This document shows, piece after piece, positions 1-64,000 of a stretch of 64,000 nt of DNA; within the stretch, counting starts at the first letter, position 1; the number at the start of each line of letters is the position of its first letter. A model generated the notes under the pieces. The model did no database searches. It was not told where the DNA came from and saw only the letters and a program-made list of their open reading frames with translations. A program made the position numbers and the translations under genes. Source of the DNA: Candidatus Lustribacter sp. Its GTDB lineage: Bacteria > Vulcanimicrobiota > Vulcanimicrobiia > Vulcanimicrobiales > Vulcanimicrobiaceae. The stretch spans positions 4,448,001 through 4,512,000 of the forward strand of contig OZ255842.1 in assembly GCA_965277805.1 (NCBI GenBank), in the 5' to 3' direction.

Positions 1-777
1 GATGTAACTCGGCTCGACGATGACCTTATCCTTATCGACCTCGAGCACTTGCGCCATGATGTCGCGGAGTTTGAACGGACCCTTGTGACTCGAAACGACG
101 TGGAGCACGCCGTCGCCGTCGAACCAGACCAGCGTTGCGCGCGGTTCGAGATAGCCGGCGTGATAGCGCGGCGTCGTAAACGTACGCTCGAAAACGCGAT
201 CGGCTTTGGCGAATGCGGCTTCCGGATCGCCCTTCACGTGGATCTCGTGGCCTTGCATGTTCGGGTGCGGCATCGGCGAGCGCGGCGGTCCGAGGTACTT
301 GAACGTGGCGACGTTCGCGTGCGTGAGCGGCGCATCGGGCTTGATGGCAGCGATCGCGTCGAGTTGCGCCGGCAGTTCCTCGTAGGTGACGTCGAGCTGA
401 GCGGCCCCTTCGATGGCCGCTTCACGCGTCTCGGCTGCGATCGCAGCGACGAATTCGCCGACGAACGTGACCTCGCCGTACGCGAGCACGGGCCAATCGT
501 TGATGAGGTTGCCGAAGCGGCGCTCGCCGACGTCTTGACCCGTGATCACGGCGACCACGCCCGGAACCGCTAACGCCGCAGTTTTGTCGATCGCGACGAT
601 CTTGGCGTGGGGGTAGGGCGACTCGGCGAACGCGGCCCAGAGCATCCCTTCGCGCGACATGTCGGCGGTGTACATCGCCTCACCGCGGACTTTGATGTCG
701 CCGTCGATGCGCTCTTCGTCGCGGCTGAAAAAGGTGCGGATAGCCTGGGCGGCGTCGGTAACCGTGGTCGTAGACAT
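1..777 (-). CDS. Xanthine dehydrogenase/CoxL-family molybdopterin-binding subunit, N-terminal part (runs off the window edge)
   Basis: Not in ORF track. Manual translation from ATG 777 gives MSTTTVTD...RIDGDIKVRGEAMYTAD...SPYPHAKIVAID...VPGVVAVITGQD...HAGYLEPRA...VIVEPSYI, typical Mo-hydroxylase large-subunit motifs. Confidence 0.9.
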   Translation of the reverse strand, partial: MSTTTVTDAAQAIRTFFSRDEERIDGDIKVRGEAMYTADMSREGMLWAAFAESPYPHAKIVAIDKTAALAVPGVVAVITGQDVGERRFGNLINDWPVLAYGEVTFVGEFVAAIAAETREAAIEGAAQLDVTYEELPAQLDAIAAIKPDAPLTHANVATFKYLGPPRSPMPHPNMQGHEIHVKGDPEAAFAKADRVFERTFTTPRYHAGYLEPRATLVWFDGDGVLHVVSSHKGPFKLRDIMAQVLEVDKDKVIVEPSYI

Positions 778-906
778 GGGCCAGAAGCGTTGGCGATATC
801 GGCCATAAATTCCGCGTCCCGGGGCCGGGCGGGTCACCGGAGCGTTATATACGGGGCCCTATAGCCGTCCCGGGGCCCGAGGGGCCGAGCGCGAAATCGC
901 CTACGC

Positions 907-1797
907 GTGGACGACGTAACGCTTATCAACGGCGCGGGCAGTCGCGTTTCGCTGACACCGGTTGGTGCGGCGATGACCGCGATCGTCGTGCCCGATCGCA
1001 ACGGCAACGGCGTGAACGTGTGTGCCGAGGCCGGCGGCAGCGCGGGGAAGATCATCGGGCGTTATGCGAACCGGATTGCGCGCGGATCGTTCGCGCTTGA
1101 CGGCACGACGTACAAGCTCGACACGAACGAAGGCCGGAACACGCTGCACGGCGGTCCCGACGGATTCTCCAAACGGACGTGGGACGTCGCCGACCAATCG
1201 CCCGCCAGCGTGACGTTCGTGCTGCACAGCCCGGACGGTGATCAAGGTTTTCCCGGCGCGGTCAAATGCCGGGTTCGCTATACGTGGTCCGACGACAACG
1301 CCATACGCATCGACTACACGGCGACGACGAGTAAACCGACGGTCGTCAATCTCACCAATCACGTGTACTTCAACCTGAGCGGCGATTCGACCCAACCGAT
1401 TTCGACGTATCGCGTGCAACTAGCCGCCTCCGCGTACACGCCGGTTGACGATGAGTCAATTTCGACCGGTGCGATCGCCCCGGTGGATGCGACGCGCGAT
1501 TTTCGCACCGAACGCGCGGTCGGTACGGAACGTTATGACTGCAATTTCGTGATCGACGGCTGGGACGGTTCGTTGCGCTATGCTGCAACGGTGAGCGATC
1601 CGGCGTCCGGCCGAACGATTGTGCTCGAAACGACGCAGCCCGGAATGCAACTCTTCACCGGGAAACCTGGCGCAATCGCGCTCGAAACACAGCACTTCGC
1701 CGACGCGCCGAACCATCCGAACTTTCCGAGCACGACCTTGCGCCCCGGCGAGACATTTACATCGACGACCGTCTACCGGTTCGGGATCGCTCGCTAA
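907..1797 (+). CDS. galM: Aldose 1-epimerase (galactose mutarotase)
   Basis: GRYANRI, LHGG, NLTNHVYFNL and LETQHFADAPNHPNFP motifs. Confidence 0.92.
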   Translation: MDDVTLINGAGSRVSLTPVGAAMTAIVVPDRNGNGVNVCAEAGGSAGKIIGRYANRIARGSFALDGTTYKLDTNEGRNTLHGGPDGFSKRTWDVADQSPASVTFVLHSPDGDQGFPGAVKCRVRYTWSDDNAIRIDYTATTSKPTVVNLTNHVYFNLSGDSTQPISTYRVQLAASAYTPVDDESISTGAIAPVDATRDFRTERAVGTERYDCNFVIDGWDGSLRYAATVSDPASGRTIVLETTQPGMQLFTGKPGAIALETQHFADAPNHPNFPSTTLRPGETFTSTTVYRFGIAR

Positions 1798-2951
1798 CGG
1801 CGCGCCGGCTTACGCGCGCTCGCCAAACGCGCGCCTTCAACAAGAGCCTCGAATTTCGCCCAGACGATTTGCGGGAGAATCTCCGGCTTTTCACTCGGAT
1901 GCGTCGCAAAGCCGCAGTCGGCGCCGGCGATGACGCTTTCCGCACCGACGACGTCGACAAAGCGCCCGATCCGCTGCGCGACCAGCTCCGGATGCTCGAC
2001 CAAGACCGACGTATGCGTGATGATGCCGGGAATGAGCACCTTTCCCTCGGGCAGCTTCACGTCTTCCCAGACTTGCCATTCGTGTTCGTGCCGCGGATTC
2101 GCCGCCTCGAACGAATACGCGTCGGCCCGAATCTTCAGCATGAGCCGCGCCATGTGCTTCATCTCGAGATCGGTCGTGCGCGGTCCCATGTTGATTCCGT
2201 AACACGTGTGATAGCGCACGCGGTCCGGCGGAATGTCGCGCAGCGCGTGGTTGAGGATCTCCACGCGCGTTTCGCCCCACGCTAAGAACTCATCGATGCT
2301 TGCGTCGGGATTTCGCGTGTAATACGTTGAGAGCGACGGATCGTCGACTTGCAGAATGAATCCGGCATCGACGATCATCTTGTATTCGGCGTGCAATGCT
2401 TCGGCGATCGCGCGCGCGTAGTCGTCCTGCGAGGGATAGTACTCGTTCTTGAACCAGCGCTCGACGTTCGCGGGCGAGGTTGCCGGCATGAACGCTTCGG
2501 CGGCGCCAGGTGTTGCGGCCAACGCGGCTTTGAGGTTATCGATATCGGTCTGGAGCGAAGCCGGCTGATACACGAGCGGACCGCGGCACACCGTCGGCCG
2601 GACGAACGCCATGGCGTAGCTCTTGTAGTACTCGGGATACAGCGAGAACTCGCGCGAGCCGCTGAACGACGACGTCGACGTGCTGGCCTCTTGCGTGACG
2701 AACCCGTCGATGCGCTCGGTGATGTACGCGATGAAGCCGATCTTGGATTCTTCGCCATCGTCGATCACGTCGATTCCGAGTTCGGTCTGTTTGCGAACGA
2801 TGTCGGCGACGCCCTTGCGCACCGTGCGATCGAACACCGCACGGTCGTAGGGTCGGCCCGCTTCTTTCGATTGCAGCAGTTCGATGAGGTCATCGGGACG
2901 CGGCAAACTGCCGACGTGCGTGGTGAGGATGCGATCGGTGCTCGTCTTCAT
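1794..2951 (-). CDS. Cobalamin-independent methionine synthase II family protein (single-barrel MetE-like)
   Basis: TTHVGSLPRP, DGE, Zn ligands HTC...E...DCG. Confidence 0.88.
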   Translation of the reverse strand: MKTSTDRILTTHVGSLPRPDDLIELLQSKEAGRPYDRAVFDRTVRKGVADIVRKQTELGIDVIDDGEESKIGFIAYITERIDGFVTQEASTSTSSFSGSREFSLYPEYYKSYAMAFVRPTVCRGPLVYQPASLQTDIDNLKAALAATPGAAEAFMPATSPANVERWFKNEYYPSQDDYARAIAEALHAEYKMIVDAGFILQVDDPSLSTYYTRNPDASIDEFLAWGETRVEILNHALRDIPPDRVRYHTCYGINMGPRTTDLEMKHMARLMLKIRADAYSFEAANPRHEHEWQVWEDVKLPEGKVLIPGIITHTSVLVEHPELVAQRIGRFVDVVGAESVIAGADCGFATHPSEKPEILPQIVWAKFEALVEGARLASARKPARR

Positions 2952-4501
2952 ACACGTATCTTATCGCCGCACCACGTCAAAAGAGCTTCTTGCAGCGCGC
3001 GTGTTGCCGTCTCCGTTGATTGGCCGGAGCTTGCGGCCCATGCAACGTGGGCGTCGGGGCGAAGCAACAGCGCGTCGGCCTGCCGGTCTTGGGTTTCGGC
3101 GGCAAGCACGTCGATGCGCGGCTGCCATTCGCGCGCGGCCGCGCGGAGATCCGAGCGGCCGGCCAGATCGAGCAAGACGGGCCGTGCGGACTGCATGAGC
3201 GCGGCGACGCTGGTTGTGCCTGCGGCGGTCTGCAGGGCGAGGTTGGGCGCGAACGTGCCCGTCAAGGCGTGGACTCCGTCGGCCGGTGCCGGATAGCGGG
3301 TGTCGGTGCCGGCGATGAATGCACCGATGCGGCGCAAGGGCTGTTCGTCAGCGAGCAGTTCCGTGAACAGCTGCCGCAGCGCGTCGGCGGCCGGGTCGTG
3401 TCCGCGCCGCAGGGCGACTTAAGCGCGCGTGTGGAGCAGCGTGCGTTCGCCGGCGCGATGACGTTCATCGTGGTAAGTGTCGAGCAGACCCGCCGGCGCC
3501 CAGCCATGGATCGCCGCGGCCAGCTTCCAGCCGAGGTTGACGCTATCGATCATGCCGGCGTTGAGCGCGACGCCGGGGGCGGGGAAGAGATGCGCGGCGT
3601 CACCGGCCATGAGGATGCGGCCCTCCCGGTAGCGCTCGACGTGTCGCGCGTGAAACGTGAAGCGCGTGAGCCGGACCGGTTCGCCCAAGGGCAGATCGAC
3701 GCCGAGCACGCGGCGGATGCTCTGTTGGAGCTCGCTCAGCGTCAGCGGTTCGTCGTCGTTGTAGCCGCCGGACTCATCTTCGCTCGTGAAGAGCCCCAAG
3801 AGTCCGGGCTTGGTCGACCCTTGGGCGAAGATGCCGTGCTCGGTCGGCGTGAATCCGAAGGCGATTCTCCCGATTCCGGCGACCTCGATGTCGCCGTTGT
3901 CGAGTGCGGTCACCGAATCGGGCATGGTGACCGAAGCGAGCCGGTTGACCTCGGGATACGTGATGCCGGGGAACGGGATACCGGCCATCTCGCGGACGCA
4001 GCTGTACGCGCCGTCGCAGCCCACGAGAAATCGCGCGGTCACTTGATAGGGTCCGTCGGGGCCGCGCACGTCCGCGGCTACGACGGCGTCATCCTGGCTG
4101 AGCCCGGCGACTTCGTGTCCGCGGCGGATCTCTGCGCCGCGCTCGGCCGCGAGTTCGTCGAGCACGCGCTCGAGTTTCGGTTGGGGAAGATGCAACAGCT
4201 CCATCGCGGGAACGGCGAGCGAGGTGAAGTCCACGTGCAAGCCGCCGAACGGCAATTGCGCCGCTGGGACGGGATGGCTGCTGGCGGCGGCTTCGAAGCG
4301 CCCGAGCACGCCGCGGTAGCGCAACAGGTCCACGATCTGTCCGCTAAGCCCGCCGGCTTTCGCCACGTCGCGAATCTGTGCGTGCCGCTCGAGCACGAGC
4401 GCTCGCACGCCGCACAGGCGCAGTTCGCCCGCCAGCATCAGCCCTGTTGGGCCGGCACCGACCACGATCACATCGGTGTCATAACCGTTTCGTTTAGACA
4501 T
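2948..4501 (-). pseudogene. FAD-dependent aromatic monooxygenase (PheA/TfdB/Rox-like) interrupted by an in-frame TAA at 3419-3421
   Basis: GAGPTG, GCDG and GDAAH motifs. The frame continues HTRA*VALRRGHDPAADALRQLF... into the C-terminal LLRPDAHVAW domain. Confidence 0.85.
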
Positions 4502-4525
4502 AGGCAGCGATTATGCGCCGGCACG

Positions 4526-4546
4526 GGGGGCTTGCCGCAAGCCCCC
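4526..4546. promoter_or_regulatory. Perfect inverted repeat GGGGGCTTGC-C-GCAAGCCCCC in a divergent intergenic region; putative operator
   Basis: Seen directly. Overlaps TTGCCG (4532-4537) upstream of TACAAT (4557-4562). Confidence 0.45.
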
Positions 4547-4593
4547 ACCCGTGCGGTACAATGAGAGTAGAAGAGATTCGCGAAGCGACGCGC

Positions 4594-5421
4594 ATGGCTG
4601 AGATCGTCTGTGCGATCGGCGTGCCGCATACGCCGCAATATCCCGGCTTGGTGAAGCGGGAGGGGCCGGAATGCGAGGTTGCCCGTCTTTTCCGAGCCGT
4701 GCGCGAGCAACTCGAGGCCGTGCAGCCAGACGTGCTGGTCGTGTACGATTCCGATCACGTCAACACGTTCTTCTTCGATAACTGGCCTACGTTTGCGATC
4801 GGCGCCGAAGCAAAGATCGAAGGACCGAACGACGATAATACCGATTTGCCGCACGCCGTGATCCCCGGCGACGAAGCCTTGGGAATGCAGTTGTACTCCG
4901 GCGGCATGGCGGCGGGCTTCGATTTCTCGCTCACGCAGCGGTTCACGATCGATCATTCGATCATGGTGCCGCTGCACTTCATCACGCCGAAATTGAACGT
5001 GCCGATCGTGCCGATCTTCATCAATGGCGTGCAGCCGCCGTTGCCCGCCGCGAAACGGTGCTTCGCGCTCGGCGAAGCAGTGCGTACTGCGATCGAGGCC
5101 TGGCCGCGCAACGTTCGCGTCGCCATCGTTGCAAGCGGCAGCTTTTCGCTCGATGTCGGCGGCGCGATGACGGGGCACGGCAAACGCGCAGGCGTGCCGG
5201 ATCAAATTTGGGTACAACGCGCGGCCACGCTCATGAGTGCGGGCAAGATCAACCAATTGCTCGAGGAAACGACGGCCGATCAGATGGCGCACGCGGGGAA
5301 CGTCGGCGGTGAGATTCTGAATTGGATCGCGCTGCTCGGCACACTCAATGGCCGCAAGCCATCGTTTATGGAGCCGCAAGTTTCCGAAGGTCACGCCTAC
5401 GGCGTTTGGCGCTGGGACTGA
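4594..5421 (+). CDS. LigB-family (class III) extradiol dioxygenase catalytic-type subunit
   Basis: GVPHTP, SDH, DHSIMVPL and EILNW motifs. Start chosen at ATG 4594. Confidence 0.85.
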   Translation: MAEIVCAIGVPHTPQYPGLVKREGPECEVARLFRAVREQLEAVQPDVLVVYDSDHVNTFFFDNWPTFAIGAEAKIEGPNDDNTDLPHAVIPGDEALGMQLYSGGMAAGFDFSLTQRFTIDHSIMVPLHFITPKLNVPIVPIFINGVQPPLPAAKRCFALGEAVRTAIEAWPRNVRVAIVASGSFSLDVGGAMTGHGKRAGVPDQIWVQRAATLMSAGKINQLLEETTADQMAHAGNVGGEILNWIALLGTLNGRKPSFMEPQVSEGHAYGVWRWD

Positions 5422-5423
5422 TC

Positions 5424-5693
5424 GTGAGCAGATACGCCATCAACGAGATTTGCTATCGCTGCGCGCACGACAAGCCGTTTCGCGCCGCTATGCAAGCCGA
5501 TCCGGCAGCCGCCATTGCCGAACTCGATCTGACGGACGAAGAACGGACCGCGGTACTGACCGGCGACGTCGGCACGCTCTATCTTCACGGCGCGAACACC
5601 TACCTGCTCTTTCACTTGCTGCGCTATAAGATCGTGGGCTTGACGCTGGAATCGTATCAGGCGAGTCTCTTCCCCGCTGCGGGGACCGCTTAG
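5424..5693 (+). CDS. LigA-like small subunit of ring-opening dioxygenase
   Basis: SRYAINE...DPAA...LTDEER...GD...L...GAN pattern; starts 2 bp after the ligB-like gene. Confidence 0.75.
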   Translation: MSRYAINEICYRCAHDKPFRAAMQADPAAAIAELDLTDEERTAVLTGDVGTLYLHGANTYLLFHLLRYKIVGLTLESYQASLFPAAGTA

Positions 5694-5695
5694 CC

Positions 5696-6889
5696 GTGGC
5701 CGACGCGACGGTCGACGTGGATCCGATCGATCGCGTCCGCGATCTCGCGCCGCTCATCGAAGCGGCGATCCCGCGCATCGACGCGGAATGCCGGTTGCCG
5801 CCCGAATTGCACGCCGCGTTACGCGACGCGGGCATGTACCGTTTACTGGTGCCGCGTTCGTGCGGCGGCGGCGAAGTCGACCTGATGACGTACGCAGCAG
5901 TCCTCGAGGCGCTGGCGATGATCGACGCGAGCACGGCGTGGGTGATCGGTCAGCTGAACGGCTGCGGCATGTCGGCTGCCTACGTCGCGCCCGACGTTGC
6001 GCGCGAGATCTTCGATGCGCCCGAAGGCATTCTCGCCTGGGGCCCGGCGCTGCCGGATACGACCGCGCGCGGCGACGTAGTCGAGGGCGGTTATCGCGTC
6101 ACGGCGAGCTGGCAGTTCGCCAGCGGCAGCCGGCAAGCGAGTTGGCTCGGCGGCAGCGTTCCCGTCTTCGAAGCCGACGGTTCGCCGCGAAAGGCGCCGA
6201 ACGGCCGAACCGAATCGCGCATGATGCTCTTCCCGAAGTCGAGCGCTGCGATCACCGACGTCTGGAGCGTGATCGGCTTGCGCGGAACGGGTAGCGACCA
6301 GTACGCGGTGACCGAGCTGTTCGTCCCGGCGTGCCGCACCTTCATCCGCGAGCGCGTCGCAACGCGCGAGCCGGGTCCGCTCTATCGCGTGTCGACGATT
6401 TATTCGCACGCCGTTGCGTTCGCGGCGGTCGCGCTCGGTGTCGCGCGCGCGACCCTCGATGCCTTCGTGGAACTGGCCAAAACGAAACAGCCTCGGCGCG
6501 GCGGGGGCGCCGGCGGTGGCCTGCGCGACAACAACGCCGTGCAGGCGCGCGTGGGCGAGGCCGAAGCACGGTTGCGCGCGGCGCGAGCGTATCTATTTGC
6601 TGCGACCGAACGCGGCTACCGCGAAGCAGAGACCATGACGGCCGGACAGATCGGTGTTGAATCGCGTATCGATATGCGCGCGGCGTCGACGTTCGCGATC
6701 GGTGCCGCCGAAGAGGTCGTCGATATCGCATACCGGATGGCGGGCTCGACCGCAATTTTCGACGCCCAGCCGTTCGAGCGCCGGCTGCGCGACATGCACG
6801 CGGTCACGCAGCAGGCCCAAGCCCATCTTTCAAACTACGAATCGGTCGGCCAGTACCGGCTCGACGTGCCGATGACGTTGATGATCTAA
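5696..6889 (+). CDS. Acyl-CoA dehydrogenase-fold flavin-dependent monooxygenase (HsaA/C2-HpaH-like)
   Basis: DASTAW, WQFASG, WSVIGLRGTGSD and ERRLRDMHAVTQ motifs. Confidence 0.85.
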   Translation: MADATVDVDPIDRVRDLAPLIEAAIPRIDAECRLPPELHAALRDAGMYRLLVPRSCGGGEVDLMTYAAVLEALAMIDASTAWVIGQLNGCGMSAAYVAPDVAREIFDAPEGILAWGPALPDTTARGDVVEGGYRVTASWQFASGSRQASWLGGSVPVFEADGSPRKAPNGRTESRMMLFPKSSAAITDVWSVIGLRGTGSDQYAVTELFVPACRTFIRERVATREPGPLYRVSTIYSHAVAFAAVALGVARATLDAFVELAKTKQPRRGGGAGGGLRDNNAVQARVGEAEARLRAARAYLFAATERGYREAETMTAGQIGVESRIDMRAASTFAIGAAEEVVDIAYRMAGSTAIFDAQPFERRLRDMHAVTQQAQAHLSNYESVGQYRLDVPMTLMI

Positions 6890-6891
6890 AC

Positions 6892-8067
6892 TTATTTGAC
6901 CGGCAAGGCGGCGCCGCCCATCTTGCTGACCGCGACGACCGCGTTACGCGCTGCGTCCCAGCGCACGATGATCAGGCTGTTCTCCGTAAGACCGCGCTGA
7001 GGCATTACGCGAAAATCGTACGGTCCGTTTACGCCGACCCAACCGCGCAAGTTGTCGAGATAATCGCGGAGCTGCGTCGCGGTCATGCCGGTACCAAACT
7101 TGCGCAGCGCCGAAACGATGAGCATGGCCGGATCCCACGCAGCGATGCCGACCATATCCGGCTTTGCGCCCACGGAGGCCAGTTCGGTGTTGATCACGCC
7201 AATCGCGTCGCGGGTGGCCCGGCTGTTCGCGTCGCCCGCATAATACGGCACGCTCGCGAAGTACACGCCGGAAGCGGGAAAGAGCGACCCGTACTGCTTG
7301 ATGAAGCTCGCGGTGAGGTTGCCGGTCGACGTATACGTCGGCAAGTCGATCCCGGCATCGCGTTCGGCGCGGAAGAGCGTGCCCGCCGGCGCGCCGGTGC
7401 CCCACGCGATCAGCACGTCGGGGTTCGTCGTTTTGATGCGCGCAAGTTGCGCCGAGACGCTTAGATCCTGGGGCGCATAATGCTCGCGCGCGACGATCTG
7501 CATGTCCTTGTTTTCGGGAAGCGCGGCGCCGGCGAGAATCGTCCGTTCGGCATCCTGTCCGCCGCCGTCGGTTGAGACCAGGTAGGCGACTTTGTGCCAA
7601 CCGCGGTCGCGAAAAAAGCGCCACGTCACTGCAAATGTCGGGTCGTACGGATGGGTGTAGAACTGGTAGCTTCCGGCGGGCGGCGAGCCGGCTTGCGCGA
7701 TGCAATACTGCACCGGCCCGTTCTTGATCAGCGGCAGCACCGCCGCGCAACTCTGCGGGCTGGACGGCCCGAAGATGACCGGTACGTTCTTCGCGATCAG
7801 GCTCTGCGTGAGCAGCACCGACGTCTTGGGATCGTTGCCGTCATCGAGAATATTGAACGAAATCGGCCGGCCATTGATGCCGCCGGTACGGTTGACGTAG
7901 GCCTCGAGCGCTTTGATCGCTTGAAGTTCGGTCTGGCCCACGAACGCGATGTTTCCGGTGAGAGGCAAGATGCCGTCGATCTCATAGGGATCGGCAGCGG
8001 GAGCCTGGGCAGGGGCGGTCATTGCGAGCAGTGTCGCGGCAAGAACGGCGGTGGCAAAGCGTTTCAT
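6892..8067 (-). CDS. Branched-chain-amino-acid-type (LivJ/PBP1) ABC substrate-binding protein
   Basis: Signal peptide MKRFATAVLAA; PLTG, GGINGRPI and LDDG motifs. Confidence 0.85.
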   Translation of the reverse strand: MKRFATAVLAATLLAMTAPAQAPAADPYEIDGILPLTGNIAFVGQTELQAIKALEAYVNRTGGINGRPISFNILDDGNDPKTSVLLTQSLIAKNVPVIFGPSSPQSCAAVLPLIKNGPVQYCIAQAGSPPAGSYQFYTHPYDPTFAVTWRFFRDRGWHKVAYLVSTDGGGQDAERTILAGAALPENKDMQIVAREHYAPQDLSVSAQLARIKTTNPDVLIAWGTGAPAGTLFRAERDAGIDLPTYTSTGNLTASFIKQYGSLFPASGVYFASVPYYAGDANSRATRDAIGVINTELASVGAKPDMVGIAAWDPAMLIVSALRKFGTGMTATQLRDYLDNLRGWVGVNGPYDFRVMPQRGLTENSLIIVRWDAARNAVVAVSKMGGAALPVK

Positions 8068-8152
8068 GCGCGGTACTCCGTCAACGTGGAAGCGACAGGT
8101 GACCGGTTTCTGCGCCGCTGAAGAGGCGAACGCCTTCGCATGGACACCGTTT

Positions 8153-8674
8153 ATGAAATTCGATGAATCTCTGACTCTGGAGCGCGTCTCGGCCGACTTC
8201 GTGGGTGCGTTCGTTGTGATGCGCGACGCTTTCACCGCGGCCGGCGAAGATGAGTGGACCGGCGGCGCGGTCATCGCGCACACGGATCCCGCCGGCTATC
8301 TCGAGACGCTCCGGAGCTGGAGCGATGGGAAGAACTTGCCCCCGAACTGGTGTCCGGCTGACTGCTACCTGATCTTCTCGGGGGATGACGTCATTGGCCA
8401 AATCGACATCCGTCATCCGCTCACCGAGCATCTTACGCAATATGGCGGCCATATCGGTTACCACGTTCATCCAGGCTACCGGAATCGTGGTGTTGCGACG
8501 TGGGCGCTGCGGGCTGCGCTGGAATTAATCGCGGCCAAAGGCGTTACCGAAGCGCTGGTGACCTGCGCGCACGATAACACGGCCTCGATCCGCGTCATCG
8601 AAAAGTGCGGCGGCGTGCGAACGACCGACAGCATGCGCCGCCGGTACCTCATCCCAACCGCGAACGGATCCTAG
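8153..8674 (+). CDS. GNAT family N-acetyltransferase
   Basis: GGHIGYHVHPGYRNRGVA and NTASIRVIEKCGG motifs. Confidence 0.85.
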   Translation: MKFDESLTLERVSADFVGAFVVMRDAFTAAGEDEWTGGAVIAHTDPAGYLETLRSWSDGKNLPPNWCPADCYLIFSGDDVIGQIDIRHPLTEHLTQYGGHIGYHVHPGYRNRGVATWALRAALELIAAKGVTEALVTCAHDNTASIRVIEKCGGVRTTDSMRRRYLIPTANGS

Positions 8675-8675
8675 C

Positions 8676-9173
8676 GTGCAACGTATAGCCGGCCCTCGCC
8701 TGACGCTAGATCCCCTCGTTGAAGCGCACGCGGATGAACTCTTTGCGCAGATCAGCGATCCGCAAGCTCTGCTCTATATCGACAACCCTCCGCCGCCGAC
8801 CGTCGCTGGGCTACGCGCATATTATCGCCGGCTGGAATCGCGTCGCTCGCCCGATGGGACCGAGGGGTGCTTGAATTGGGCCGTCATGCTCGATGGGCAC
8901 GCCATCGGCTTTGTTCAGGCGACCGTAAAAACGGACGGATATATTACGCTGGCCTATGGTCTTGGCCGTTCTCATTGGGCTCGGGGCTACGCGACGGAAG
9001 CAGTCCGGCTCATGACCGGCTTCCTGGCGTCGCATTTTCCTGGTGCAGCGTTCGAGGCGACGGTCGATGAACGGAACGTCGCTTCTCGCCGTCTTCTGGA
9101 ACGTATTGGCCTCGAAATCACCGACCGCAGTGATTCGCGCAATATTCGCCTCGAAGGTCGCCGTTTGCAGTAG
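8676..9173 (+). CDS. RimJ/RimL-type GNAT acetyltransferase
   Basis: WARGYATEA and NVASRRLLERIG motifs. Confidence 0.85.
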   Translation: MQRIAGPRLTLDPLVEAHADELFAQISDPQALLYIDNPPPPTVAGLRAYYRRLESRRSPDGTEGCLNWAVMLDGHAIGFVQATVKTDGYITLAYGLGRSHWARGYATEAVRLMTGFLASHFPGAAFEATVDERNVASRRLLERIGLEITDRSDSRNIRLEGRRLQ

Positions 9174-9209
9174 CCCGGAGTAAGCCTGCGCTCGGGGTGA
9201 GCGCGAAGG

Positions 9210-10610
9210 GTGAGCCGAAGTGCGTTCACATACATGGTACATCGTGCTCAAGTAAATCCGCTGGTGGTGCGAGGACCCCGACTCGTTCTCGGCGTTTGTT
9301 GTCTCGCATTGTTTCTCGTCACGATGGACGTGACGATCATGAATGTCGCGTTGCCGGCGATTCATGCGGGTCTGCAGTCCTCGATTGCCGACGTGCAATG
9401 GGCGGTCGACGGTTACAACGTCGTGATGGCGAGCATCTTGCTCTTGGCGGGATCGCTCGCCGACCGGTTCGGGCGCAAGTGCATGTTCCAGACCGGCATC
9501 GCGATCTTCGGAATCGCGTCGCTCGCGTGCAGCGTTGCACCGTCGATTCAGATGCTGATCCTCTTCCGGATCGTTCAGGCACTGGGCGCATCGCTGCTGA
9601 CGCCTTCGGGAATGGGGATCATTGCCAATACGTTCACCGACCCGAAAGAACGTGCTAAGGCGATCGGTGTGTGGGGCACGATGACCGGGCTCTCGATGAG
9701 CGCCGGCCCGCTGCTCGGTGGGTTGCTCACACAAACGCTGGGTTGGCGCTGGATCTTCGCCATTAACGTTCCATTTGTCATAGCGGCGCTCGTCCTCAGT
9801 GCGCTGGTCTTCACCGAATCGCGGGCTCCGCACGCGCGGCGATTCGATCCGATCGGCCAAGTACTTTCCATCGTGATGCTCGGTGCGTTCGTATGGGCGC
9901 TGATCGAAGGGCGCGAGACGCACTGGAGCACCGTCGCAATCGTCGCGTTGGTCGTCGCGATCGTCACGTTGGCACTTTTTATTCCATACGAACTGCGCCG
10001 CCGTGAGCCGCTCATCGAGCTGCACTTTTTCCGCAAGCTCCCATTCGCTTCGGCGTCAGCGAGCGCCGTCATCGCGTTTATCGCGTTCAATTCGTTCCTC
10101 TTTGTCGCGACGTTTTATCTGCAGGGGACGCGCGAGTTCTCACCCTTGGTTGCGGGTCTTTTCCTCGTGCCGGCATCGATCGTTATGATGATCGCCTCGC
10201 CGATCGCTGCGCGGCTGGCCGCAAGCGGCCGTGCCGGGCTCTCGTTTATGTTGTCGGGCGGCGCCTTCGTGCTGGGGTCGGTGTTGTTGTTTGCGATTTC
10301 ACCTGAGACGAACATCGCGCAGCTTCTAACGGGGTTCGCGCTCTTCGGAGCGGGGCTCGGTCTAGCGAACGCCGTGATCACGACCGCAGCCGTCGCGGGG
10401 ATGCCGCGCGAGCAGACGGGCGTAGCGGTTGGGATCGTTTCGGCGTTTCGCGTTGTCGGGTCGGCACTTGGGATAGCCCTGGCGGGGACGCCGGCGTTGT
10501 TTTCATGGTGGCTGCCGATCGGGTGTGGTCTCGGCGTGTTACTGTTCGGCGTCGCGCTGCAACAAACGCAGCGTGTCGATTTTGAAGCTTCCGGATCGAC
10601 GTCTCGGTAG
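9210..10610 (+). CDS. DHA2 (EmrB/QacA) MFS efflux transporter
   Basis: DVTIMNVALP, GSLADRFGRK and WRWIFAINVP motifs; many TM helices. Exact start uncertain. Confidence 0.88.
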   Translation: MSRSAFTYMVHRAQVNPLVVRGPRLVLGVCCLALFLVTMDVTIMNVALPAIHAGLQSSIADVQWAVDGYNVVMASILLLAGSLADRFGRKCMFQTGIAIFGIASLACSVAPSIQMLILFRIVQALGASLLTPSGMGIIANTFTDPKERAKAIGVWGTMTGLSMSAGPLLGGLLTQTLGWRWIFAINVPFVIAALVLSALVFTESRAPHARRFDPIGQVLSIVMLGAFVWALIEGRETHWSTVAIVALVVAIVTLALFIPYELRRREPLIELHFFRKLPFASASASAVIAFIAFNSFLFVATFYLQGTREFSPLVAGLFLVPASIVMMIASPIAARLAASGRAGLSFMLSGGAFVLGSVLLFAISPETNIAQLLTGFALFGAGLGLANAVITTAAVAGMPREQTGVAVGIVSAFRVVGSALGIALAGTPALFSWWLPIGCGLGVLLFGVALQQTQRVDFEASGSTSR

Positions 10611-10637
10611 ATACCAAAGCTAAAAGGGGATCACCTG

Positions 10638-10988
10638 ATGAAGTTCTTCTCCGTTTTCACGCTCGATCCGAGCGCTCCGCCGGCGCCGCCCGATCCGGAA
10701 ATGTATGCCAAAATGGACGCGCTCATCAAAGAGCTCATGGACGCAGGCACGATGCTCGACACGGGCGGCGTCATGCCGACCGGTGTGAGCTTACGCGTCA
10801 CGCGGACGCAGGGCAACGTCCGCGTCACGGATGGGCCGTTTGCCGAGGCCAAGGAAGTGGTTGGCGGCTTCGCCCTGTTTGAGGTTGGTTCGAAAGACGA
10901 GGCGGCCGCACTCACAGAACGTTTCCTGGGACTCGTCGGCAACGGAACGTGTACGCTCTACGAGGTTTCCGAAACGCCGGGGGCGTGA
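10638..10988 (+). CDS. YciI family (DGPF-type) protein
   Basis: TDGPFAEAKEVVGGF motif. Confidence 0.9.
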   Translation: MKFFSVFTLDPSAPPAPPDPEMYAKMDALIKELMDAGTMLDTGGVMPTGVSLRVTRTQGNVRVTDGPFAEAKEVVGGFALFEVGSKDEAAALTERFLGLVGNGTCTLYEVSETPGA

Positions 10989-11019
10989 CGAGCGGCGGCC
11001 TTGCGGGTAGGGGACCACC

Positions 11020-11322
11020 ATGAATAATACATTCCGTACCCTCATGCTCGCCGGCGCCACGTCGATCGCGACGATGACGACGGCTCTTCCTCAACCGGCG
11101 TTAGCGGACACAACCTCAACGGCACTTATTGCCGGCGCCGCGGCCGCAATTGTCGGCAGTCTCATCTACGATTCGAGCAAACATCAGTATTACTACCAGC
11201 GTGGGTCGCAACGCCGCTACGTTGATAACAATACGGCCACGTACTATCGCCAACATGGCGGCCGTTACCGCGGACCCGAGGGTCAATGGCACGGCAACCA
11301 TTACAACGGCCCCCATCATTAG
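11020..11322 (+). CDS. Secreted hypothetical protein with Tyr/His/Gly-rich C-terminus
   Basis: RBS GGGGA, signal peptide ending PALA, followed by a terminator. Confidence 0.7.
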   Translation: MNNTFRTLMLAGATSIATMTTALPQPALADTTSTALIAGAAAAIVGSLIYDSSKHQYYYQRGSQRRYVDNNTATYYRQHGGRYRGPEGQWHGNHYNGPHH

Positions 11323-11328
11323 CTGAAT

Positions 11329-11365
11329 AGGGGCTGACCCGTGTGCCGGCGTCAGCCCCTTTTCT
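11329..11365 (+). terminator. Intrinsic terminator
   Basis: Stem AGGGGCTGAC/GTCAGCCCCT followed by TTTCT, between convergent genes. Confidence 0.75.
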
Positions 11366-11369
11366 CGCG

Positions 11370-12449
11370 CTAGCTTATGAGCAGCCGGATAGCTTCTACC
11401 GGCCGCGGTTGCAATTCTTCGACGGCGATGCCGTACAGACGGGCCACGGTCTCGCTCAAAAGTTTCTTGCGGATGTCCGCCATCAGGTGCCCGAGATCGC
11501 GGGCGATAACATCGCGCGAATTGGGCCACGTGGAATTTGGATGCGGGTAGTCGTTCGACCACATGCAGCTATCGAAACCCCATTCTTGCAGCATCCAGCG
11601 GCTCGGCGGATCGTTGAAGAACGTCGCAAAGACCTGACGCCCGAAGTACGCGCCCGGGAGCTCCTTTGCGGGAATCGCATATTTGCCGCCGCGGGCGATG
11701 TACTTATCCCACTGACTGGTCACGAACGGCAGCCAGCTGATTTCATTTTCGACCAGCACGAGTTTGAGTTTCGGGTAGCGATCGAGCACGCCGGAGCCCA
11801 CGATTTGCAGCAATGCGTTGGCGGCATACAGCAGTTTGAGGTTCACCGACAGCTCGATGTGCTCGAGTGCCGTTTCGTCACGCTCGGTACCCTTTAGAAT
11901 CAAGCCGGGTGTGTATGGAGCACCGGTGAGGATGTGCAGGCTGACCGGCATCTCCAGGGCCTCAGCTGCTGCCCAGAACGGCTCGTAGTAGTCGCCGGCA
12001 AAGGAAAACTCCGGCGGCGGTACTTGCCATATCAACGCGCCGCGCAGGCCCTCGTTCTTGCAGCGCTCTAATTCGCGCACCGCTGCAGCGATATCGAACG
12101 TCGAAATGGAGGCGAGCCCGATGAGTTGCTTGGGCGCATAGCGGCAAAACTCGATGAGCCAATCGTTGTAGACACGAAAGCACGCTTCCTGAACGGCGCG
12201 ATCCGGGATGCCGAACTGTTCCAAACCGTACGTCGGATAGAGCACTTCGCACGACACGCCGTCGACCGCCATTTCCTCGAGCCGCGCCGCTGGATCGTTC
12301 GCACCGGGACGCGGAGCCTTCCGTGCCTTCATGTGCTCGTATGATGGCGCCCGATCGCGCAGATTCGCCGGCAACCGCGTCGCCCACAGATCGGGGTCTT
12401 CGACGACGTGCGAGTCCGAAGAAATCAGGAGCTCTGAAGGCGCGGTCAT
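11370..12449 (-). CDS. Amidohydrolase_2 family protein
   Basis: SDSHVVE, SLHI and SNDYPH motifs. Confidence 0.87.
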   Translation of the reverse strand: MTAPSELLISSDSHVVEDPDLWATRLPANLRDRAPSYEHMKARKAPRPGANDPAARLEEMAVDGVSCEVLYPTYGLEQFGIPDRAVQEACFRVYNDWLIEFCRYAPKQLIGLASISTFDIAAAVRELERCKNEGLRGALIWQVPPPEFSFAGDYYEPFWAAAEALEMPVSLHILTGAPYTPGLILKGTERDETALEHIELSVNLKLLYAANALLQIVGSGVLDRYPKLKLVLVENEISWLPFVTSQWDKYIARGGKYAIPAKELPGAYFGRQVFATFFNDPPSRWMLQEWGFDSCMWSNDYPHPNSTWPNSRDVIARDLGHLMADIRKKLLSETVARLYGIAVEELQPRPVEAIRLLIS

Positions 12450-13417
12450 AGCGTCGCGATTATATCGCGTGCGTCGAAACCCTTCGGGATCACCTTGTAC
12501 CTGGCGGCGGCGTCGATCACGGGCTGAATGTCGCGCGGATCGAGTGCGGTTTCGAAGCGGGCGCGCGTCATGTGCGTAATCGTGGCCAGTTCGATTCCCG
12601 AGTACTTTGCGAGAATCGGCGCAGTCTGCGACTGGTGCGTATTGGCATACGCGGCGGCCTTTGCCAACACCGCCGTGAACGCGCGCACCGTTGCCGGGTT
12701 CTTCTGCACGTAGTCCGTGCTGCTGATCCAGGCGGTAGCAAGGAAGCGTGGCGCGATTCCGATCGAGGGATCGCCCAGGTTGCGATACTTCCCGGTTGCG
12801 ACGAGACCCGCGAGCGTCGGATTCGCGACGCCGGCGGCGGCAATTCGGCCGGTATCGAGCGCGGAGCCGACTTGCGTTCCGGTCAGCTCGACGAATTGCA
12901 TGGTATCCGAATGCCCGCCGCTGCGGTCGACGGAGCCTTTCATGCTGACGGCAAGGATATCGTTGAGCGCCGAACTCGAAACGGTCTTGCCGCTGAGGTC
13001 CGACATCGCATGCAGCGGTCCGTCGGCGAGGACAAGGACGCCGACCGCGGGTGACGTGGTGAGATAGAGCGTCGAACCCGCAATGAGGGTCAGCGGTACA
13101 CCGCGCGCGCGCGCGTTAACGACCGCAAACAAGCTCACGATGCCCAGATCGATGCTGTTGCCTGCGAGCGCAGCAGCAACGGCGGTACCGTTGTTGATAA
13201 CTTGCAGTTCGACGTCGAGTCCGGCGTCGCGAAACATCCCCGAATCCAACGCGTACAACAGCGGCGTGGCAAAGTCGTTGGTGACCGCTCCCGCCCGAAC
13301 GTGAATCGGCGTTTGCGCACGGGCCGGAACCAGCGTCGATTCGAGTGCGGCGACCGCGGCCAGCGGGGCCAAGCACAGCCGGCCGATCGCAGCCCGGCGG
13401 CTCTCACGTTGGTTCAT
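12446..13417 (-). CDS. NitT/TauT (SsuA/Thi5-like) ABC substrate-binding protein with Tat leader
   Basis: SRRAAI leader; FRDAGLDVEL and DLSGKTV motifs. Confidence 0.85.
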   Translation of the reverse strand: MNQRESRRAAIGRLCLAPLAAVAALESTLVPARAQTPIHVRAGAVTNDFATPLLYALDSGMFRDAGLDVELQVINNGTAVAAALAGNSIDLGIVSLFAVVNARARGVPLTLIAGSTLYLTTSPAVGVLVLADGPLHAMSDLSGKTVSSSALNDILAVSMKGSVDRSGGHSDTMQFVELTGTQVGSALDTGRIAAAGVANPTLAGLVATGKYRNLGDPSIGIAPRFLATAWISSTDYVQKNPATVRAFTAVLAKAAAYANTHQSQTAPILAKYSGIELATITHMTRARFETALDPRDIQPVIDAAARYKVIPKGFDARDIIATL

Positions 13418-13435
13418 GCGATATCTCCTTCGCCG

Positions 13436-14404
13436 TTACGCGAACAATTTGCCGGAGTAAATGCCCTCGAAGAGCCGGCGCACGTTCTCGTCACGTATCG
13501 CTATGACGTCGGCTTCGGGCAATCCGCTGGCACCGACATAGTCGACCTGCCACTGGTAGTCATCGTCGCGGAAGAACGGGTAGTCGGACCCGAGCACGAT
13601 GCGATCGGCGCCGAATACCTCGCACGCGCATTGCAGCGCCGGACCGAAGCCATTGACGGAATCGTACCAGAACTTCTTCGTGAAGAACGCGAGCGCGGCT
13701 TTGTCCGGCAGCTTGGCCCGAATGATGCGCTCGAGACGATGCATGAGGAAGGGCAGTGTGCCGCCCAAGTGCGGCAAGATACAGCGGATGCGCGGATACG
13801 CTTCGGTGAAGCCTGAGGTCATCAGCTGCACGGCGCAGAGCGTGTCCTCCGCCGTTCCGCCGAGCGGCCACAAAAGGCCCTCGGCGCGGATTTGCGGCGA
13901 GCCGCACGCGAGACCCGCGGGATGGATGAACAAGATCGCCGCGCGCCGATCGAGTTCGGCATACACGGGATCGAAGATCGGGTCGCCGAGCGTTTTCCCA
14001 AGGACCGACGTCGCCACGCTGATCCCCACGAAGCGCAAGTCATCGAGGCAGCGCGTGAGTTCGGCGAGCGATTCTTGGATGTGTGGCAGCGGCAGCGAAC
14101 CGAACGCTTCGAAGCGCAACGGATGGTCGTTCACGAGTTGCGCGTAAAGATCGTTAAGGTAGCGCGCGGTCCGGACGCCGCTTGCAGCATCCGCGAAGTA
14201 CGGCATCAAGCCCGAGGCGCTGAGGATCTGCCGGTCGACGCCGGCGCGATCCATGACGCGAAAGCGCGCTTCGAGGTCGGCTTCATGGCTTGGGTAGACG
14301 ATCGCGCGGCCCGAGGCAACGCCGGGCTCGATGTTGCCGCACTCCTCGAGCAAAGCGAGGTACTCGTTATTCATGTAGTGAGCGTGAACGTCGATGCGCG
14401 CCAT
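13436..14404 (-). CDS. Amidohydrolase_2 family protein (ACMSD/aromatic decarboxylase-like)
   Basis: IDVHAH, FIHP, PHLGG and GSDYPF motifs. Confidence 0.87.
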   Translation of the reverse strand: MARIDVHAHYMNNEYLALLEECGNIEPGVASGRAIVYPSHEADLEARFRVMDRAGVDRQILSASGLMPYFADAASGVRTARYLNDLYAQLVNDHPLRFEAFGSLPLPHIQESLAELTRCLDDLRFVGISVATSVLGKTLGDPIFDPVYAELDRRAAILFIHPAGLACGSPQIRAEGLLWPLGGTAEDTLCAVQLMTSGFTEAYPRIRCILPHLGGTLPFLMHRLERIIRAKLPDKAALAFFTKKFWYDSVNGFGPALQCACEVFGADRIVLGSDYPFFRDDDYQWQVDYVGASGLPEADVIAIRDENVRRLFEGIYSGKLFA

Positions 14405-14475
14405 GCCAAAGGCTTTGCGAACCGGACGGCGAGTTACTTCTTACACAAGATCGATTTCAGCTGGTAGGAGAGACT

Positions 14476-14928
14476 ATGCGAAAATCAATGCGACGTGAGT
14501 TGTTCCTGACGAGCGCGCTCGGATTTGCGGCGGCGGGCGCACTAAACGCGCGGCCGGTCAGTGCAGCGGACCTCGGGCTAACCTACGTTGAGGCGCTCTC
14601 GTCGCTCGATGACTTTCTCGAAGCCTGGCGCTCGCGGAACGCAGCGGCGGGACTCGCGCGCGTCTCTCCGGCCGAACAGAAGCGGCTGGGGGTTTCCAAC
14701 ATCCGAGGCTGGTTGACCGGCGTCTCTTCGCCCAACAACGCCGCGTTCGAAGTCAGCGACGGTCACGCGCTATCAGCGGCGCGATACCGCTTCACGGTGA
14801 AGTTTTACTACTACCTCACCGGCGGCGGCGTCATCCAGCCGCCGGCGCAAGCCGTCGACGTAGCGCGTCAAACAAATGGCGCGTGGCTGATCGACGCGGT
14901 GAAGTTGAGCGGTCCCGACGTCAAGTAA
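14476..14928 (+). CDS. Tat-exported hypothetical protein (possible NTF2-like fold)
   Basis: RBS AGGAGA, MRRELFL leader, C-terminal WLIDAV strand. Confidence 0.65.
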   Translation: MRKSMRRELFLTSALGFAAAGALNARPVSAADLGLTYVEALSSLDDFLEAWRSRNAAAGLARVSPAEQKRLGVSNIRGWLTGVSSPNNAAFEVSDGHALSAARYRFTVKFYYYLTGGGVIQPPAQAVDVARQTNGAWLIDAVKLSGPDVK

Positions 14929-14936
14929 CGTCAGCG

Positions 14937-14962
14937 GCGCGGCCGAAGGCCTTCAGCCGCGC
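14937..14962. terminator. GC-rich near-perfect palindrome after the stop codon; possible terminator
   Basis: GCGCGGC-C-GAAGG/CCTTC-A-GCCGCGC; weak U-tract. Confidence 0.4.
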
Positions 14963-15082
14963 TTCGCTCGGTGTTAGGCTAGGCCTTTCGCGCCCGTCAG
15001 CCCAACCCTTATCCACGGGTGTAACAGGCTGGAGTGGGATCGTAGCGAGAATCAGCTACCGAGGATTATAGGAGGCATCGCA

Positions 15083-16126
15083 ATGCGAACTCTCTCTACC
15101 CGAATCCGCGCGCTGCTCGTGGCAATCGCTGTTTTTGGTGGCGCACTTCTGCCGAGTTACGCGGGCGCACAAGCCGATGTCGTGCGCGTAGCGCTCAGCC
15201 TTACCACATACAGCAATCTGCCGCTTTTCTTGGCCGCGGACAAGGGGTACTTCCGCGACGCGGGCCTCGACGTTCAGCTCAGCGGCTTCGGCGGGTCGTC
15301 GACCGCGCAGATCCCGCGACTGGCGCGTGGCGACACGGATATGCTTGCGCTCGCGTTGGGCCCCGCGTTCTTCAACCAGTTCTCGGGCGGCTTCAATATC
15401 AAGCTGCTCGCAACGCTCGAGGCGGAGCGCACTGGTTGGAACAACACATCGTGGCTCTCCGTTCGGCAAGACCTATGGGATTCGAAGACCATTCGCCAAC
15501 CCAAAGATTTGCGCGGCAAGGTCGTCGATGGCGCCGCCGAGGGCTCGCCGTTGGACCTGCTCGCGTTGACGGCAATTCAGCAAGGCGGGCTCACCACGAG
15601 TGACGTGCACTACTCGCAGAAATTTCGTGACCCGCCCAACTGGCTGACCGCATTCCGCAACAAGGCCGTCGACGTGCAAGGATTGCCCGAACCGATTGCG
15701 ACGCAAATGGAGATTCAGAAGATCGCGCACAAATGGATCGGCCTCTCGAATGTTGCTCCGTGGTTTAACGAAGAGTTCATCGCCGCATCGCCGAGCTTCG
15801 CGCGCGATCATCACGATGCAGTCGTGCGTTTTCTGCGCGCTTATCTTCGCGCCGTTCGTGACGTACAACATTCCAACGGCAAATGGACGCCCGAAATGGT
15901 GACGTCGCTTGCGAAATGGACGTCGCTTCCGGAGAGCACGATCCGCCAGATTCCCGGCCCGGCGTTCCCGGGTGACGGAAGCATCAACAATGCATCGGTG
16001 GCGCACCAGGAAGACTTCTGGCACGATCGCGGTCTCGTTCCGGCGATCGTGCCGCCGGGCGCCTTCATCGACTCCCAGTCGTTGACCGAAGCTATGACGC
16101 GCGGGCGAGGGGGATCGAGCCCGTAA
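15083..16126 (+). CDS. NitT/TauT-family ABC substrate-binding protein
   Basis: Signal peptide; ADKGYFRDAGLDV and DLRGK motifs. Confidence 0.85.
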   Translation: MRTLSTRIRALLVAIAVFGGALLPSYAGAQADVVRVALSLTTYSNLPLFLAADKGYFRDAGLDVQLSGFGGSSTAQIPRLARGDTDMLALALGPAFFNQFSGGFNIKLLATLEAERTGWNNTSWLSVRQDLWDSKTIRQPKDLRGKVVDGAAEGSPLDLLALTAIQQGGLTTSDVHYSQKFRDPPNWLTAFRNKAVDVQGLPEPIATQMEIQKIAHKWIGLSNVAPWFNEEFIAASPSFARDHHDAVVRFLRAYLRAVRDVQHSNGKWTPEMVTSLAKWTSLPESTIRQIPGPAFPGDGSINNASVAHQEDFWHDRGLVPAIVPPGAFIDSQSLTEAMTRGRGGSSP

Positions 16127-17495
16127 TGACGCCGCGCCAGAAGCTCGCTGCCGCAGCGATCAACGCGACGCCGGCGGAGATCGTCAGCGTCACGACGATA
16201 GTGCCGCCCGTCACCTCGCTTCCGGTCCGGTGACTCTCGGCCGCGAAGACGATTGCGACGATGATGGCGCCAACCGTCTGTCCGACGACGCGCGCCAGAC
16301 CTTGTATCGCCTGCGCAGCCCCGCTGCGATCGCGCGGCGCGCTGCCTTGGATCGAGCGGTTATTCGGCGACTGAAAAATGCCGAAGCCGATACCGCAAAG
16401 CAGTAAGCGCCACGCGATGTCGAACGGCGCGCTGTTCGGCCCGATGAATGCGGCGCACAGCAAACCGATGCCGAAGATGCCCATCCCGATCGCCGCGAGG
16501 CGCGATGAATTGAAGCGATCGGCGAGCCTGCCCGCGAACGGTGCGACCGCCGCCGACGCGAGCAGCCACGGCAGCAGTAGCAACGCGAACTGCAGCGGCG
16601 TGTAGCCCATCGCCATCTGCAACGCAAACGGCAGCGCTACGTAGGCGACCGTTTGCGCAACGAACGAGGCGAAGCACGCAAACGCGGCCAGCGAGAAACG
16701 CATCTCCGCGAAGAGATCTACCGCGAACATCGGCAGCGGCATCGCCAGCTGACGGCGGAAGAAGACGACGCCCGCGACGATAGCCGCAACGATCTCCATG
16801 ATGCCGAGCGGCGTCGGGCCGTCGTGCCCAACGGTGTCGATCCCGACGATCCCGAGACCGAACACGAGGACGCTCATCGCAGCACTTACCACATCGTAGC
16901 CGCGCTTGCTGCCCGGCGTGCGCGGAATCGTCAGCACTGCCAATGCCAAACCGAATGCACCGATCGGGACGTTGATTGCGAAGAGCCACTGCCACGGTGC
17001 CACGGAGAGCACCAAACCGCTAACGATCGGCCCCGCTGCGGAGCCCAGTGCGACCGACATCGACGCGAAGCCCGTGGCGCGTCCAAGCATCTTCGGCGGA
17101 AACGCGAGCCGGTTGATCGGCGGTCCGCTCACCGTGAGCGCCGCACCCGAAAGGCCTTGCACGAAGCGAGCGACGGAAAGCGCTACCAGCGTATGCGAAA
17201 GCGAGCACGCCAGCGATGCGATCATGAAGCCGATCAGGCTCAGTTGATACAGCCGCCAGTAACCCATGATGTCGGCAAGCTGCGAAAGTGGCACGATACC
17301 GATCACCATGCCGAGCTGGAATCCGTTGACGATCCAGATCGAGGCCGCCGCGCTTGCGTTGATGTCGCGTGCGATCGTCGGCAACGCGACGTTGGCGATC
17401 GTGGTGTCGACCATCGTCAGAATCGTCATCAGCGAGGTCGTGAGAATGACCCACTTCCGCTTCGACGGCTCGACGGTTCCGGCTAACTCCTCCAC
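16092..17495 (-). CDS. DHA2 MFS transporter
   Basis: DTTIANVALP, WLFAINVPIG and FQSPNN motifs. Confidence 0.88.
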   Translation of the reverse strand: MEELAGTVEPSKRKWVILTTSLMTILTMVDTTIANVALPTIARDINASAAASIWIVNGFQLGMVIGIVPLSQLADIMGYWRLYQLSLIGFMIASLACSLSHTLVALSVARFVQGLSGAALTVSGPPINRLAFPPKMLGRATGFASMSVALGSAAGPIVSGLVLSVAPWQWLFAINVPIGAFGLALAVLTIPRTPGSKRGYDVVSAAMSVLVFGLGIVGIDTVGHDGPTPLGIMEIVAAIVAGVVFFRRQLAMPLPMFAVDLFAEMRFSLAAFACFASFVAQTVAYVALPFALQMAMGYTPLQFALLLLPWLLASAAVAPFAGRLADRFNSSRLAAIGMGIFGIGLLCAAFIGPNSAPFDIAWRLLLCGIGFGIFQSPNNRSIQGSAPRDRSGAAQAIQGLARVVGQTVGAIIVAIVFAAESHRTGSEVTGGTIVVTLTISAGVALIAAAASFWRGVITGSIPLARAS

Positions 17496-17537
17496 GCGAC
17501 CGGTTTCCCGAGAGGTAGCGTGAAGGCCCGCGTGCGC

Positions 17538-18851
17538 CTAGGGCGTGATGCGACCGGTGCGCGAGCATGCGCGCGCCACCGCATCTGCCAGACGATCGGC
17601 ATCGTCGTCCGTAAGTGTGGTCGTGACGATGCGCACGGCGGGGGGGCTGTTGAAGCGATAGCGTGAGCCCGAATCAACGGCCCAGCCCTCGGCATCGAGC
17701 ATGCGCACGACCTGCAACTCATCGCCTACGGGCAGCCACACTTGCAACCCGTCGCCGTCGTCGATCGGGAGACCGCGAGCGCGGAGTGCTCGCGCGAACC
17801 GCAGCCGTCGAGCGGCATAAGTCTTCAGAGCGGTTTTAACGATCTTCTGTGCGCCCGGATCGGTGAGCATGGCCGCGGTTGCGGCCTGCAAGATCCAGCT
17901 CACCCAACCGGCTGACAAGGCTTGGCGCTGCTGCATGCGCTCAATCGTGAGTGCGTCGCCCGCGGCAAATGCGACGCGCAGATCCGGCCCCAGCGTCTTT
18001 GCGACCGAGCGCACCATCATCCAACGCGGTACGTTGCCGGCAATGGCGGACAGCGGCGTTGCGGTAAGCATAGAAACGTAGTCGTCCTCGATCACGAGCA
18101 GGTTCGGGGAACGGTGCAACTCCTTGACCAGCGCGTTCACTCGCCGCTGGTCGAGAGCGGCACCGGTCGGATTTTGTGCGCGCGGGATCGTGATCAATGC
18201 TTTCGCACCCGCGCGGATCGCCGTCGCTAGCGATTCGGGCACCATGCCGCGCTTGTCGATGGCGACCGGCAAGACTTGCAGGCGGAGCTCCGCGCAGAGT
18301 TGCCGGTACGGCGGGTACGTCGGGTCTTCCAGGGCGATTTTATCGCCCGGCACGAGATGCGTGAGCAGCGCCAATTGGCAAGCATCGGCAGCGCCGGAAG
18401 CGATCATCATCGCGTCCGAAGAGATACCGTCGGCCGCAAGACGCGCGACGGACGCCGCCCGTAGGCCGGGGTGCAGCCGTTCATCGCCGTACAGGCGCCC
18501 CTCGGAAATTGTGCGCTCGACGAACGGACGCAAGGGCGGCAACAGCGCCGGATCCGGATTGGCAGCCACCAGATCACGCACGCCGGGCCGAATGGCCGGC
18601 GCGCCCGCCGTCGGGACCTTCGCAAGCGAGATGACGCGCGAACCGCCACGGCGGTTGCCGCCGATGCGCCCACGCGTGCGCAGTTGCGAATATGCGGCGT
18701 TTACCGTCGTCGGAGAAACGGCCAGCGTCTCGGCGAGCTCGCGAATCGTCGGCAGCGTTCCGTCGTTCCCGAACGCACCGTCGTCGATCGCCCGCTCGAT
18801 GCTGTCGGCAATCGCACTAGCGCTCTTGCCGAGAATCTGGTATTGTACCAT
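17538..18851 (-). CDS. MocR/GabR-family GntR-HTH plus PLP-aminotransferase regulator
   Basis: LPTIRELAETLAVSPTTV HTH; QNPTG, EDD and SVAKTLGPDLR motifs. Confidence 0.9.
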   Translation of the reverse strand: MVQYQILGKSASAIADSIERAIDDGAFGNDGTLPTIRELAETLAVSPTTVNAAYSQLRTRGRIGGNRRGGSRVISLAKVPTAGAPAIRPGVRDLVAANPDPALLPPLRPFVERTISEGRLYGDERLHPGLRAASVARLAADGISSDAMMIASGAADACQLALLTHLVPGDKIALEDPTYPPYRQLCAELRLQVLPVAIDKRGMVPESLATAIRAGAKALITIPRAQNPTGAALDQRRVNALVKELHRSPNLLVIEDDYVSMLTATPLSAIAGNVPRWMMVRSVAKTLGPDLRVAFAAGDALTIERMQQRQALSAGWVSWILQAATAAMLTDPGAQKIVKTALKTYAARRLRFARALRARGLPIDDGDGLQVWLPVGDELQVVRMLDAEGWAVDSGSRYRFNSPPAVRIVTTTLTDDDADRLADAVARACSRTGRITP

Positions 18852-18887
18852 TAGATCGATATTTTGTACTGTAACATATAAACCCTT

Positions 18888-19313
18888 GTGACCAACATGC
18901 TAAACGACTACACATTGCTCATCATTGCGCGCGAACGCCAGGAACAGATCCGACACGAGTTTGCTCATGGCGCACGTACGAAGATGTGGACCCGCGCGGC
19001 GTTGCTGACTGCGTTCTTCACGACGACGATCGCCGCCGCGTATTCCGGCAATCGCACGGGGACGCTCTCGGGCGTCGTCCTGGATCACCGCAATCGCCCG
19101 GTGTCCGGCGCCGCCGTCTTCCTGAGCGCTCTGGCGCGATGCTGCACGGCGAAAACGGACCATGCCGGCCGCTTCGCGATCAGCTGCGCGGCCGGCGGCG
19201 GGTACACCGCGCGCGTTCATAAGGATGGCTTCGTTGATGCCGTGCTGCCCAACGTTGGAACGATCGCCGGTGTCGCAGTCGATGTGGGCGTCGTGCCGCT
19301 GACGCCGCGCTAA
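18888..19313 (+). CDS. Carboxypeptidase-regulatory-like (transthyretin-fold) domain protein
   Basis: GTLSGVVLD...PVSGAAV...TDHAGRF...GYTARV...GF pattern. Confidence 0.7.
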   Translation: MTNMLNDYTLLIIARERQEQIRHEFAHGARTKMWTRAALLTAFFTTTIAAAYSGNRTGTLSGVVLDHRNRPVSGAAVFLSALARCCTAKTDHAGRFAISCAAGGGYTARVHKDGFVDAVLPNVGTIAGVAVDVGVVPLTPR

Positions 19314-19334
19314 TGCCGCTGCCGAGGCGGATGC

Positions 19335-19499
19335 TTACGGTTCGATGCGTCCGCGGTTATTGATGAAGACGTACCACAGAATCAAGAGTGCCAGCAGCGT
19401 CCCGAAGCCGTAACCGAACAGGTTCTGCATCGCCGGAACGAACAATTCGAACACGACGTAGAGGACGATGATCAGGAGAAGCAGGTAGCGCAAGCTCAT
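19335..19499 (-). CDS. Small 54-aa two-TM membrane protein (not in ORF track)
   Basis: RBS AGAAGGA then MSLRYLLLLIIVLYVVFELFVPAMQNLFGYGFGTLLALLILWYVFINNRGRIEP*; fills an otherwise empty gap. Confidence 0.7.
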   Translation of the reverse strand: MSLRYLLLLIIVLYVVFELFVPAMQNLFGYGFGTLLALLILWYVFINNRGRIEP

Positions 19500-19543
19500 G
19501 TTGTCCTTCTACCAAAAAGGCAGGCGGCTGAAACCCGAGGCCG

Positions 19544-19960
19544 ATGACTAACGTCCTTCGCGCGGTCGTGGCGCTCTTGTGCTGCCTCGGATTCCTCGCG
19601 GCCCAGCAGATGTACAAGAAGAGCCTAAGGGCCGAACGCGGCGAGCTCGATGAACCGAGCATCGTCGAAGAATCGCATGCTCGGCTTTTTTTCGGTCAAC
19701 CGAACGCGCTCTTCGGCTGCTTTTACTTTCCGCTGCTGCTGCTCGGAGTCGTGCTTTATGGCCGGTTGGAGCCGCGCGGGGCAGCGGCTGCACTCGCAAC
19801 GCGCTGGCTCGTCCTCGCGGCGCTCGCGGTGGCGACGGGGACGTCGATTTTCTTGGCTTATAGCCTCGCCTTTATCACGAAACGCGAATGCCCATATTGC
19901 TGGACCAGCCATCTCGTTAACTTCGTGTTGCTTCTTACCGTGCCGTGGACAATGTTTTGA
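19544..19960 (+). CDS. Vitamin K epoxide reductase (VKOR) family protein
   Basis: ARLFFGQPNALFG and CPYCWTSH (CxxC) motifs; about 4 TM helices. Confidence 0.85.
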   Translation: MTNVLRAVVALLCCLGFLAAQQMYKKSLRAERGELDEPSIVEESHARLFFGQPNALFGCFYFPLLLLGVVLYGRLEPRGAAAALATRWLVLAALAVATGTSIFLAYSLAFITKRECPYCWTSHLVNFVLLLTVPWTMF

Positions 19961-20177
19961 ACGCACCCATCATGCAGACGTGCTTCGTCCAAACCGCGCT
20001 TTCCAGTCCCGTGCCGTCAATCGGAGAATCACGACCGGCTTCAGAAACAACGATCGGCGCGATCGATAAGCGCGGCGTGCGAATCTGTATCGAGTTCGTC
20101 ATCGGGCCGGTCCGGTTGCGGGCACTTTTGTTTCTGTAGCCAAGCCAGGGACATCCCCTTCTGACGCGGAGGACGCG

Positions 20178-20951
20178 ATGATCGACTTGAGTGGTAAGAC
20201 CGCACTCGTGACGGGCGTTGGTCCGAATATCGGGCAGCAGATTGCGAAGACGCTGGCACTCGGCGGAGCGGCCGTCGCCTGTAACGATCTGCACGAGAAA
20301 CAAGCCCGCGCAGTTGCTGCGGAGATCGCCGCGGCCGGCGGAAAAGCGATCGCGGTACCCGGCGACGTAACGAATGCGGTTGACGTGGAACGCATGCTTA
20401 ACGCGGCCGAAGGCGCGTTTGGGCTCGTCGATGTCCTGGTGAACAACGCATTTTTCCTCACCCGCGAGGCCCGCCTCACGACGATCACGGTCGATGCCTG
20501 GCACCGGACGATCGAGACGATCCTGACCGGCACGTTCCTCACGAGCCGGGCGTTCGTGCAGCGTCTGCTCGCCGCCAAGAAGCCCGGCGCCATCGTGAAT
20601 CTTGGATCGACGTCGGGACACCGCGGGCGGGCCAACGCCATCGCGTACTCGACGGCCAAGGGCGGCATTTTGAACATGACGCGCTCGATGGCGGTCGAAC
20701 TCGCACCCTACGGGATCCGCGTGAACTCGGCGTCGCCGACGCGCACGCTAAGCGGAGAGCTGCCTCCCGGCGACCATTCGAGTCCGGACAACGTGCCACT
20801 CGGGCGGTTGGGCAAACCTGAAGACATCGCCGAAGCGATCGCGTTCCTCGTCTCCGATCACGCGCGCTTCATAACCGGTGAAGACCTGCGCGTCGACGGT
20901 GGCACGCAAGCGACATGGGGAAGCCTCATGCCCGCCGAGGCGCAGTCGTGA
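20178..20951 (+). CDS. SDR family oxidoreductase
   Basis: TGVGPNIG, VNNA and YSTAK motifs. Confidence 0.9.
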   Translation: MIDLSGKTALVTGVGPNIGQQIAKTLALGGAAVACNDLHEKQARAVAAEIAAAGGKAIAVPGDVTNAVDVERMLNAAEGAFGLVDVLVNNAFFLTREARLTTITVDAWHRTIETILTGTFLTSRAFVQRLLAAKKPGAIVNLGSTSGHRGRANAIAYSTAKGGILNMTRSMAVELAPYGIRVNSASPTRTLSGELPPGDHSSPDNVPLGRLGKPEDIAEAIAFLVSDHARFITGEDLRVDGGTQATWGSLMPAEAQS

Positions 20952-21874
20952 TCGGCATGTCGCGCGCCGTGTTCACCGCCGGCGCCGGTGCGGCGCTGTG
21001 GATGGCCGGCGTGCAACGCGGCTCGGCCATAGGGCAAATTCGAGCCGGCGTGAGTTCCGAAGACGGCTACGAAGCGTGGTATGCCCTCGAAACCGGGCTG
21101 TTCTCCAAAGCCGGGCTCGACGTCCAGAGTCAGATGGTCCAGAACGGGCCGGCCGCCGCGGCCGCAATCATCGGCGGCTCACTCGAAATTGCTGCGGGCA
21201 ATATCGTTTCCGTTGCGCAAGCGCACGATCGCGGACTGCCGGTCGTCCTGCTCGCGCCGTCGGTGCTTTACGTCGGTGCCGCCGCGAACAACGCGCTTGT
21301 CGTGTTACGCGACAGCCCGATTCGCACGGCAAAGGATCTTGAGGGCAAGCCGATCGGATCGTTCAGCCTGCAAGGCATCCTCGGGCTAGCGACGTCGGCA
21401 TGGATTGACAAAAACGGCGGAGACTCGAAGCGCGTGCAGTTCATCGAAATCGCCGCGGCGCAAACGGTAGCGGCCCTGCAGCGCGGCACGATCGCGGCCG
21501 GGATCATGATCGACCCCTTTCTCACGACAGCCGGCGATCAGGTTCGCATCATAGCGCGGCCGGAAGATGCGCTTGGGTCACGGCTGATTTCGACCGGCTG
21601 GTTTACGACCAGCGACTGGGCCAATCAGAACGCCGTCGCTGCGCGTGCCTTTGCAGCGGCGATGGCCGACGCGGCCCGGTGGGCCAACGATCCGAAGAAT
21701 CGCTCGCAAGCCACCGACATTGTCGCCAAGTACCTCGGGCGCCGCGTGGACCTCGGCAAGCAATTCTACGCGCTATCGTTTGACAGCGACCCGGCGCAGC
21801 CGATCCTCGATGCCGCCTATCACTACAAGTTCATCAACCATCCGGTGACGGTCGAGCAGCTGGTCTGGCGCTAA
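20948..21874 (+). CDS. NitT/TauT-family ABC substrate-binding protein
   Basis: FSKAGLDV and AKDLEGK motifs. GTGA overlap with the SDR gene; alternative ATG at 20957. Confidence 0.85.
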   Translation: MIGMSRAVFTAGAGAALWMAGVQRGSAIGQIRAGVSSEDGYEAWYALETGLFSKAGLDVQSQMVQNGPAAAAAIIGGSLEIAAGNIVSVAQAHDRGLPVVLLAPSVLYVGAAANNALVVLRDSPIRTAKDLEGKPIGSFSLQGILGLATSAWIDKNGGDSKRVQFIEIAAAQTVAALQRGTIAAGIMIDPFLTTAGDQVRIIARPEDALGSRLISTGWFTTSDWANQNAVAARAFAAAMADAARWANDPKNRSQATDIVAKYLGRRVDLGKQFYALSFDSDPAQPILDAAYHYKFINHPVTVEQLVWR

Positions 21875-22173
21875 GCCAGGAACGACAGAAGCTCATCGCA
21901 CACGTCGTCGTAGGACCGCGCAGTCGTACTGAATTCTCGGTAGTCAATGCTGCCGGCCGTTCGCAGCCTTGCGTAGAAGCTGATGAGGTCGTTTTGCCAT
22001 CGAGAGTAATGCGATTCTACGGCATTTTCATCGCCGATTGAGTTGAGATAACGGTTCCACTCCTCGTTCCGGCGACCACGGGTATCGGCAATACGAGCCG
22101 GAAAGCTCGAGCACTCGCTCAGTATAGTGCTCGCCCAGCACGAGTTTCGTGCAACTCGGCCGCTGAATGGCAA
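21871..22173 (-). CDS. Hypothetical protein or gene remnant
   Basis: C-terminal half looks protein-like, but there is no clear start or RBS. Confidence 0.3.
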   Translation of the reverse strand: MPFSGRVARNSCWASTILSECSSFPARIADTRGRRNEEWNRYLNSIGDENAVESHYSRWQNDLISFYARLRTAGSIDYREFSTTARSYDDVCDELLSFLA

Positions 22174-22204
22174 GGGCCTTCGACGATCAGGCCGCGCATC
22201 GGCT

Positions 22205-22960
22205 CTAGCGCGACGCGGTCGTCGACCGTTTTATAAACTGAGAGAAATCATTGGCCGGCATTGGGCGTGCGTAGAGATACCCTTGGCCGAGTTCGCAGCC
22301 GAGCGCGCGTAGCGCCGCCGCCTGTTCTTCCGTCTCGATGCCCTCGGCCATCGTCGCAAAGGAGAAGGCGCGCGCGATCGATAGAAGCACTTCGACGAGG
22401 GACTTGTCTTGTCTGTCGTGCGGCAGGCCGCTAACAAACACGCGATCGATCTTGAGCACGTCGATCGGCAAGTGCTTGAGATGCTGAAGTGAGGTGTAGC
22501 CGGTGCCGAAGTCGTCGAGCGCGATGAAGAGGCCGGCTTTGTGCAACGCGTTCATGATGGTCAACGTCTCGCCGACGTCCTTCATCGCCACGCTCTCGTT
22601 GATCTCGACACCAATGCCCCACAGATCGCCGCCAAGCGCGTTCAAGCGTGTAAGGAGCCGTGGATCCTTGAACTCGGCATCCGACAAATTGAACCAGATG
22701 TGAAAGTCCGGATCAGCGGTGCGCCAGGGACGGGAGAGCCGCGCTGTTTCTTGCATGACCCATGCGCCGATCTCCGTAACGAGACCGACCTCCTCGGCGA
22801 ACGGGATGAAGGCAGCAGGTGCGAGGAGACCCTGATCGGGGTGCTGCCAGCGAATCAACGCTTCCGCACCCTCGACCTTGCCGTTAACGAGGCTAACGTG
22901 AGGTTGGAAATAGAGGACGAATTCATTGCGGTCGAGGGCCGCCAGTAGGGCATCTTTCAC
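22205..22960 (-). CDS. Stand-alone EAL-domain c-di-GMP phosphodiesterase
   Basis: FQP, AEALIRW, DDFGTGY, KIDR, EGIET and QGY motifs. Confidence 0.92.
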   Translation of the reverse strand: MKDALLAALDRNEFVLYFQPHVSLVNGKVEGAEALIRWQHPDQGLLAPAAFIPFAEEVGLVTEIGAWVMQETARLSRPWRTADPDFHIWFNLSDAEFKDPRLLTRLNALGGDLWGIGVEINESVAMKDVGETLTIMNALHKAGLFIALDDFGTGYTSLQHLKHLPIDVLKIDRVFVSGLPHDRQDKSLVEVLLSIARAFSFATMAEGIETEEQAAALRALGCELGQGYLYARPMPANDFSQFIKRSTTASR

Positions 22961-23028
22961 GGGTCGCTTTGCCCTTGGGCGCGGCGGGGTCGATGCCCTT
23001 CGCTTGGGGCCGGGACCGCAGCGGTTGC

Positions 23029-24198
23029 CTACACCGTCATAACTACCTTCTCGCAGTTATCCGCATGTCGCTGAAATTTGTCGTAAGCTGCGGGAGCATC
23101 GTCGAGCGTGCAGCGATGAGTGATGATCGCGCTCGGATCGATGTCGCCCTTCTCGATGCGGTCGAAGAGCGGCCGCAGATATCGGTGCACGTTCGTCTGT
23201 CCCATTTTGAAGGTCAAGCCCTTACCGAATGCCGCACCCATCGGAATTGCGTCGACGAAGCCCGTGTACACTCCGGCGAGTGAGAGCGTTGCGCCTTTGC
23301 CGGCGGCGTGGATCATTTCGCGTAACACGTGCGGCCGGTCGGTCTCGAGTTGCACGGCTTGTTTCACCTGATCGAGGGCGGCCATGGCCGTGATACCGTG
23401 GGCCTCCATTCCCACCGCATCGATGCACGCGTCCGGCCCGCGACCGCCGGTTTGTTCGTGCAAAAATTCGACCACATTGACGGTATCGGGATCAACGGCG
23501 ATCGCGCCGCCAAAACGCGAGGCGAGATCCCGGCGGTAGTCAAAGCGGTCGAAGGCGACGACCTTCTCCGCCCCGAGCATGTAGGCGCTCTTCACGGCAA
23601 ATTGTCCGACGGGTCCGCAGCCCCACACGGCGACGACGTCGCCAGCCTTGATGCCGCACTGCTCGGCGGCTTGATATCCGGTCGGCAATATGTCGCTGAG
23701 GAACAGCACCTTCTCGTCGGAGATGTCACTTTCGATCTTGAATGGTCCGACGTCGGCGAAGGGTACGCGCACGTACTCGGCTTGCCCGCCCGCATATCCG
23801 CCGAACAAATGCGAATACCCGTAAAGTGCCGACGGCGCGTAGCCGTACGCAGCCTCCACCAAGTATGCGTTCGGGTTGCTGTTGTCGCACAGCGACGTGA
23901 AGCCCTTGACGCAGGCTTCGCACGCACCGCAGGCAATCGGAAATGGTACGACCACCCGGTCACCCACTTTAAGTGACGTGACGGCAGAGCCAACCTCCAC
24001 GACGTGCCCCATGAACTCGTGCCCGACAACGTCGCCCTTCTCGAAACCCATCACGCGACCGTTGTAGAAGTGCAAATCCGATCCGCAGATCGCCGTTGAC
24101 GTTACTTTTACGATCGCATCACGAGGATTCAGAATTTCCGGATCCGGGACTGTCCGGACATCGATCTTGTGACGTCCTTGCCATGTCACCGCTTTCAC
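23029..24198 (-). CDS. Zinc-dependent alcohol dehydrogenase (formaldehyde dehydrogenase/YbdR-like)
   Basis: ICGSDLH, GHEFMG, CGACEAC...C and GCGPVG motifs. GTG start overlaps the upstream stop. Confidence 0.9.
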   Translation of the reverse strand: MKAVTWQGRHKIDVRTVPDPEILNPRDAIVKVTSTAICGSDLHFYNGRVMGFEKGDVVGHEFMGHVVEVGSAVTSLKVGDRVVVPFPIACGACEACVKGFTSLCDNSNPNAYLVEAAYGYAPSALYGYSHLFGGYAGGQAEYVRVPFADVGPFKIESDISDEKVLFLSDILPTGYQAAEQCGIKAGDVVAVWGCGPVGQFAVKSAYMLGAEKVVAFDRFDYRRDLASRFGGAIAVDPDTVNVVEFLHEQTGGRGPDACIDAVGMEAHGITAMAALDQVKQAVQLETDRPHVLREMIHAAGKGATLSLAGVYTGFVDAIPMGAAFGKGLTFKMGQTNVHRYLRPLFDRIEKGDIDPSAIITHRCTLDDAPAAYDKFQRHADNCEKVVMTV

Positions 24199-24674
24199 GC
24201 GCGCACCGCTTTCGGAACTTCGCCGGCTTCGGCCAGCGCCTTGAACGCCCGCAACGACTCCATCGCAACTTGCGCTGGTGAGGCGCCGTACAGACGCTGA
24301 AAAGCCGCAACGGCCGGTGCGCCCGGACCCTCGAGATGCACGCTCAGCCGGACCTCCGTTCCGCGATCGGCCGGGGCGGGTGCGAATGTCACCGCACCGC
24401 CGCCGGGATACGGCACGCTGCGGTTGTTCCGCCATTCCAGGCGCTTCGCGGGCGCGTCTTCAATGAGTTGAACGTCGCGATCGCCGCGAAACACGGACGG
24501 CAGCGGCCCGGATGCACGCCAAAGCGCGTCCAACCGTTGTGCGTCGGCGCGGATGGTTACCGTACGCGAAGCTCGCGCGCGGGTGCTTGCCACGTCGGCA
24601 GATTTGCGGTTGAGGGCAACGGCAAGGCCGAGCGCCCCGAGTCCCAGAGCAACGGTGGCGCCTTTATTCATCAT
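24195..24674 (-). CDS. SRPBCC/cyclase-like protein
   Basis: VTFAPAPADRGTEV and LRAFKALAEAGEVP motifs. Confidence 0.8.
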   Translation of the reverse strand: MMNKGATVALGLGALGLAVALNRKSADVASTRARASRTVTIRADAQRLDALWRASGPLPSVFRGDRDVQLIEDAPAKRLEWRNNRSVPYPGGGAVTFAPAPADRGTEVRLSVHLEGPGAPAVAAFQRLYGASPAQVAMESLRAFKALAEAGEVPKAVRA

Positions 24675-25648
24675 GTGGGCATTTCATTCTGTGTGCGTGC
24701 TCGCGTTTGCGTCGCCGCGGTGAGTGGTGATGGGGAAATGACTGAGTGACTATCGGCGCCCCGGCGCGCGCTGCGGCCGATACCGCCCGACGGAGGGAGA
24801 ACCCGCGCGACGAGCGCCAGCAGATCGGTGACGGGTCCTGGAAGCGCGCCGTGGACGAGCTGAACGATGCGTGCCGGCACCGATATGGTCACTTCCGCGG
24901 CGCCTCGTTGCGTCGCATCTACGATTGCCTGTGCTGCTTCGCGCACGTCAACGCTGAGAAACGGCAACGAATCGAGAATGCTGAACCACGCGTATTCCAG
25001 CCGGTTCCGTCCTTTGAACCACGCTTTCTCCGGACTTCCGGTGCGCATGAGTCCGGGAATAACCGTGGTAACGTACACGCCGTCCCGCAGCAGTTCGGCA
25101 CGCAGCCCTTCAGAGAAGCCGACGAGCGCGAACTTGCTCGCGCTGTACGGCAATAGATGTGGAACGCTGACGCGACCGCCGATCGATGCAATGTTGACGA
25201 TCCGGCCGTCACGGCGTGCGCGCATGGCCGGCTTGAGCGTCTCGATCGCGTAGAACGGAGCCCAAAAGTGGGTGTCCATCGCGTCTCGGTAGTCATCCTC
25301 GGTGAATGCGTCGAGCGGGCCGACCGCTATGGTCCCGAGGTTATTAACGAGTACGTCGATGGGGCCGAGCTTTGCTTGCGCAGTCTGCAAAGCGCGTTCA
25401 CTTTCAGCTCGCTGACGCATATCCGCTGCGATCGTGAAGGCCGTGACGCCCGCAGCTGCAAGGTTCGCGCGCGCGCGTTCCAGTTCTGCCGGGTCCCGAG
25501 CGCTTATCGCAATTCGCGCGCCGCGTTGCCCAAAGACGCGGGCAAGTTCCAGGCCGAGCCCGCGCGAGCCGCCGCTGATAAATACCGTGCGATTGCGTAC
25601 GTCGTAATCTCGCCTGAACGCCATGGATGAAACGTACCCAGTTCGCAT
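24671..25648 (-). CDS. SDR family oxidoreductase
   Basis: GGSRGLG and YSASKF motifs. Start may be ATG 25624. Confidence 0.9.
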   Translation of the reverse strand: MRTGYVSSMAFRRDYDVRNRTVFISGGSRGLGLELARVFGQRGARIAISARDPAELERARANLAAAGVTAFTIAADMRQRAESERALQTAQAKLGPIDVLVNNLGTIAVGPLDAFTEDDYRDAMDTHFWAPFYAIETLKPAMRARRDGRIVNIASIGGRVSVPHLLPYSASKFALVGFSEGLRAELLRDGVYVTTVIPGLMRTGSPEKAWFKGRNRLEYAWFSILDSLPFLSVDVREAAQAIVDATQRGAAEVTISVPARIVQLVHGALPGPVTDLLALVARVLPPSGGIGRSARRGADSHSVISPSPLTAATQTRARTQNEMPT

Positions 25649-25746
25649 TGCGGGTACGCAGTCTGTGGCGACGACGCGGCGCGCGCCGCCTTCTTGACTG
25701 CGCTACCGGCGGGCTATCGCTATGTCGTCCTCTCGGAAACCGAAGG

Positions 25747-26136
25747 TCACGCTTCGTCAACTGACCATTCTGGTGCGCGTCCACCATCGCGGTAAATTTG
25801 GTACGCGGGGTGTTCGCTAACGTAGATTGCAACGCGAAGCGGGTCGATTGCGAGATGCTCTGCGCAGAGCGCCGTGAAGGCCCGTCCGAGCGCCTCAACT
25901 GCTTCGGGCGAGCGACCCGCGCGCACGTCGCAGGTCACGACCGTCATTTCTTGCGCCGCATCGCCCGCAGCATCATAGCGAGCCACATCGTCCGGCTCAT
26001 AGAACGAGAATGCGACATTCACGATGCGATGCGTGGTTTGCATATGCTCGCCGTAGGCTTTCGCCAAGCCGGCGCCGAGGGCGCGGCGTACGGCCACTTC
26101 GGGGCGGCGCGATGTGTGCATGGTGACGAATGGCAT
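25747..26136 (-). CDS. Tautomerase/MIF superfamily protein
   Basis: Pro immediately after Met (MPFV); two beta-alpha-beta halves; GRS motif. Confidence 0.75.
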   Translation of the reverse strand: MPFVTMHTSRRPEVAVRRALGAGLAKAYGEHMQTTHRIVNVAFSFYEPDDVARYDAAGDAAQEMTVVTCDVRAGRSPEAVEALGRAFTALCAEHLAIDPLRVAIYVSEHPAYQIYRDGGRAPEWSVDEA

Positions 26137-26233
26137 CAGGGCTGCAAGGGGCTCCTTAACCGGCAGAATAGTAATGATAGCAGAGTGGCAGCCGGTTTAC
26201 CAAAAGCCTGCCGCCCCTAAGGAGACGTTGAAC

Positions 26234-27172
26234 ATGATTGCTCGAGGCCCGTTTCTTGCCGGCTCGGCGGCAGCATTGGGGGCCGCAGCCGGCGGTCGAG
26301 CCTCGGCCCAGACGCGAATCCCGTTGCATCTCGGAGCGGCGGCAAACGACAGCTTTGCCGAGGCGTACTATGCGCAGCAGCTCGGGTACTTCGACCGGGC
26401 CGGCTTCGATGTCGAGATCACGAATTTCGGCGGCGGTGCTCAAGTAACGACGGGCGTGGAATCAGGTGCCATCGACATCGGTATTTCGAGCGTCATCTCG
26501 CTCGCGATCGCAACGGTGCGCGGCTTGCCGTTCGTCTACATCGCCGGGGGCGGGATCTACACGGCCAACAAACCCACGCTCGCCCTTTGCGTCGCGAAGG
26601 ATTCGCCGTTGCACGGTGCCCGCGATCTCGAAGGCAAGACGGTCTCGATCTCGGGCATCAAGGATCTCACGCACCTCAGCGTCTTCGCCTACATGCTCAA
26701 GAGCGGTGCCGATCCGGCAAAGGTTAGTTTTATTGAATTGCCGTTCTCGCAAGTGGCGGCAGCTCTGGCGCGTGGCACAATTGCCGCGGGGATCATCTCC
26801 GAACCGTCGCTCTCAGCTGCGTTCGACGACGTACGTGTCCTAGCGTACGCCGAAAGTTATATCGCCAAGCGCTTGATGGTCGGCGGCTGGTTCTCTACGC
26901 TGGACTGGTTCCAGAAGAACACCGCCACCGCACGCGCGTTTGCTCGCGTGATCTACGATGCGGGGCGCTGGGCCAACGCCAATCAAGACAGATCGCTGCT
27001 GCTCTTACAGAAGTACGCGAAGCTCGAACCAAGCGCGCATCCGATGGCGCGGGCGGTCTTCCTCGAGTCATTGCCGCCGGACATGATCGACCCGACGCTG
27101 GAACTGGCCGGCCGCCTTAAATTCACCGACCGGCGCGTGCGCGCGTCGGAGATGATCGCTCCAGGAATGTAG
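26234..27172 (+). CDS. NitT/TauT-family ABC substrate-binding protein
   Basis: RBS AAGGAG; GYFDRAGFDV and DLEGKTV motifs. Confidence 0.85.
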   Translation: MIARGPFLAGSAAALGAAAGGRASAQTRIPLHLGAAANDSFAEAYYAQQLGYFDRAGFDVEITNFGGGAQVTTGVESGAIDIGISSVISLAIATVRGLPFVYIAGGGIYTANKPTLALCVAKDSPLHGARDLEGKTVSISGIKDLTHLSVFAYMLKSGADPAKVSFIELPFSQVAAALARGTIAAGIISEPSLSAAFDDVRVLAYAESYIAKRLMVGGWFSTLDWFQKNTATARAFARVIYDAGRWANANQDRSLLLLQKYAKLEPSAHPMARAVFLESLPPDMIDPTLELAGRLKFTDRRVRASEMIAPGM

Positions 27173-27202
27173 CGTCAGCTGGAAAAATCGGATTGCGTTC
27201 GG

Positions 27203-28000
27203 CTATGGCGCGGGCTTATAGGCGATCGCCATCAGGTGTGAGCTCGCACCGATAAGCGTAGGCTCGCTCTCGACGCGTCGTAAGAAGTCGAGGATCACCG
27301 AGCGTTGCTGCGGATCGGCCCAACCCGGAATACGTCTGCTGCTCCAAATCGGACCTTCGATGCCCGCAACGGTTCGGACTTCAAACCCGCTTTCGCTGAC
27401 CTCGCTGCGCAGTTCGTCCGGATGATGGAAGAACGTGTGGGGGAAATACTGTGGCGCACCAACGCCGTTGTGGACCCCGTCCTCGAGGTCGCGCGTGACG
27501 ATTGCCTGATAGACCGGATCGGCGATAAAATCACGCTCGATACCATCGATGAGCCCCGCAAACCGGCTGACCGCGGCCGCGAGTAGAACGCCTCCCGCGC
27601 GCAACACGCGCCACGCTTCGCTTAACGCCTGGAGCCGCTCCACGCGTTGAACAAGATGGTAGAGCGGCCCGAGAAGCAGTACCGCATCCGCCGTTGCATC
27701 CCCGAAATCGAGCGTGCGGGCGTCCCCGACGGTACAGCTCGCGAGGCTTTTCTGGATGTCCGCTCGGCGTGCGTGTTCAATGTGGTGTTCCATCGCATCG
27801 ATCAAATGGACGTCATAGCCTTGATCGGCGAGGGGTAAGGCATACACGCCGGTTCCGCCGCCGACGTCGACAATGACCGCGGGACTCGCCGGAAGATACC
27901 GCGCGAGGATATCAAGCGTCCGCGCCCGCTCGACATCAGTTGATCCGCCGTCATCGAGGCGACTGCTTTCGTCGTAAAACTCGCGATAGAAACGTTCCAC
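27203..28000 (-). CDS. Class I SAM-dependent methyltransferase
   Basis: DVGGGTG, GDAR and LLGPLYHL motifs. Confidence 0.88.
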   Translation of the reverse strand: MERFYREFYDESSRLDDGGSTDVERARTLDILARYLPASPAVIVDVGGGTGVYALPLADQGYDVHLIDAMEHHIEHARRADIQKSLASCTVGDARTLDFGDATADAVLLLGPLYHLVQRVERLQALSEAWRVLRAGGVLLAAAVSRFAGLIDGIERDFIADPVYQAIVTRDLEDGVHNGVGAPQYFPHTFFHHPDELRSEVSESGFEVRTVAGIEGPIWSSRRIPGWADPQQRSVILDFLRRVESEPTLIGASSHLMAIAYKPAP

Positions 28001-28599
28001 TAGACGCGTTTCATTCTCTTGGAGAGGAAGTCGTCGTTCAATCCTTTCCCTTTGAGAATCCCCGGCGTGGATTTCTCAATCCTGGATGTCCGCGTTTTCG
28101 ATTGCTTGGGTGCAGAAAAGTAAAAGACGTACGCTCGCTGCCGTCCCGGAGTTAACGCCTCGAACGCTTTTTTCAACGCGGGTATTGCGCCGAATTTCTG
28201 CTGCAGTTCTTCCGGAATCGTGAAATCCGTTTTATATTCTACTTCCAGGCCGGCCTTTTCAACTTTAATGGCTTGCCGAATGTAGTTTTTCAAGACCGGT
28301 TCCATCTTCGCAATTCCACTGAGATCGGTAAAACGGATCTGACGTCCTGACTGCAGCTGACCCGGTCTGACCAGGATGCCCTTGACGTCTTTAAGCAAAG
28401 CACCTTTGAAAAATCCGAGGACGCAGTAGTCCTTAAAGGGCCCGATGATCACGACGTTCTTGCCGTCAACCGTGTAGCACGGCTTCCCCCACTTCAATTC
28501 TTCGGTCAGACCACAGGAGAGAACGATCGTTCTCAATCGTGCCATTTCAGGTTGCCACTTCTTACTCTTCTTGAAAAAGCCATCGACCTTAGGGTTCAT
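28000..28599 (-). CDS. YdeI/OmpD-associated (DUF1801) protein
   Basis: EELKWGKPCY and LTPGRQRAY motifs. Confidence 0.88.
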   Translation of the reverse strand: MNPKVDGFFKKSKKWQPEMARLRTIVLSCGLTEELKWGKPCYTVDGKNVVIIGPFKDYCVLGFFKGALLKDVKGILVRPGQLQSGRQIRFTDLSGIAKMEPVLKNYIRQAIKVEKAGLEVEYKTDFTIPEELQQKFGAIPALKKAFEALTPGRQRAYVFYFSAPKQSKTRTSRIEKSTPGILKGKGLNDDFLSKRMKRV

Positions 28600-28696
28600 G
28601 GGCCGCGGAGTTCGGCGGGCAGCTTGTCATATCCGGGATGCCTTCGGTGCCGAGCCGAAAAAAGAGAGCTGCATAGTATTTGGCTAAGGAGCGCTC

Positions 28697-29599
28697 ATGG
28701 CAGACACGATCAGGCTCTCAAGTGTTGAGGGTGCAGGTAACTGGTGGAAATCGCTGACCTGGGCGGGCGAGGCATTGAAGAACGGCGGACTTCAAGTCGA
28801 GATGACCCGCTATGGAATTGGTGCGAGCGAACCGCTCCTGCGTGTTGCCGCGGGCGATGCCGATCTCGCCTGCACGCTCTCAGTTGCCGCAGCGCAGGCA
28901 GCGAAAGGGCTCGGCTTGCACAAAAACGGTGAGGCGACCTCGATCCGCGGGCTGGCCCACTTGATTCGACCGAACCAGCATTACTACAACATGATTCGGA
29001 CGGATGTCGGCATTCGATCACTTGCGGAGATTGCCGAGAAAAAGCCGAAGCTCGATATGTCGATCGGAGAAAAGGAATACGTTTCCGGCCAGATTCCGGA
29101 AGTCTACATGCGTCACTACGGCGTCGAGCTCTTTCGCGATATCGAAGCGTGGGGCGGAAGTTTCCAAACGTCCCATCCGAACACGATCCCGCTCATCGCG
29201 CAGGGCAAGAGCAACGCACTGATGCGCGAGGACACCGCGGCCGGTCCCGCCGGCGTTGCCGCGCAACTCTTCCCGTTCGTCTTGCTGCCGCTCGACGAGG
29301 ACATCGCCGATCTCATCGCGCGCGATTACTGCGCACCGAAGGTGACGATTCCGGCCGGCACCATACACGGTCAAAAAGAGCCGTGCCTCACGGTGACCAA
29401 CCCCGGCTTCGAGCTCGTCGTAAACAAAGATTTGCCCGACGACGTCGCCTACCGGATGGCGAAGGCGCTCGATCAATCGAGCGTCGAGGCGTTTGCAGCC
29501 CAAGACGTCTTCTACAGCGTGCGCCATGCACCGAAGTCGACCGCCCCGCTCCACCCCGGAGCAGCCCGCTATTATCGCGAACAAGGCGTGCTAAACTAG
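28697..29599 (+). CDS. TAXI-family TRAP solute-receptor-like protein
   Basis: TIPAGT, DLPDDVAY and PLHPGAARYYREQG motifs. Confidence 0.8.
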   Translation: MADTIRLSSVEGAGNWWKSLTWAGEALKNGGLQVEMTRYGIGASEPLLRVAAGDADLACTLSVAAAQAAKGLGLHKNGEATSIRGLAHLIRPNQHYYNMIRTDVGIRSLAEIAEKKPKLDMSIGEKEYVSGQIPEVYMRHYGVELFRDIEAWGGSFQTSHPNTIPLIAQGKSNALMREDTAAGPAGVAAQLFPFVLLPLDEDIADLIARDYCAPKVTIPAGTIHGQKEPCLTVTNPGFELVVNKDLPDDVAYRMAKALDQSSVEAFAAQDVFYSVRHAPKSTAPLHPGAARYYREQGVLN

Positions 29600-29630
29600 A
29601 GCCTGTTGTCGCGGCTTCGACATCCGCTCT

Positions 29631-30806
29631 TTAGCCCCAGCGGGGCAGTGAGTCGGGGTCTACGCCCAGAGCCAGCTTACCGACGACCTCATGCGAGAGC
29701 ATCGAGTTAGCCGGGTGAAAGCGGCCGGCGCGCGCATCGCGGAATAGACGTTCGAGTTCACTTTTCTTGAACATCCCGAACCCGCCCGAGACGTCCATCG
29801 CACGATCGACGATACGCCAGGCGCCTTCAACCGCACGATACTTCGCCGCGATAATTTTGACGGGCCAGTCAGGGTGCTGAACGCCATCCGACCAATCGCG
29901 CGCGAGCATTTCGAGTTGCGCGGTGATTGCTTCAAGTTCCATTACCATCTCGGCTACGCCGTGCTGGATCTCGGGATGATAGGCCATCGAGCGCGTCATC
30001 GCCATCGAGGCCTTGCCTTTGACGTGCTCGACCGTGAGTTCCAGCGCGCGTCTCGCGAGGCCGCAATAGACATTTGCGAACCCGGTGAGGGCCCACGCGA
30101 AGATCGAAAGCACGAAGAGATCCGCGCCCGCCAAGCCCGACGGTAATACGCGCGCGATGCGCTCGTCCGGGATGAACGCGCCATCCAGCTCGGTATCGTC
30201 GCTGCGCGTCGCACGCATTCCCATGACGTCCCACGTGTCTTTGATCGAGTAACCCTTTGCGTCACGCGCCAGAAAGCCGTGGACGATTTTCGGCGCTGTG
30301 GGGTCGCTCGTGTCCATACCGTGCATCCCGAAGCGCGTCCAAACGGGGGTCAAACTGCCAAACGATTTGCGCCCGGTAAACTCGTAGCCCCCGGCAACGC
30401 GCTTGGCGGTGGTCAGCGACATGAAAAGCGAGGTCTCGTTCCCCGCCTCGGCGTGCCCCGCCGCGAACACTTCACCGGCCGCGGCGTCACGCAAGATCCA
30501 ATCAACGGACTTATCGCCCGTGCGTGAGACGTCGGCCGCTAAACCAATCCAATAGGTATGCATGTTCAAGCCGAGCGCCGTCGCCGGCGCATATTCGGCC
30601 AGCGCGCGCGTCTCCCGTGCCGACTCCGCGAGATTGAAGCCGAGGCCGCCGAGTTCGCGTGGCACCGCCATCTTCAAGTACCCGGCGGATCGCAGATCTT
30701 CGAAGTCTTCGTGGAAGAAGCGATTGTCTCGATCGTATCCGGCAGCTCGGGATCGTAGTTCCTCGAGTACCTCGGTGGAAAGAAGCGGTCGTCTCGCGAC
30801 GTTCAT
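29631..30806 (-). CDS. Acyl-CoA dehydrogenase family protein
   Basis: VPRELGG, GRKSFGS, WDVMGMRATRSD and LERLFRD motifs. Start at ATG 30806. Confidence 0.88.
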   Translation of the reverse strand: MNVARRPLLSTEVLEELRSRAAGYDRDNRFFHEDFEDLRSAGYLKMAVPRELGGLGFNLAESARETRALAEYAPATALGLNMHTYWIGLAADVSRTGDKSVDWILRDAAAGEVFAAGHAEAGNETSLFMSLTTAKRVAGGYEFTGRKSFGSLTPVWTRFGMHGMDTSDPTAPKIVHGFLARDAKGYSIKDTWDVMGMRATRSDDTELDGAFIPDERIARVLPSGLAGADLFVLSIFAWALTGFANVYCGLARRALELTVEHVKGKASMAMTRSMAYHPEIQHGVAEMVMELEAITAQLEMLARDWSDGVQHPDWPVKIIAAKYRAVEGAWRIVDRAMDVSGGFGMFKKSELERLFRDARAGRFHPANSMLSHEVVGKLALGVDPDSLPRWG

Positions 30807-32053
30807 AAAGCTGCCCGTTGCCAATGAACCGGCGCTGTCTCGCGCAGTAAACAACTGTTTGCGCAACCGATCACGAGCGCCACAACTGCTAACGGCAAGG
30901 TCGACTGGATGCCATAGTTCTGCGCGATAATGCCGGCGATGACCGGCATTGCACCGCCGCCGAAAATTTCGCCGATGCAAATGACGAGACCGGTGGCGGC
31001 GGCCATCAGCGTGACAGGAACGGATTCTCCACTTATCGGTCCTACGGTAAGGGTGATCAGCGCGAAGTTGAAAAAGTGCGTCACGAAGAGAAAACCGAAC
31101 AACGCGGCCGGGGAACCTCCTGTATTGGTGAAACATACGAGGGAGATCGCGGCACCGATTGACGACGCGATCATCACCGGCCTTCGGCCGACGCGATCCG
31201 AAATCATCGGCATGATCACGTTTCCTGCGGTTCCGCCAAAGCCGATCGCTGAAACGACGAAGCCCATCTGCGGCAGACTGAGGTGCAGATAATCCAGAAG
31301 ATAATTAGGTAATAGAGCGCTCGTTACCATGAGACAGCTGATCCAACACAGCATGCCAACGATATTGTGAATGACGTTTCTATTTCGAAAGAGAGAAGTC
31401 CATTTCGCCGACGCGACGTCGGGCACGATGTCGTTTTCGAACCTCGCGAGTTGCGATGACCGTCGAAGCACGAAGTACATAAGTGCCACGATAACGAGGC
31501 CGAATGGCGTCACCATCAAAAAAATCCAGCGCCAGCTTACGTTCTGAAGAAGTTGGGTTACGATGAGCGGCGCGAGCGCGAGGCCGCATAGGGGGAGCAT
31601 CATCTGTTGAATCCCGACGTTGAGTCCTCGACGCGCAGGCTTCGACGCCTCGAGGGTGGCGGTTATTGCAGGCGCAGTGTACGCTCCGTCGGCAAATCCC
31701 ATGCACGCTCGAACGAACAACAACGTGATTAAACTCGATGCAAGCCCGCTGATCCCGACCAATAGCGAAAAAATCAGCGTCGTCGCGATGACCACCTTGC
31801 GCCGGCCAAGATGATCTGAAATGGTGCCGGAAAAAAATGCCGCAATACCCCAGGCGATTGAAAGGACGCCCGTAATCAGGCCGATATCTTGATACCCAAG
31901 ATGCAAATCTTTTGCTATCGCGGGAAACATCGGAATGATCATAAATCTATCGAGTCCGACGAGACCAAAACCGAGTGCAAGCAACGTTACCGTCTCGAAT
32001 TCGTAGCGTCGGTTCTGTTGTCGTGGAAGACTTCCGGTCTCAATAGTTTCCAT
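30803..32053 (-). CDS. MFS transporter
   Basis: SDHLGRR and SDRVGRR motifs; 12-TM pattern. Confidence 0.88.
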   Translation of the reverse strand: METIETGSLPRQQNRRYEFETVTLLALGFGLVGLDRFMIIPMFPAIAKDLHLGYQDIGLITGVLSIAWGIAAFFSGTISDHLGRRKVVIATTLIFSLLVGISGLASSLITLLFVRACMGFADGAYTAPAITATLEASKPARRGLNVGIQQMMLPLCGLALAPLIVTQLLQNVSWRWIFLMVTPFGLVIVALMYFVLRRSSQLARFENDIVPDVASAKWTSLFRNRNVIHNIVGMLCWISCLMVTSALLPNYLLDYLHLSLPQMGFVVSAIGFGGTAGNVIMPMISDRVGRRPVMIASSIGAAISLVCFTNTGGSPAALFGFLFVTHFFNFALITLTVGPISGESVPVTLMAAATGLVICIGEIFGGGAMPVIAGIIAQNYGIQSTLPLAVVALVIGCANSCLLRETAPVHWQRAAL

Positions 32054-32086
32054 ATCACCCCCTTGTCGTAGCGGAAGGTTCGGCGA

Positions 32087-34855
32087 TTATGTCGCCACTG
32101 AAAGTAGCCGCGACTCAAGTTGAACGCGCGATCTAATTCCTAATTTGCCAAAGATCGACGCCAAATGCGTCTCGACGGTCTTTTCCGTAACACTTAAGCG
32201 ATCGGCGATTTCTCGATTAGTAAGCCCGTCGATTACGAGCGTCGCGACGGCATCCTCACGTGGGGTTAGGCTGTTCGCGGCTCGTCCTTGCCGATTTCTT
32301 GGCGTGAGTTCTTCGCGCAACCGCCGAACGTCTCCGTAAGCTCCCATCTCTTCAAAGATAGTTATTGCTTCGTTTTTCCGTCCGGCGATTGAAAGTGCCG
32401 TTGCTTCTTCGTAGCGAAATTGGAAGGCATGAAAACCGGCCGCTGCTCGGTCGGCATGCGCGGCGGCCTTTTCGCCGTCTCCGAGGCGGGCTGCTACAAA
32501 TGCATCGAAAAGGTCCAGAAAGGCGGGGGCATACGGGGTGAACCAATCTCGAATCGGGACGCGTGCCTTGAGGATGTCATCGGTTTCGCCACTGGCAGCA
32601 ATCGTAATCATCGTACACGGCGACCAATCAGAACTTTTCAGTCGCTTTGCAGACAAGCGCTCGACGGCGCGCCCGAGCACGGCAGCGGCTTCTTTGGAGC
32701 GGCCCTCGATTAAAAGGAATTGCGCAAACGCGCCGGAGAGTTGGATGAGAAGTCCCGGCGTGTGGTCGCGCAACATCGTTTCGAGATCGAGTGCATCAAC
32801 GACGCGTCTGGTGAATGACACGTCGTCGGTGCGTACTCCGAGGAAAATGCCGACCCGCCCAATCATCGTAATCAGGAGCGGATGGTCGGAATGGGACGCC
32901 ACCTCGAGCGACCCTTCTAATAGCTCGCGCGCGCGATTTGGATTGCCGGCGATGAGCTCCATCTCTGCCTGAAATGCGGCGCTAATCGCGCTTTCCGTCG
33001 CGGCCCATCGACGGCGAGCGAATGTTGCCGATTCCTCGAACGAATTTGAAGCGGAGGCGACCCTGCCACTAAGTGCGAGCACCGCTCCAAGAGCAAAGCG
33101 CGCGCCGGAAGCGAGGCCATCGGAGTGGGTGCCGTCGGCGACTCGCACCGCGTCGGCCTGCGCGACAACCGCGTCGTCATAGCGACGTTGCATAAGTAAT
33201 GCGTTCGCCCGCGCGTTTAGCAGCGAGATCTTAATCGCCGTGTCGACCCGATCGGAGTTCAGCAATGATGCACAGCCGTCAATCACGGTCTCGATATCGC
33301 GATCTGCGATCGCGAGTTCGAACTGACATAGTGCCCGCTTGGCCAACAGTTGCGGATCGTTGCAGCCGGATAACGCATCCGATGCTTCCGCGAGGATTTC
33401 CAAACGGCGTTCGTCATCGCCCGTCTGTCCCGCGATTTCTGCGAGTTGCAAGAGGGCGTCGGCGATATCCGCAAGTGATCCGTGCTCACGGTATTTTTCG
33501 AGTGCGATCTTAACGGAATGCTCGGCTTGCGCGGGATAGCCGGCGAGGAGTTGCGCATTCGCCAGCTTTCGGCTGACCTCTGCTGCACGGTGGGCGTCTC
33601 GACCGAGGGCTTGCAACGCGTGCTCGTAAAAGATGACAGCCGACTCGAACGCCTGATTCCCCGCCACATAATCTCCGGCACGCTCGTTGTAAAAACTTGC
33701 GGCTTCGCTGTCGCCGGAAGCATGGGCATGGAACGCTAGCACGGCGACCTTTTCGATGCTCTCTGGTCGCTCCAAGAGCTCGGAGTACACACTGTGATGC
33801 ATCGCCTCCCGTTCCGCGAGAAGCAACGTACCGTAGATTGCATCATGCGTCATTGCATGGCGAAAGCGAAATGAGCGCGCTTGCTCGGTCTGATCGATCA
33901 GTCCCAGGTCGACGGCGTGCCGAATATCTCCGAGCAGGTCCGTGAAGCTGCGACCGGCGATCCGGGCAACCAACTCTCCGTCGAACGTTCGGCCGACGAC
34001 TGCCGCTATGCGTAACATGTTCCGGCCGGCGAGCGAAAGCAGGGAAAATCGTTCAAGGACGGTTTCGAAAATAGTCGCGGGTACACCGGCAACCGACGTG
34101 CGTCCCGTTGCGAGTGACTCGCGAACAAGCTCCTCGACGAAGAGCGGATTGCCTTCCGCGCGCTCTTGGATGCGAAGGCGCCCTTTGCGCCCGATGCGTC
34201 CATTTGATGCCGTCACGATGATGCGTTCGCACGCATTGGCTGGAAGTGGCTGGATGACCATGCTCGATACTCCGTCGAGGCGTTCCAAACGAGAAATCGG
34301 CGACGGAGCTCCGGCATCGATTGAGTTCTCCGGCCGCGCTGCGGCGAGTAGAAAGAACGGACTTTTTCGCGTCGCAACGAGAATGTGATAGAGCAAGTGC
34401 ACGGTCGCGTGATCGGCGAAATGGAGGTCGTCTACGACGATCGTCGTCGGCGCATCAGCTGATGCAAATCGGAATAGTTGCGCAATAGCATCGAAGCAAC
34501 GTCGCCGCTCTGCTGCACTTGGGGGCGCACTTTGACCGTCAACTCTACGAACGAGGTCGACTGCGGATCGCAATCCAGCATGCGCCGAAAAGAGCGTCGA
34601 TCGGGTTTCAAGCCACGTCTCTACGATCGTGACAATTGGCGCCAAGGGGGATGATGCGTAATTTTGGGCGGCGGTTACCACGACGTGCTTTCCCTCGGGT
34701 CCCGTCAGTTCGAGGAAACGTTCGATCAGACGGCTCTTTCCGATGCCCGCCTCGCCTCGAAGAATGGCCGCGCCGCCGTCGCCGCAATGCGCTTTATAAT
34801 AGCGATCCAGCAGGCGCTCTAGAATGTCGGCCCGTCCCGTAAACGGCAGCTTCAC
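32087..34855 (-). CDS. LuxR-family regulator with AAA ATPase and TPR-like region (LAL/MalT-like)
   Basis: GEAGIGKS, DDLH and GNPLF motifs; C-terminal LTPRE...GLTNREIA...TVETHL HTH. Confidence 0.9.
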   Translation of the reverse strand: MKLPFTGRADILERLLDRYYKAHCGDGGAAILRGEAGIGKSRLIERFLELTGPEGKHVVVTAAQNYASSPLAPIVTIVETWLETRSTLFSAHAGLRSAVDLVRRVDGQSAPPSAAERRRCFDAIAQLFRFASADAPTTIVVDDLHFADHATVHLLYHILVATRKSPFFLLAAARPENSIDAGAPSPISRLERLDGVSSMVIQPLPANACERIIVTASNGRIGRKGRLRIQERAEGNPLFVEELVRESLATGRTSVAGVPATIFETVLERFSLLSLAGRNMLRIAAVVGRTFDGELVARIAGRSFTDLLGDIRHAVDLGLIDQTEQARSFRFRHAMTHDAIYGTLLLAEREAMHHSVYSELLERPESIEKVAVLAFHAHASGDSEAASFYNERAGDYVAGNQAFESAVIFYEHALQALGRDAHRAAEVSRKLANAQLLAGYPAQAEHSVKIALEKYREHGSLADIADALLQLAEIAGQTGDDERRLEILAEASDALSGCNDPQLLAKRALCQFELAIADRDIETVIDGCASLLNSDRVDTAIKISLLNARANALLMQRRYDDAVVAQADAVRVADGTHSDGLASGARFALGAVLALSGRVASASNSFEESATFARRRWAATESAISAAFQAEMELIAGNPNRARELLEGSLEVASHSDHPLLITMIGRVGIFLGVRTDDVSFTRRVVDALDLETMLRDHTPGLLIQLSGAFAQFLLIEGRSKEAAAVLGRAVERLSAKRLKSSDWSPCTMITIAASGETDDILKARVPIRDWFTPYAPAFLDLFDAFVAARLGDGEKAAAHADRAAAGFHAFQFRYEEATALSIAGRKNEAITIFEEMGAYGDVRRLREELTPRNRQGRAANSLTPREDAVATLVIDGLTNREIADRLSVTEKTVETHLASIFGKLGIRSRVQLESRLLSVAT

Positions 34856-35142
34856 GTTTTACCCCATCTCGATCGTGCCCGGCGTCGGGCATGGCAGTAG
34901 GTTATCGCACCCCCGGCAACGCGGTAAAGCGTATTGCGAAAAATCAGGGATGTTAGAACGAACGCTCAGGGTCTCTTTTTGCCCGCGGACACGTAGCATC
35001 TACACATCGACTGCCCGCCGAGTAGACCGTAGGGTGGACCAACGTCTGCCTACTCTACAATCAAACAAGCGAGTCGGGACCGTTACATCGGCTCCGGCTC
35101 TCTCCGGTGCAGTCATCACATCACTATCAACGGAGATACCCG

Positions 35143-35523
35143 ATGACGAACCTCCATAAGACCATCTCTGCCGTCATGCTGCTGCTTCTCTTCGGCGCTT
35201 CAACCCAGGCGGCACCCGCGCAGACCCCATCCACAGACAACTGCCCGGTTCAGGATGCCGAGGCGAGGCCCGTAACGAATTACCCTGTCGACTGGCCGGG
35301 AACCGTTCCGTCAGAACTTCATCAGTTTCTGCGGGGGCCGGCAATCGTGCAGTTCGACGTCACGCCAGATGGCGTGGCGCAAAACGCAATGACCGTCAAG
35401 TCGACTGGATACTATCAACTGGACCGCGCCGCACAGGAAGCCGTCCTCAGCCAGCGCTACAAGCCTGCAATTCGTGGTTGCGTGCCCGTATTGGCTACCT
35501 ATCTCTACGAAGTCGATTATTAG
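35143..35523 (+). CDS. Secreted TonB C-terminal-domain protein
   Basis: RBS GGAG, signal peptide, FDVTPDG...KSTG...LDRAA...YKPA. Confidence 0.8.
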   Translation: MTNLHKTISAVMLLLLFGASTQAAPAQTPSTDNCPVQDAEARPVTNYPVDWPGTVPSELHQFLRGPAIVQFDVTPDGVAQNAMTVKSTGYYQLDRAAQEAVLSQRYKPAIRGCVPVLATYLYEVDY

Positions 35524-35689
35524 GTCAGAGCTTCTTGCCCGAGCTGCCTCCGGAAAGCGTCGATCGCCGTCGTCTCCGGCGGCACGGGCAAGTCGCATCC
35601 GGCGTACGTAGTCACGGCTTATCCGTATTCTGAAAGGCAGAACATCGTCGACGTAGTGCGGGGCATCCGCCGCGTGCGTATGTCTTCGG

Positions 35690-38362
35690 CTAAATTTGAG
35701 GACCGTACGATAGCGGCCGGATAGGTCCGCTGGCGTCGCTTCCGGTCACGATCCCACGCCCGTGCGCGAACGCGCAGAACTCGCCGAGCGGAAGTGCCGG
35801 CGAAACAAGGAAACCTTGCCCGTAGGCGCACCCGTGCTCGCGTAGCCAGTCGAGCTGTTCTTCCGTCTCGATACCTTCGGCAAGCGAGGCAAAGCCAAAC
35901 GCATTCGCGAGCCAGACGAACGTATCGACGAGGATAACGTCCATGGCGTCACTCGGGATACCGCGCACGAACGATTGGTCGATTTTGATGACGTCGGCGG
36001 GCAAGTGCTTCAGATACGAAAGCGACGAGAACCCGGTCCCGAAGTCGTCAATCGCGATATGGATTCCGGCCTGCCGAAACGAGCCCAGCGCAAATATCGA
36101 ACTTTGCACGTTCAACATTGTCGACGATTCCGTGATCTCGAACGTAATCCGGCCGGCGAGCGCGGGGTGCGCGTCCAACCGGTCGTGAACGACTTTGGCG
36201 AAGACGGCGTCATTGAGTTGCCGCGCCGAGAGGTTCATGGAGCAGCGAACGCCCGGCGGAATAGCCGGATTCTCCGTCAGATTAAGGACGAGCCGATCGA
36301 ACACCCAAGAGGTGATCTTAGCAATCATGCCCATTCGCTCGGCGAATGGAATAAATTCGCTGGGCATTACGAGGCCCCGCTGGGGGTGGCGCCAGCGAAT
36401 CAGTGCTTCCGCGCCGGCGACCGAACGCGTTGTCAGATCGAACGTCGGCTGGTACCACAGCTCGAACTCGTCCTCGGCGAGCGCGCGTTCGATCTCGCTG
36501 CGCTGTATCCAGCGCCGGCTTAGCGCATCGCGCATCTCGTCGTCGAAGATCAGCGCCCTCCCGCCGCCCTGCTCTTTTGCAAGCTCGAGCGCAACTTCCG
36601 CTTGCCGCGAGACCTCCTCCGTCGTTGCGCCCTCACCGGAGAAGAGTGCTGCGCCGAACGACCCCGTAACCGTGAGCAGTCTCGTACCGTCACGATCTCC
36701 GGTATTGAACGGTGTTTCGAAGAGGTTCGCATAACGTGCAAGCCGGGCGTCGATATCACCGGCGTCCGCGCCACGCATGAGAATCGAAAATTCGTCGCCG
36801 TTTAAACGTACGACGAGGTCCCGATCGTCGACGGCGGCGAGTTCCGTCGCAACCTCAACGAGTAGTTCGTCGGCGATCAGATGTCCATGTGCGACGTTGA
36901 ACTCGCGGAAGTGATCCAGGTTGAGTAGGACGATCGCGAAGCGATCGTTTGTTTGGACGCAATTCATCACCGCCGACCGGAACTGAATGCGATTACCGAG
37001 GCCAGTCATTGCATCGTGCTCCATCTGGTAGCGCAGCCGGTCGGCCTGAAGCTGGCGCTGGTATCCGTTCGCCAGAAACGATGCAACGACGTCGACAAAG
37101 GCGATGTCTTCATCGACGAACGGATCGTCGAGGTTCGTTTGGAGAAAATCGAAGAGGACGAAGTGCGTCCGAGCCCCGATTTGAACGGGCGTGCCGATGA
37201 GACTCCTCACGCCGAACTCATCGCACACCTGGGCGTTCGGTGCCACCGAAGCAGCGTCGATCTCATCCCACGCCAGGGTTTTACCTGATTGGTACAGCTT
37301 CACATGCATCGTGTGTTCGAGCGGAAACGTGCTTCCGGGATAGATGATGCTCGAGACGCGGTCGAACGCCGCCGGCGTCGCGCCGTAGACCGGGCTCACT
37401 TTATCGACCAAGATCGTTTCTCGATCCAAATGCGACAGCACCCCGAGAGTCGGCCGGCCCGGTCGAATCATCGCGCTAGCGATATCGAGAATCGCCTGCG
37501 CACGTTCGTCATACGAGAGTAGCTCCGTCTCACGTGCAACTCGGGCGAGCGCTTCGATACGCCGGACACGTTTCGATGCCACGTCGACGGCGTTGTCGAG
37601 CGATTCTTGCCGGCGAGCGAGTTCACGTACTTGGTCCGCCCAGTGCCGATCGAAGGCCGCGATGACGATGACGCCGCTCAGAACAATCGCCGTCACTCCC
37701 ACGATGTTCGCAAGTGCAAGCGAAGAAATTTGAAGCGCGAACGTTTGGTCGCCTACCATCGGGGCAGCGACGAACGTAACGGCTGCCATCCCGCTGTAGT
37801 GCATCAGCGGAATGGCCGATCCCATGGCAACGGCACCTGCCAGCTTCGCTCGGGAAAACGAACGGCGTTCGCCGCGCAGTCGAAACGCCAGATGCAGAGC
37901 AATGATCGATATACCGATCGCGATCAGCACTGAGAGCGCGACACCCCATGGCTGATAGATGCACATTGCGCGCATGCGCATCGCATCCATACCGATATAG
38001 TGCATCGAGGCGATGCCGATGCCCATTGCGGCACCGCCGAAGATGCTGTCCAAATTGCGCATGGTCGGGCGGCTCACGATCGCAAGCGCTAAGGCCGACG
38101 CTACGATGGCGGCGACAAGCGATAGAAGCACGGTCGGCACATTGTAGGCCACCGGAATCGGCAAGCGGTATGCCAGCATCCCGATGTAGTGCATCGACCA
38201 AATGCCGAGACCCATTGCGACCGCGCCGCCGCTTAGCCAAATGCGCCGCACCCATCCGCGTGCCGCCGCGACTCGCCCGGCCAGGTCCAGAGCCGCGAAC
38301 GATGCGAACAACGCCAACGCGATCGAAAGCAGAACGAGCCAGGGATCGTATGACCCGACCAC
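35690..38362 (-). CDS. MHYT-GAF-GGDEF-EAL signalling protein
   Basis: Three MHYxGM repeats, HDAMTGLGNR, degenerate NGDEF, intact EAL and DDFGTG. Confidence 0.9.
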   Translation of the reverse strand: MVGSYDPWLVLLSIALALFASFAALDLAGRVAAARGWVRRIWLSGGAVAMGLGIWSMHYIGMLAYRLPIPVAYNVPTVLLSLVAAIVASALALAIVSRPTMRNLDSIFGGAAMGIGIASMHYIGMDAMRMRAMCIYQPWGVALSVLIAIGISIIALHLAFRLRGERRSFSRAKLAGAVAMGSAIPLMHYSGMAAVTFVAAPMVGDQTFALQISSLALANIVGVTAIVLSGVIVIAAFDRHWADQVRELARRQESLDNAVDVASKRVRRIEALARVARETELLSYDERAQAILDIASAMIRPGRPTLGVLSHLDRETILVDKVSPVYGATPAAFDRVSSIIYPGSTFPLEHTMHVKLYQSGKTLAWDEIDAASVAPNAQVCDEFGVRSLIGTPVQIGARTHFVLFDFLQTNLDDPFVDEDIAFVDVVASFLANGYQRQLQADRLRYQMEHDAMTGLGNRIQFRSAVMNCVQTNDRFAIVLLNLDHFREFNVAHGHLIADELLVEVATELAAVDDRDLVVRLNGDEFSILMRGADAGDIDARLARYANLFETPFNTGDRDGTRLLTVTGSFGAALFSGEGATTEEVSRQAEVALELAKEQGGGRALIFDDEMRDALSRRWIQRSEIERALAEDEFELWYQPTFDLTTRSVAGAEALIRWRHPQRGLVMPSEFIPFAERMGMIAKITSWVFDRLVLNLTENPAIPPGVRCSMNLSARQLNDAVFAKVVHDRLDAHPALAGRITFEITESSTMLNVQSSIFALGSFRQAGIHIAIDDFGTGFSSLSYLKHLPADVIKIDQSFVRGIPSDAMDVILVDTFVWLANAFGFASLAEGIETEEQLDWLREHGCAYGQGFLVSPALPLGEFCAFAHGRGIVTGSDASGPIRPLSYGPQI

Positions 38363-38503
38363 CTCGATATCGGGTGAAACGATTACCTCCTACCCAGCAG
38401 GGTGGGATCATTGCACGCGAAATATCGTGGACCGTACCAACTGATTGCTTAAGCAACCAGCCACGGATCGTCATACCTTCGGAGTTACACAATAGCGAAT
38501 AGC

Positions 38504-39295
38504 GTGCTGGCAGACTTCTTACGCACCCGGCGTGCGCGGATCGATCCGCGCACGCTTGGCATCACCGGCGCGGAGACACGGCGCGTCCCCGGCCTGCGCC
38601 GCGAAGAAGTCGCCGAGCTCGCCGGCATGAGCGTGAGTTGGTACACCCTGCTCGAACAAGGTCAACGCGCCGACATGTCGGTCGATGCGTTGCGCGCTAT
38701 CGCTCGCGCGCTGCGCCTCAACTCTCACGAGACCGTGTACCTCTTCGCGGTTGCCAAAGAGACGGTCCCGACTGATTGCTTGCGCGACCTCGGTGACGAC
38801 CTCGGCAACGGCGAGGTTCTCGAATGCGTCGACAAGCTCGACAACCTGCTCTGTTATGACGACGCCGGCCGCATCCTCGACGCGAGTGCCGGCGTCCTCG
38901 CGCTGGGCAATATCACGCGCGCGGCGGCGCGCGGCGAACACCTCTACCGGCGCTTGTTTTTCGATGCTGCGTTGCGCGAGCGATATGCGGCGTGGGAGGC
39001 GCAAGCGGACCATGCTGTGGCAGTGTTGCGGTTTCGCAGCGCCGGCCATCACGAGCCCCCGCCGTGGCTGGGCGAGATGCTCGCGCTGCCGTCATTCCGG
39101 AAGCGCTGGCTGCGCCACGACGTCCACAGCGACATCGGCTGGCGCCCTCAGAATATGGTGCAGGTTTCCGGATCCGGCGCACCGATTGTTGTCCGCAGCT
39201 TCGGTTTCATGGCGCCGGGCGGCGGCCGGGTGATTTCCTATTTCGGAGCGACCGACGACGACGCGAACCGGATGCGCCACTACAGGTTATGCTAG
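38504..39295 (+). CDS. XRE-HTH plus MmyB-like ligand-binding regulator
   Basis: RRVPGLRREEVAELAG and WYTLLEQG motifs. Confidence 0.88.
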   Translation: MLADFLRTRRARIDPRTLGITGAETRRVPGLRREEVAELAGMSVSWYTLLEQGQRADMSVDALRAIARALRLNSHETVYLFAVAKETVPTDCLRDLGDDLGNGEVLECVDKLDNLLCYDDAGRILDASAGVLALGNITRAAARGEHLYRRLFFDAALRERYAAWEAQADHAVAVLRFRSAGHHEPPPWLGEMLALPSFRKRWLRHDVHSDIGWRPQNMVQVSGSGAPIVVRSFGFMAPGGGRVISYFGATDDDANRMRHYRLC

Positions 39296-40237
39296 GATCA
39301 TATCCTGGGCTCGAACCGCAGCCGGAATCCGATGGAACTTCACGGCTGCATCGATGAGCGGCTGCAGCAGGCCGGGCGTGAGCGACGGCGCCGCTTGGGA
39401 CGGCGACATCCTGGCCAGCACGTCGGCGGGAATCTTTGTAAAATCCGCGAGCATCGGTATCATTTCGGAATAGTGCCCGGCCACGTACGTGCTCGTGCGC
39501 TCCATGACGGAAGCGAAGCTTCGCGCGACGGTGCGATGTTCGGTCACCCAGGGCGCTACCGAGAACCACGCCGCTGCCATGAAATTATCGCCGATCGCAT
39601 CGAACGGGTTCGCAAGTGGACGTGCGCCGGCTGCCAGCGCCGCGGTCAGAAACGGATCGAACGCGAGAATTGCGTCGACCCGGTGCGATTGCAGCGCGGC
39701 AATCATGAGGTTCGGTGCCGACTCGAAAAACTTGACGTTCGCTTCATCCACACCTTCGCGCGCTAGCCACGCCACGAGTGAAAGGCCGGTGATGTCGTTC
39801 ACGAGCGTGGTGCCGATCGTCTTGCCGATGAGATCTTTACCGGTCTTGATCGTGGAGTCGGCCGCAACGAGGAGCTTGATGGTCGGCGTTTTCGATGAGT
39901 ACATCGCGCCCGGCGCGACCAGCCGTAAAGGAATGCCGCGTTGGAACGCCTGGATGAGCGAGTACGTGTTCGCATAACCGAATTGCACGCTGCCGCCGAT
40001 CGCTGCTGCCAGCGTCGCCCCGCCGTTTCCCGTGTTCTGCACGGTGAGATCGATGCCGGCCTTCTCGAATGCATGCTGACTTTGCGCGTACAGCAGCGCC
40101 GACACGTCAGGCGAAGAAAACGCGCCGACGGTAGCGGGTGTCAGTGCCTGCGCGCTTGTGCGCGTCGGTGCGAAAGTGAGCGCGGCCGCCGCTGCGCCGG
40201 CGGTGTGGACGAAGCGGTTGCGCGAGATGTTGGTCAC
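39287..40237 (-). CDS. NitT/TauT-family ABC substrate-binding protein
   Basis: Tat-like ISRNRFV leader; FEKAGID and KDLIGKTI motifs. Confidence 0.85.
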   Translation of the reverse strand: MTNISRNRFVHTAGAAAAALTFAPTRTSAQALTPATVGAFSSPDVSALLYAQSQHAFEKAGIDLTVQNTGNGGATLAAAIGGSVQFGYANTYSLIQAFQRGIPLRLVAPGAMYSSKTPTIKLLVAADSTIKTGKDLIGKTIGTTLVNDITGLSLVAWLAREGVDEANVKFFESAPNLMIAALQSHRVDAILAFDPFLTAALAAGARPLANPFDAIGDNFMAAAWFSVAPWVTEHRTVARSFASVMERTSTYVAGHYSEMIPMLADFTKIPADVLARMSPSQAAPSLTPGLLQPLIDAAVKFHRIPAAVRAQDMILA

Positions 40238-40252
40238 GACGTGAGCTCCGTT

Positions 40253-41239
40253 TTAGAGATAGCCGGCCTCCTGGTAGTAGCGGAGCGCCCCGGCGTGCAG
40301 CGGTATCGACGTTTGCGCCATCTTTTTCGGATCGAGCGGATACGTAACGGGACTGCGATTGGCCGGCATCGACATGTATTGCTTGTCGAGTTCGGCTCGC
40401 GCCTCGACTGCGCACCACGTTAGCAGGTGTGCGACTTCGTCGGGCATGTCGTCGCGGACTAAGATCAAGAAGTCCGAAAAATCGAGCGCGTCGAGCGGCG
40501 CAGTGAGGTTCTGCCAGAAACCGGCCGGAAGCTGGTTGCGCGGCAAACCGAAACGCTGCTGAAGTTGCGCGAGCGCGTCCGGTTCGGCCGGTAGCGGAAT
40601 GCCTTTGCCCCCCTCAACAACGCGCACCCAACCCGGCGTCATCACCGCCTCGTGCATCACGGCGTCGGCCTCGCCGTTATTCATACGGTCGAGCGTGTCG
40701 AACGGGTGCTCGTCTTCAACGAAGGTCAGTTGCGCTTCATCGATTCCGTGCGCTTCGAGCAACAGCCGGCCGACGTAACCGACCGGCGAGGTCTTCGGCG
40801 CGGTAGCAATGCGGAGCGCCGGCCGTTTCGCGCGTAACTCGGCGTACGATGAAATTCCGAACTCCGGCGCAATCGCCAAGATCAGACAATCGTTCTGCGG
40901 GATGGCCGCTAACGCGCGCAGATTCGGCGCCGCTTGACCGGCATACAATCCGCTGCCGGCTACGCGCGAGGGCGTCAACATGCTGGGCGTCATCAAGCAG
41001 AGATCTGCCACGCCGTTCTGTACCAGCGTTACCTGGTCGTCGTCGGCCATACTCCAAATCGCCGTGCGTGATTTCGGACCCGCGCGCCGGCAAAACTCCT
41101 CGGTCAGCCAGCAGCACACTTTATGCATGCTTGCGCCGCCCCAATCGCCCATGAACGTAAGCATGTACGAACGCGCGAGACGCGGATCGGCCGCGGTGAG
41201 CGCCTTGCGCCCCCGCGCGAAGGGGGCGGGAGCGGTCAT
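40253..41239 (-). CDS. TAXI-family TRAP solute-receptor-like protein
   Basis: VRDDMPDEVA and IPLHAGALRYYQEAG motifs. ATGA overlap with the upstream gene. Confidence 0.8.
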   Translation of the reverse strand: MTAPAPFARGRKALTAADPRLARSYMLTFMGDWGGASMHKVCCWLTEEFCRRAGPKSRTAIWSMADDDQVTLVQNGVADLCLMTPSMLTPSRVAGSGLYAGQAAPNLRALAAIPQNDCLILAIAPEFGISSYAELRAKRPALRIATAPKTSPVGYVGRLLLEAHGIDEAQLTFVEDEHPFDTLDRMNNGEADAVMHEAVMTPGWVRVVEGGKGIPLPAEPDALAQLQQRFGLPRNQLPAGFWQNLTAPLDALDFSDFLILVRDDMPDEVAHLLTWCAVEARAELDKQYMSMPANRSPVTYPLDPKKMAQTSIPLHAGALRYYQEAGYL

Positions 41240-42204
41240 TGCGCCGCGCCGACCGCTGCGAAGAAGTCCGACTTCACGCGGGGCACGTCGTTCGCCCAGA
41301 TGTCTTTCCATTCATCGGGAATGGGGACGCCGTTGGGCAGATGCGTCAGGTACTGCCAACCCAGCTTGTCGATCTCGACGAGGCAGCTCGCGAGTTCTTT
41401 CTGCATCCGCTCGGGCGGGAAGCCGATGCTTCCACCGTGACCGGCCAGCATAAAATTGAAGCGGAAGTCACGCAACCGTTTGAGCGACCGCCGCTGCATA
41501 TCCCAATCGTCCCAGCAGCGTAAGGGGTTCGTCCATAAGCATTCTTTATCGAGTTCCCAGCTCAAGGAATCGCCGACGAAGAGCCGCTCGTCGATGAGAA
41601 AAGCGACGCTGCCGATCGTGTGGCCGGGAATCGGAATGACCTCGACGCCCGGAATCGGTTCGGTTACCGCATAGCCGGTGAGAATATCGGTCGCCTCGGG
41701 CGACGCCGAGCGATCGTTTTCGTGAATCCACAACTTCGCCCCAAAGCGCTCGGCATATTTCGCCGACGCGCCGACGTCGTCGCGATGCGTCAAGAGCACG
41801 TGATCCAATCCGCCCTGTTCCTCGAAGAACGCGACGAGCTTCGGGACGAAGCGCGGCCCATCGATGAGGATATTTAGTCCCGTTTTGGTGCGGATAAAGA
41901 ACGGATGCGCGCCGGCGGTGTCGTTGTCGTTATAGCCGAGCCGGTAGAGATTCTCGGCGAGTTGTTGCGGGAATACGTTCTCCGGCATCTTGAGCCCGTG
42001 CGGCGCCAAGATCGAGCCCGTCGGACACGCAAGCGCGGCGCGCCATGCGGCCATCGTCTCTTCTTCGTTTGCGGGTTGCCGTTTGAACTGCGCCTGGCCG
42101 ACGGCGTTTGCCCCGATGATCCCGGGCGCCAAGTTCCAAGCGGCGCGGCAAATGCGGCAGGTCGACGTAATCGTCCACTCTGTGCGATCGACAGCAGTAC
42201 TCAT
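41236..42204 (-). CDS. Ferredoxin-like N-terminus fused to MBL-fold metallo-hydrolase
   Basis: CRIC...ACPTGSI; THRDDV, PGHT, GDSL and AGHG motifs. Confidence 0.83.
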   Translation of the reverse strand: MSTAVDRTEWTITSTCRICRAAWNLAPGIIGANAVGQAQFKRQPANEEETMAAWRAALACPTGSILAPHGLKMPENVFPQQLAENLYRLGYNDNDTAGAHPFFIRTKTGLNILIDGPRFVPKLVAFFEEQGGLDHVLLTHRDDVGASAKYAERFGAKLWIHENDRSASPEATDILTGYAVTEPIPGVEVIPIPGHTIGSVAFLIDERLFVGDSLSWELDKECLWTNPLRCWDDWDMQRRSLKRLRDFRFNFMLAGHGGSIGFPPERMQKELASCLVEIDKLGWQYLTHLPNGVPIPDEWKDIWANDVPRVKSDFFAAVGAAQ

Positions 42205-42210
42205 GACAGT

Positions 42211-42239
42211 AGGCTGACAGAACGACAATATTATGTCAA
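42211..42239 (-). promoter_or_regulatory. Putative sigma70 promoter for a leaderless MBL transcript
   Basis: TTGACA-17 bp-CAGCCT-6 bp-ATG(42204); TGACA/TGTCA inverted repeat overlaps it. Confidence 0.5.
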
Positions 42240-42359
42240 CATGGCCGACGCCGGCCTCGCCGGCAATCGCCCTAATCTCGCCTACACTTCAACCGGGCGG
42301 ATGATCGGCCGGCGCGTAAGTCACAACGACGAATGTCACCAATGCGGGAAAGAGTGCGT

Positions 42360-42656
42360 ATGGATATTTCCAATTCATCCGCTTTCGCGCCGAACGAAAG
42401 TAAGCTCGAAGAACGCGTACGCGAAGTCCTGGCCGACGACGACTCCGCCGGCGAGCCGCTGTCGGAAGAGGCGCTCGTCGACGCCGACGCCATCGGGACC
42501 GCGCTGAGCGATCGAGCTAATATGCAGAACGACGCGCAGTCCACGGGGGACGACGTGCTGGCCGATCCGCACGTTCCCGAGGTGGACCCGCCGGGTGACG
42601 AGCTCGGCGGCGGCCTCGGCAATGCAGTCGGCGGCGAACCGGCGACAGACGGCTAG
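42360..42656 (+). CDS. Small acidic, probably disordered hypothetical protein
   Basis: D/E-rich 98-aa ORF with typical codon usage. Confidence 0.6.
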   Translation: MDISNSSAFAPNESKLEERVREVLADDDSAGEPLSEEALVDADAIGTALSDRANMQNDAQSTGDDVLADPHVPEVDPPGDELGGGLGNAVGGEPATDG

Positions 42657-43261
42657 CCGCCGACAGAGCAATGCTGATTGGAAAACGCCAGTGCGGAGGC
42701 GATCGACGCTGCGGTAACCCGCTTTCGGCCATAACGGAGCGCCCGCCATTGGCCGTGCTTCCGCGACCTCAGGCTCCGCCTGCGTCGCGCCACGAAACAC
42801 CGTTGTATCAGAAGTTGGTTATCGCAACTAAGAGACGACTGCATCATCGCGGCAAACGCTGGTCACATACCCGCAGCCCGTCGTGCTATTCGGGCTCGGC
42901 AGCAACAACGAACTGATTTTAGCCCCAACCTTTCATACGCTCGTCGTTCGGGAAATGCTAACGCGGGCTTATCACAGGCGTTTCAGCTGACCTACAGCAT
43001 TGCATATTTTGCTACGGCTAAGCTTGGAATTACATCGGTAAGCACGTTGCTCAACTCATCAGGTGCAGTCCCATCTGGCGTCATCGGTCGCTACGCGGAT
43101 TCAGGAACGGAATCTCGCAACACACTACGTTCGAATTCGGATTATCGGTTCAATTGTGACCGTGGAGTCACACCCATTTGAGAGGCCAGTTGCCGAACGC
43201 GATCTAAGGAACGGTCGTACGATCATCCGAGTTGACGACAACAGTCGAGGAGGTCTGTAAG

Positions 43262-43918
43262 TTGAGATTTCACCTGACAGTCACCTTATGGGCCGGATTT
43301 GTGGCGGCCGGCGCATTCGGCTCCAGCGCGAACCCGGCGCGCGCAGCGGATCTGCTTAGTGAATGGCCGTCAATTCAGATGCCGCCGGCGCCCGCACTGA
43401 AAGCGGTCACCGTCGATCCCAAGACGACTGCACTCCTCTTGTTCGACTTCATGATCGACAACTGCGGGCAGCGTCCGCGCTGCGTTGCTGCGGTTCCCAC
43501 GCTTAAGGCCATCCATGACCGAGCGCGCGCCGCCGGGATGATGGTCGTCTATACACTGCCCAGCGGGGGCAAAATCATCGACCCGGCCATCGCTCCGCGC
43601 GAGGGTGAGGTCTTAAATCAAACGCCGGGCGGACCCGACAAGTTTCTTGGTGACGATCTCGACCAACGACTCAAGGCTCGCGCCATCAAGACGGTGATCC
43701 TCTGCGGGACTTCCGCGCAGGGAGTCGGCCTCGGCACCGGCGCGAGCGCGGTTCAGCGCGGTTATACCGTAATCTATCCGATCGATTGTTTGCCGTCGGA
43801 AAGCGCTTTCCGCGAGGCTTACGCGGCCTGGCACATGGCCGGCGGCGGGCCGCCGGTGACAACCAAAAATGTTACCGTGACCCGCGCCGCTATGATCACG
43901 CTTGCGGGCGCAAACTGA
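43262..43918 (+). CDS. Secreted isochorismatase/cysteine-hydrolase-fold protein
   Basis: GAGGAGG RBS before TTG 43262, signal peptide, TALLLFD and KTVILCG motifs. Confidence 0.8.
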   Translation: MRFHLTVTLWAGFVAAGAFGSSANPARAADLLSEWPSIQMPPAPALKAVTVDPKTTALLLFDFMIDNCGQRPRCVAAVPTLKAIHDRARAAGMMVVYTLPSGGKIIDPAIAPREGEVLNQTPGGPDKFLGDDLDQRLKARAIKTVILCGTSAQGVGLGTGASAVQRGYTVIYPIDCLPSESAFREAYAAWHMAGGGPPVTTKNVTVTRAAMITLAGAN

Positions 43919-44099
43919 CGCGGGCGGATATGGGCTTTACGCCGAGATTGTCGCCGGATTTGAGCGCCTGTGCGAAGACGAGCCACAATGCCACCGACCC
44001 GAGCGCAAAACTGCCGAGAGTAAGAAACGAAAAGCTGTAACCGAGCCGTTCGGCCAGGAAGCCACCCAGCGCGGGGCTGAGGGAGGCGCCCAAGCCCTG
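43896..44099 (-). pseudogene. C-terminal remnant of an MFS transporter
   Basis: QGLGASLSPALGGFLAERLGYSFSFLTLG resembles TM11-12 of MFS; no N-terminal part upstream. Confidence 0.65.
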
Positions 44100-44157
44100 C
44101 GATCGTGCTTTCGGGAGGCACGATCGACATCGACGACGTTCACGTCTACGGGTTGGC

Positions 44158-44472
44158 CTAGGCCGATGCGGCGGCCGGCGTCTTCACGGCAAGGATCTCC
44201 GGCTTCTCGATCGCCGGCGCCGTCACAAACAGTTCCTCGGCCTTCGCGAACAGGGCTTTCGCGACTTCGCCGGATAGGTGCGCTTCGCGCCCTTCCTGAT
44301 TTGGAAACGTATCGAAGATACCGAACTTCGATGAACCCATCTTGAGAGCATACCAGCTCGTCGTCCCGATTTCAGCCTGCACCAGCGGCAGCGCCGATTT
44401 CAGAAACTCCTCGACTTGCCTCTCTTTGCCGGGCCGCGCTTCGAGCAGCGCCAAGACCGCTAATTTATCCAT
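44158..44472 (-). CDS. Antibiotic biosynthesis monooxygenase (ABM) family protein
   Basis: LEARPGKE, FGIFDTF and REAHLSG motifs. Confidence 0.85.
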   Translation of the reverse strand: MDKLAVLALLEARPGKERQVEEFLKSALPLVQAEIGTTSWYALKMGSSKFGIFDTFPNQEGREAHLSGEVAKALFAKAEELFVTAPAIEKPEILAVKTPAAASA

Positions 44473-44562
44473 GTCGTTCAAATACCCGACCCCCAAGCTT
44501 GGCAATCAGCAGCGGCCAGCGTGTTCTGTTTTCACAAAGGCGGGTCGAGCGGGCCCGTCTGA

Positions 44563-45018
44563 GTGAGCCCTATGACGCGAGATGAATTGACCCGTAAGAT
44601 CGAGATCCGGAAGCGGACCAAGAAGCTGACCTGGAAGCAGATCGCAACGGCGATCGGCCCCGCATCACCAATTGTGACCACGGCGGCGCTCTTTGGCCAA
44701 ATGCGCCTGGACGACGGTGAAGCCGCAAAGGCGGCGGAGCTGCTCGACCTCAGTGATGAGGAACGAGATTTGCTCACCGAGATTCCCTACCGCGGATCGT
44801 TGCCGGCCGGTCCACCGACCGACCCGTTGATCTATCGCTTCTACGAATTAGTGCAGGTGTACGGAACGACGTGGAAGGCGCTGATCCAAGAGGAGTTCGG
44901 CGACGGGATCATGAGCGCGATCGACTACAACATGCAGATCGAACGTGAACCCAATCCGAACGGCGATCGCGTGAAAATCACCATGTCCGGCAAGTTCCTA
45001 CCATACAAAAAATACTAG
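44563..45018 (+). CDS. cynS: Cyanate hydratase (cyanase)
   Basis: PTDPLIYRFYE, EEFGDGIMSAID and GKFLPY motifs. Confidence 0.96.
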   Translation: MSPMTRDELTRKIEIRKRTKKLTWKQIATAIGPASPIVTTAALFGQMRLDDGEAAKAAELLDLSDEERDLLTEIPYRGSLPAGPPTDPLIYRFYELVQVYGTTWKALIQEEFGDGIMSAIDYNMQIEREPNPNGDRVKITMSGKFLPYKKY

Positions 45019-46007
45019 CTTCGTTCGTTATACCATCGTAAGACGCGCAAAGCGCGTAGGGTATTCCATCGACTGGGCTGCCCTTCTCCATCGTCAATGG
45101 GGAAGTGCGTGCGCCCGCGATACTGATGATCGAGACGCCAGCGGCCGTCAGCATCGCACTTGGCCTGAACGAGCGCGACGGCTTCCCTGACTCTCTCGTC
45201 GGGAACGGCTTCGGCTGCGCGGAGATAGTCGAGGCCGCGCAGCACATCGTAATGCCAGTACGCCGGGAACGAGAACCGTTCGAACGTTTCGCCGTCGCCG
45301 GTCTTGCGATCGCGAATCGCTTCGCCGGTCGTGAGGCGTCGAAAGAGTCGCCGCTCGAGCAAATATTCTTGCCCCCGGAGGCGGCTGGAGCGAACGTCGG
45401 GCCGTCCCGTGGCTCGCTCGAAAATCAGCAGACCATCAAGCACCTCGATCGTCGTATGAAATGAGCCTCGGACGGACCCGTTCTCCTGTTCGCAGTTCCA
45501 TCCGCCGTCGCGCATTTGTTCACCGAGTAAACGATCGACGATGTTCGCGACGTCTTCGCCGAAGTACGCGCCATTAGCGACAACTCGACCGTTGATGCAC
45601 GGTTCGACCTCACCCGCGAAGTATGGCTCGCCGGCATGTTCCCAACGGCAGCCCTCGCGGATCAAGCGAACGGCGTTGCGCGCTCGTGAATCGTTGGGAT
45701 CCAGGCCGAACTGCCGTAAGAGCGACAAGCTCCACGTCGTGGACGTCCACTCCGGGAAGAGCGTCCCTTTCTGCTCGGGCGCTAGCGATTGCCACCACGT
45801 ATCCGCCGCAGCAGACGGAAATTCCGGGACGCCTGACTGCCACTGGCCGGCGGCGCTCTGAAGAGCTAAGAGCCGCGCTCCCCAGCCCTCGGCGCCGATG
45901 CGAGACCGTTCGGCCGCGACGTCCTCCGCCGTTGCGTCACTGAGATCGCGCATGACCTGCCAGCGGATCGCCGGGTCTGAATCTAACAGCCACGCCAGAA
46001 CGTCCAT
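45015..46007 (-). CDS. Prenyltransferase/squalene-cyclase-like alpha-barrel hypothetical protein
   Basis: WLLDSDPAIRWQV, QMRDGGWNCE and SRWNTLRALRV motifs. Confidence 0.75.
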   Translation of the reverse strand: MDVLAWLLDSDPAIRWQVMRDLSDATAEDVAAERSRIGAEGWGARLLALQSAAGQWQSGVPEFPSAAADTWWQSLAPEQKGTLFPEWTSTTWSLSLLRQFGLDPNDSRARNAVRLIREGCRWEHAGEPYFAGEVEPCINGRVVANGAYFGEDVANIVDRLLGEQMRDGGWNCEQENGSVRGSFHTTIEVLDGLLIFERATGRPDVRSSRLRGQEYLLERRLFRRLTTGEAIRDRKTGDGETFERFSFPAYWHYDVLRGLDYLRAAEAVPDERVREAVALVQAKCDADGRWRLDHQYRGRTHFPIDDGEGQPSRWNTLRALRVLRWYNERS

Positions 46008-46080
46008 TCGACGCCGTGCTGCTTCATCGATTCCTCGGCTCCTTCCAGCAAACGGCTCCCATAGGAGTGCTGAGCGCCGC

Positions 46081-46911
46081 CTAAGCCGGTACGGTGCTCA
46101 CCGCCTCGTAGGCCTCTGCTTCGTCGCCGAGACCCCGGGTCGCCGGAAGAACGACGTGAGTTCTGGCGTCCTTCGCGAACGCTTGCGCCGCCTCACGGCC
46201 GGCCCAGCGCGTGAAGAGCACTTCGTGCCCGTCGTCGTCGCTGGCGAGAAGAGCACCGCCCTGCAAATCGGCCGCGGTACTGAGCCCCGCGAGTAGCGCC
46301 TTCGCGGACTTCGTAAATGGCGGCATTTCGGCCGGCGGTGCGTGCACGCTGACAACCGCGTACGCAAACGCGGGCTCAACGTCGATCCGCGCCGTCCCGC
46401 TCGCATGCACGACATGCAAGATGTCGAGCGTCCGGTTTTCGGGAATGGCGTGATGCTCGATGTAGGTTTTGTGCGCGTCCCACGCATTCTGCATCTTGTG
46501 GAAGGCGGCATGGCCCGTAACGACGGAAACGGTCAGAACGCGGCGCCGATGAAAGCTCTCGAGTGCAACACCCCACTCGACTCCGTCTGCCACCTCGCGG
46601 TACTCCGTGCGCAGCGCGGTTAGCCAGGCGTCGACGCGGTCCGCACGCACGTGCGCATCGTCGAGACAGAACCAGCGCGCGGGATCGACCTCGAACGTCA
46701 TCACGGGCAGTGGCTGTGCCCGCGCGACTCCGAGCACCGCTTCCTCGCTTGTGGGCAAGCGTTCGACGTCATCCGGATGGACGTGGAGTTCACGGGCTTC
46801 CCCGTGCTTGTCGGGCACACGAACGACGACCGTGCGCGTTTTCACCTCGACGACCACTCCGTCGATATCTTCGGTTTTGAGATGCACGCGATCGGCCGGT
46901 TGAAGCTTCAC
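46081..46911 (-). CDS. Hypothetical protein: SH3/KOW-like N-terminus plus ABM-like alpha/beta-barrel region
   Basis: DRV...GVVVEV...VVVRV N-terminus; VLFTRWAGREAAQAF C-terminus. Confidence 0.6.
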   Translation of the reverse strand: MKLQPADRVHLKTEDIDGVVVEVKTRTVVVRVPDKHGEARELHVHPDDVERLPTSEEAVLGVARAQPLPVMTFEVDPARWFCLDDAHVRADRVDAWLTALRTEYREVADGVEWGVALESFHRRRVLTVSVVTGHAAFHKMQNAWDAHKTYIEHHAIPENRTLDILHVVHASGTARIDVEPAFAYAVVSVHAPPAEMPPFTKSAKALLAGLSTAADLQGGALLASDDDGHEVLFTRWAGREAAQAFAKDARTHVVLPATRGLGDEAEAYEAVSTVPA

Positions 46912-47090
46912 GATCGTCCTTCAGAGCCTCGCTAGCGAAATGTTGGGATTTACGCCGTTCGGCGACGGGGAAGCGGCGGCATGCGCGACACCGTGGTAGC
47001 GCGGAACCCATGACCGCGACTTTGTTGACTCAACCGTAAGGCGGCGTTACGCTCCGGTGCTCAACTCCAAGCACTGGGGATGGATGGAAC

Positions 47091-48038
47091 ATGATTGCCG
47101 CACTTCCGAAAACGATGAAAGCCGCAGTTCTCGATAGATCCGGACCGCCCGAAGCCTTCTCCATCAAGGACGTCCCCGTACCACGCGTCGGTCACGATCA
47201 CGTCTTGATCGCGCTTCAGTACGCCGGCGTCGGCAGTTGGGATGCGGAGCAGCGGAAAGGCGAGTACGGAGCGGTCAAGCCCGGCACGATTCCGGGCACC
47301 GACGGAACCGGCACGATCGCCGCGGTCGGTGCCAACGTCCAAGGCCTGCAAGTCGGCGACCGCGTCTACTCGTACAGCTACGGCTTGCCGCACGGGTTTT
47401 ACGCCGAATACGTCAACGTGGCTGCCGGTCACGTCGCGCACGTTCCCGTGCAGATCGATCCGCCGGTCGCGGGCGGTATGCCCTGCGTCGCATTAACGGC
47501 ACTGAGCGGACTCGACGCCCTGAAAATAACGCAGAGGCAAACGATCTTGGTTTACGGCGCCAGCGGCGGCGTTGGTTCATTTGGAGTTTGGCTCGGGCAA
47601 CGGCGCGGAGCGACGGTGATCGCGACTGCCCGGCCCGACGCGCACGAGTACGTCCGCCAGCTCGGCGCCGCGCACGCGACCGACCCGCATTCGTCAAACC
47701 TCGAACGCGTCATCAAGCGCGAGGCGCCACAGGGATTCGATGCTACGCTGGTGACCGCCGGCGGCGGCCCGTTGCAAGAATTCCTCTCCTATCTCCAGCC
47801 ACGCGCGCCGTTAGCATATCCAAACGGTGTCGAACCCGCGCCGCACGCTGACGGCCACGATGCGATCGCCTTCGACGGCGAAGCATCGCCCGAAGCCTTC
47901 CGCCGCTTGAACGCGGCGATCGGTTCCGCGACGATTCCGTTGCGCGTCCACGAGTACTTGCTCGAAGACGTCGCCAAGGCGCACCGCCGCATCGAGCAAG
48001 GGCACGTCGTCGGTAAAATCATTCTCCGCATCACCTAG
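47091..48038 (+). CDS. NADP-dependent quinone-oxidoreductase-type MDR enzyme
   Basis: PGTDGTG, GASGGVG and GKIIL motifs. Confidence 0.88.
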   Translation: MIAALPKTMKAAVLDRSGPPEAFSIKDVPVPRVGHDHVLIALQYAGVGSWDAEQRKGEYGAVKPGTIPGTDGTGTIAAVGANVQGLQVGDRVYSYSYGLPHGFYAEYVNVAAGHVAHVPVQIDPPVAGGMPCVALTALSGLDALKITQRQTILVYGASGGVGSFGVWLGQRRGATVIATARPDAHEYVRQLGAAHATDPHSSNLERVIKREAPQGFDATLVTAGGGPLQEFLSYLQPRAPLAYPNGVEPAPHADGHDAIAFDGEASPEAFRRLNAAIGSATIPLRVHEYLLEDVAKAHRRIEQGHVVGKIILRIT

Positions 48039-48138
48039 CACATGCACGACGCGACCGTCCTATCCAGTGGGCGGACTCGGTCTCGTGACGGTTTACCGTT
48101 CGGCGATGCGGTGGCGTACGACCCTCAGCTAGAATTAT

Positions 48139-49149
48139 TTGATGAGGCGAACGACGATGCTCGTGGGCGCAGCGGCGGCAATTGGAGCTGCGAGCGCAGC
48201 ACGGGTTGCGCGCGCTCAGTCCAACCGAACGATCGCAGTTGCCGCGCTGGCTGTGAGCGCAGCTACCTGGCCGACGCTCGCCTGCGAAGAGCTCGGGTTC
48301 TACAAGCACTATAACGTCGAGATCGACAACTCACTGGTCAGCTCGGTGGCCTCGGCCGCGCAGCAGCTCATCGCTGGTGCCTGCGATATGACGGGGCTGT
48401 CCACGACGCAGTATATCGAGACGGCCATCGCTGGTGCGTCCCTCAAGTTCATCTGCAACCAAGTCACGACGCCACCATACTCGCTCATCGCGCAAAAGCA
48501 GTATAAAAAGTACGCCGATCTTCGCGGAACGACCATTATCATCGGCGGCATTAATGATATCACGCACATTTTCATTGACAAAATGATGGCGTCCGGGGGC
48601 GTGAAGCCGGATCAATTCGATCTTGTTTTTGCCGGGGCGACACCAGATCGCTACAGCGCCTTGCGTTCCGGCAGCGTGTCAGCCGCGCTCCTCTTTCCGC
48701 CGTTCGACTTCCGCGCGGTTGACGACGGATACAACAACGTTGGAAGTTTGCCGGACGTCATGCCGCCCTTCCCATTTACAGGATGGACGGTTCGTACCGA
48801 CTTTTTGGCGAAGAACACTGATCTCATGGTCGACTTCACCAAGGCCTATCTGCGAGGAGCGCGCTGGGTCAGCGACCCCGTCAATCGCAACAAGGCGATC
48901 GACATGCTCCTCTCCCGGACCAACGTTTCACGCAGCGATGCGCAGCGGTCGTACGACGAACTCGTCGCAAAGTATCGAATCTTTCCGGCGGACGGGCTCA
49001 CGGCCGATGGACGCATGTCGATCGTCGTCAATGCCCTCGCGGAACTCAAGATCCTCAAGCCACCGCTCCCGCGGCCCGCGTCATTCTACGATAATTCGAT
49101 CGTCAGGCGCGCCAATGCGGAGCTCGCTCGCGAGCCCCGGACGATATGA
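48139..49149 (+). CDS. NitT/TauT-family ABC substrate-binding protein
   Basis: MRR leader; ADLRG and RYSALRSGSVSA motifs. Confidence 0.85.
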   Translation: MMRRTTMLVGAAAAIGAASAARVARAQSNRTIAVAALAVSAATWPTLACEELGFYKHYNVEIDNSLVSSVASAAQQLIAGACDMTGLSTTQYIETAIAGASLKFICNQVTTPPYSLIAQKQYKKYADLRGTTIIIGGINDITHIFIDKMMASGGVKPDQFDLVFAGATPDRYSALRSGSVSAALLFPPFDFRAVDDGYNNVGSLPDVMPPFPFTGWTVRTDFLAKNTDLMVDFTKAYLRGARWVSDPVNRNKAIDMLLSRTNVSRSDAQRSYDELVAKYRIFPADGLTADGRMSIVVNALAELKILKPPLPRPASFYDNSIVRRANAELAREPRTI

Positions 49150-49850
49150 ATGAAGCGTTTGAGAATCATTGCTGGAAGGACGTGGTTCCGCGCGACGTCC
49201 TCGATCTGTACGAGCACTACGTGCGCGACCTCTACGTCGGACCCGCGCCGGCCTTGATCGCGATCGATCTGTACGAGCTTGCCTATCAGGGTGGACCGCG
49301 CCCGATCGCAGAGATCGCGGGCACGTATCCGAGTTCTTGCGGTGAGTACGCCTGGGCTGCAATCAAACCGACTCAACGGCTTTTTACTGCTGCCCGTGCC
49401 GCTGGGATTCCGATCTTTTATTCCACCGGCGAGACGCTTTCGGATAGCAAACCCAACGTCCTGAAGGCGACGAATCGACGGGGCGCGTCGATCGACGCAG
49501 CGTCCCTTGCGATTCGGGCTGAGTTCGCGCCACAGCCGGGCGACACGGTGATTCGCAAGCAGCGCGCAAGCGCGTTCTACGGGACACCGCTCGTTGCGCA
49601 CCTCACGCAACTCGGGGTGCGATCGGTCATCATGGTTGGCGAAAGCACTTCCGGCTGTCTGCGCGCCAGCGCCGTCGATGCCTACTCGAACGGCTATCAC
49701 GTGACGATCGTCGAGGAAGGCTGCTTCGACCGCAGTCTGATCTCGCACAAGATTAACCTTTTCGACCTCCATCACAAATACGCCGATGTGATGTCCGTTG
49801 ACGAGGTCGTGGCGCACCTCGAACGGCGGGGACTGGAAATCGCGAGCTGA
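49146..49850 (+). CDS. Isochorismatase-family amidohydrolase (NicF/RutB-like)
   Basis: D-K-C triad: AIDL, RKQRASAF, TSGCLR. Confidence 0.88.
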   Translation: MNEAFENHCWKDVVPRDVLDLYEHYVRDLYVGPAPALIAIDLYELAYQGGPRPIAEIAGTYPSSCGEYAWAAIKPTQRLFTAARAAGIPIFYSTGETLSDSKPNVLKATNRRGASIDAASLAIRAEFAPQPGDTVIRKQRASAFYGTPLVAHLTQLGVRSVIMVGESTSGCLRASAVDAYSNGYHVTIVEEGCFDRSLISHKINLFDLHHKYADVMSVDEVVAHLERRGLEIAS

Positions 49851-49851
49851 C

Positions 49852-50739
49852 GTGAAGCCCCGTGCTTACGGCCCTTTCCCTTACTCGCCGATCATTCGTC
49901 GACCGAAATTAGAATGGCCGAACGGCGCTCGGGTCGCCCTTTGGGTCATCCCGAACATCGAGTTCTTCGCGCTTGATGACAGCATTTCGGGTAGCCACAG
50001 TCCGGCGCCGGACATCATGGCCTGGTCGGCGCGTGACTACGGAAACCGCGTCGGCGTGTTCCGGCTGATGGAGGTCATGGACCGTTACAACATCCGTGCG
50101 ACCGTCGCGCTCAACAGCAATCTCTGCGCGCAGCATCCGGAGATTATCGAAGAGGGACAAGCGCGCAAGTGGGAGTGGATGGGTCACAACCAAACCAACA
50201 CGCGCCGTCTGAACGCCGTCCCACCCGAAGAGGAGCTCGGGATCATCCAGGGAGCGCTCTCAACCATCGCTGACGCGACGGGGTCGCGCCCGGTCGGTTG
50301 GCTCGGTTCGGGGCTACAGGAGACGTGGAAGACGCTCGACTACCTCGCAGCGGAAGGCGTGGAATACGTTTCGGACTGGGTTAACGACGACCAACCCTAT
50401 CTGATGAGCCTCGATAACGGAAGCAGCATCGTCGCGATGCCGTACAGCCACGAGATCAACGACAAGCCCGCTTACGAAAATCGCAATTACACCGCGGACG
50501 AGTTCTCCGCGATGATCAAGCGGCAATTCGACGTCCTCTACCGTGAAGGTGCCGACTCGGGGCGCGTCATGGCGATCGCCCTCCACCCGTATCTAAGTGG
50601 CGTGCCGCACCGGATTGACGCTCTCGATGCGGCCTTTGAGCACATATGCCGGCACGAGCACGTCTGGCTCGCAACGGGCGCCGAGATCACCCACCACTAC
50701 TTGGAAACGGCGCTCGCCTCAGCTTCGCACCAGACTTAG
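49852..50739 (+). CDS. PuuE-like polysaccharide deacetylase family protein
   Basis: WPNGARVA, RDYGNRVG, WEWMGH and ALHP motifs. Confidence 0.87.
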   Translation: MKPRAYGPFPYSPIIRRPKLEWPNGARVALWVIPNIEFFALDDSISGSHSPAPDIMAWSARDYGNRVGVFRLMEVMDRYNIRATVALNSNLCAQHPEIIEEGQARKWEWMGHNQTNTRRLNAVPPEEELGIIQGALSTIADATGSRPVGWLGSGLQETWKTLDYLAAEGVEYVSDWVNDDQPYLMSLDNGSSIVAMPYSHEINDKPAYENRNYTADEFSAMIKRQFDVLYREGADSGRVMAIALHPYLSGVPHRIDALDAAFEHICRHEHVWLATGAEITHHYLETALASASHQT

Positions 50740-51771
50740 GCCGTTGTCACTAATGGCGTCTTCTGTTCGTATCATGCGCGTCAGCATTCTGCGCGCCTCG
50801 AGCGCCACTTTATCGGCCGAAAAATACGCCAGAGCGGCACCGCGGGGATCATCGTCGATCATGCGCTGCTGGGCTTCGACGATTTCGACGTCCTCTGCGA
50901 ACGCGGTGCGGCTCATATTGAGGTAGATGCTCGAAACCGCGGGATCGTCGAGCCCCCAACACCGAACCGTCGACCAAAAATAATGCGTGGACGTTTCCGT
51001 TTCGGGCGTGAAGAAGTTGTAGAGAATATGAGTCGGCACGTCGAGCCTCGCGACAGTTCCGGGCTCCTTTGCCGCAAGAATCGCGACGGCAAGGATCGGC
51101 GGATGATACTCCATGATTTGCCAGCGGTCGATCTTGCCGTCTCTTCCCAGCGCCGCCTTGAAGATCGGCGACGGGTCGACGTTGCGCATGACGCGTTCGC
51201 CGCGCACCATGCTGTCCTCAACGGTGACCTCAAGCGGCGTTTCGGCCACGCCCGGCCCAGCGAGCGTGGTCTTGTGGACAAACGCCGTATGCGTGAGGTC
51301 CATGATATTGTCAATCAATAGCTTGTAGTCTGCAGCGACATGGATGTAGTCGCGCACCGCGGCCCAGTGCGGCGAATCATTGTGGCTAAGATCGGGAAGC
51401 AATGCTTCATCGGCCCGTTTCGCCTCGCCGAACCAGGCGTAAACAAATCCATGTTTCTCCACAACGGGAAAGGCGCGCGCGCGAAACGCCGGCGGCGGTG
51501 TATCGCCGGCTGGGATCAACGTGCACGCACCGTCACCCGCGAAGCGGAACCCGTGATACCGGCATTCGATCGAGTCACCGATGACCTGGCCGAACGAAAG
51601 TTGAGCCTTGCGGTGTGGACAACGGTCGTTCAGCATCGCCGCACTTCCGTCGGCCCGCCGAAAGATTACAACGGGTTCGTTGCAGATCCGTCGACCTATC
51701 GGCCGGTCACTAAGTTCTTCAGAGGTCGCCACCGCGTACCAGGCGTTGCGAAGAAACGGCGCTTCAGTCAT
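50719..51771 (-). CDS. Rieske non-heme iron oxygenase alpha subunit (VanA-like)
   Basis: CPHR...CRYHG Rieske motif; DNIMDLTHTAFVH and EDV motifs. Confidence 0.9.
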   Translation of the reverse strand: MTEAPFLRNAWYAVATSEELSDRPIGRRICNEPVVIFRRADGSAAMLNDRCPHRKAQLSFGQVIGDSIECRYHGFRFAGDGACTLIPAGDTPPPAFRARAFPVVEKHGFVYAWFGEAKRADEALLPDLSHNDSPHWAAVRDYIHVAADYKLLIDNIMDLTHTAFVHKTTLAGPGVAETPLEVTVEDSMVRGERVMRNVDPSPIFKAALGRDGKIDRWQIMEYHPPILAVAILAAKEPGTVARLDVPTHILYNFFTPETETSTHYFWSTVRCWGLDDPAVSSIYLNMSRTAFAEDVEIVEAQQRMIDDDPRGAALAYFSADKVALEARRMLTRMIRTEDAISDNGLSLVRS

Positions 51772-51889
51772 AGGGAACCCTCAGGCGCGCAATGTTAGGG
51801 TGATTTTACGCTCACTCCCGCAATCTGTCCAATACAACGTTTGAGGCTCGAGAGTTCCTTGGATGGAGAAGCCGGCATGGCGAAGCTCG

Positions 51890-52795
51890 CTACGCTGCCC
51901 CTCGTTTGCGATAAAGAGCTCGATCTGCTCTCTCGATCAGGGTATCCACGGTATCGCCGGCCACCATTGCAGCGAGTCCAAACGTGATGGAGCCCGGGTC
52001 TGATGCCGCGGCCAGGAGAGACGCATTGACCTCCGTGAGTCGCGCCGCCGCGTCGGCTTCTGTCATATCAGAAAGAGCACACACGAACTCATCCCCACCA
52101 TAACGGACGATCCGGTCGTAAAGCCGCAACTTTTCGCCAAGCATTCTAACGACGGAGCGTAATAATCGGTCTCCGGCGGCATGCCCGTGGACATCGTTGA
52201 TAGTTTTGAGTGAGTCAACGTCGATAAATGCTAAAACCAAAGCGGCGTTTGTCCGTCCTGCCCGTTCGATCTCGCGTTCTACCTCTATGAGTCCGGGTCC
52301 GCGAAGATATGCACCGGTAAGGCCATCCATGGCGGCGGAAGCACGTTCCTTTGCCGATACAATCCGCTGGGCTGCAGCTAGATCGCGCTCAACGGCCGAC
52401 TCGCCTCGCGCAAGCATGCTGGCATTGCGGTTTTGAGATGCGTGAGCACGATCATGCGACGCTTCCGCTCGCTCAATCTCGGCAGCAAAGCGGCTCTCGG
52501 ACGACCATTTTCGGTCGGCAGCTGCATGCGAACGCATGAATGCTTCAGGTGCGCTCTCGGTCGCGGACTCAGAGGCACGTGCCCGTGCGGTTGCGGCATC
52601 CCTATCATCTGCCGCCTGATCGCGGAGCTTTGCGGCTCGGTCGCGGCTAGCTGCGAGCGTGTCGCGGCTATCAGCCGCTCCATCACGCAAAGCGCTTTCG
52701 ATATCTCGGCGTTCACTTGACGCGTCGCGCTGGGCGGCGGCATCGTTGCGCTTGTCGACGCTGCCCTCGCTTTGATTTGAATCCTCCGTACTCAA
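51890..52795 (-). CDS. Diguanylate cyclase with RD-heptad coiled-coil N-terminus
   Basis: DGLTG, NDVHGH, I-site RLYD and RYGGDEF motifs. Confidence 0.9.
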   Translation of the reverse strand: MSTEDSNQSEGSVDKRNDAAAQRDASSERRDIESALRDGAADSRDTLAASRDRAAKLRDQAADDRDAATARARASESATESAPEAFMRSHAAADRKWSSESRFAAEIERAEASHDRAHASQNRNASMLARGESAVERDLAAAQRIVSAKERASAAMDGLTGAYLRGPGLIEVEREIERAGRTNAALVLAFIDVDSLKTINDVHGHAAGDRLLRSVVRMLGEKLRLYDRIVRYGGDEFVCALSDMTEADAAARLTEVNASLLAAASDPGSITFGLAAMVAGDTVDTLIERADRALYRKRGAA

Positions 52796-52822
52796 ATGCT
52801 AGCCTTTCATTGAATCGTCAGA

Positions 52823-53101
52823 CTAAGCCGCGGGCAAACCTTGCAAAAAATATCGTAAGCGCGTGCGATGAGTCAGATCGCCAACGAGACGCCGAGCGCT
52901 TGTCGGCGCTAGCAATGTCGGGGTTATCAGAACGCGATACTCCCAGGCTCGGTCCGGGTCGTCGAAGACATTGACAATCTCTAGCGCAAACAGCCGGTCC
53001 GGCATCTCGACTATCGCAATTTTGATGTTTGCCATCGCAGCGCTCGAACGCAACCCCTCGTTGCCCACGAACAAGAGCAGTACGATTGTCTGTGCGTTCA
53101 C
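52823..53101 (-). CDS. kaiB: KaiB-like protein
   Basis: LLLFV...S..A..N, LEIVNV..DP and TPTL...RRLVGDLT motifs. Confidence 0.85.
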   Translation of the reverse strand: MNAQTIVLLLFVGNEGLRSSAAMANIKIAIVEMPDRLFALEIVNVFDDPDRAWEYRVLITPTLLAPTSARRLVGDLTHRTRLRYFLQGLPAA

Positions 53102-54828
53102 AACACGTCATCACCGTGGCGCAACGTATGGATCAAATCGGTCTCGCGCTCGTGGGCCGGACCACTTGCGGCCGTACGCCGAGCCAGGTCTGCCCGGTGC
53201 TCCTCCAATTCGTCGAGCCGCCGCTGCGCATCTCGAAGGGTACGCAAAAGCTCCTCGCCCTCGCGGTCGAGCGAGCTGCGCTCCTGTTCGAATGCAAGTG
53301 CTTCCGAGATCCGGCTGGCAGCATCAGATTGTTCACGCTCAACACGGGCAGTCCCGACAAGAACGTCGCCACCTGAGGAATAAACATCGGCCAAGTCAAT
53401 CCCGTCGCTCGAAAGCAACAGCTCGCGCATTTGATTCGAATGGGCGGTGCCGCGCGATTTAACGATCGTCAAGGTCCGATTGCGCTCGCCGCCACGATTG
53501 GCAAAGCTCAAATGGATCCATGTGTCCGCGATTGTCGATACGCGGGTCGGCGTAGATTCAAGGTCGCCCGCCGGGGGAGGCGCGACGGCAGTAAAGATTG
53601 CCGTGATATTACGTGATTTCATCAGAACGACCAGACGCTCCGTCGTGGCATCGGCGAGATCGCTACCACCAGCCTTAACCAAGGCCGAAATCGGATCGAT
53701 GACAACTCGAGTAGGCTCGTGTGTATCTAGCAGGCGTTCGATGGCCAGATAGTGGTCGTCAGCAATGATACTGCCGGCGGAAAACGACGCCGATACAAAC
53801 AATCCCGCGCTCATGTCATCTGCGACGTCTAATCCAACGGAGCGCACGTCGATCGTCACCTGGTTGGCCGGTTCGTCGAAACCGATGAAGAGGGCACGTT
53901 CTCCGTTACTGGTCCCAGCCTTAAGAAATGCCATACTGAGTGTTGTTTTCGATGTGCCTGGCAGTCCGGAAAGCAAGACCGTGGTACCTTGCCGGTAGCC
54001 GCCGAGCAGCATTCGATCGAGTCGCTCTACCCCGGTGGACAGGCGCCCCAACGGCGACTGAAAGATGGTGTTTGTACGCGTCGGCGTGTTCAAAACCCGA
54101 ATACCGAAGTGCGAGATGTTATATGCGTGCGACCCGCCGAGAAACGGTGCACCCCGCAATTTCATCACGGAAAGCGTGCGCCGTGAAAGTTCGCCGACCA
54201 GCGTTGTTTTAAGGCGGATGACCGCATCCGCGGCGTATTCGACGACGTCGAACCTTGGTGGGAGGCGCTGATCGCTCTCGTCCGCTTTCACCGTCAGTAG
54301 CGCCGTCAAGTTAGCTCCGGTCAGCCAATTGATCAGTCGAATGATTTCGCGTCGCCGGATCGACGGATTTTCCGAAATAGCGAACAGCGCATCGAGACCG
54401 TCGATTGCGATTCTCTTAATACCCTGCTTCGTGACGATCGATGAAGCGATCGATATGAGACCACTCAAATCGAACTCACCAGCTTCAACGGCGTCCTCCG
54501 AAAGCCGGCCGTCCAATAATTGGACGCCGTTTCCGAGTACGTCCGCAAGCGGCCAGGATGCCGCGGGGTAGTTATGCTTGAGCGCGTCCGGCGATTCCTC
54601 AAAAGTAATCATGAGGCCAGGCTCGCCTAATGAAGCAGCGCCGTTAACCAGGTACTGCATTGCGAGGACCGTCTTACCGCTGCCCGGTTCGCCCACGATA
54701 ATGGTCGTGCGACCGGACGGAAAGCCGCCGCACAACACGGCGTCCAAGCCCTTAATCCCGCTCGCAGCAGTCGCTGATACTCCGCGTTCGGCGGCCCATT
54801 CGCTGCGGGAGGCGTCTTCATGCGGCAT
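53098..54828 (-). CDS. kaiC: KaiC-family double-domain ATPase/kinase
   Basis: Two RecA domains (GEPGSGKT/TFEES and GLPGTSKT), VSTIADTW phospho-site region, KSRGTAHSNQMRE. Confidence 0.92.
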   Translation of the reverse strand: MPHEDASRSEWAAERGVSATAASGIKGLDAVLCGGFPSGRTTIIVGEPGSGKTVLAMQYLVNGAASLGEPGLMITFEESPDALKHNYPAASWPLADVLGNGVQLLDGRLSEDAVEAGEFDLSGLISIASSIVTKQGIKRIAIDGLDALFAISENPSIRRREIIRLINWLTGANLTALLTVKADESDQRLPPRFDVVEYAADAVIRLKTTLVGELSRRTLSVMKLRGAPFLGGSHAYNISHFGIRVLNTPTRTNTIFQSPLGRLSTGVERLDRMLLGGYRQGTTVLLSGLPGTSKTTLSMAFLKAGTSNGERALFIGFDEPANQVTIDVRSVGLDVADDMSAGLFVSASFSAGSIIADDHYLAIERLLDTHEPTRVVIDPISALVKAGGSDLADATTERLVVLMKSRNITAIFTAVAPPPAGDLESTPTRVSTIADTWIHLSFANRGGERNRTLTIVKSRGTAHSNQMRELLLSSDGIDLADVYSSGGDVLVGTARVEREQSDAASRISEALAFEQERSSLDREGEELLRTLRDAQRRLDELEEHRADLARRTAASGPAHERETDLIHTLRHGDDVL

Positions 54829-57460
54829 AAGTCACCCCCATGCGACGCAACATCTCTTCAAAAGACTCGGGGCGCGCAACCAAAAAGCCTTGACCGTAGC
54901 GGCAACCATGCTTTAGCAGCCACGCCGCTTGGGCTTCGGTCTCAATGCCCTCTGCGAGCGTAGCGAACCCAAAACGATCAGTGATTCGCAGCAACATTTC
55001 GGCGACCGCAGTATCACGTTCGTCGTCCGGTAAACCGGTAATAAACGATCGATCGATTTTGATCACGTCAACTCGCAAGTCTTTCAGATACGAAAGGGAC
55101 GAATAGCCCGTTCCGAAGTCATCAATGGCGACCTTGATTCCCCATTTACGAAACAGATCGATCGTGCTCATCGAACGTTCTACGTTCTCCATTGCAGCCG
55201 TCTCCGTGACCTCGATCCCAAGGTGATCCACGAGCTTGCCGTCGCCGCGAATCGCCTCGTTCAACTCCGCGATGAAGGCGACATCGTCAAGCATTTGGGC
55301 TGCGACATTGAAATAAATCCGGGCGCCGGGCGGCAGTGAAAGAGCGCTCGAGACGTCATGCACAACCCGCCGAAAGACCCAGCGAGTAACCGCGGCAATC
55401 AAACCATTGCGCTCAGCGAAGTCGATGAATTCCGAGGGCGGCAACCGGCCACGCTCTGGATGGTCCCATCTGACAAGGGCTTCGGCGCCGATGATCGCCC
55501 GCGTCGTCAGATCAAACGTCGGCTGATATTCAAGTAGAAGCTGGTCTTGGGATATAGCATTGCTCAACTCGACCACGCGCAAGTGAGCTTCCTCGAATAT
55601 TTCTTCCATGTGAGCATCGAACATCATCGCGCTCGAACCGCCACGGTCTTTCGCAACCGTGAGCGCGACATCTGCCTTTCGCATCAGGTCCTCGGCACTC
55701 GCACCATCTCGTGGATAGCATGCTCCGCCGAAGGAGGCACCGATCGATAGAAGTTGTGTTCCGTCGCGGTCGCCGGTATGAAAGGGGGCATGAAAGAGGT
55801 CACCGTAGCGCTGAAGTTCGGCCGTCTGACTAGCAAGTTGACTAGCGCGAATCAGCAGCCCGAATTCATCAGCACTCATTCGTGCCACCAAATCGAGTGA
55901 AGAAACGGACGTGAGTGCCGCTGACACCTCAACGAGGACCTCGTCCCCTATCTGATGCCCATGACGTTCATTGATGCGCCGGAACTCGTCGACGTCGACA
56001 AATGCTAGCGTGAACGCTCTGCCCGTTCGAATCTCATCGCGCACAGCTTTGCGGAATTGAACTCGATTCTCGAGTCCGGTGAGAGCGTCGTGTTCGATTT
56101 GAAACTGAATGCGTTCGAATTGCTGCTGCTGCTTAAAACTGCTTGCAAAGAATGAAGCGACGACATCCACATACGCAAGGTCGTCATTTACGAATGGCTC
56201 GTCAAGCATCTTTTCAGGAGACGCAAAGCCGAGGAAATACGTTACTCGACCAATATTAACCGGCGTCCCAATGAAGCTACGCAAGTCAAGAGCGTCGGAA
56301 AGCCGCCCGCTGTCGTCTACTAAGCTCAAATCATTCCATGCCGTCGTGTGCCCTGCGACGAAGAGGCTGTTCTGGAGCATGAAGGCGCGCGGAAACCGCG
56401 CGCCGGCATGGACTGTCGTCGCGAAGCCGCCCGGATCGGCCTCAGATCCGCGCCACGACGTCGCGTCGAAGACGATTTCCTCGCCGTCGAGATGACTCAG
56501 GGTCCCGAACATGCACATCCCAGGTCGCATGGCGGCCGTCGCGATGCCTAAAATCGTTTCGTACTGATCTCCATCGGGCCGCGCTACGTACGAGGCGATC
56601 TCCCACACAGCGCGGATCCGACCCGCGCGTTTGGAGGACTCGTCCTCAACCGCGCTGAGCCGGTATCGCGACATTACAAGCGTTCGTAGCGACGCAACGA
56701 GAACAAACGCGCCGCCGAGCAGCATTAGGGCGCGGCTGGCATAAAAGGCGTCGCTGAAACGCACGGTTAGCGGAGCCAGAAGCGTATCGAGCAAGAGAGC
56801 CGTTAGCGACAGTGTTAGCGCTCGATCGATGATATTCGGCGTTCGCGCAGTAAACGTGCGGATGGCCACCACCGCCAAAAATGCCGCCACCACCGGACCG
56901 ACTTTGCTGCTCGCGACACCGGCCAGCGACGGTTCGCTCACGAGTGGTACCAGCGCGCCTAAGATAAGCGCGGCTAGAACACCAAGTGCGAAGAGAAATG
57001 CGGCGAAAAGGCTGGAGTATATCTGAAAGCGTCGCGTCGGACGGACGTCTTTCTCCACATCACGAGTGAGGATATAAAACAGGGCACCGATACCAGCTGT
57101 GAAGTGCCAGATAATGATGATCCAAACGCCGGTTTGCTGTGGCGACCAGAAGATCGGCGGCGCCGAAGGTAGCAGGGCCGAAACGAACAGCATGATGGTC
57201 ATGAGGCCGGCGTTGACTGCGAACGCAAGGGCCAACACGAATATTGCACGACGTTCCGCCGAATGGCGCCACGTGGCGAAGAGCACAAGTGCCGTAGCGG
57301 CGTAGCCGAGGGCCGTCGCGAACGAGATGACCGGACCGATTGGGGCCAACCGTAGATTCATTGAAGCTGGGAAGTGCGCCATCGCGCCGACGACGGCTGC
57401 GATTCCATACACTAGGACAAGCCCGGGGCCAATTTGGACCAGCCGGCGGGGCAAAGTCAC
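54818..57460 (-). CDS. Membrane sensor (MASE4-like)-GAF-GGDEF-EAL protein
   Basis: About 8 TM helices with WHF motif, HDALTGLENR, degenerate SADEF, intact EAL and DDFGTGYSS. Confidence 0.88.
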   Translation of the reverse strand: MTLPRRLVQIGPGLVLVYGIAAVVGAMAHFPASMNLRLAPIGPVISFATALGYAATALVLFATWRHSAERRAIFVLALAFAVNAGLMTIMLFVSALLPSAPPIFWSPQQTGVWIIIIWHFTAGIGALFYILTRDVEKDVRPTRRFQIYSSLFAAFLFALGVLAALILGALVPLVSEPSLAGVASSKVGPVVAAFLAVVAIRTFTARTPNIIDRALTLSLTALLLDTLLAPLTVRFSDAFYASRALMLLGGAFVLVASLRTLVMSRYRLSAVEDESSKRAGRIRAVWEIASYVARPDGDQYETILGIATAAMRPGMCMFGTLSHLDGEEIVFDATSWRGSEADPGGFATTVHAGARFPRAFMLQNSLFVAGHTTAWNDLSLVDDSGRLSDALDLRSFIGTPVNIGRVTYFLGFASPEKMLDEPFVNDDLAYVDVVASFFASSFKQQQQFERIQFQIEHDALTGLENRVQFRKAVRDEIRTGRAFTLAFVDVDEFRRINERHGHQIGDEVLVEVSAALTSVSSLDLVARMSADEFGLLIRASQLASQTAELQRYGDLFHAPFHTGDRDGTQLLSIGASFGGACYPRDGASAEDLMRKADVALTVAKDRGGSSAMMFDAHMEEIFEEAHLRVVELSNAISQDQLLLEYQPTFDLTTRAIIGAEALVRWDHPERGRLPPSEFIDFAERNGLIAAVTRWVFRRVVHDVSSALSLPPGARIYFNVAAQMLDDVAFIAELNEAIRGDGKLVDHLGIEVTETAAMENVERSMSTIDLFRKWGIKVAIDDFGTGYSSLSYLKDLRVDVIKIDRSFITGLPDDERDTAVAEMLLRITDRFGFATLAEGIETEAQAAWLLKHGCRYGQGFLVARPESFEEMLRRMGVTYAA

Positions 57461-58254
57461 GCAACGACTTTCAGGACGAGCGCAGCGACATCGTCGTGGA
57501 GCTGACGCGATGCGAACTCGTAGGCATAATCGACGATCGCCTCCGCCTGGCGCTCGGCGCTGCGTGCCGCATGTCTCTGCAGTATCTCGATGACCGCGTC
57601 CGCACCTAAGAATCTGCGCTGTTCGTCGCGCGCCTCCGAAAAACCGTCGGTAAATGCCGCAATCGCATCGCCGGGCCGTATTGCGATCGTGCCTTGATCG
57701 AACCCGGCGTCGCTATCCATCAGCCCTATGATCGGGCCGGTCGCCGGAAGTTGCTGTGCACCCAAGGGTGCAAAGAGATATGCCGCTTCGTGACCTGCTG
57801 AAACGTAGTTCAGACTTCGCCGATCGGGTGGTATGATCGCAAAGAAGAGCGTTGCGAAGAACTCTTCGTCACCCTCGAAATCGCTATTCTCAATACAAAG
57901 TCGATTTAGCGCCTGGACGCAACCGCGCGCATCGAGACCAAGTGATGCGTAGCCGCGCAGCGCGTGTTTGGCAAGTCCGGCATTACGTGCCGCTGGAATG
58001 CCATGCCCCGTGATGTCCACGACGGAGAGTGCGGTTGAACCGCCTCCGAAAAAAAAGACGTCGACGACATCGCCCCCGTAGTGGAAGTCGCCCACGGCAC
58101 CGCGATACGCGCGTCCAACGTCAAGACCGGGCAGCTGGCGGACGCTCGGCCGGTAGAGCGCCTCCACAATACGTCGCATTTCACCCTGCAAATGGCTTTC
58201 GGCCACGGGCTCATCGGCCGATTCTCCAGTGAGGCGACGCGCCTGGAAGCTCAT
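57457..58254 (-). CDS. SpoIIE/PP2C-family Ser/Thr phosphatase
   Basis: GGDVVD, DITGHG, TDGFSE and DDVA motifs. ATG 58254 overlaps the crp stop. Confidence 0.88.
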   Translation of the reverse strand: MSFQARRLTGESADEPVAESHLQGEMRRIVEALYRPSVRQLPGLDVGRAYRGAVGDFHYGGDVVDVFFFGGGSTALSVVDITGHGIPAARNAGLAKHALRGYASLGLDARGCVQALNRLCIENSDFEGDEEFFATLFFAIIPPDRRSLNYVSAGHEAAYLFAPLGAQQLPATGPIIGLMDSDAGFDQGTIAIRPGDAIAAFTDGFSEARDEQRRFLGADAVIEILQRHAARSAERQAEAIVDYAYEFASRQLHDDVAALVLKVVA

Positions 58255-58985
58255 TCCCGTATAGACATTTCGAATGCCATCATGCAGGCTTGATAGCATT
58301 CGCATGCGGTGACGCGTAGGAGTTCTAGGTCAAGTATCGTGACGATCCCGCGAGAATACGAGATCGCTCCAGCGCGTTGAACGGCCTCCGTCGCTTCAGA
58401 AACACTTGACCGTGGAACGGCGAGCATGATCGCAAGGAATTCGTCGCTAAGCTTGAACGTCGGCTCGTCAACTCGGTCTGCAGTCATCGCGAGCCATCGC
58501 GCACATCGCTGAGTCACCGAGTGCTTCGCGTTGCACGCCGCGTATTGCTGCGCGCTGAAAAGCGCCGCGCGAACACTCAAATGCATACGCCGCGCGAATA
58601 CCGCGCTGCTTGCCATTCGAGATGCGAATCGTTCGATAGACATTCGCCCGACGGAGCCGCGAACCTGACAAAACGAAGAGCGCTGCGCGCGGGCCGAAGC
58701 GATAACAGCGTCGTACTCAACGAAACCTTCTCTTCCGACGGTCCCAACTTCAATGCTTTCGCCACCCTTGAGCGTGGCCACAACCGACAGCACGGCATTG
58801 ATGGGAAAGTCAACAAAGTCTAGAACGTCATCGGCGGCATGCGTATGCCGATGGGCCTCTAGTGTCACAATCGTAAGATCGGCAAGCAAATCGACGCGAT
58901 CGTTATACGGTAACGCGTCGAGCAGGCGATTTCCGCTGCGAATATTGCCCGCGGCGTCAGGGGATATGGTGGAACCGCGAGGCAC
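58251..58985 (-). CDS. Crp/Fnr-family transcriptional regulator
   Basis: NRLLDAL, GTVGREG and QRCARWL motifs; HTH FLAIMLAVPRSSVS. Confidence 0.88.
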   Translation of the reverse strand: MPRGSTISPDAAGNIRSGNRLLDALPYNDRVDLLADLTIVTLEAHRHTHAADDVLDFVDFPINAVLSVVATLKGGESIEVGTVGREGFVEYDAVIASARAQRSSFCQVRGSVGRMSIERFASRMASSAVFARRMHLSVRAALFSAQQYAACNAKHSVTQRCARWLAMTADRVDEPTFKLSDEFLAIMLAVPRSSVSEATEAVQRAGAISYSRGIVTILDLELLRVTACECYQACMMAFEMSIRE

Positions 58986-59062
58986 GGCAGTCCGATCGTC
59001 GAGATCGCAGTTCAGCCGGGTTGGCTCGACTACGTCCTCACGCTAAGATTATAGCATACCGT

Positions 59063-59080
59063 GCGTACTCTAGCGTACGC
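59063..59080. promoter_or_regulatory. Palindrome GCGTAC-N6-GTACGC upstream of the crp-led operon
   Basis: Seen directly; 6-bp spacer as in CRP/FNR boxes. Confidence 0.4.
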
Positions 59081-59192
59081 CTGTTAGCGGGTGTCCAAAT
59101 GATCAGTTTGCGCGTTTGCCTTACTAGGCAACGGCTAACCCCCCGTGGCCTCACGGGGCTCCATCGCATCATCGGAGAACGACTCGAGCGCG

Positions 59193-60173
59193 ATGAGCGT
59201 ACTCGTTACGGGAACTGCCGGCCACCTTGGCGAGGCACTCATGCGTACATTTCGAGCCCGAGGCGAAGCGGCGTTGGGCGTCGATATTCTGAGGTCACCG
59301 TTCACCGATCGTGTCGGCAGTATTTGCGATCGTGAATTCATCCGTGATTGTATGCGCGGTGCGCGCGCGGTTTTGCATACCGCAACGCTGCACAAGCCGC
59401 ACGTCGCGACGCACAGTAAACGTGACTTCGTCGACACGAACGTCACCGGGACGCTCGTCCTCCTCGAGGAAGCCGTCGCGGCCGGTGTCGAGGCCTTCGT
59501 CTATACGAGCACGACGAGCGCGTTCGGAGGAGCGCTCACCGGAGACGGCATCGATGCCGCTTGGATCACCGAAGACGTGCGGCCGATTCCGAAAAATATC
59601 TACGGCGTGACCAAAGTGGCGGCGGAGGATCTCTGCGAGCTGGTGCACCTCGAGCGCCGGTTGCCGGTCATCGTCTTGCGGACGGCGCGATTCTTTCCCG
59701 AAGAAGACGATAACGCAGAGACACGCGCGACGTATACTCTGGCGAACGCGCAGGGGAACGAGATGTCCTATCGGCGCGTCGATATCGCCGACGTCGTGGC
59801 CGCGCACGAGCTGGCGCTCGAAAAAGCGGTGCGACTCGGATTCGGGCGCTACATCATTTCCGCCACGACGCCGTTCGCGCATAGCGACCTGCCCGAGTTG
59901 GGCCGTAATGCGCCGGCCGTTCTGCACTGGCTTTTTCCGACGTCCAAGGACCTTTACGCAGCAAAGGGTTGGACGTTCTTCCCGCGTCTCGACCGCGTGT
60001 ATGTGAACCGAGCCGCCGTTACCGACTTGGAATGGCAGCCGCAGTATGATTTTAAGCACGTCCTCGCATGCCTCGCTGCGGGGACCGATTTTCGCAGTCC
60101 ATTGGCCCTCGAAGTCGGCAGCAAGGGCTATCACGATAGGAGCTTCGCTGAGGGTCCCTATCCGGTCGTCTAA
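59193..60173 (+). CDS. NAD-dependent epimerase/dehydratase family protein
   Basis: TGTAGHLG, TSTTS and YGVTK motifs. Confidence 0.88.
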   Translation: MSVLVTGTAGHLGEALMRTFRARGEAALGVDILRSPFTDRVGSICDREFIRDCMRGARAVLHTATLHKPHVATHSKRDFVDTNVTGTLVLLEEAVAAGVEAFVYTSTTSAFGGALTGDGIDAAWITEDVRPIPKNIYGVTKVAAEDLCELVHLERRLPVIVLRTARFFPEEDDNAETRATYTLANAQGNEMSYRRVDIADVVAAHELALEKAVRLGFGRYIISATTPFAHSDLPELGRNAPAVLHWLFPTSKDLYAAKGWTFFPRLDRVYVNRAAVTDLEWQPQYDFKHVLACLAAGTDFRSPLALEVGSKGYHDRSFAEGPYPVV

Positions 60174-60190
60174 CGCCTTACAACGGACAC

Positions 60191-61081
60191 TTAGGGTCGT
60201 GTTTCCGAAACAGTTATGGCCGCGCCGCGATATTCGCGTGCTGCCGCCGGGCGCGCCCCATGGCACGTCAGTTGAGCGGGCGATTGCGTCTCTGCAAGAA
60301 TCGTGACGTCCACATGACCGAACGGTGCTGAGAGACGCACGGTCGCAGTGTTTCCGTCCACCCGCTCCAAGGTCTCCACCGCAAACGCATCGACCGTGTC
60401 GATAGACAACATCTCGTGAGCGTAAACGATTGCGGCTTGTGCGATGGACGGAAGGCCGATACGCCCACGTTGATGCGCCATGAGAAGTCGCCCGTCATCG
60501 GCGCAATCGGCCAGGGCCGACGCTGCCGACGCGGGGACGCGCCCGTACAAAACACCGGATGGCAAAACGAGCACATTCGCCGCAAAACGGTCGCCGCCCA
60601 GGTGCGTTGTTTCCCAAGCCCGGCCCGGCCGAGCACGATCGAGCGCCTCGACGAGGGGCCGGCCGCGCAGAGCGCAGCACGGATCATGCCGCCCGTGCGT
60701 GCATACCAAGAACAGCGGTGCCGTATCAATCGTTGACGGTGGTCTCAGCGGGAAGCCTGCCTCAAGTTCGGCAGCGAAATACGCTAGGTCGTCGGTGCGC
60801 CACCATTGGACCTTCCCCTCATCGGCGATCCCGACGTGATAGCCGCCGTCCGGCATACCGTGCCCGTGCTCGCCGGGCCGCCGAATGGCTTGCAGTCGCA
60901 TGCCCGCACGCGCCCCCGCGATATCGAGGCGCCTCGCAACGGCCGGGTCGCATCGGCTCTCGAGTAAACCACGCGGTCCCCAAGGGCCGGGCTGATGGAT
61001 CAGCAATACGCGTGATTGAGGCGGCGCGGTGCCGATCATCGAGTCTCCCCGCGCATCCGCCTCTGCTGAACAAAGGATCAC
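60191..61081 (-). CDS. Sucrase/ferredoxin-like protein (thioredoxin-like [2Fe-2S] ferredoxin, Apd1/Aim32 family)
   Basis: CS...GTAP, PGPWG, CTHGRHDPCC, HLGGDRFA and YGR motifs. GTG start overlaps the cupin TGA. Confidence 0.85.
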   Translation of the reverse strand: MILCSAEADARGDSMIGTAPPQSRVLLIHQPGPWGPRGLLESRCDPAVARRLDIAGARAGMRLQAIRRPGEHGHGMPDGGYHVGIADEGKVQWWRTDDLAYFAAELEAGFPLRPPSTIDTAPLFLVCTHGRHDPCCALRGRPLVEALDRARPGRAWETTHLGGDRFAANVLVLPSGVLYGRVPASAASALADCADDGRLLMAHQRGRIGLPSIAQAAIVYAHEMLSIDTVDAFAVETLERVDGNTATVRLSAPFGHVDVTILAETQSPAQLTCHGARPAAAREYRGAAITVSETRP

Positions 61082-62271
61082 GCCGGAACGAGAACTCCGG
61101 CACGCACCAGATCCGCGAGCACATGCACGCACGCTTCAATGTCACTGCCCGGCAACGTTTCGGCAGCGACGACCGATCCGGTTATTGCGCTGCGAACCAC
61201 ATGAAGAGCGGTATTCGGGAAACGGATGTCTTTGTCGGGCAGGTGCAGGATGCACTGCTCATCGCCAAAGTCGAGCCTTACATGTAAGCCTGGTCGCAAA
61301 CGAAGACGCGTAGCGGGTACCAATGACGTCGCCACGACGAATTGAGCGAGCGGGGAAAGCGGCTCCGGCCGCGTTGCGGCGTCGAGTGCCCGGCCAATGC
61401 CGGCCGTCACCTTTGCAACGTCGATGCGCGCTAGAGCGGCGCGCAAGGCCTCGACCGTGGCTGCAAATTCGTAATCGAGCGCTGGTGCTTCCCTGAAATT
61501 CACGCCCGCGGGCAGCGATCCACGCAGCGAGACGTCCTCTGAAAGCGTTGCGAAAATCTGTTCCACGAGCGCCATGCGCGTTATGGGATGGATACCGATC
61601 GTCAGATGGCCGGAAATCTCATCCAGCGAAGTCGCCGCATGAATATAACCACGCGGTAAATACAGGACGTCGCCTGCCTCCAGAATGATGTCGAGAAGCG
61701 GCAACTCGCGCGCACGAGCAACAACCGCGGACTGCCGCTTCTGCCAAGATTGCTCGCGCAAGGGTGAAGTCAGGACCGGTTGATGGACCCGCCAATGCTT
61801 TCTTCCCGCGAATTGTAGCAGAAACACGTCGTGGACATCGTAGTGCGGCGTGAGGCCCTGGCTCATCGGCGGTGTGACATAGGCATTCACCTGCGCCGGG
61901 TGTCCCAATTGCTCAGTCAGGGCGACGGCGAAGATCTCAATAGGCTCCCACGTGCGATGCAGGCCCTGCAGCACGATCGTCGCGCCGGCGCTGAATTCCG
62001 CGAGCACCTTATCATCAGCTATTTGATCGGAAATCTCGGCGCCGGCACCACCGCTGCGCGTGTAGCGAGCAGACGGGATGACATTGCCATCGCGCGTCAT
62101 CCGCAAAAACGGCGTGCGCAAGCCGCGGCGCGAAAGTAATTCGTCTACCGCTTCACTATTGAACAGATCGGCGAAGCTCTCGTTCTGCGCCGAGGAACGG
62201 TGAAGTCGCGGCGCAGAACCCCAGTGTTCCGCGTTGAATCTGGCGAGAGGTAATCCGGTGAGGCGTTGCAC
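61078..62271 (-). CDS. JmjC/Cupin_4 (YcfD/NO66-like) 2OG-Fe(II) protein hydroxylase
   Basis: NAYVTP, PHYDVHD (HxD), GRKHW and GDVLYLPRGYIH motifs. Start at GTG 62271 is inferred. Confidence 0.87.
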   Translation of the reverse strand: MQRLTGLPLARFNAEHWGSAPRLHRSSAQNESFADLFNSEAVDELLSRRGLRTPFLRMTRDGNVIPSARYTRSGGAGAEISDQIADDKVLAEFSAGATIVLQGLHRTWEPIEIFAVALTEQLGHPAQVNAYVTPPMSQGLTPHYDVHDVFLLQFAGRKHWRVHQPVLTSPLREQSWQKRQSAVVARARELPLLDIILEAGDVLYLPRGYIHAATSLDEISGHLTIGIHPITRMALVEQIFATLSEDVSLRGSLPAGVNFREAPALDYEFAATVEALRAALARIDVAKVTAGIGRALDAATRPEPLSPLAQFVVATSLVPATRLRLRPGLHVRLDFGDEQCILHLPDKDIRFPNTALHVVRSAITGSVVAAETLPGSDIEACVHVLADLVRAGVLVPA

Positions 62272-62311
62272 CGGATTACCACCGCCCGTTAATGGTCTGG
62301 CGCTCGCGAGG

Positions 62312-62554
62312 CTAGGCGCCTTTGTCAGCCCCGCCATCAGCCCCGCCGTCCGGGTCGGCGCCTGCATCCGCTCCGCCGTCGGCTCCGCCGTCCGGATCGG
62401 CACCGGCGTCTGCGCCGCCGTCGGCGCCACCGTCAGGATCGGCTCCGGTGTTCGCGCCGCCGTCTGCGCCGCCGTCGTGGACACCGGGTGTTCCGGACGC
62501 ACCGCCGTCTTCCGGACCCTCGGTGCCGGCATCTAAATCGTCATCATCAGCCAT
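62312..62554 (-). CDS. 80-aa Asp/Gly-rich tandem-repeat peptide; candidate precursor or substrate of the adjacent hydroxylase
   Basis: RBS GAGGT; MADDDDLDAGTEGPEDGGASGTPGVH-(DGGADGGAxxGADP)x3-DGGADGGADKGA*; repeats differ mostly at synonymous positions. Confidence 0.8.
   Translation of the reverse strand: MADDDDLDAGTEGPEDGGASGTPGVHDGGADGGANTGADPDGGADGGADAGADPDGGADGGADAGADPDGGADGGADKGA
62315..62476 (-). repeat. 42-bp (14-codon) imperfect tandem repeat, about 3.9 copies
   Basis: Encodes DGGADGGA(N/D)(T/A/K)GA(DP). Confidence 0.85.
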
Positions 62555-62666
62555 GGACTTTACCTCAAGATTGGGAAAGGAATCGATATCGAAGCAGCAG
62601 GCACTCCGTTCGCCATAGCTCGATGCCCGTGAACTCATGCTGTGAAACTCGTGAGGAGTCGAATTC

Positions 62667-63194
62667 TTGGACATCACACAACTCATTCTGGACGACCATC
62701 ACGAACAACGGCGTCTCTTTGCGATTCTCGAGCAAATCGACGCGGCGGACGTCGGTGCGCTCGAAGCGATCTGGCGACGGCTAGCAACGTTTCTCGAGGT
62801 CCATGCGCTGGCTGAGGAAGACATCTTCTATCCGGCACTCCTCCGTCTCGGCGCCGGTACGGTAAAGGTAGCGAGCGCGGAAGACGAGACCGAAGATGCG
62901 ATTAAGGATCACAACGAGATTCGTGATGCCGTTGCGTCTGCCAATCGCCTGAAGGTTGGGACCGAACAATGGTACGTTGCCGTTGCTGCGGCAAACGAAG
63001 CGAACGGTGATCATATGGCGGAAGAGGAGCGCGAAGGTTTGACAGACCTGCGTGCTCACGCAGATCTTGCGACGCGGCACGATCTAGGCGTGCGCTTTGC
63101 CGTCTTTGAAGCCGAGCACGTTACCGGGGTGCGTGCCGTCGACAGAGATCCCAAGGCCTACATCGCGGATCATTCAGCGCCCAGCACGTCGTGA
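62667..63194 (+). CDS. Hemerythrin/HHE cation-binding domain protein
   Basis: GAGGAG RBS; DDHH, HALAEE..FYP, DHNE and HMAEEE motifs. Confidence 0.88.
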   Translation: MDITQLILDDHHEQRRLFAILEQIDAADVGALEAIWRRLATFLEVHALAEEDIFYPALLRLGAGTVKVASAEDETEDAIKDHNEIRDAVASANRLKVGTEQWYVAVAAANEANGDHMAEEEREGLTDLRAHADLATRHDLGVRFAVFEAEHVTGVRAVDRDPKAYIADHSAPSTS

Positions 63195-63230
63195 TCAACG
63201 GCAATTGGGCTGGTTAGGGAGCGAGCTCGT

Positions 63231-64000
63231 TCAACACGAGTGACTAAGCGGGTGGTGCCGCATCTCGCGCATGTGCTCGACGACGGTACGCGCCGGAAAT
63301 CGTGGTTCACCACCCTCGGGAAGACACGTCGGCACGCATTCCACGATTTCGTCGTAGCCCGGATCGAAGAACGTCGGCATCGAGTAGCGATCGCGGCCGC
63401 TCGTGTTACGAGTGACCCGGTGCATCGGCGAGCGGTAGGCACCGCCGGTATAGCGGACCATCAACTCACCGAGAATGATAACGAACGTGTCCGCGATTGG
63501 TGGTATTGAGTGCCACACGCGGTCTGCGTCGCGGATCTCGAGGCCGCCGACGTCGTCCTGGGCGAGGATCGTGAGCATACCCCAGTCAAAATGCGCGCCG
63601 GCGCCGCGCGCTGATGCGGAGGCGCCGGCAAGTGACGGATAGCGGAAGAGCTGCGTATACACCAGCGGCTCGCGCAGCGCAGCGTCGAAGAACGTTGCCG
63701 GCAGATCGAGCGATTGCGCAAGAACGTGCGCAAGGCGGCACCCGACGCGCGTCATCGCCTCAACCCAGGCTTCCATCTGTGCGCGAAAATGCAGGGGCAT
63801 TGACGGCCAGCGATTCGTGCCGGTGTTGGGATAGTCGGCAACCACATGAAGGTGATCCGGCGGAAGATCCGGCCCCATGATGAAGCCTTCTTTGAGATCG
63901 CCCGGTGCATCGGCGTCGATCGTCTGGGTGCCGAGTGGTTCGTAGCCGCGAAACGCGGCTCCGGGCCTGACCGCGATCGCATGTTTTACCGCGTCGTCCA
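63231..64000 (-). CDS. Isopenicillin-N-synthase-family 2OG-Fe(II) oxygenase (start lies beyond the window)
   Basis: FRGY...DLKEG, AHFDWG (HxD), MHRV and RYS motifs. Confidence 0.9.
   Translation of the reverse strand, partial: DDAVKHAIAVRPGAAFRGYEPLGTQTIDADAPGDLKEGFIMGPDLPPDHLHVVADYPNTGTNRWPSMPLHFRAQMEAWVEAMTRVGCRLAHVLAQSLDLPATFFDAALREPLVYTQLFRYPSLAGASASARGAGAHFDWGMLTILAQDDVGGLEIRDADRVWHSIPPIADTFVIILGELMVRYTGGAYRSPMHRVTRNTSGRDRYSMPTFFDPGYDEIVECVPTCLPEGGEPRFPARTVVEHMREMRHHPLSHSC

Follow-up and report, generated by a model that had tools for sequence, protein, structure and literature searches.

Ribosomal oxygenases (ROX; human NO66 and MINA53, YcfD from Escherichia coli and the YcfD-like enzyme from Rhodothermus) hydroxylate histidine or arginine residues in basic ribosomal proteins, and in the ROX reactions that have been solved, the hydroxyl group is placed on C3 of a side chain. 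FIH and AspH hydroxylate aspartate or asparagine. To our knowledge, protein hydroxylases of the ROX type are known only from ribosomal proteins, and the literature searched contains no report of a ROX gene adjoining the gene of its substrate. JmjC hydroxylases that act on ribosomal peptides are CzlI from the curacozole pathway (PMC11575548) and BipG from the biphenomycin pathway (PMC12707348). According to the available portions of these two reports, a JmjC Fe/2OG enzyme hydroxylates a precursor peptide encoded nearby, within a multi-enzyme cluster that also encodes cyclases, proteases and transporters; the target is a single Phe or Orn residue, and the top structural neighbor of CzlI is YxbC, not NO66. 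SmaO is an Fe/2OG oxygenase that makes beta-hydroxyaspartate on a RiPP precursor, and a second iron enzyme, an HD-domain oxygenase, acts next in the SmaO/SmaX cascade (PMC12186529, available portion). The thioredoxin-like ferredoxins Apd1 and Aim32 possess the ligand motif CX8C...HX3H (PMC8482512, available portion).

The locus described here belongs to a 64,000-nucleotide stretch of Candidatus Lustribacter sp. DNA (hereafter, the window), where an acidic repeat peptide, a JmjC oxygenase and a Suc_Fer-like protein are all encoded on the minus strand (Table 1). Judging from sequence comparison, these genes form a three-gene unit common to many soil bacteria. The oxygenase shares with the ROX enzymes the JmjC_2 domain, the HxD...H triad and a three-domain architecture over the full length, but its gene is preceded by a gene for an Asp-rich peptide and followed by a ferredoxin-like gene. 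Compared with the CzlI and BipG clusters, the cassette includes neither a protease nor an exporter but does have a ferredoxin-like partner, and its putative substrate is an acidic, multivalent peptide. Whereas the SmaO/SmaX cascade, as described in the account available, acts on single Asp sites, the cassette peptide contains tens of repeats for which Asp hydroxylation is only predicted, and the place of the HD-domain oxygenase is taken by a thioredoxin-like ferredoxin. The latter resembles Apd1 and Aim32, as far as the available account describes them, in its PF06999 domain, its thioredoxin-like ferredoxin core and the first half of the motif, CX8C, but differs in the presence of HX3(D/E/C) instead of HX3H, of two extra domains and of additional cysteines. 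A full-text literature search found no description of the cassette, which might be listed in supplementary tables of RiPP genome-mining papers.

The three genes and their products

An earlier note on this DNA had described an 80-aa gene with its own ribosome-binding site and about four 14-aa repeats, a Cupin_4/JmjC gene with an intact triad and, coupled to it, a thioredoxin-like ferredoxin gene, and this layout is borne out. The oxygenase gene starts 40 nt 3' of the peptide stop, and the GTG of the Suc_Fer-like gene (61081) overlaps the TGA of the oxygenase gene (61080-61078) as GTGA.

Table 1. Features of the cassette (positions in the window)
Feature	Position	Strand	Basis or detail
Shine-Dalgarno-like GAGG	62563..62566	-	Read from the sequence; 8 nt ahead of the peptide ATG
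Gene of the acidic 80-aa Asp/Gly/Ala repeat peptide (P0001)	62312..62554	-	ORF and translation
Tandem repeat DNA encoding 14-aa units	62324..62476		Tandem Repeats Finder: period 42 nt, 3.6 copies
Hairpin between the peptide and JmjC genes, perfect 12-bp stem, 8-nt loop	62249..62280	-	5' arm contains the JmjC GTG (62271-62269)
ROX-type JmjC/Cupin_4 2-oxoglutarate oxygenase, 397 aa	61078..62271	-	Pfam, PDB profile search, Foldseek
Suc_Fer-like protein, thioredoxin-like ferredoxin core	60191..61081	-	Pfam, Foldseek

The peptide contains 20 Asp, nine DGGA units, 2 Glu, 1 Lys and 1 His; its relatives consist of about 19% Asp, with a median net charge of -18.5 and a length of 60 to 183 aa across the related loci, and the units within any one peptide are homogenised. 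Such peptides are small, strongly anionic and probably disordered. Searches of Pfam, NCBIfam and the PDB yield no match to the window peptide (the NCBIfam rows are at chance level only), and 50 of 50 peptides tested match no Pfam family at E up to 1, the RTX/beta-roll calcium-binding repeats (e.g., HemolysinCabind) included. In the ESM Atlas, the peptide matches only actinobacterial clusters without names. The peptide lacks any evident signal sequence or cleavage motif.

Comparison with a 93%-identical ortholog locus (L004) reveals eight synonymous changes, one non-synonymous change and one whole-codon indel in the peptide gene. Over eight close pairs, the substitutions are distributed as 54, 55 and 234 among codon positions 1, 2 and 3, and 185 synonymous codon changes compare to 90 non-synonymous ones. 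Purine motifs resembling Shine-Dalgarno sequences are found ahead of the chosen peptide start in the set of 71 related loci with a complete peptide. This third-position bias, the excess of synonymous changes and the motifs that precede the starts indicate that the Asp/Gly/Ala frame is translated. The peptide stop precedes the JmjC gene in 76 of 78 loci, the ORFs in the other two overlapping the JmjC start (gaps of -23 and -92); the frame offset from the peptide to the JmjC gene varies (17/24/36 loci), so that the peptide does not belong to an extended N-terminus of the enzyme.

The pattern [DE]x[DE][IMVLF] is present within the first 16 residues of 53 of 72 peptides (it is not found in the other 19), never beyond residue 16 in any of the 72, and also in 14 of 18 further loci described below. 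The earlier note had proposed a 26-aa leader; instead, there is an acidic N-terminal motif of about 10 residues, followed by the first repeat unit, which recurs in homologs. This short motif, rather than the leader, is the conserved candidate for recognition by the oxygenase.

The product of the second gene matches Pfam JmjC_2 (PF08007) with an E-value of 2.6e-27 (95.3 bits, against a gathering threshold of 22) and Cupin_8 with an E-value of 1.6e-08. A PDB profile search identifies NO66 (E-value 8.2e-29), with the HxD...H and lysine residues aligned to the NO66 motif. Residues H143, D145, H211 and K158, the last of which we take to be the 2OG-binding lysine, are invariant among the 81 aligned homologs. 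A Foldseek search started with the structure model (pLDDT 93.2) retrieves NO66 over the full length (about 450 columns, TMq 0.73, about 21-22% identity in the structural alignment), with MINA53, YcfD and the Rhodothermus enzyme next. According to the model, the protein has the complete ribosomal-oxygenase (NO66/YcfD) architecture, namely the JmjC domain, the helical dimerisation domain and the C-terminal winged helix. A complex prediction for the oxygenase and the peptide, each with an alignment, yields a score of 0.00, which is uninformative either way.

The third gene product belongs to PF06999 (E-value 1.4e-15, 58.3 bits, cut-off 34.9). Its structure model (pLDDT 94.4) is matched by Foldseek to the thioredoxin-like [2Fe-2S] ferredoxin from Aquifex (E-value 6.8e-04; TMt 0.67-0.74 for 1f37 and 1m2a); the two extra domains have no Foldseek match in the PDB, and a search of PDB sequences with the protein returns chance-level rows only. 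In the numbering of a translation that starts one codon upstream, at 61084, C128, C136, C137 and H161 are kept in 65 of 65 sequences, and the motif reads CX8C...HX3(D/E/C), position 165 being occupied by D (47 sequences), E (9) or C (9). The canonical bis-histidinyl ligand set, CX8C...HX3H, is accordingly not found in any of the 65. The additional cysteines, at positions 5 and 274, are each present in 63 of 65.

The hairpin between the first two genes, folded in a 111-nt context, has a free energy of -42.1 kcal/mol (z -2.21; 5 of 200 shuffles are equally stable). In the corresponding stretches of related loci, z is below -2 in 49 of 77, with a median of -2.73 against mononucleotide shuffles, which preserve base composition only; the remaining 28 are not significant. 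A promoter and terminator scan produced nothing above shuffles.

Linkage, distribution and origin

The locus survey comprised the best 80 of at least 575 relatives. Of 81 loci, again from the best of at least 575 relatives, 78 have a repeat ORF, defined by at least five D-[GSA]-[GSA]-[ASGT] motifs, directly upstream of the JmjC ortholog on the same strand, and the three loci that lack it have no more than 123 nt of upstream sequence. Because just one of the 121 control windows taken from these loci contained as many as four motifs, the linkage exceeds chance. According to a tblastn search, 77 of the 81 loci have a Suc_Fer homolog downstream; of the four without a match, one is cut by a contig end, and the other three, which have downstream sequence, show no match with this query. 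Among 18 further loci drawn from an even sample of Actinomycetota, 17 have an Asp-rich repeat ORF 4-74 nt upstream of the JmjC gene, and the 18th has an acidic ORF without clear repeats. The neighborhood search that the earlier note had suggested thus finds co-occurrence essentially without exception, which upholds that part of its interpretation, whereas its leader/core picture needs revision. As in RiPP loci, a small precursor-like gene adjoins a candidate modifying enzyme. Even where JmjC identity falls to about 36% and the repeat sequence has changed, the genes are still adjacent and in the same order; among JmjC paralogs of about 25-32% identity, none of 15 loci reaches four motifs.

When the flanking ORFs of 82 loci are clustered, only the JmjC (82) and Suc_Fer-like (76) genes are conserved; the next cluster is present in 25 loci, a pattern that resembles synteny within a lineage. 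Neither a protease nor an exporter recurs beside the cassette in these loci, in agreement with the earlier reading of the window, and in Actinomycetota the cassette is set among housekeeping-type neighbors.

The best 80 of the at least 575 loci come mostly from Actinomycetota, and an even sample of 301 genomes of this phylum includes 24 with the JmjC ortholog (22 of 299 without the unpublished genomes G315 and G151), so the similar actinobacterial trios that the earlier note had mentioned do exist. The cassette is also present in Eremiobacterota. The copy in the window nests inside actinobacterial sequences, which suggests an ancient transfer of the cassette into Eremiobacterota. Its GC content (0.60-0.66) barely differs from that of the flanks, and hence there is no signal of recent transfer. 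A search for plasmid carriage yielded nothing but paralogs on Streptomyces megaplasmids, with an identity of about 32%.

Proposed function and rival explanations

The explanation that we favor, with about an even chance of being correct, is that the peptide is the oxygenase's own multivalent substrate and is hydroxylated on Asp. For binding, reaction, target residue, ferredoxin role and product function, we infer the following scheme. The first gene would provide an anionic peptide in which a short acidic-hydrophobic motif at the N-terminus is followed by Asp-rich repeats of small residues. The ROX-type Fe(II)/2-oxoglutarate oxygenase would recognise it, probably via the N-terminal motif, and hydroxylate many positions, most likely C3 of Asp in the repeats; the result would be a poly(beta-hydroxy-Asp) peptide. 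The thioredoxin-like [2Fe-2S]-type ferredoxin, with its unusual fourth-ligand position, is most likely an electron supplier that would maintain the iron of the oxygenase in the reduced state through many turnovers or power a second redox step; given that the coupled cycle of 2OG oxygenases proceeds without an external electron donor, this role is a conjecture. The hairpin 3' of the peptide gene, which covers the oxygenase start codon, probably holds peptide output above enzyme output. Given that no protease or exporter is linked, the product is most likely an uncut intracellular polyanion that might, for example, bind metal.

Because 20 of 66 peptides lack His, this residue was rejected as a universal target; Cys is absent in all 66. 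Of the 1161 Asp residues, 832 begin a repeat motif, and in a distant subfamily DGGAD is replaced by DADGTD or DADA-type units in which Asp is kept. Since His and Cys are missing in this way and the repeat types change yet keep Asp, the sole modifiable residue common to all of them, Asp would most simply be the target. The possibility that Gly or the Asp-Gly dipeptide is the essential feature is weakened by the DADA-type repeat of one distant locus.

The closest characterised relatives of the enzyme have basic ribosomal proteins, rather than acidic peptides, as their substrates. The oxygenase could accordingly be a conventional hydroxylase of ribosomal or other cellular proteins, with the peptide as an accessory, i.e., an inhibitor or pseudo-substrate, an Fe(II) donor, or a chaperone that covers the basic surface to which substrates bind. 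The full ROX architecture and the functions of the closest solved relatives, NO66, MINA53 and YcfD, are compatible with this view, and a polyanion might plausibly bind an enzyme built for basic substrates. We nevertheless consider it unlikely because the strict co-occurrence, with the peptide gene first and an attenuator-like hairpin next, fits a product needed in excess, because the variation in repeat number would be odd for an accessory of fixed stoichiometry, and because JmjC paralogs of the same lineage lack such a peptide; with respect to a ribosomal-protein substrate, the gene context points to the acidic peptide instead. A secreted RiPP natural product, such as a metallophore, with the repeats as multiple cores whose excision and export depend on enzymes from other loci, appears quite improbable given that only the two enzyme genes are conserved among the flanking ORFs, that neither signal peptide nor cleavage motif is evident and that the actinobacterial cassettes sit amid housekeeping-type genes, even if the conserved N-terminal motif could act as a leader and the homogenised repeat units resemble those that multi-core RiPP precursors show.

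Two simpler accounts fit less well. An unmodified peptide could serve as a polyanionic metal (Ca/Fe) buffer or a disordered protein, with the two enzymes acting elsewhere and merely co-transcribed; its composition alone would give cation binding, but the order and adjacency kept despite repeat change, as well as the conserved non-repeat motif at the N-terminus, would then be left unexplained, and we hold this account to be very unlikely. That the repeat ORF is no gene at all, only repeat DNA or an N-terminal extension of the JmjC protein, is hardly credible. It is true that the JmjC frame in the window is open through the repeat (a 484-aa ORF) and that several homologs are annotated in databases as proteins of 481-494 aa with extensions rich in Pro, Thr and Ala; yet the peptide ORF has its own Shine-Dalgarno motif, start and stop, the codon-position and synonymous biases follow the Asp/Gly/Ala frame, the frame offset varies, and homologs of the enzyme align only from about the GTG at 62271. 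The N-terminal extension was rejected on these grounds.

A further-reaching version of the favored reading, in which the peptide is the oxygenase's substrate, is doubtful as a whole: a widespread bacterial branch of ROX enzymes with a genetically encoded multivalent substrate, served by a new Cys2-His-carboxylate thioredoxin-like ferredoxin and by neither protease nor exporter, would yield an uncut intracellular poly(beta-hydroxy-aspartate) whose degree of hydroxylation, dependent on O2, Fe(II) and 2-oxoglutarate, could make it a tunable metal buffer or store, or an oxygen/iron 'counter'. If the substrate reading is true, bacterial protein hydroxylation extends beyond ribosomal proteins, JmjC enzymes gain a new substrate class and bacterial Suc_Fer-like proteins their first functional context, and a genetically encoded poly-hydroxy-acid metal ligand may result.

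An RNA search identified one soil metatranscriptome, with a small share of matches: a single exact 177-nt contig at 60576-60752, on the third gene, which may be DNA carry-over, and on the peptide repeat short, imperfect pieces only; the three entries that match in full look like the source DNA. Database labels of all three cassette proteins are generic or misleading ('hypothetical', 'NO66' and, for some members, 'BatC protein'), and gene callers often merge the peptide gene with that of the oxygenase, whose product is then given a spurious N-terminal extension.

Layout and conservation of the cassette

The peptide gene, the JmjC oxygenase gene and the Suc_Fer-like gene, which the earlier note had described as a unit, are all present in the window (see the table below). 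The peptide stop codon lies 40 nt from the GTG start of the JmjC gene, and alignments of JmjC homologs begin near this GTG. The window peptide contains 20 Asp residues and nine DGGA motifs, along with 2 Glu, 1 Lys and 1 His.

Features of the cassette and its flanks (window positions)
Feature	Position	Strand	Remarks
Epimerase-family gene	59145-60173	plus	convergent flank (Pfam)
Suc_Fer-like gene	61081-60191	minus	PF06999, E 1.4e-15; GTG start overlaps JmjC TGA
JmjC gene, 397 aa	GTG 62271 to TGA 61080-61078	minus	Pfam JmjC_2, E 2.6e-27; Cupin_8
12-bp perfect stem, 8-nt loop	62280-62249		peptide/JmjC intergenic; JmjC start codon inside
Tandem repeat DNA	62324-62476		within peptide gene; period 42 nt, 3.6 copies
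80-aa repeat peptide gene	62554-62312	minus	ORF from ATG
SD-like GAGG	62566-62563	minus	precedes peptide ATG at 62554
Hemerythrin gene	62667-63194	plus	divergent flank (Pfam)
2OG-Fe(II) oxygenase gene	63231-63998	minus	beyond hemerythrin gene; runs off window end

A pattern scan in which each prokaryotic species was represented by one genome yielded at least 575 JmjC relatives, of which the best 80 were examined together with the same-genus ortholog (L004). The association expected from the earlier note is borne out in these 81 loci: a same-strand ORF with at least five D-[GSA]-[GSA]-[ASGT] motifs is located just upstream of the JmjC gene in 78, at a distance of 4 to 311 nt (two ORFs overlap the JmjC start), and upstream sequence in the three remaining loci is limited to 15, 67 and 123 nt. 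Of 121 size-matched control windows from other parts of these loci, only 1 reached even four motifs. A Suc_Fer homolog follows the JmjC gene in 77 of the 81 loci, one of the four misses being cut by a contig end; at L068, the homolog is found about 1 kb downstream, with an insertion in between. Clustering of all ORFs of at least 90 aa from 82 loci identifies only the JmjC (82) and Suc_Fer-like (76) genes as common, and the next cluster of real genes beside the cassette covers 25 loci; this and the other flanking clusters look like lineage synteny. The same clustering reveals no conserved protease or transporter next to the cassette, in agreement with the earlier note, which had seen no protease or exporter.

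Within the window's lineage, a JmjC ortholog is present in 1 of 60 related genomes (G003), and the other 10 matches are paralogs with roughly 25-32% identity. The Asp-rich repeat peptide was found at none of 15 paralog loci. The window's own genome encodes a second, 29% identical paralog (L002; G000:C1:1710942-1712102) in an open frame of 667 aa, and no Asp-rich peptide ORF was found near it.

Several features of the neighborhood can be added. The hemerythrin and 2OG-Fe(II) oxygenase genes are both oxygen- or iron-related, and neither is kept beside the cassette at other loci. A signalling cluster adjoins the cassette (54818-58985, minus strand), encoding an 880-aa membrane protein (GGDEF-EAL by the look of its sequence, without a Pfam scan) and, according to Pfam, a SpoIIE-type phosphatase and a Crp-type HTH regulator. 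At the junction of the JmjC stop and the Suc_Fer-like start (61079-61104, minus strand) is a terminator-like stem that ends in a T-rich tail, such sites being no more frequent in this region than in shuffles. A soil metatranscriptome library contains one contig of 177 nt that matches the Suc_Fer-like gene exactly (60576-60752), which hints at a near-identical organism in that soil and is not proof of transcription.

The peptide gene and its products

The JmjC frame is also open across the repeat in the window (a 484-aa ORF, 61078-62532, minus strand), and several JmjC homologs in databases are called with such extensions (481-494 aa, with Pro/Thr/Ala-rich N-termini), so that the peptide ORF could be taken for part of the oxygenase. 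Codon differences, the peptide's own SD motif and the variable frame offset rule this out. Between the window and the 93% identical ortholog locus L004, the peptide genes differ by eight synonymous changes, one non-synonymous change and one whole-codon indel. In eight close same-length pairs from other lineages (four further pairs were dropped as too diverged), differences at codon positions 1, 2 and 3 number 54, 55 and 234, with 185 synonymous versus 90 non-synonymous codon changes. In the 71 related loci with a definable complete peptide, the start codon is preceded by an SD-like motif. The offset between the peptide and JmjC frames is 0, 1 or 2 in 17, 24 and 36 loci, respectively, so the fusion reading is not conserved. 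Thus, sequence comparison settles that the peptide gene is separate, and the 'extensions' are the repeat in another frame, a systematic mis-annotation that hides it. At L025, L035, L040, L048, L072 and L091, the peptide ORF holds or enters a stretch resembling the other-frame repeat, or overlaps the JmjC start; these cases are either genuine variants or the result of misassembly or frameshift errors within the repeat.

Complete peptides, 72 in all, range in length from 60 to 183 aa (median 88.5), consist largely of Gly (35.8%), Ala (18.8%) and Asp (18.6%), and lack Cys and Trp. In the 66 without frameshift-like tails, His, Lys and Arg are absent from 20, 46 and 41 peptides, respectively, 832 of 1161 Asp residues begin a D-[GSA]-[GSA]-[ASGT] motif, and the median net charge is -18.5. 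An acidic-x-acidic-hydrophobic motif, usually followed by Thr, is found among the N-terminal 16 residues of 53 of the 72 peptides and beyond residue 16 in none. No relatives were detected in Pfam, NCBIfam or PDB; database copies, from, e.g., Amycolatopsis, Streptomyces albidoflavus, Aeromicrobium and Klenkia, are labelled 'hypothetical protein' or 'BatC protein', the latter in UniRef and in older NCBI entries.

The window's intergenic hairpin, in a 111-nt context, folds with -42.1 kcal/mol (z -2.21; equally stable folds arise in 5 of 200 dinucleotide shuffles). For the sequence that runs from the peptide stop codon into the beginning of the JmjC gene, z is below -2 in 49 of 77 loci (median -2.73), values that are rough given only 30 mononucleotide shuffles each. 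Such a hairpin would fit an attenuator, or a mask over the start codon, by which more peptide than enzyme is made.

The two enzymes and the predicted modification

The JmjC family profile matches NO66 (E 8.2e-29), MINA53, the Rhodothermus cupin-4 protein and YcfD, all of them ribosomal oxygenases (ROX). The AlphaFold model (pLDDT 93.2) aligns over its full length with NO66 (TMq 0.73); the next matches are MINA53, YcfD and the Rhodothermus enzyme. The protein thus has the complete architecture of a ribosomal oxygenase, with the C-terminal winged-helix domain. All 81 aligned sequences share H143, D145, H211 and K158 as well as the family-specific H147 and D148.

In the Suc_Fer-like model (pLDDT 94.4), the central domain resembles thioredoxin-like [2Fe-2S] ferredoxins, with Aquifex Fd4 as the best match (E 6.8e-04, TMt 0.67-0.74), followed by Azotobacter FeSI and NuoE-type subunits; the N- and C-terminal parts have no match in the structure search. 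All 65 aligned sequences share C128, C136, C137 and H161; Cys5 and Cys274 are each present in 63 of them. Apd1/Aim32 proteins have the ligand motif CX8C...HX3H (PMC8482512), whereas the position of the second His of HX3H is here occupied by Asp (47), Glu (9) or Cys (9). Thus, the protein is Suc_Fer-like by Pfam but, judging from the aligned residues, lacks the bis-histidinyl ligand set.

The most economical reading of the sequence data is that the peptide and the JmjC enzyme form a dedicated substrate-enzyme pair, close to the proposal of the earlier note that the repeat peptide is the multivalent substrate and the ferredoxin a redox partner or second modifier. The peptide would dock on the enzyme by its N-terminal motif, and the repeat aspartates would be hydroxylated, given that the known chemistry of ROX-type enzymes is C3 hydroxylation of side chains and that, among functional residues, only Asp is shared by every repeat type. 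The ferredoxin-like protein may re-reduce the oxygenase iron or perform a second step, and an uncut, intracellular product appears likeliest because no protease or exporter is linked. The chief rival explanation is that the enzyme, with its ROX architecture, retains a ribosomal substrate and the acidic peptide is an accessory; against this, the repeat ORF accompanies this oxygenase and was found at none of the 15 paralog loci.

The dedicated pair would be of a known kind, namely a peptide with a tailoring JmjC hydroxylase: the JmjC enzymes CzlI (PMC11575548) and BipG (PMC12707348) act as hydroxylases on precursor peptides made by the ribosome, and in another system an Fe/2OG enzyme forms beta-hydroxy-Asp on a RiPP, followed by a second iron enzyme (PMC12186529). 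The cassette differs in its ROX-type enzyme, proposed multivalent acidic substrate, ferredoxin-like partner and lack of processing genes. No published description of it was found in the full text of CC-licensed PMC and bioRxiv articles on the repeat motif, bacterial Suc_Fer-like proteins, JmjC with RiPP, actinobacterial ribosomal oxygenases, and hydroxy-Asp with JmjC or RiPP.

Distribution and origin

Of 301 evenly sampled Actinomycetota genomes, 24 contain a JmjC match at E 1e-80 or better (22 of 299 without the unpublished G315 and G151). Among 18 of these 24 loci fetched for upstream comparison, G315 and G151 not included, 17 contain an Asp-rich repeat ORF 4-74 nt upstream of the JmjC gene, the last (L116) shows an acidic ORF in which no repeats are clear, and the N-terminal acidic motif is present in 14. 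In a distant branch (JmjC about 34-39% identical to the window's), DADGTD-type units or, in one locus, the DADA type replace DGGAD, indicating that the repeat sequence drifts while Asp alternating with small residues is kept. The N-terminal acidic motif likewise persists across both repeat types.

No signal of recent transfer was detected in base composition, and no JmjC ortholog was found on plasmids. A FastTree phylogeny of 94 JmjC sequences, with the root placed on the distant branch, unites the window with its same-genus ortholog, three 'Eremiobacterota (Vulcanimicrobiota)' sequences and an 'uncultured bacterium' in a single clade (support 99). The sister group of this clade is Allobranchiibius and Marmoricola (99), and both lie in a clade of 44 rows that is otherwise from Actinomycetota (95). 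This topology and the patchy occurrence of the ortholog within the window's genus suggest that the cassette was transferred from Actinomycetota into the window's lineage.
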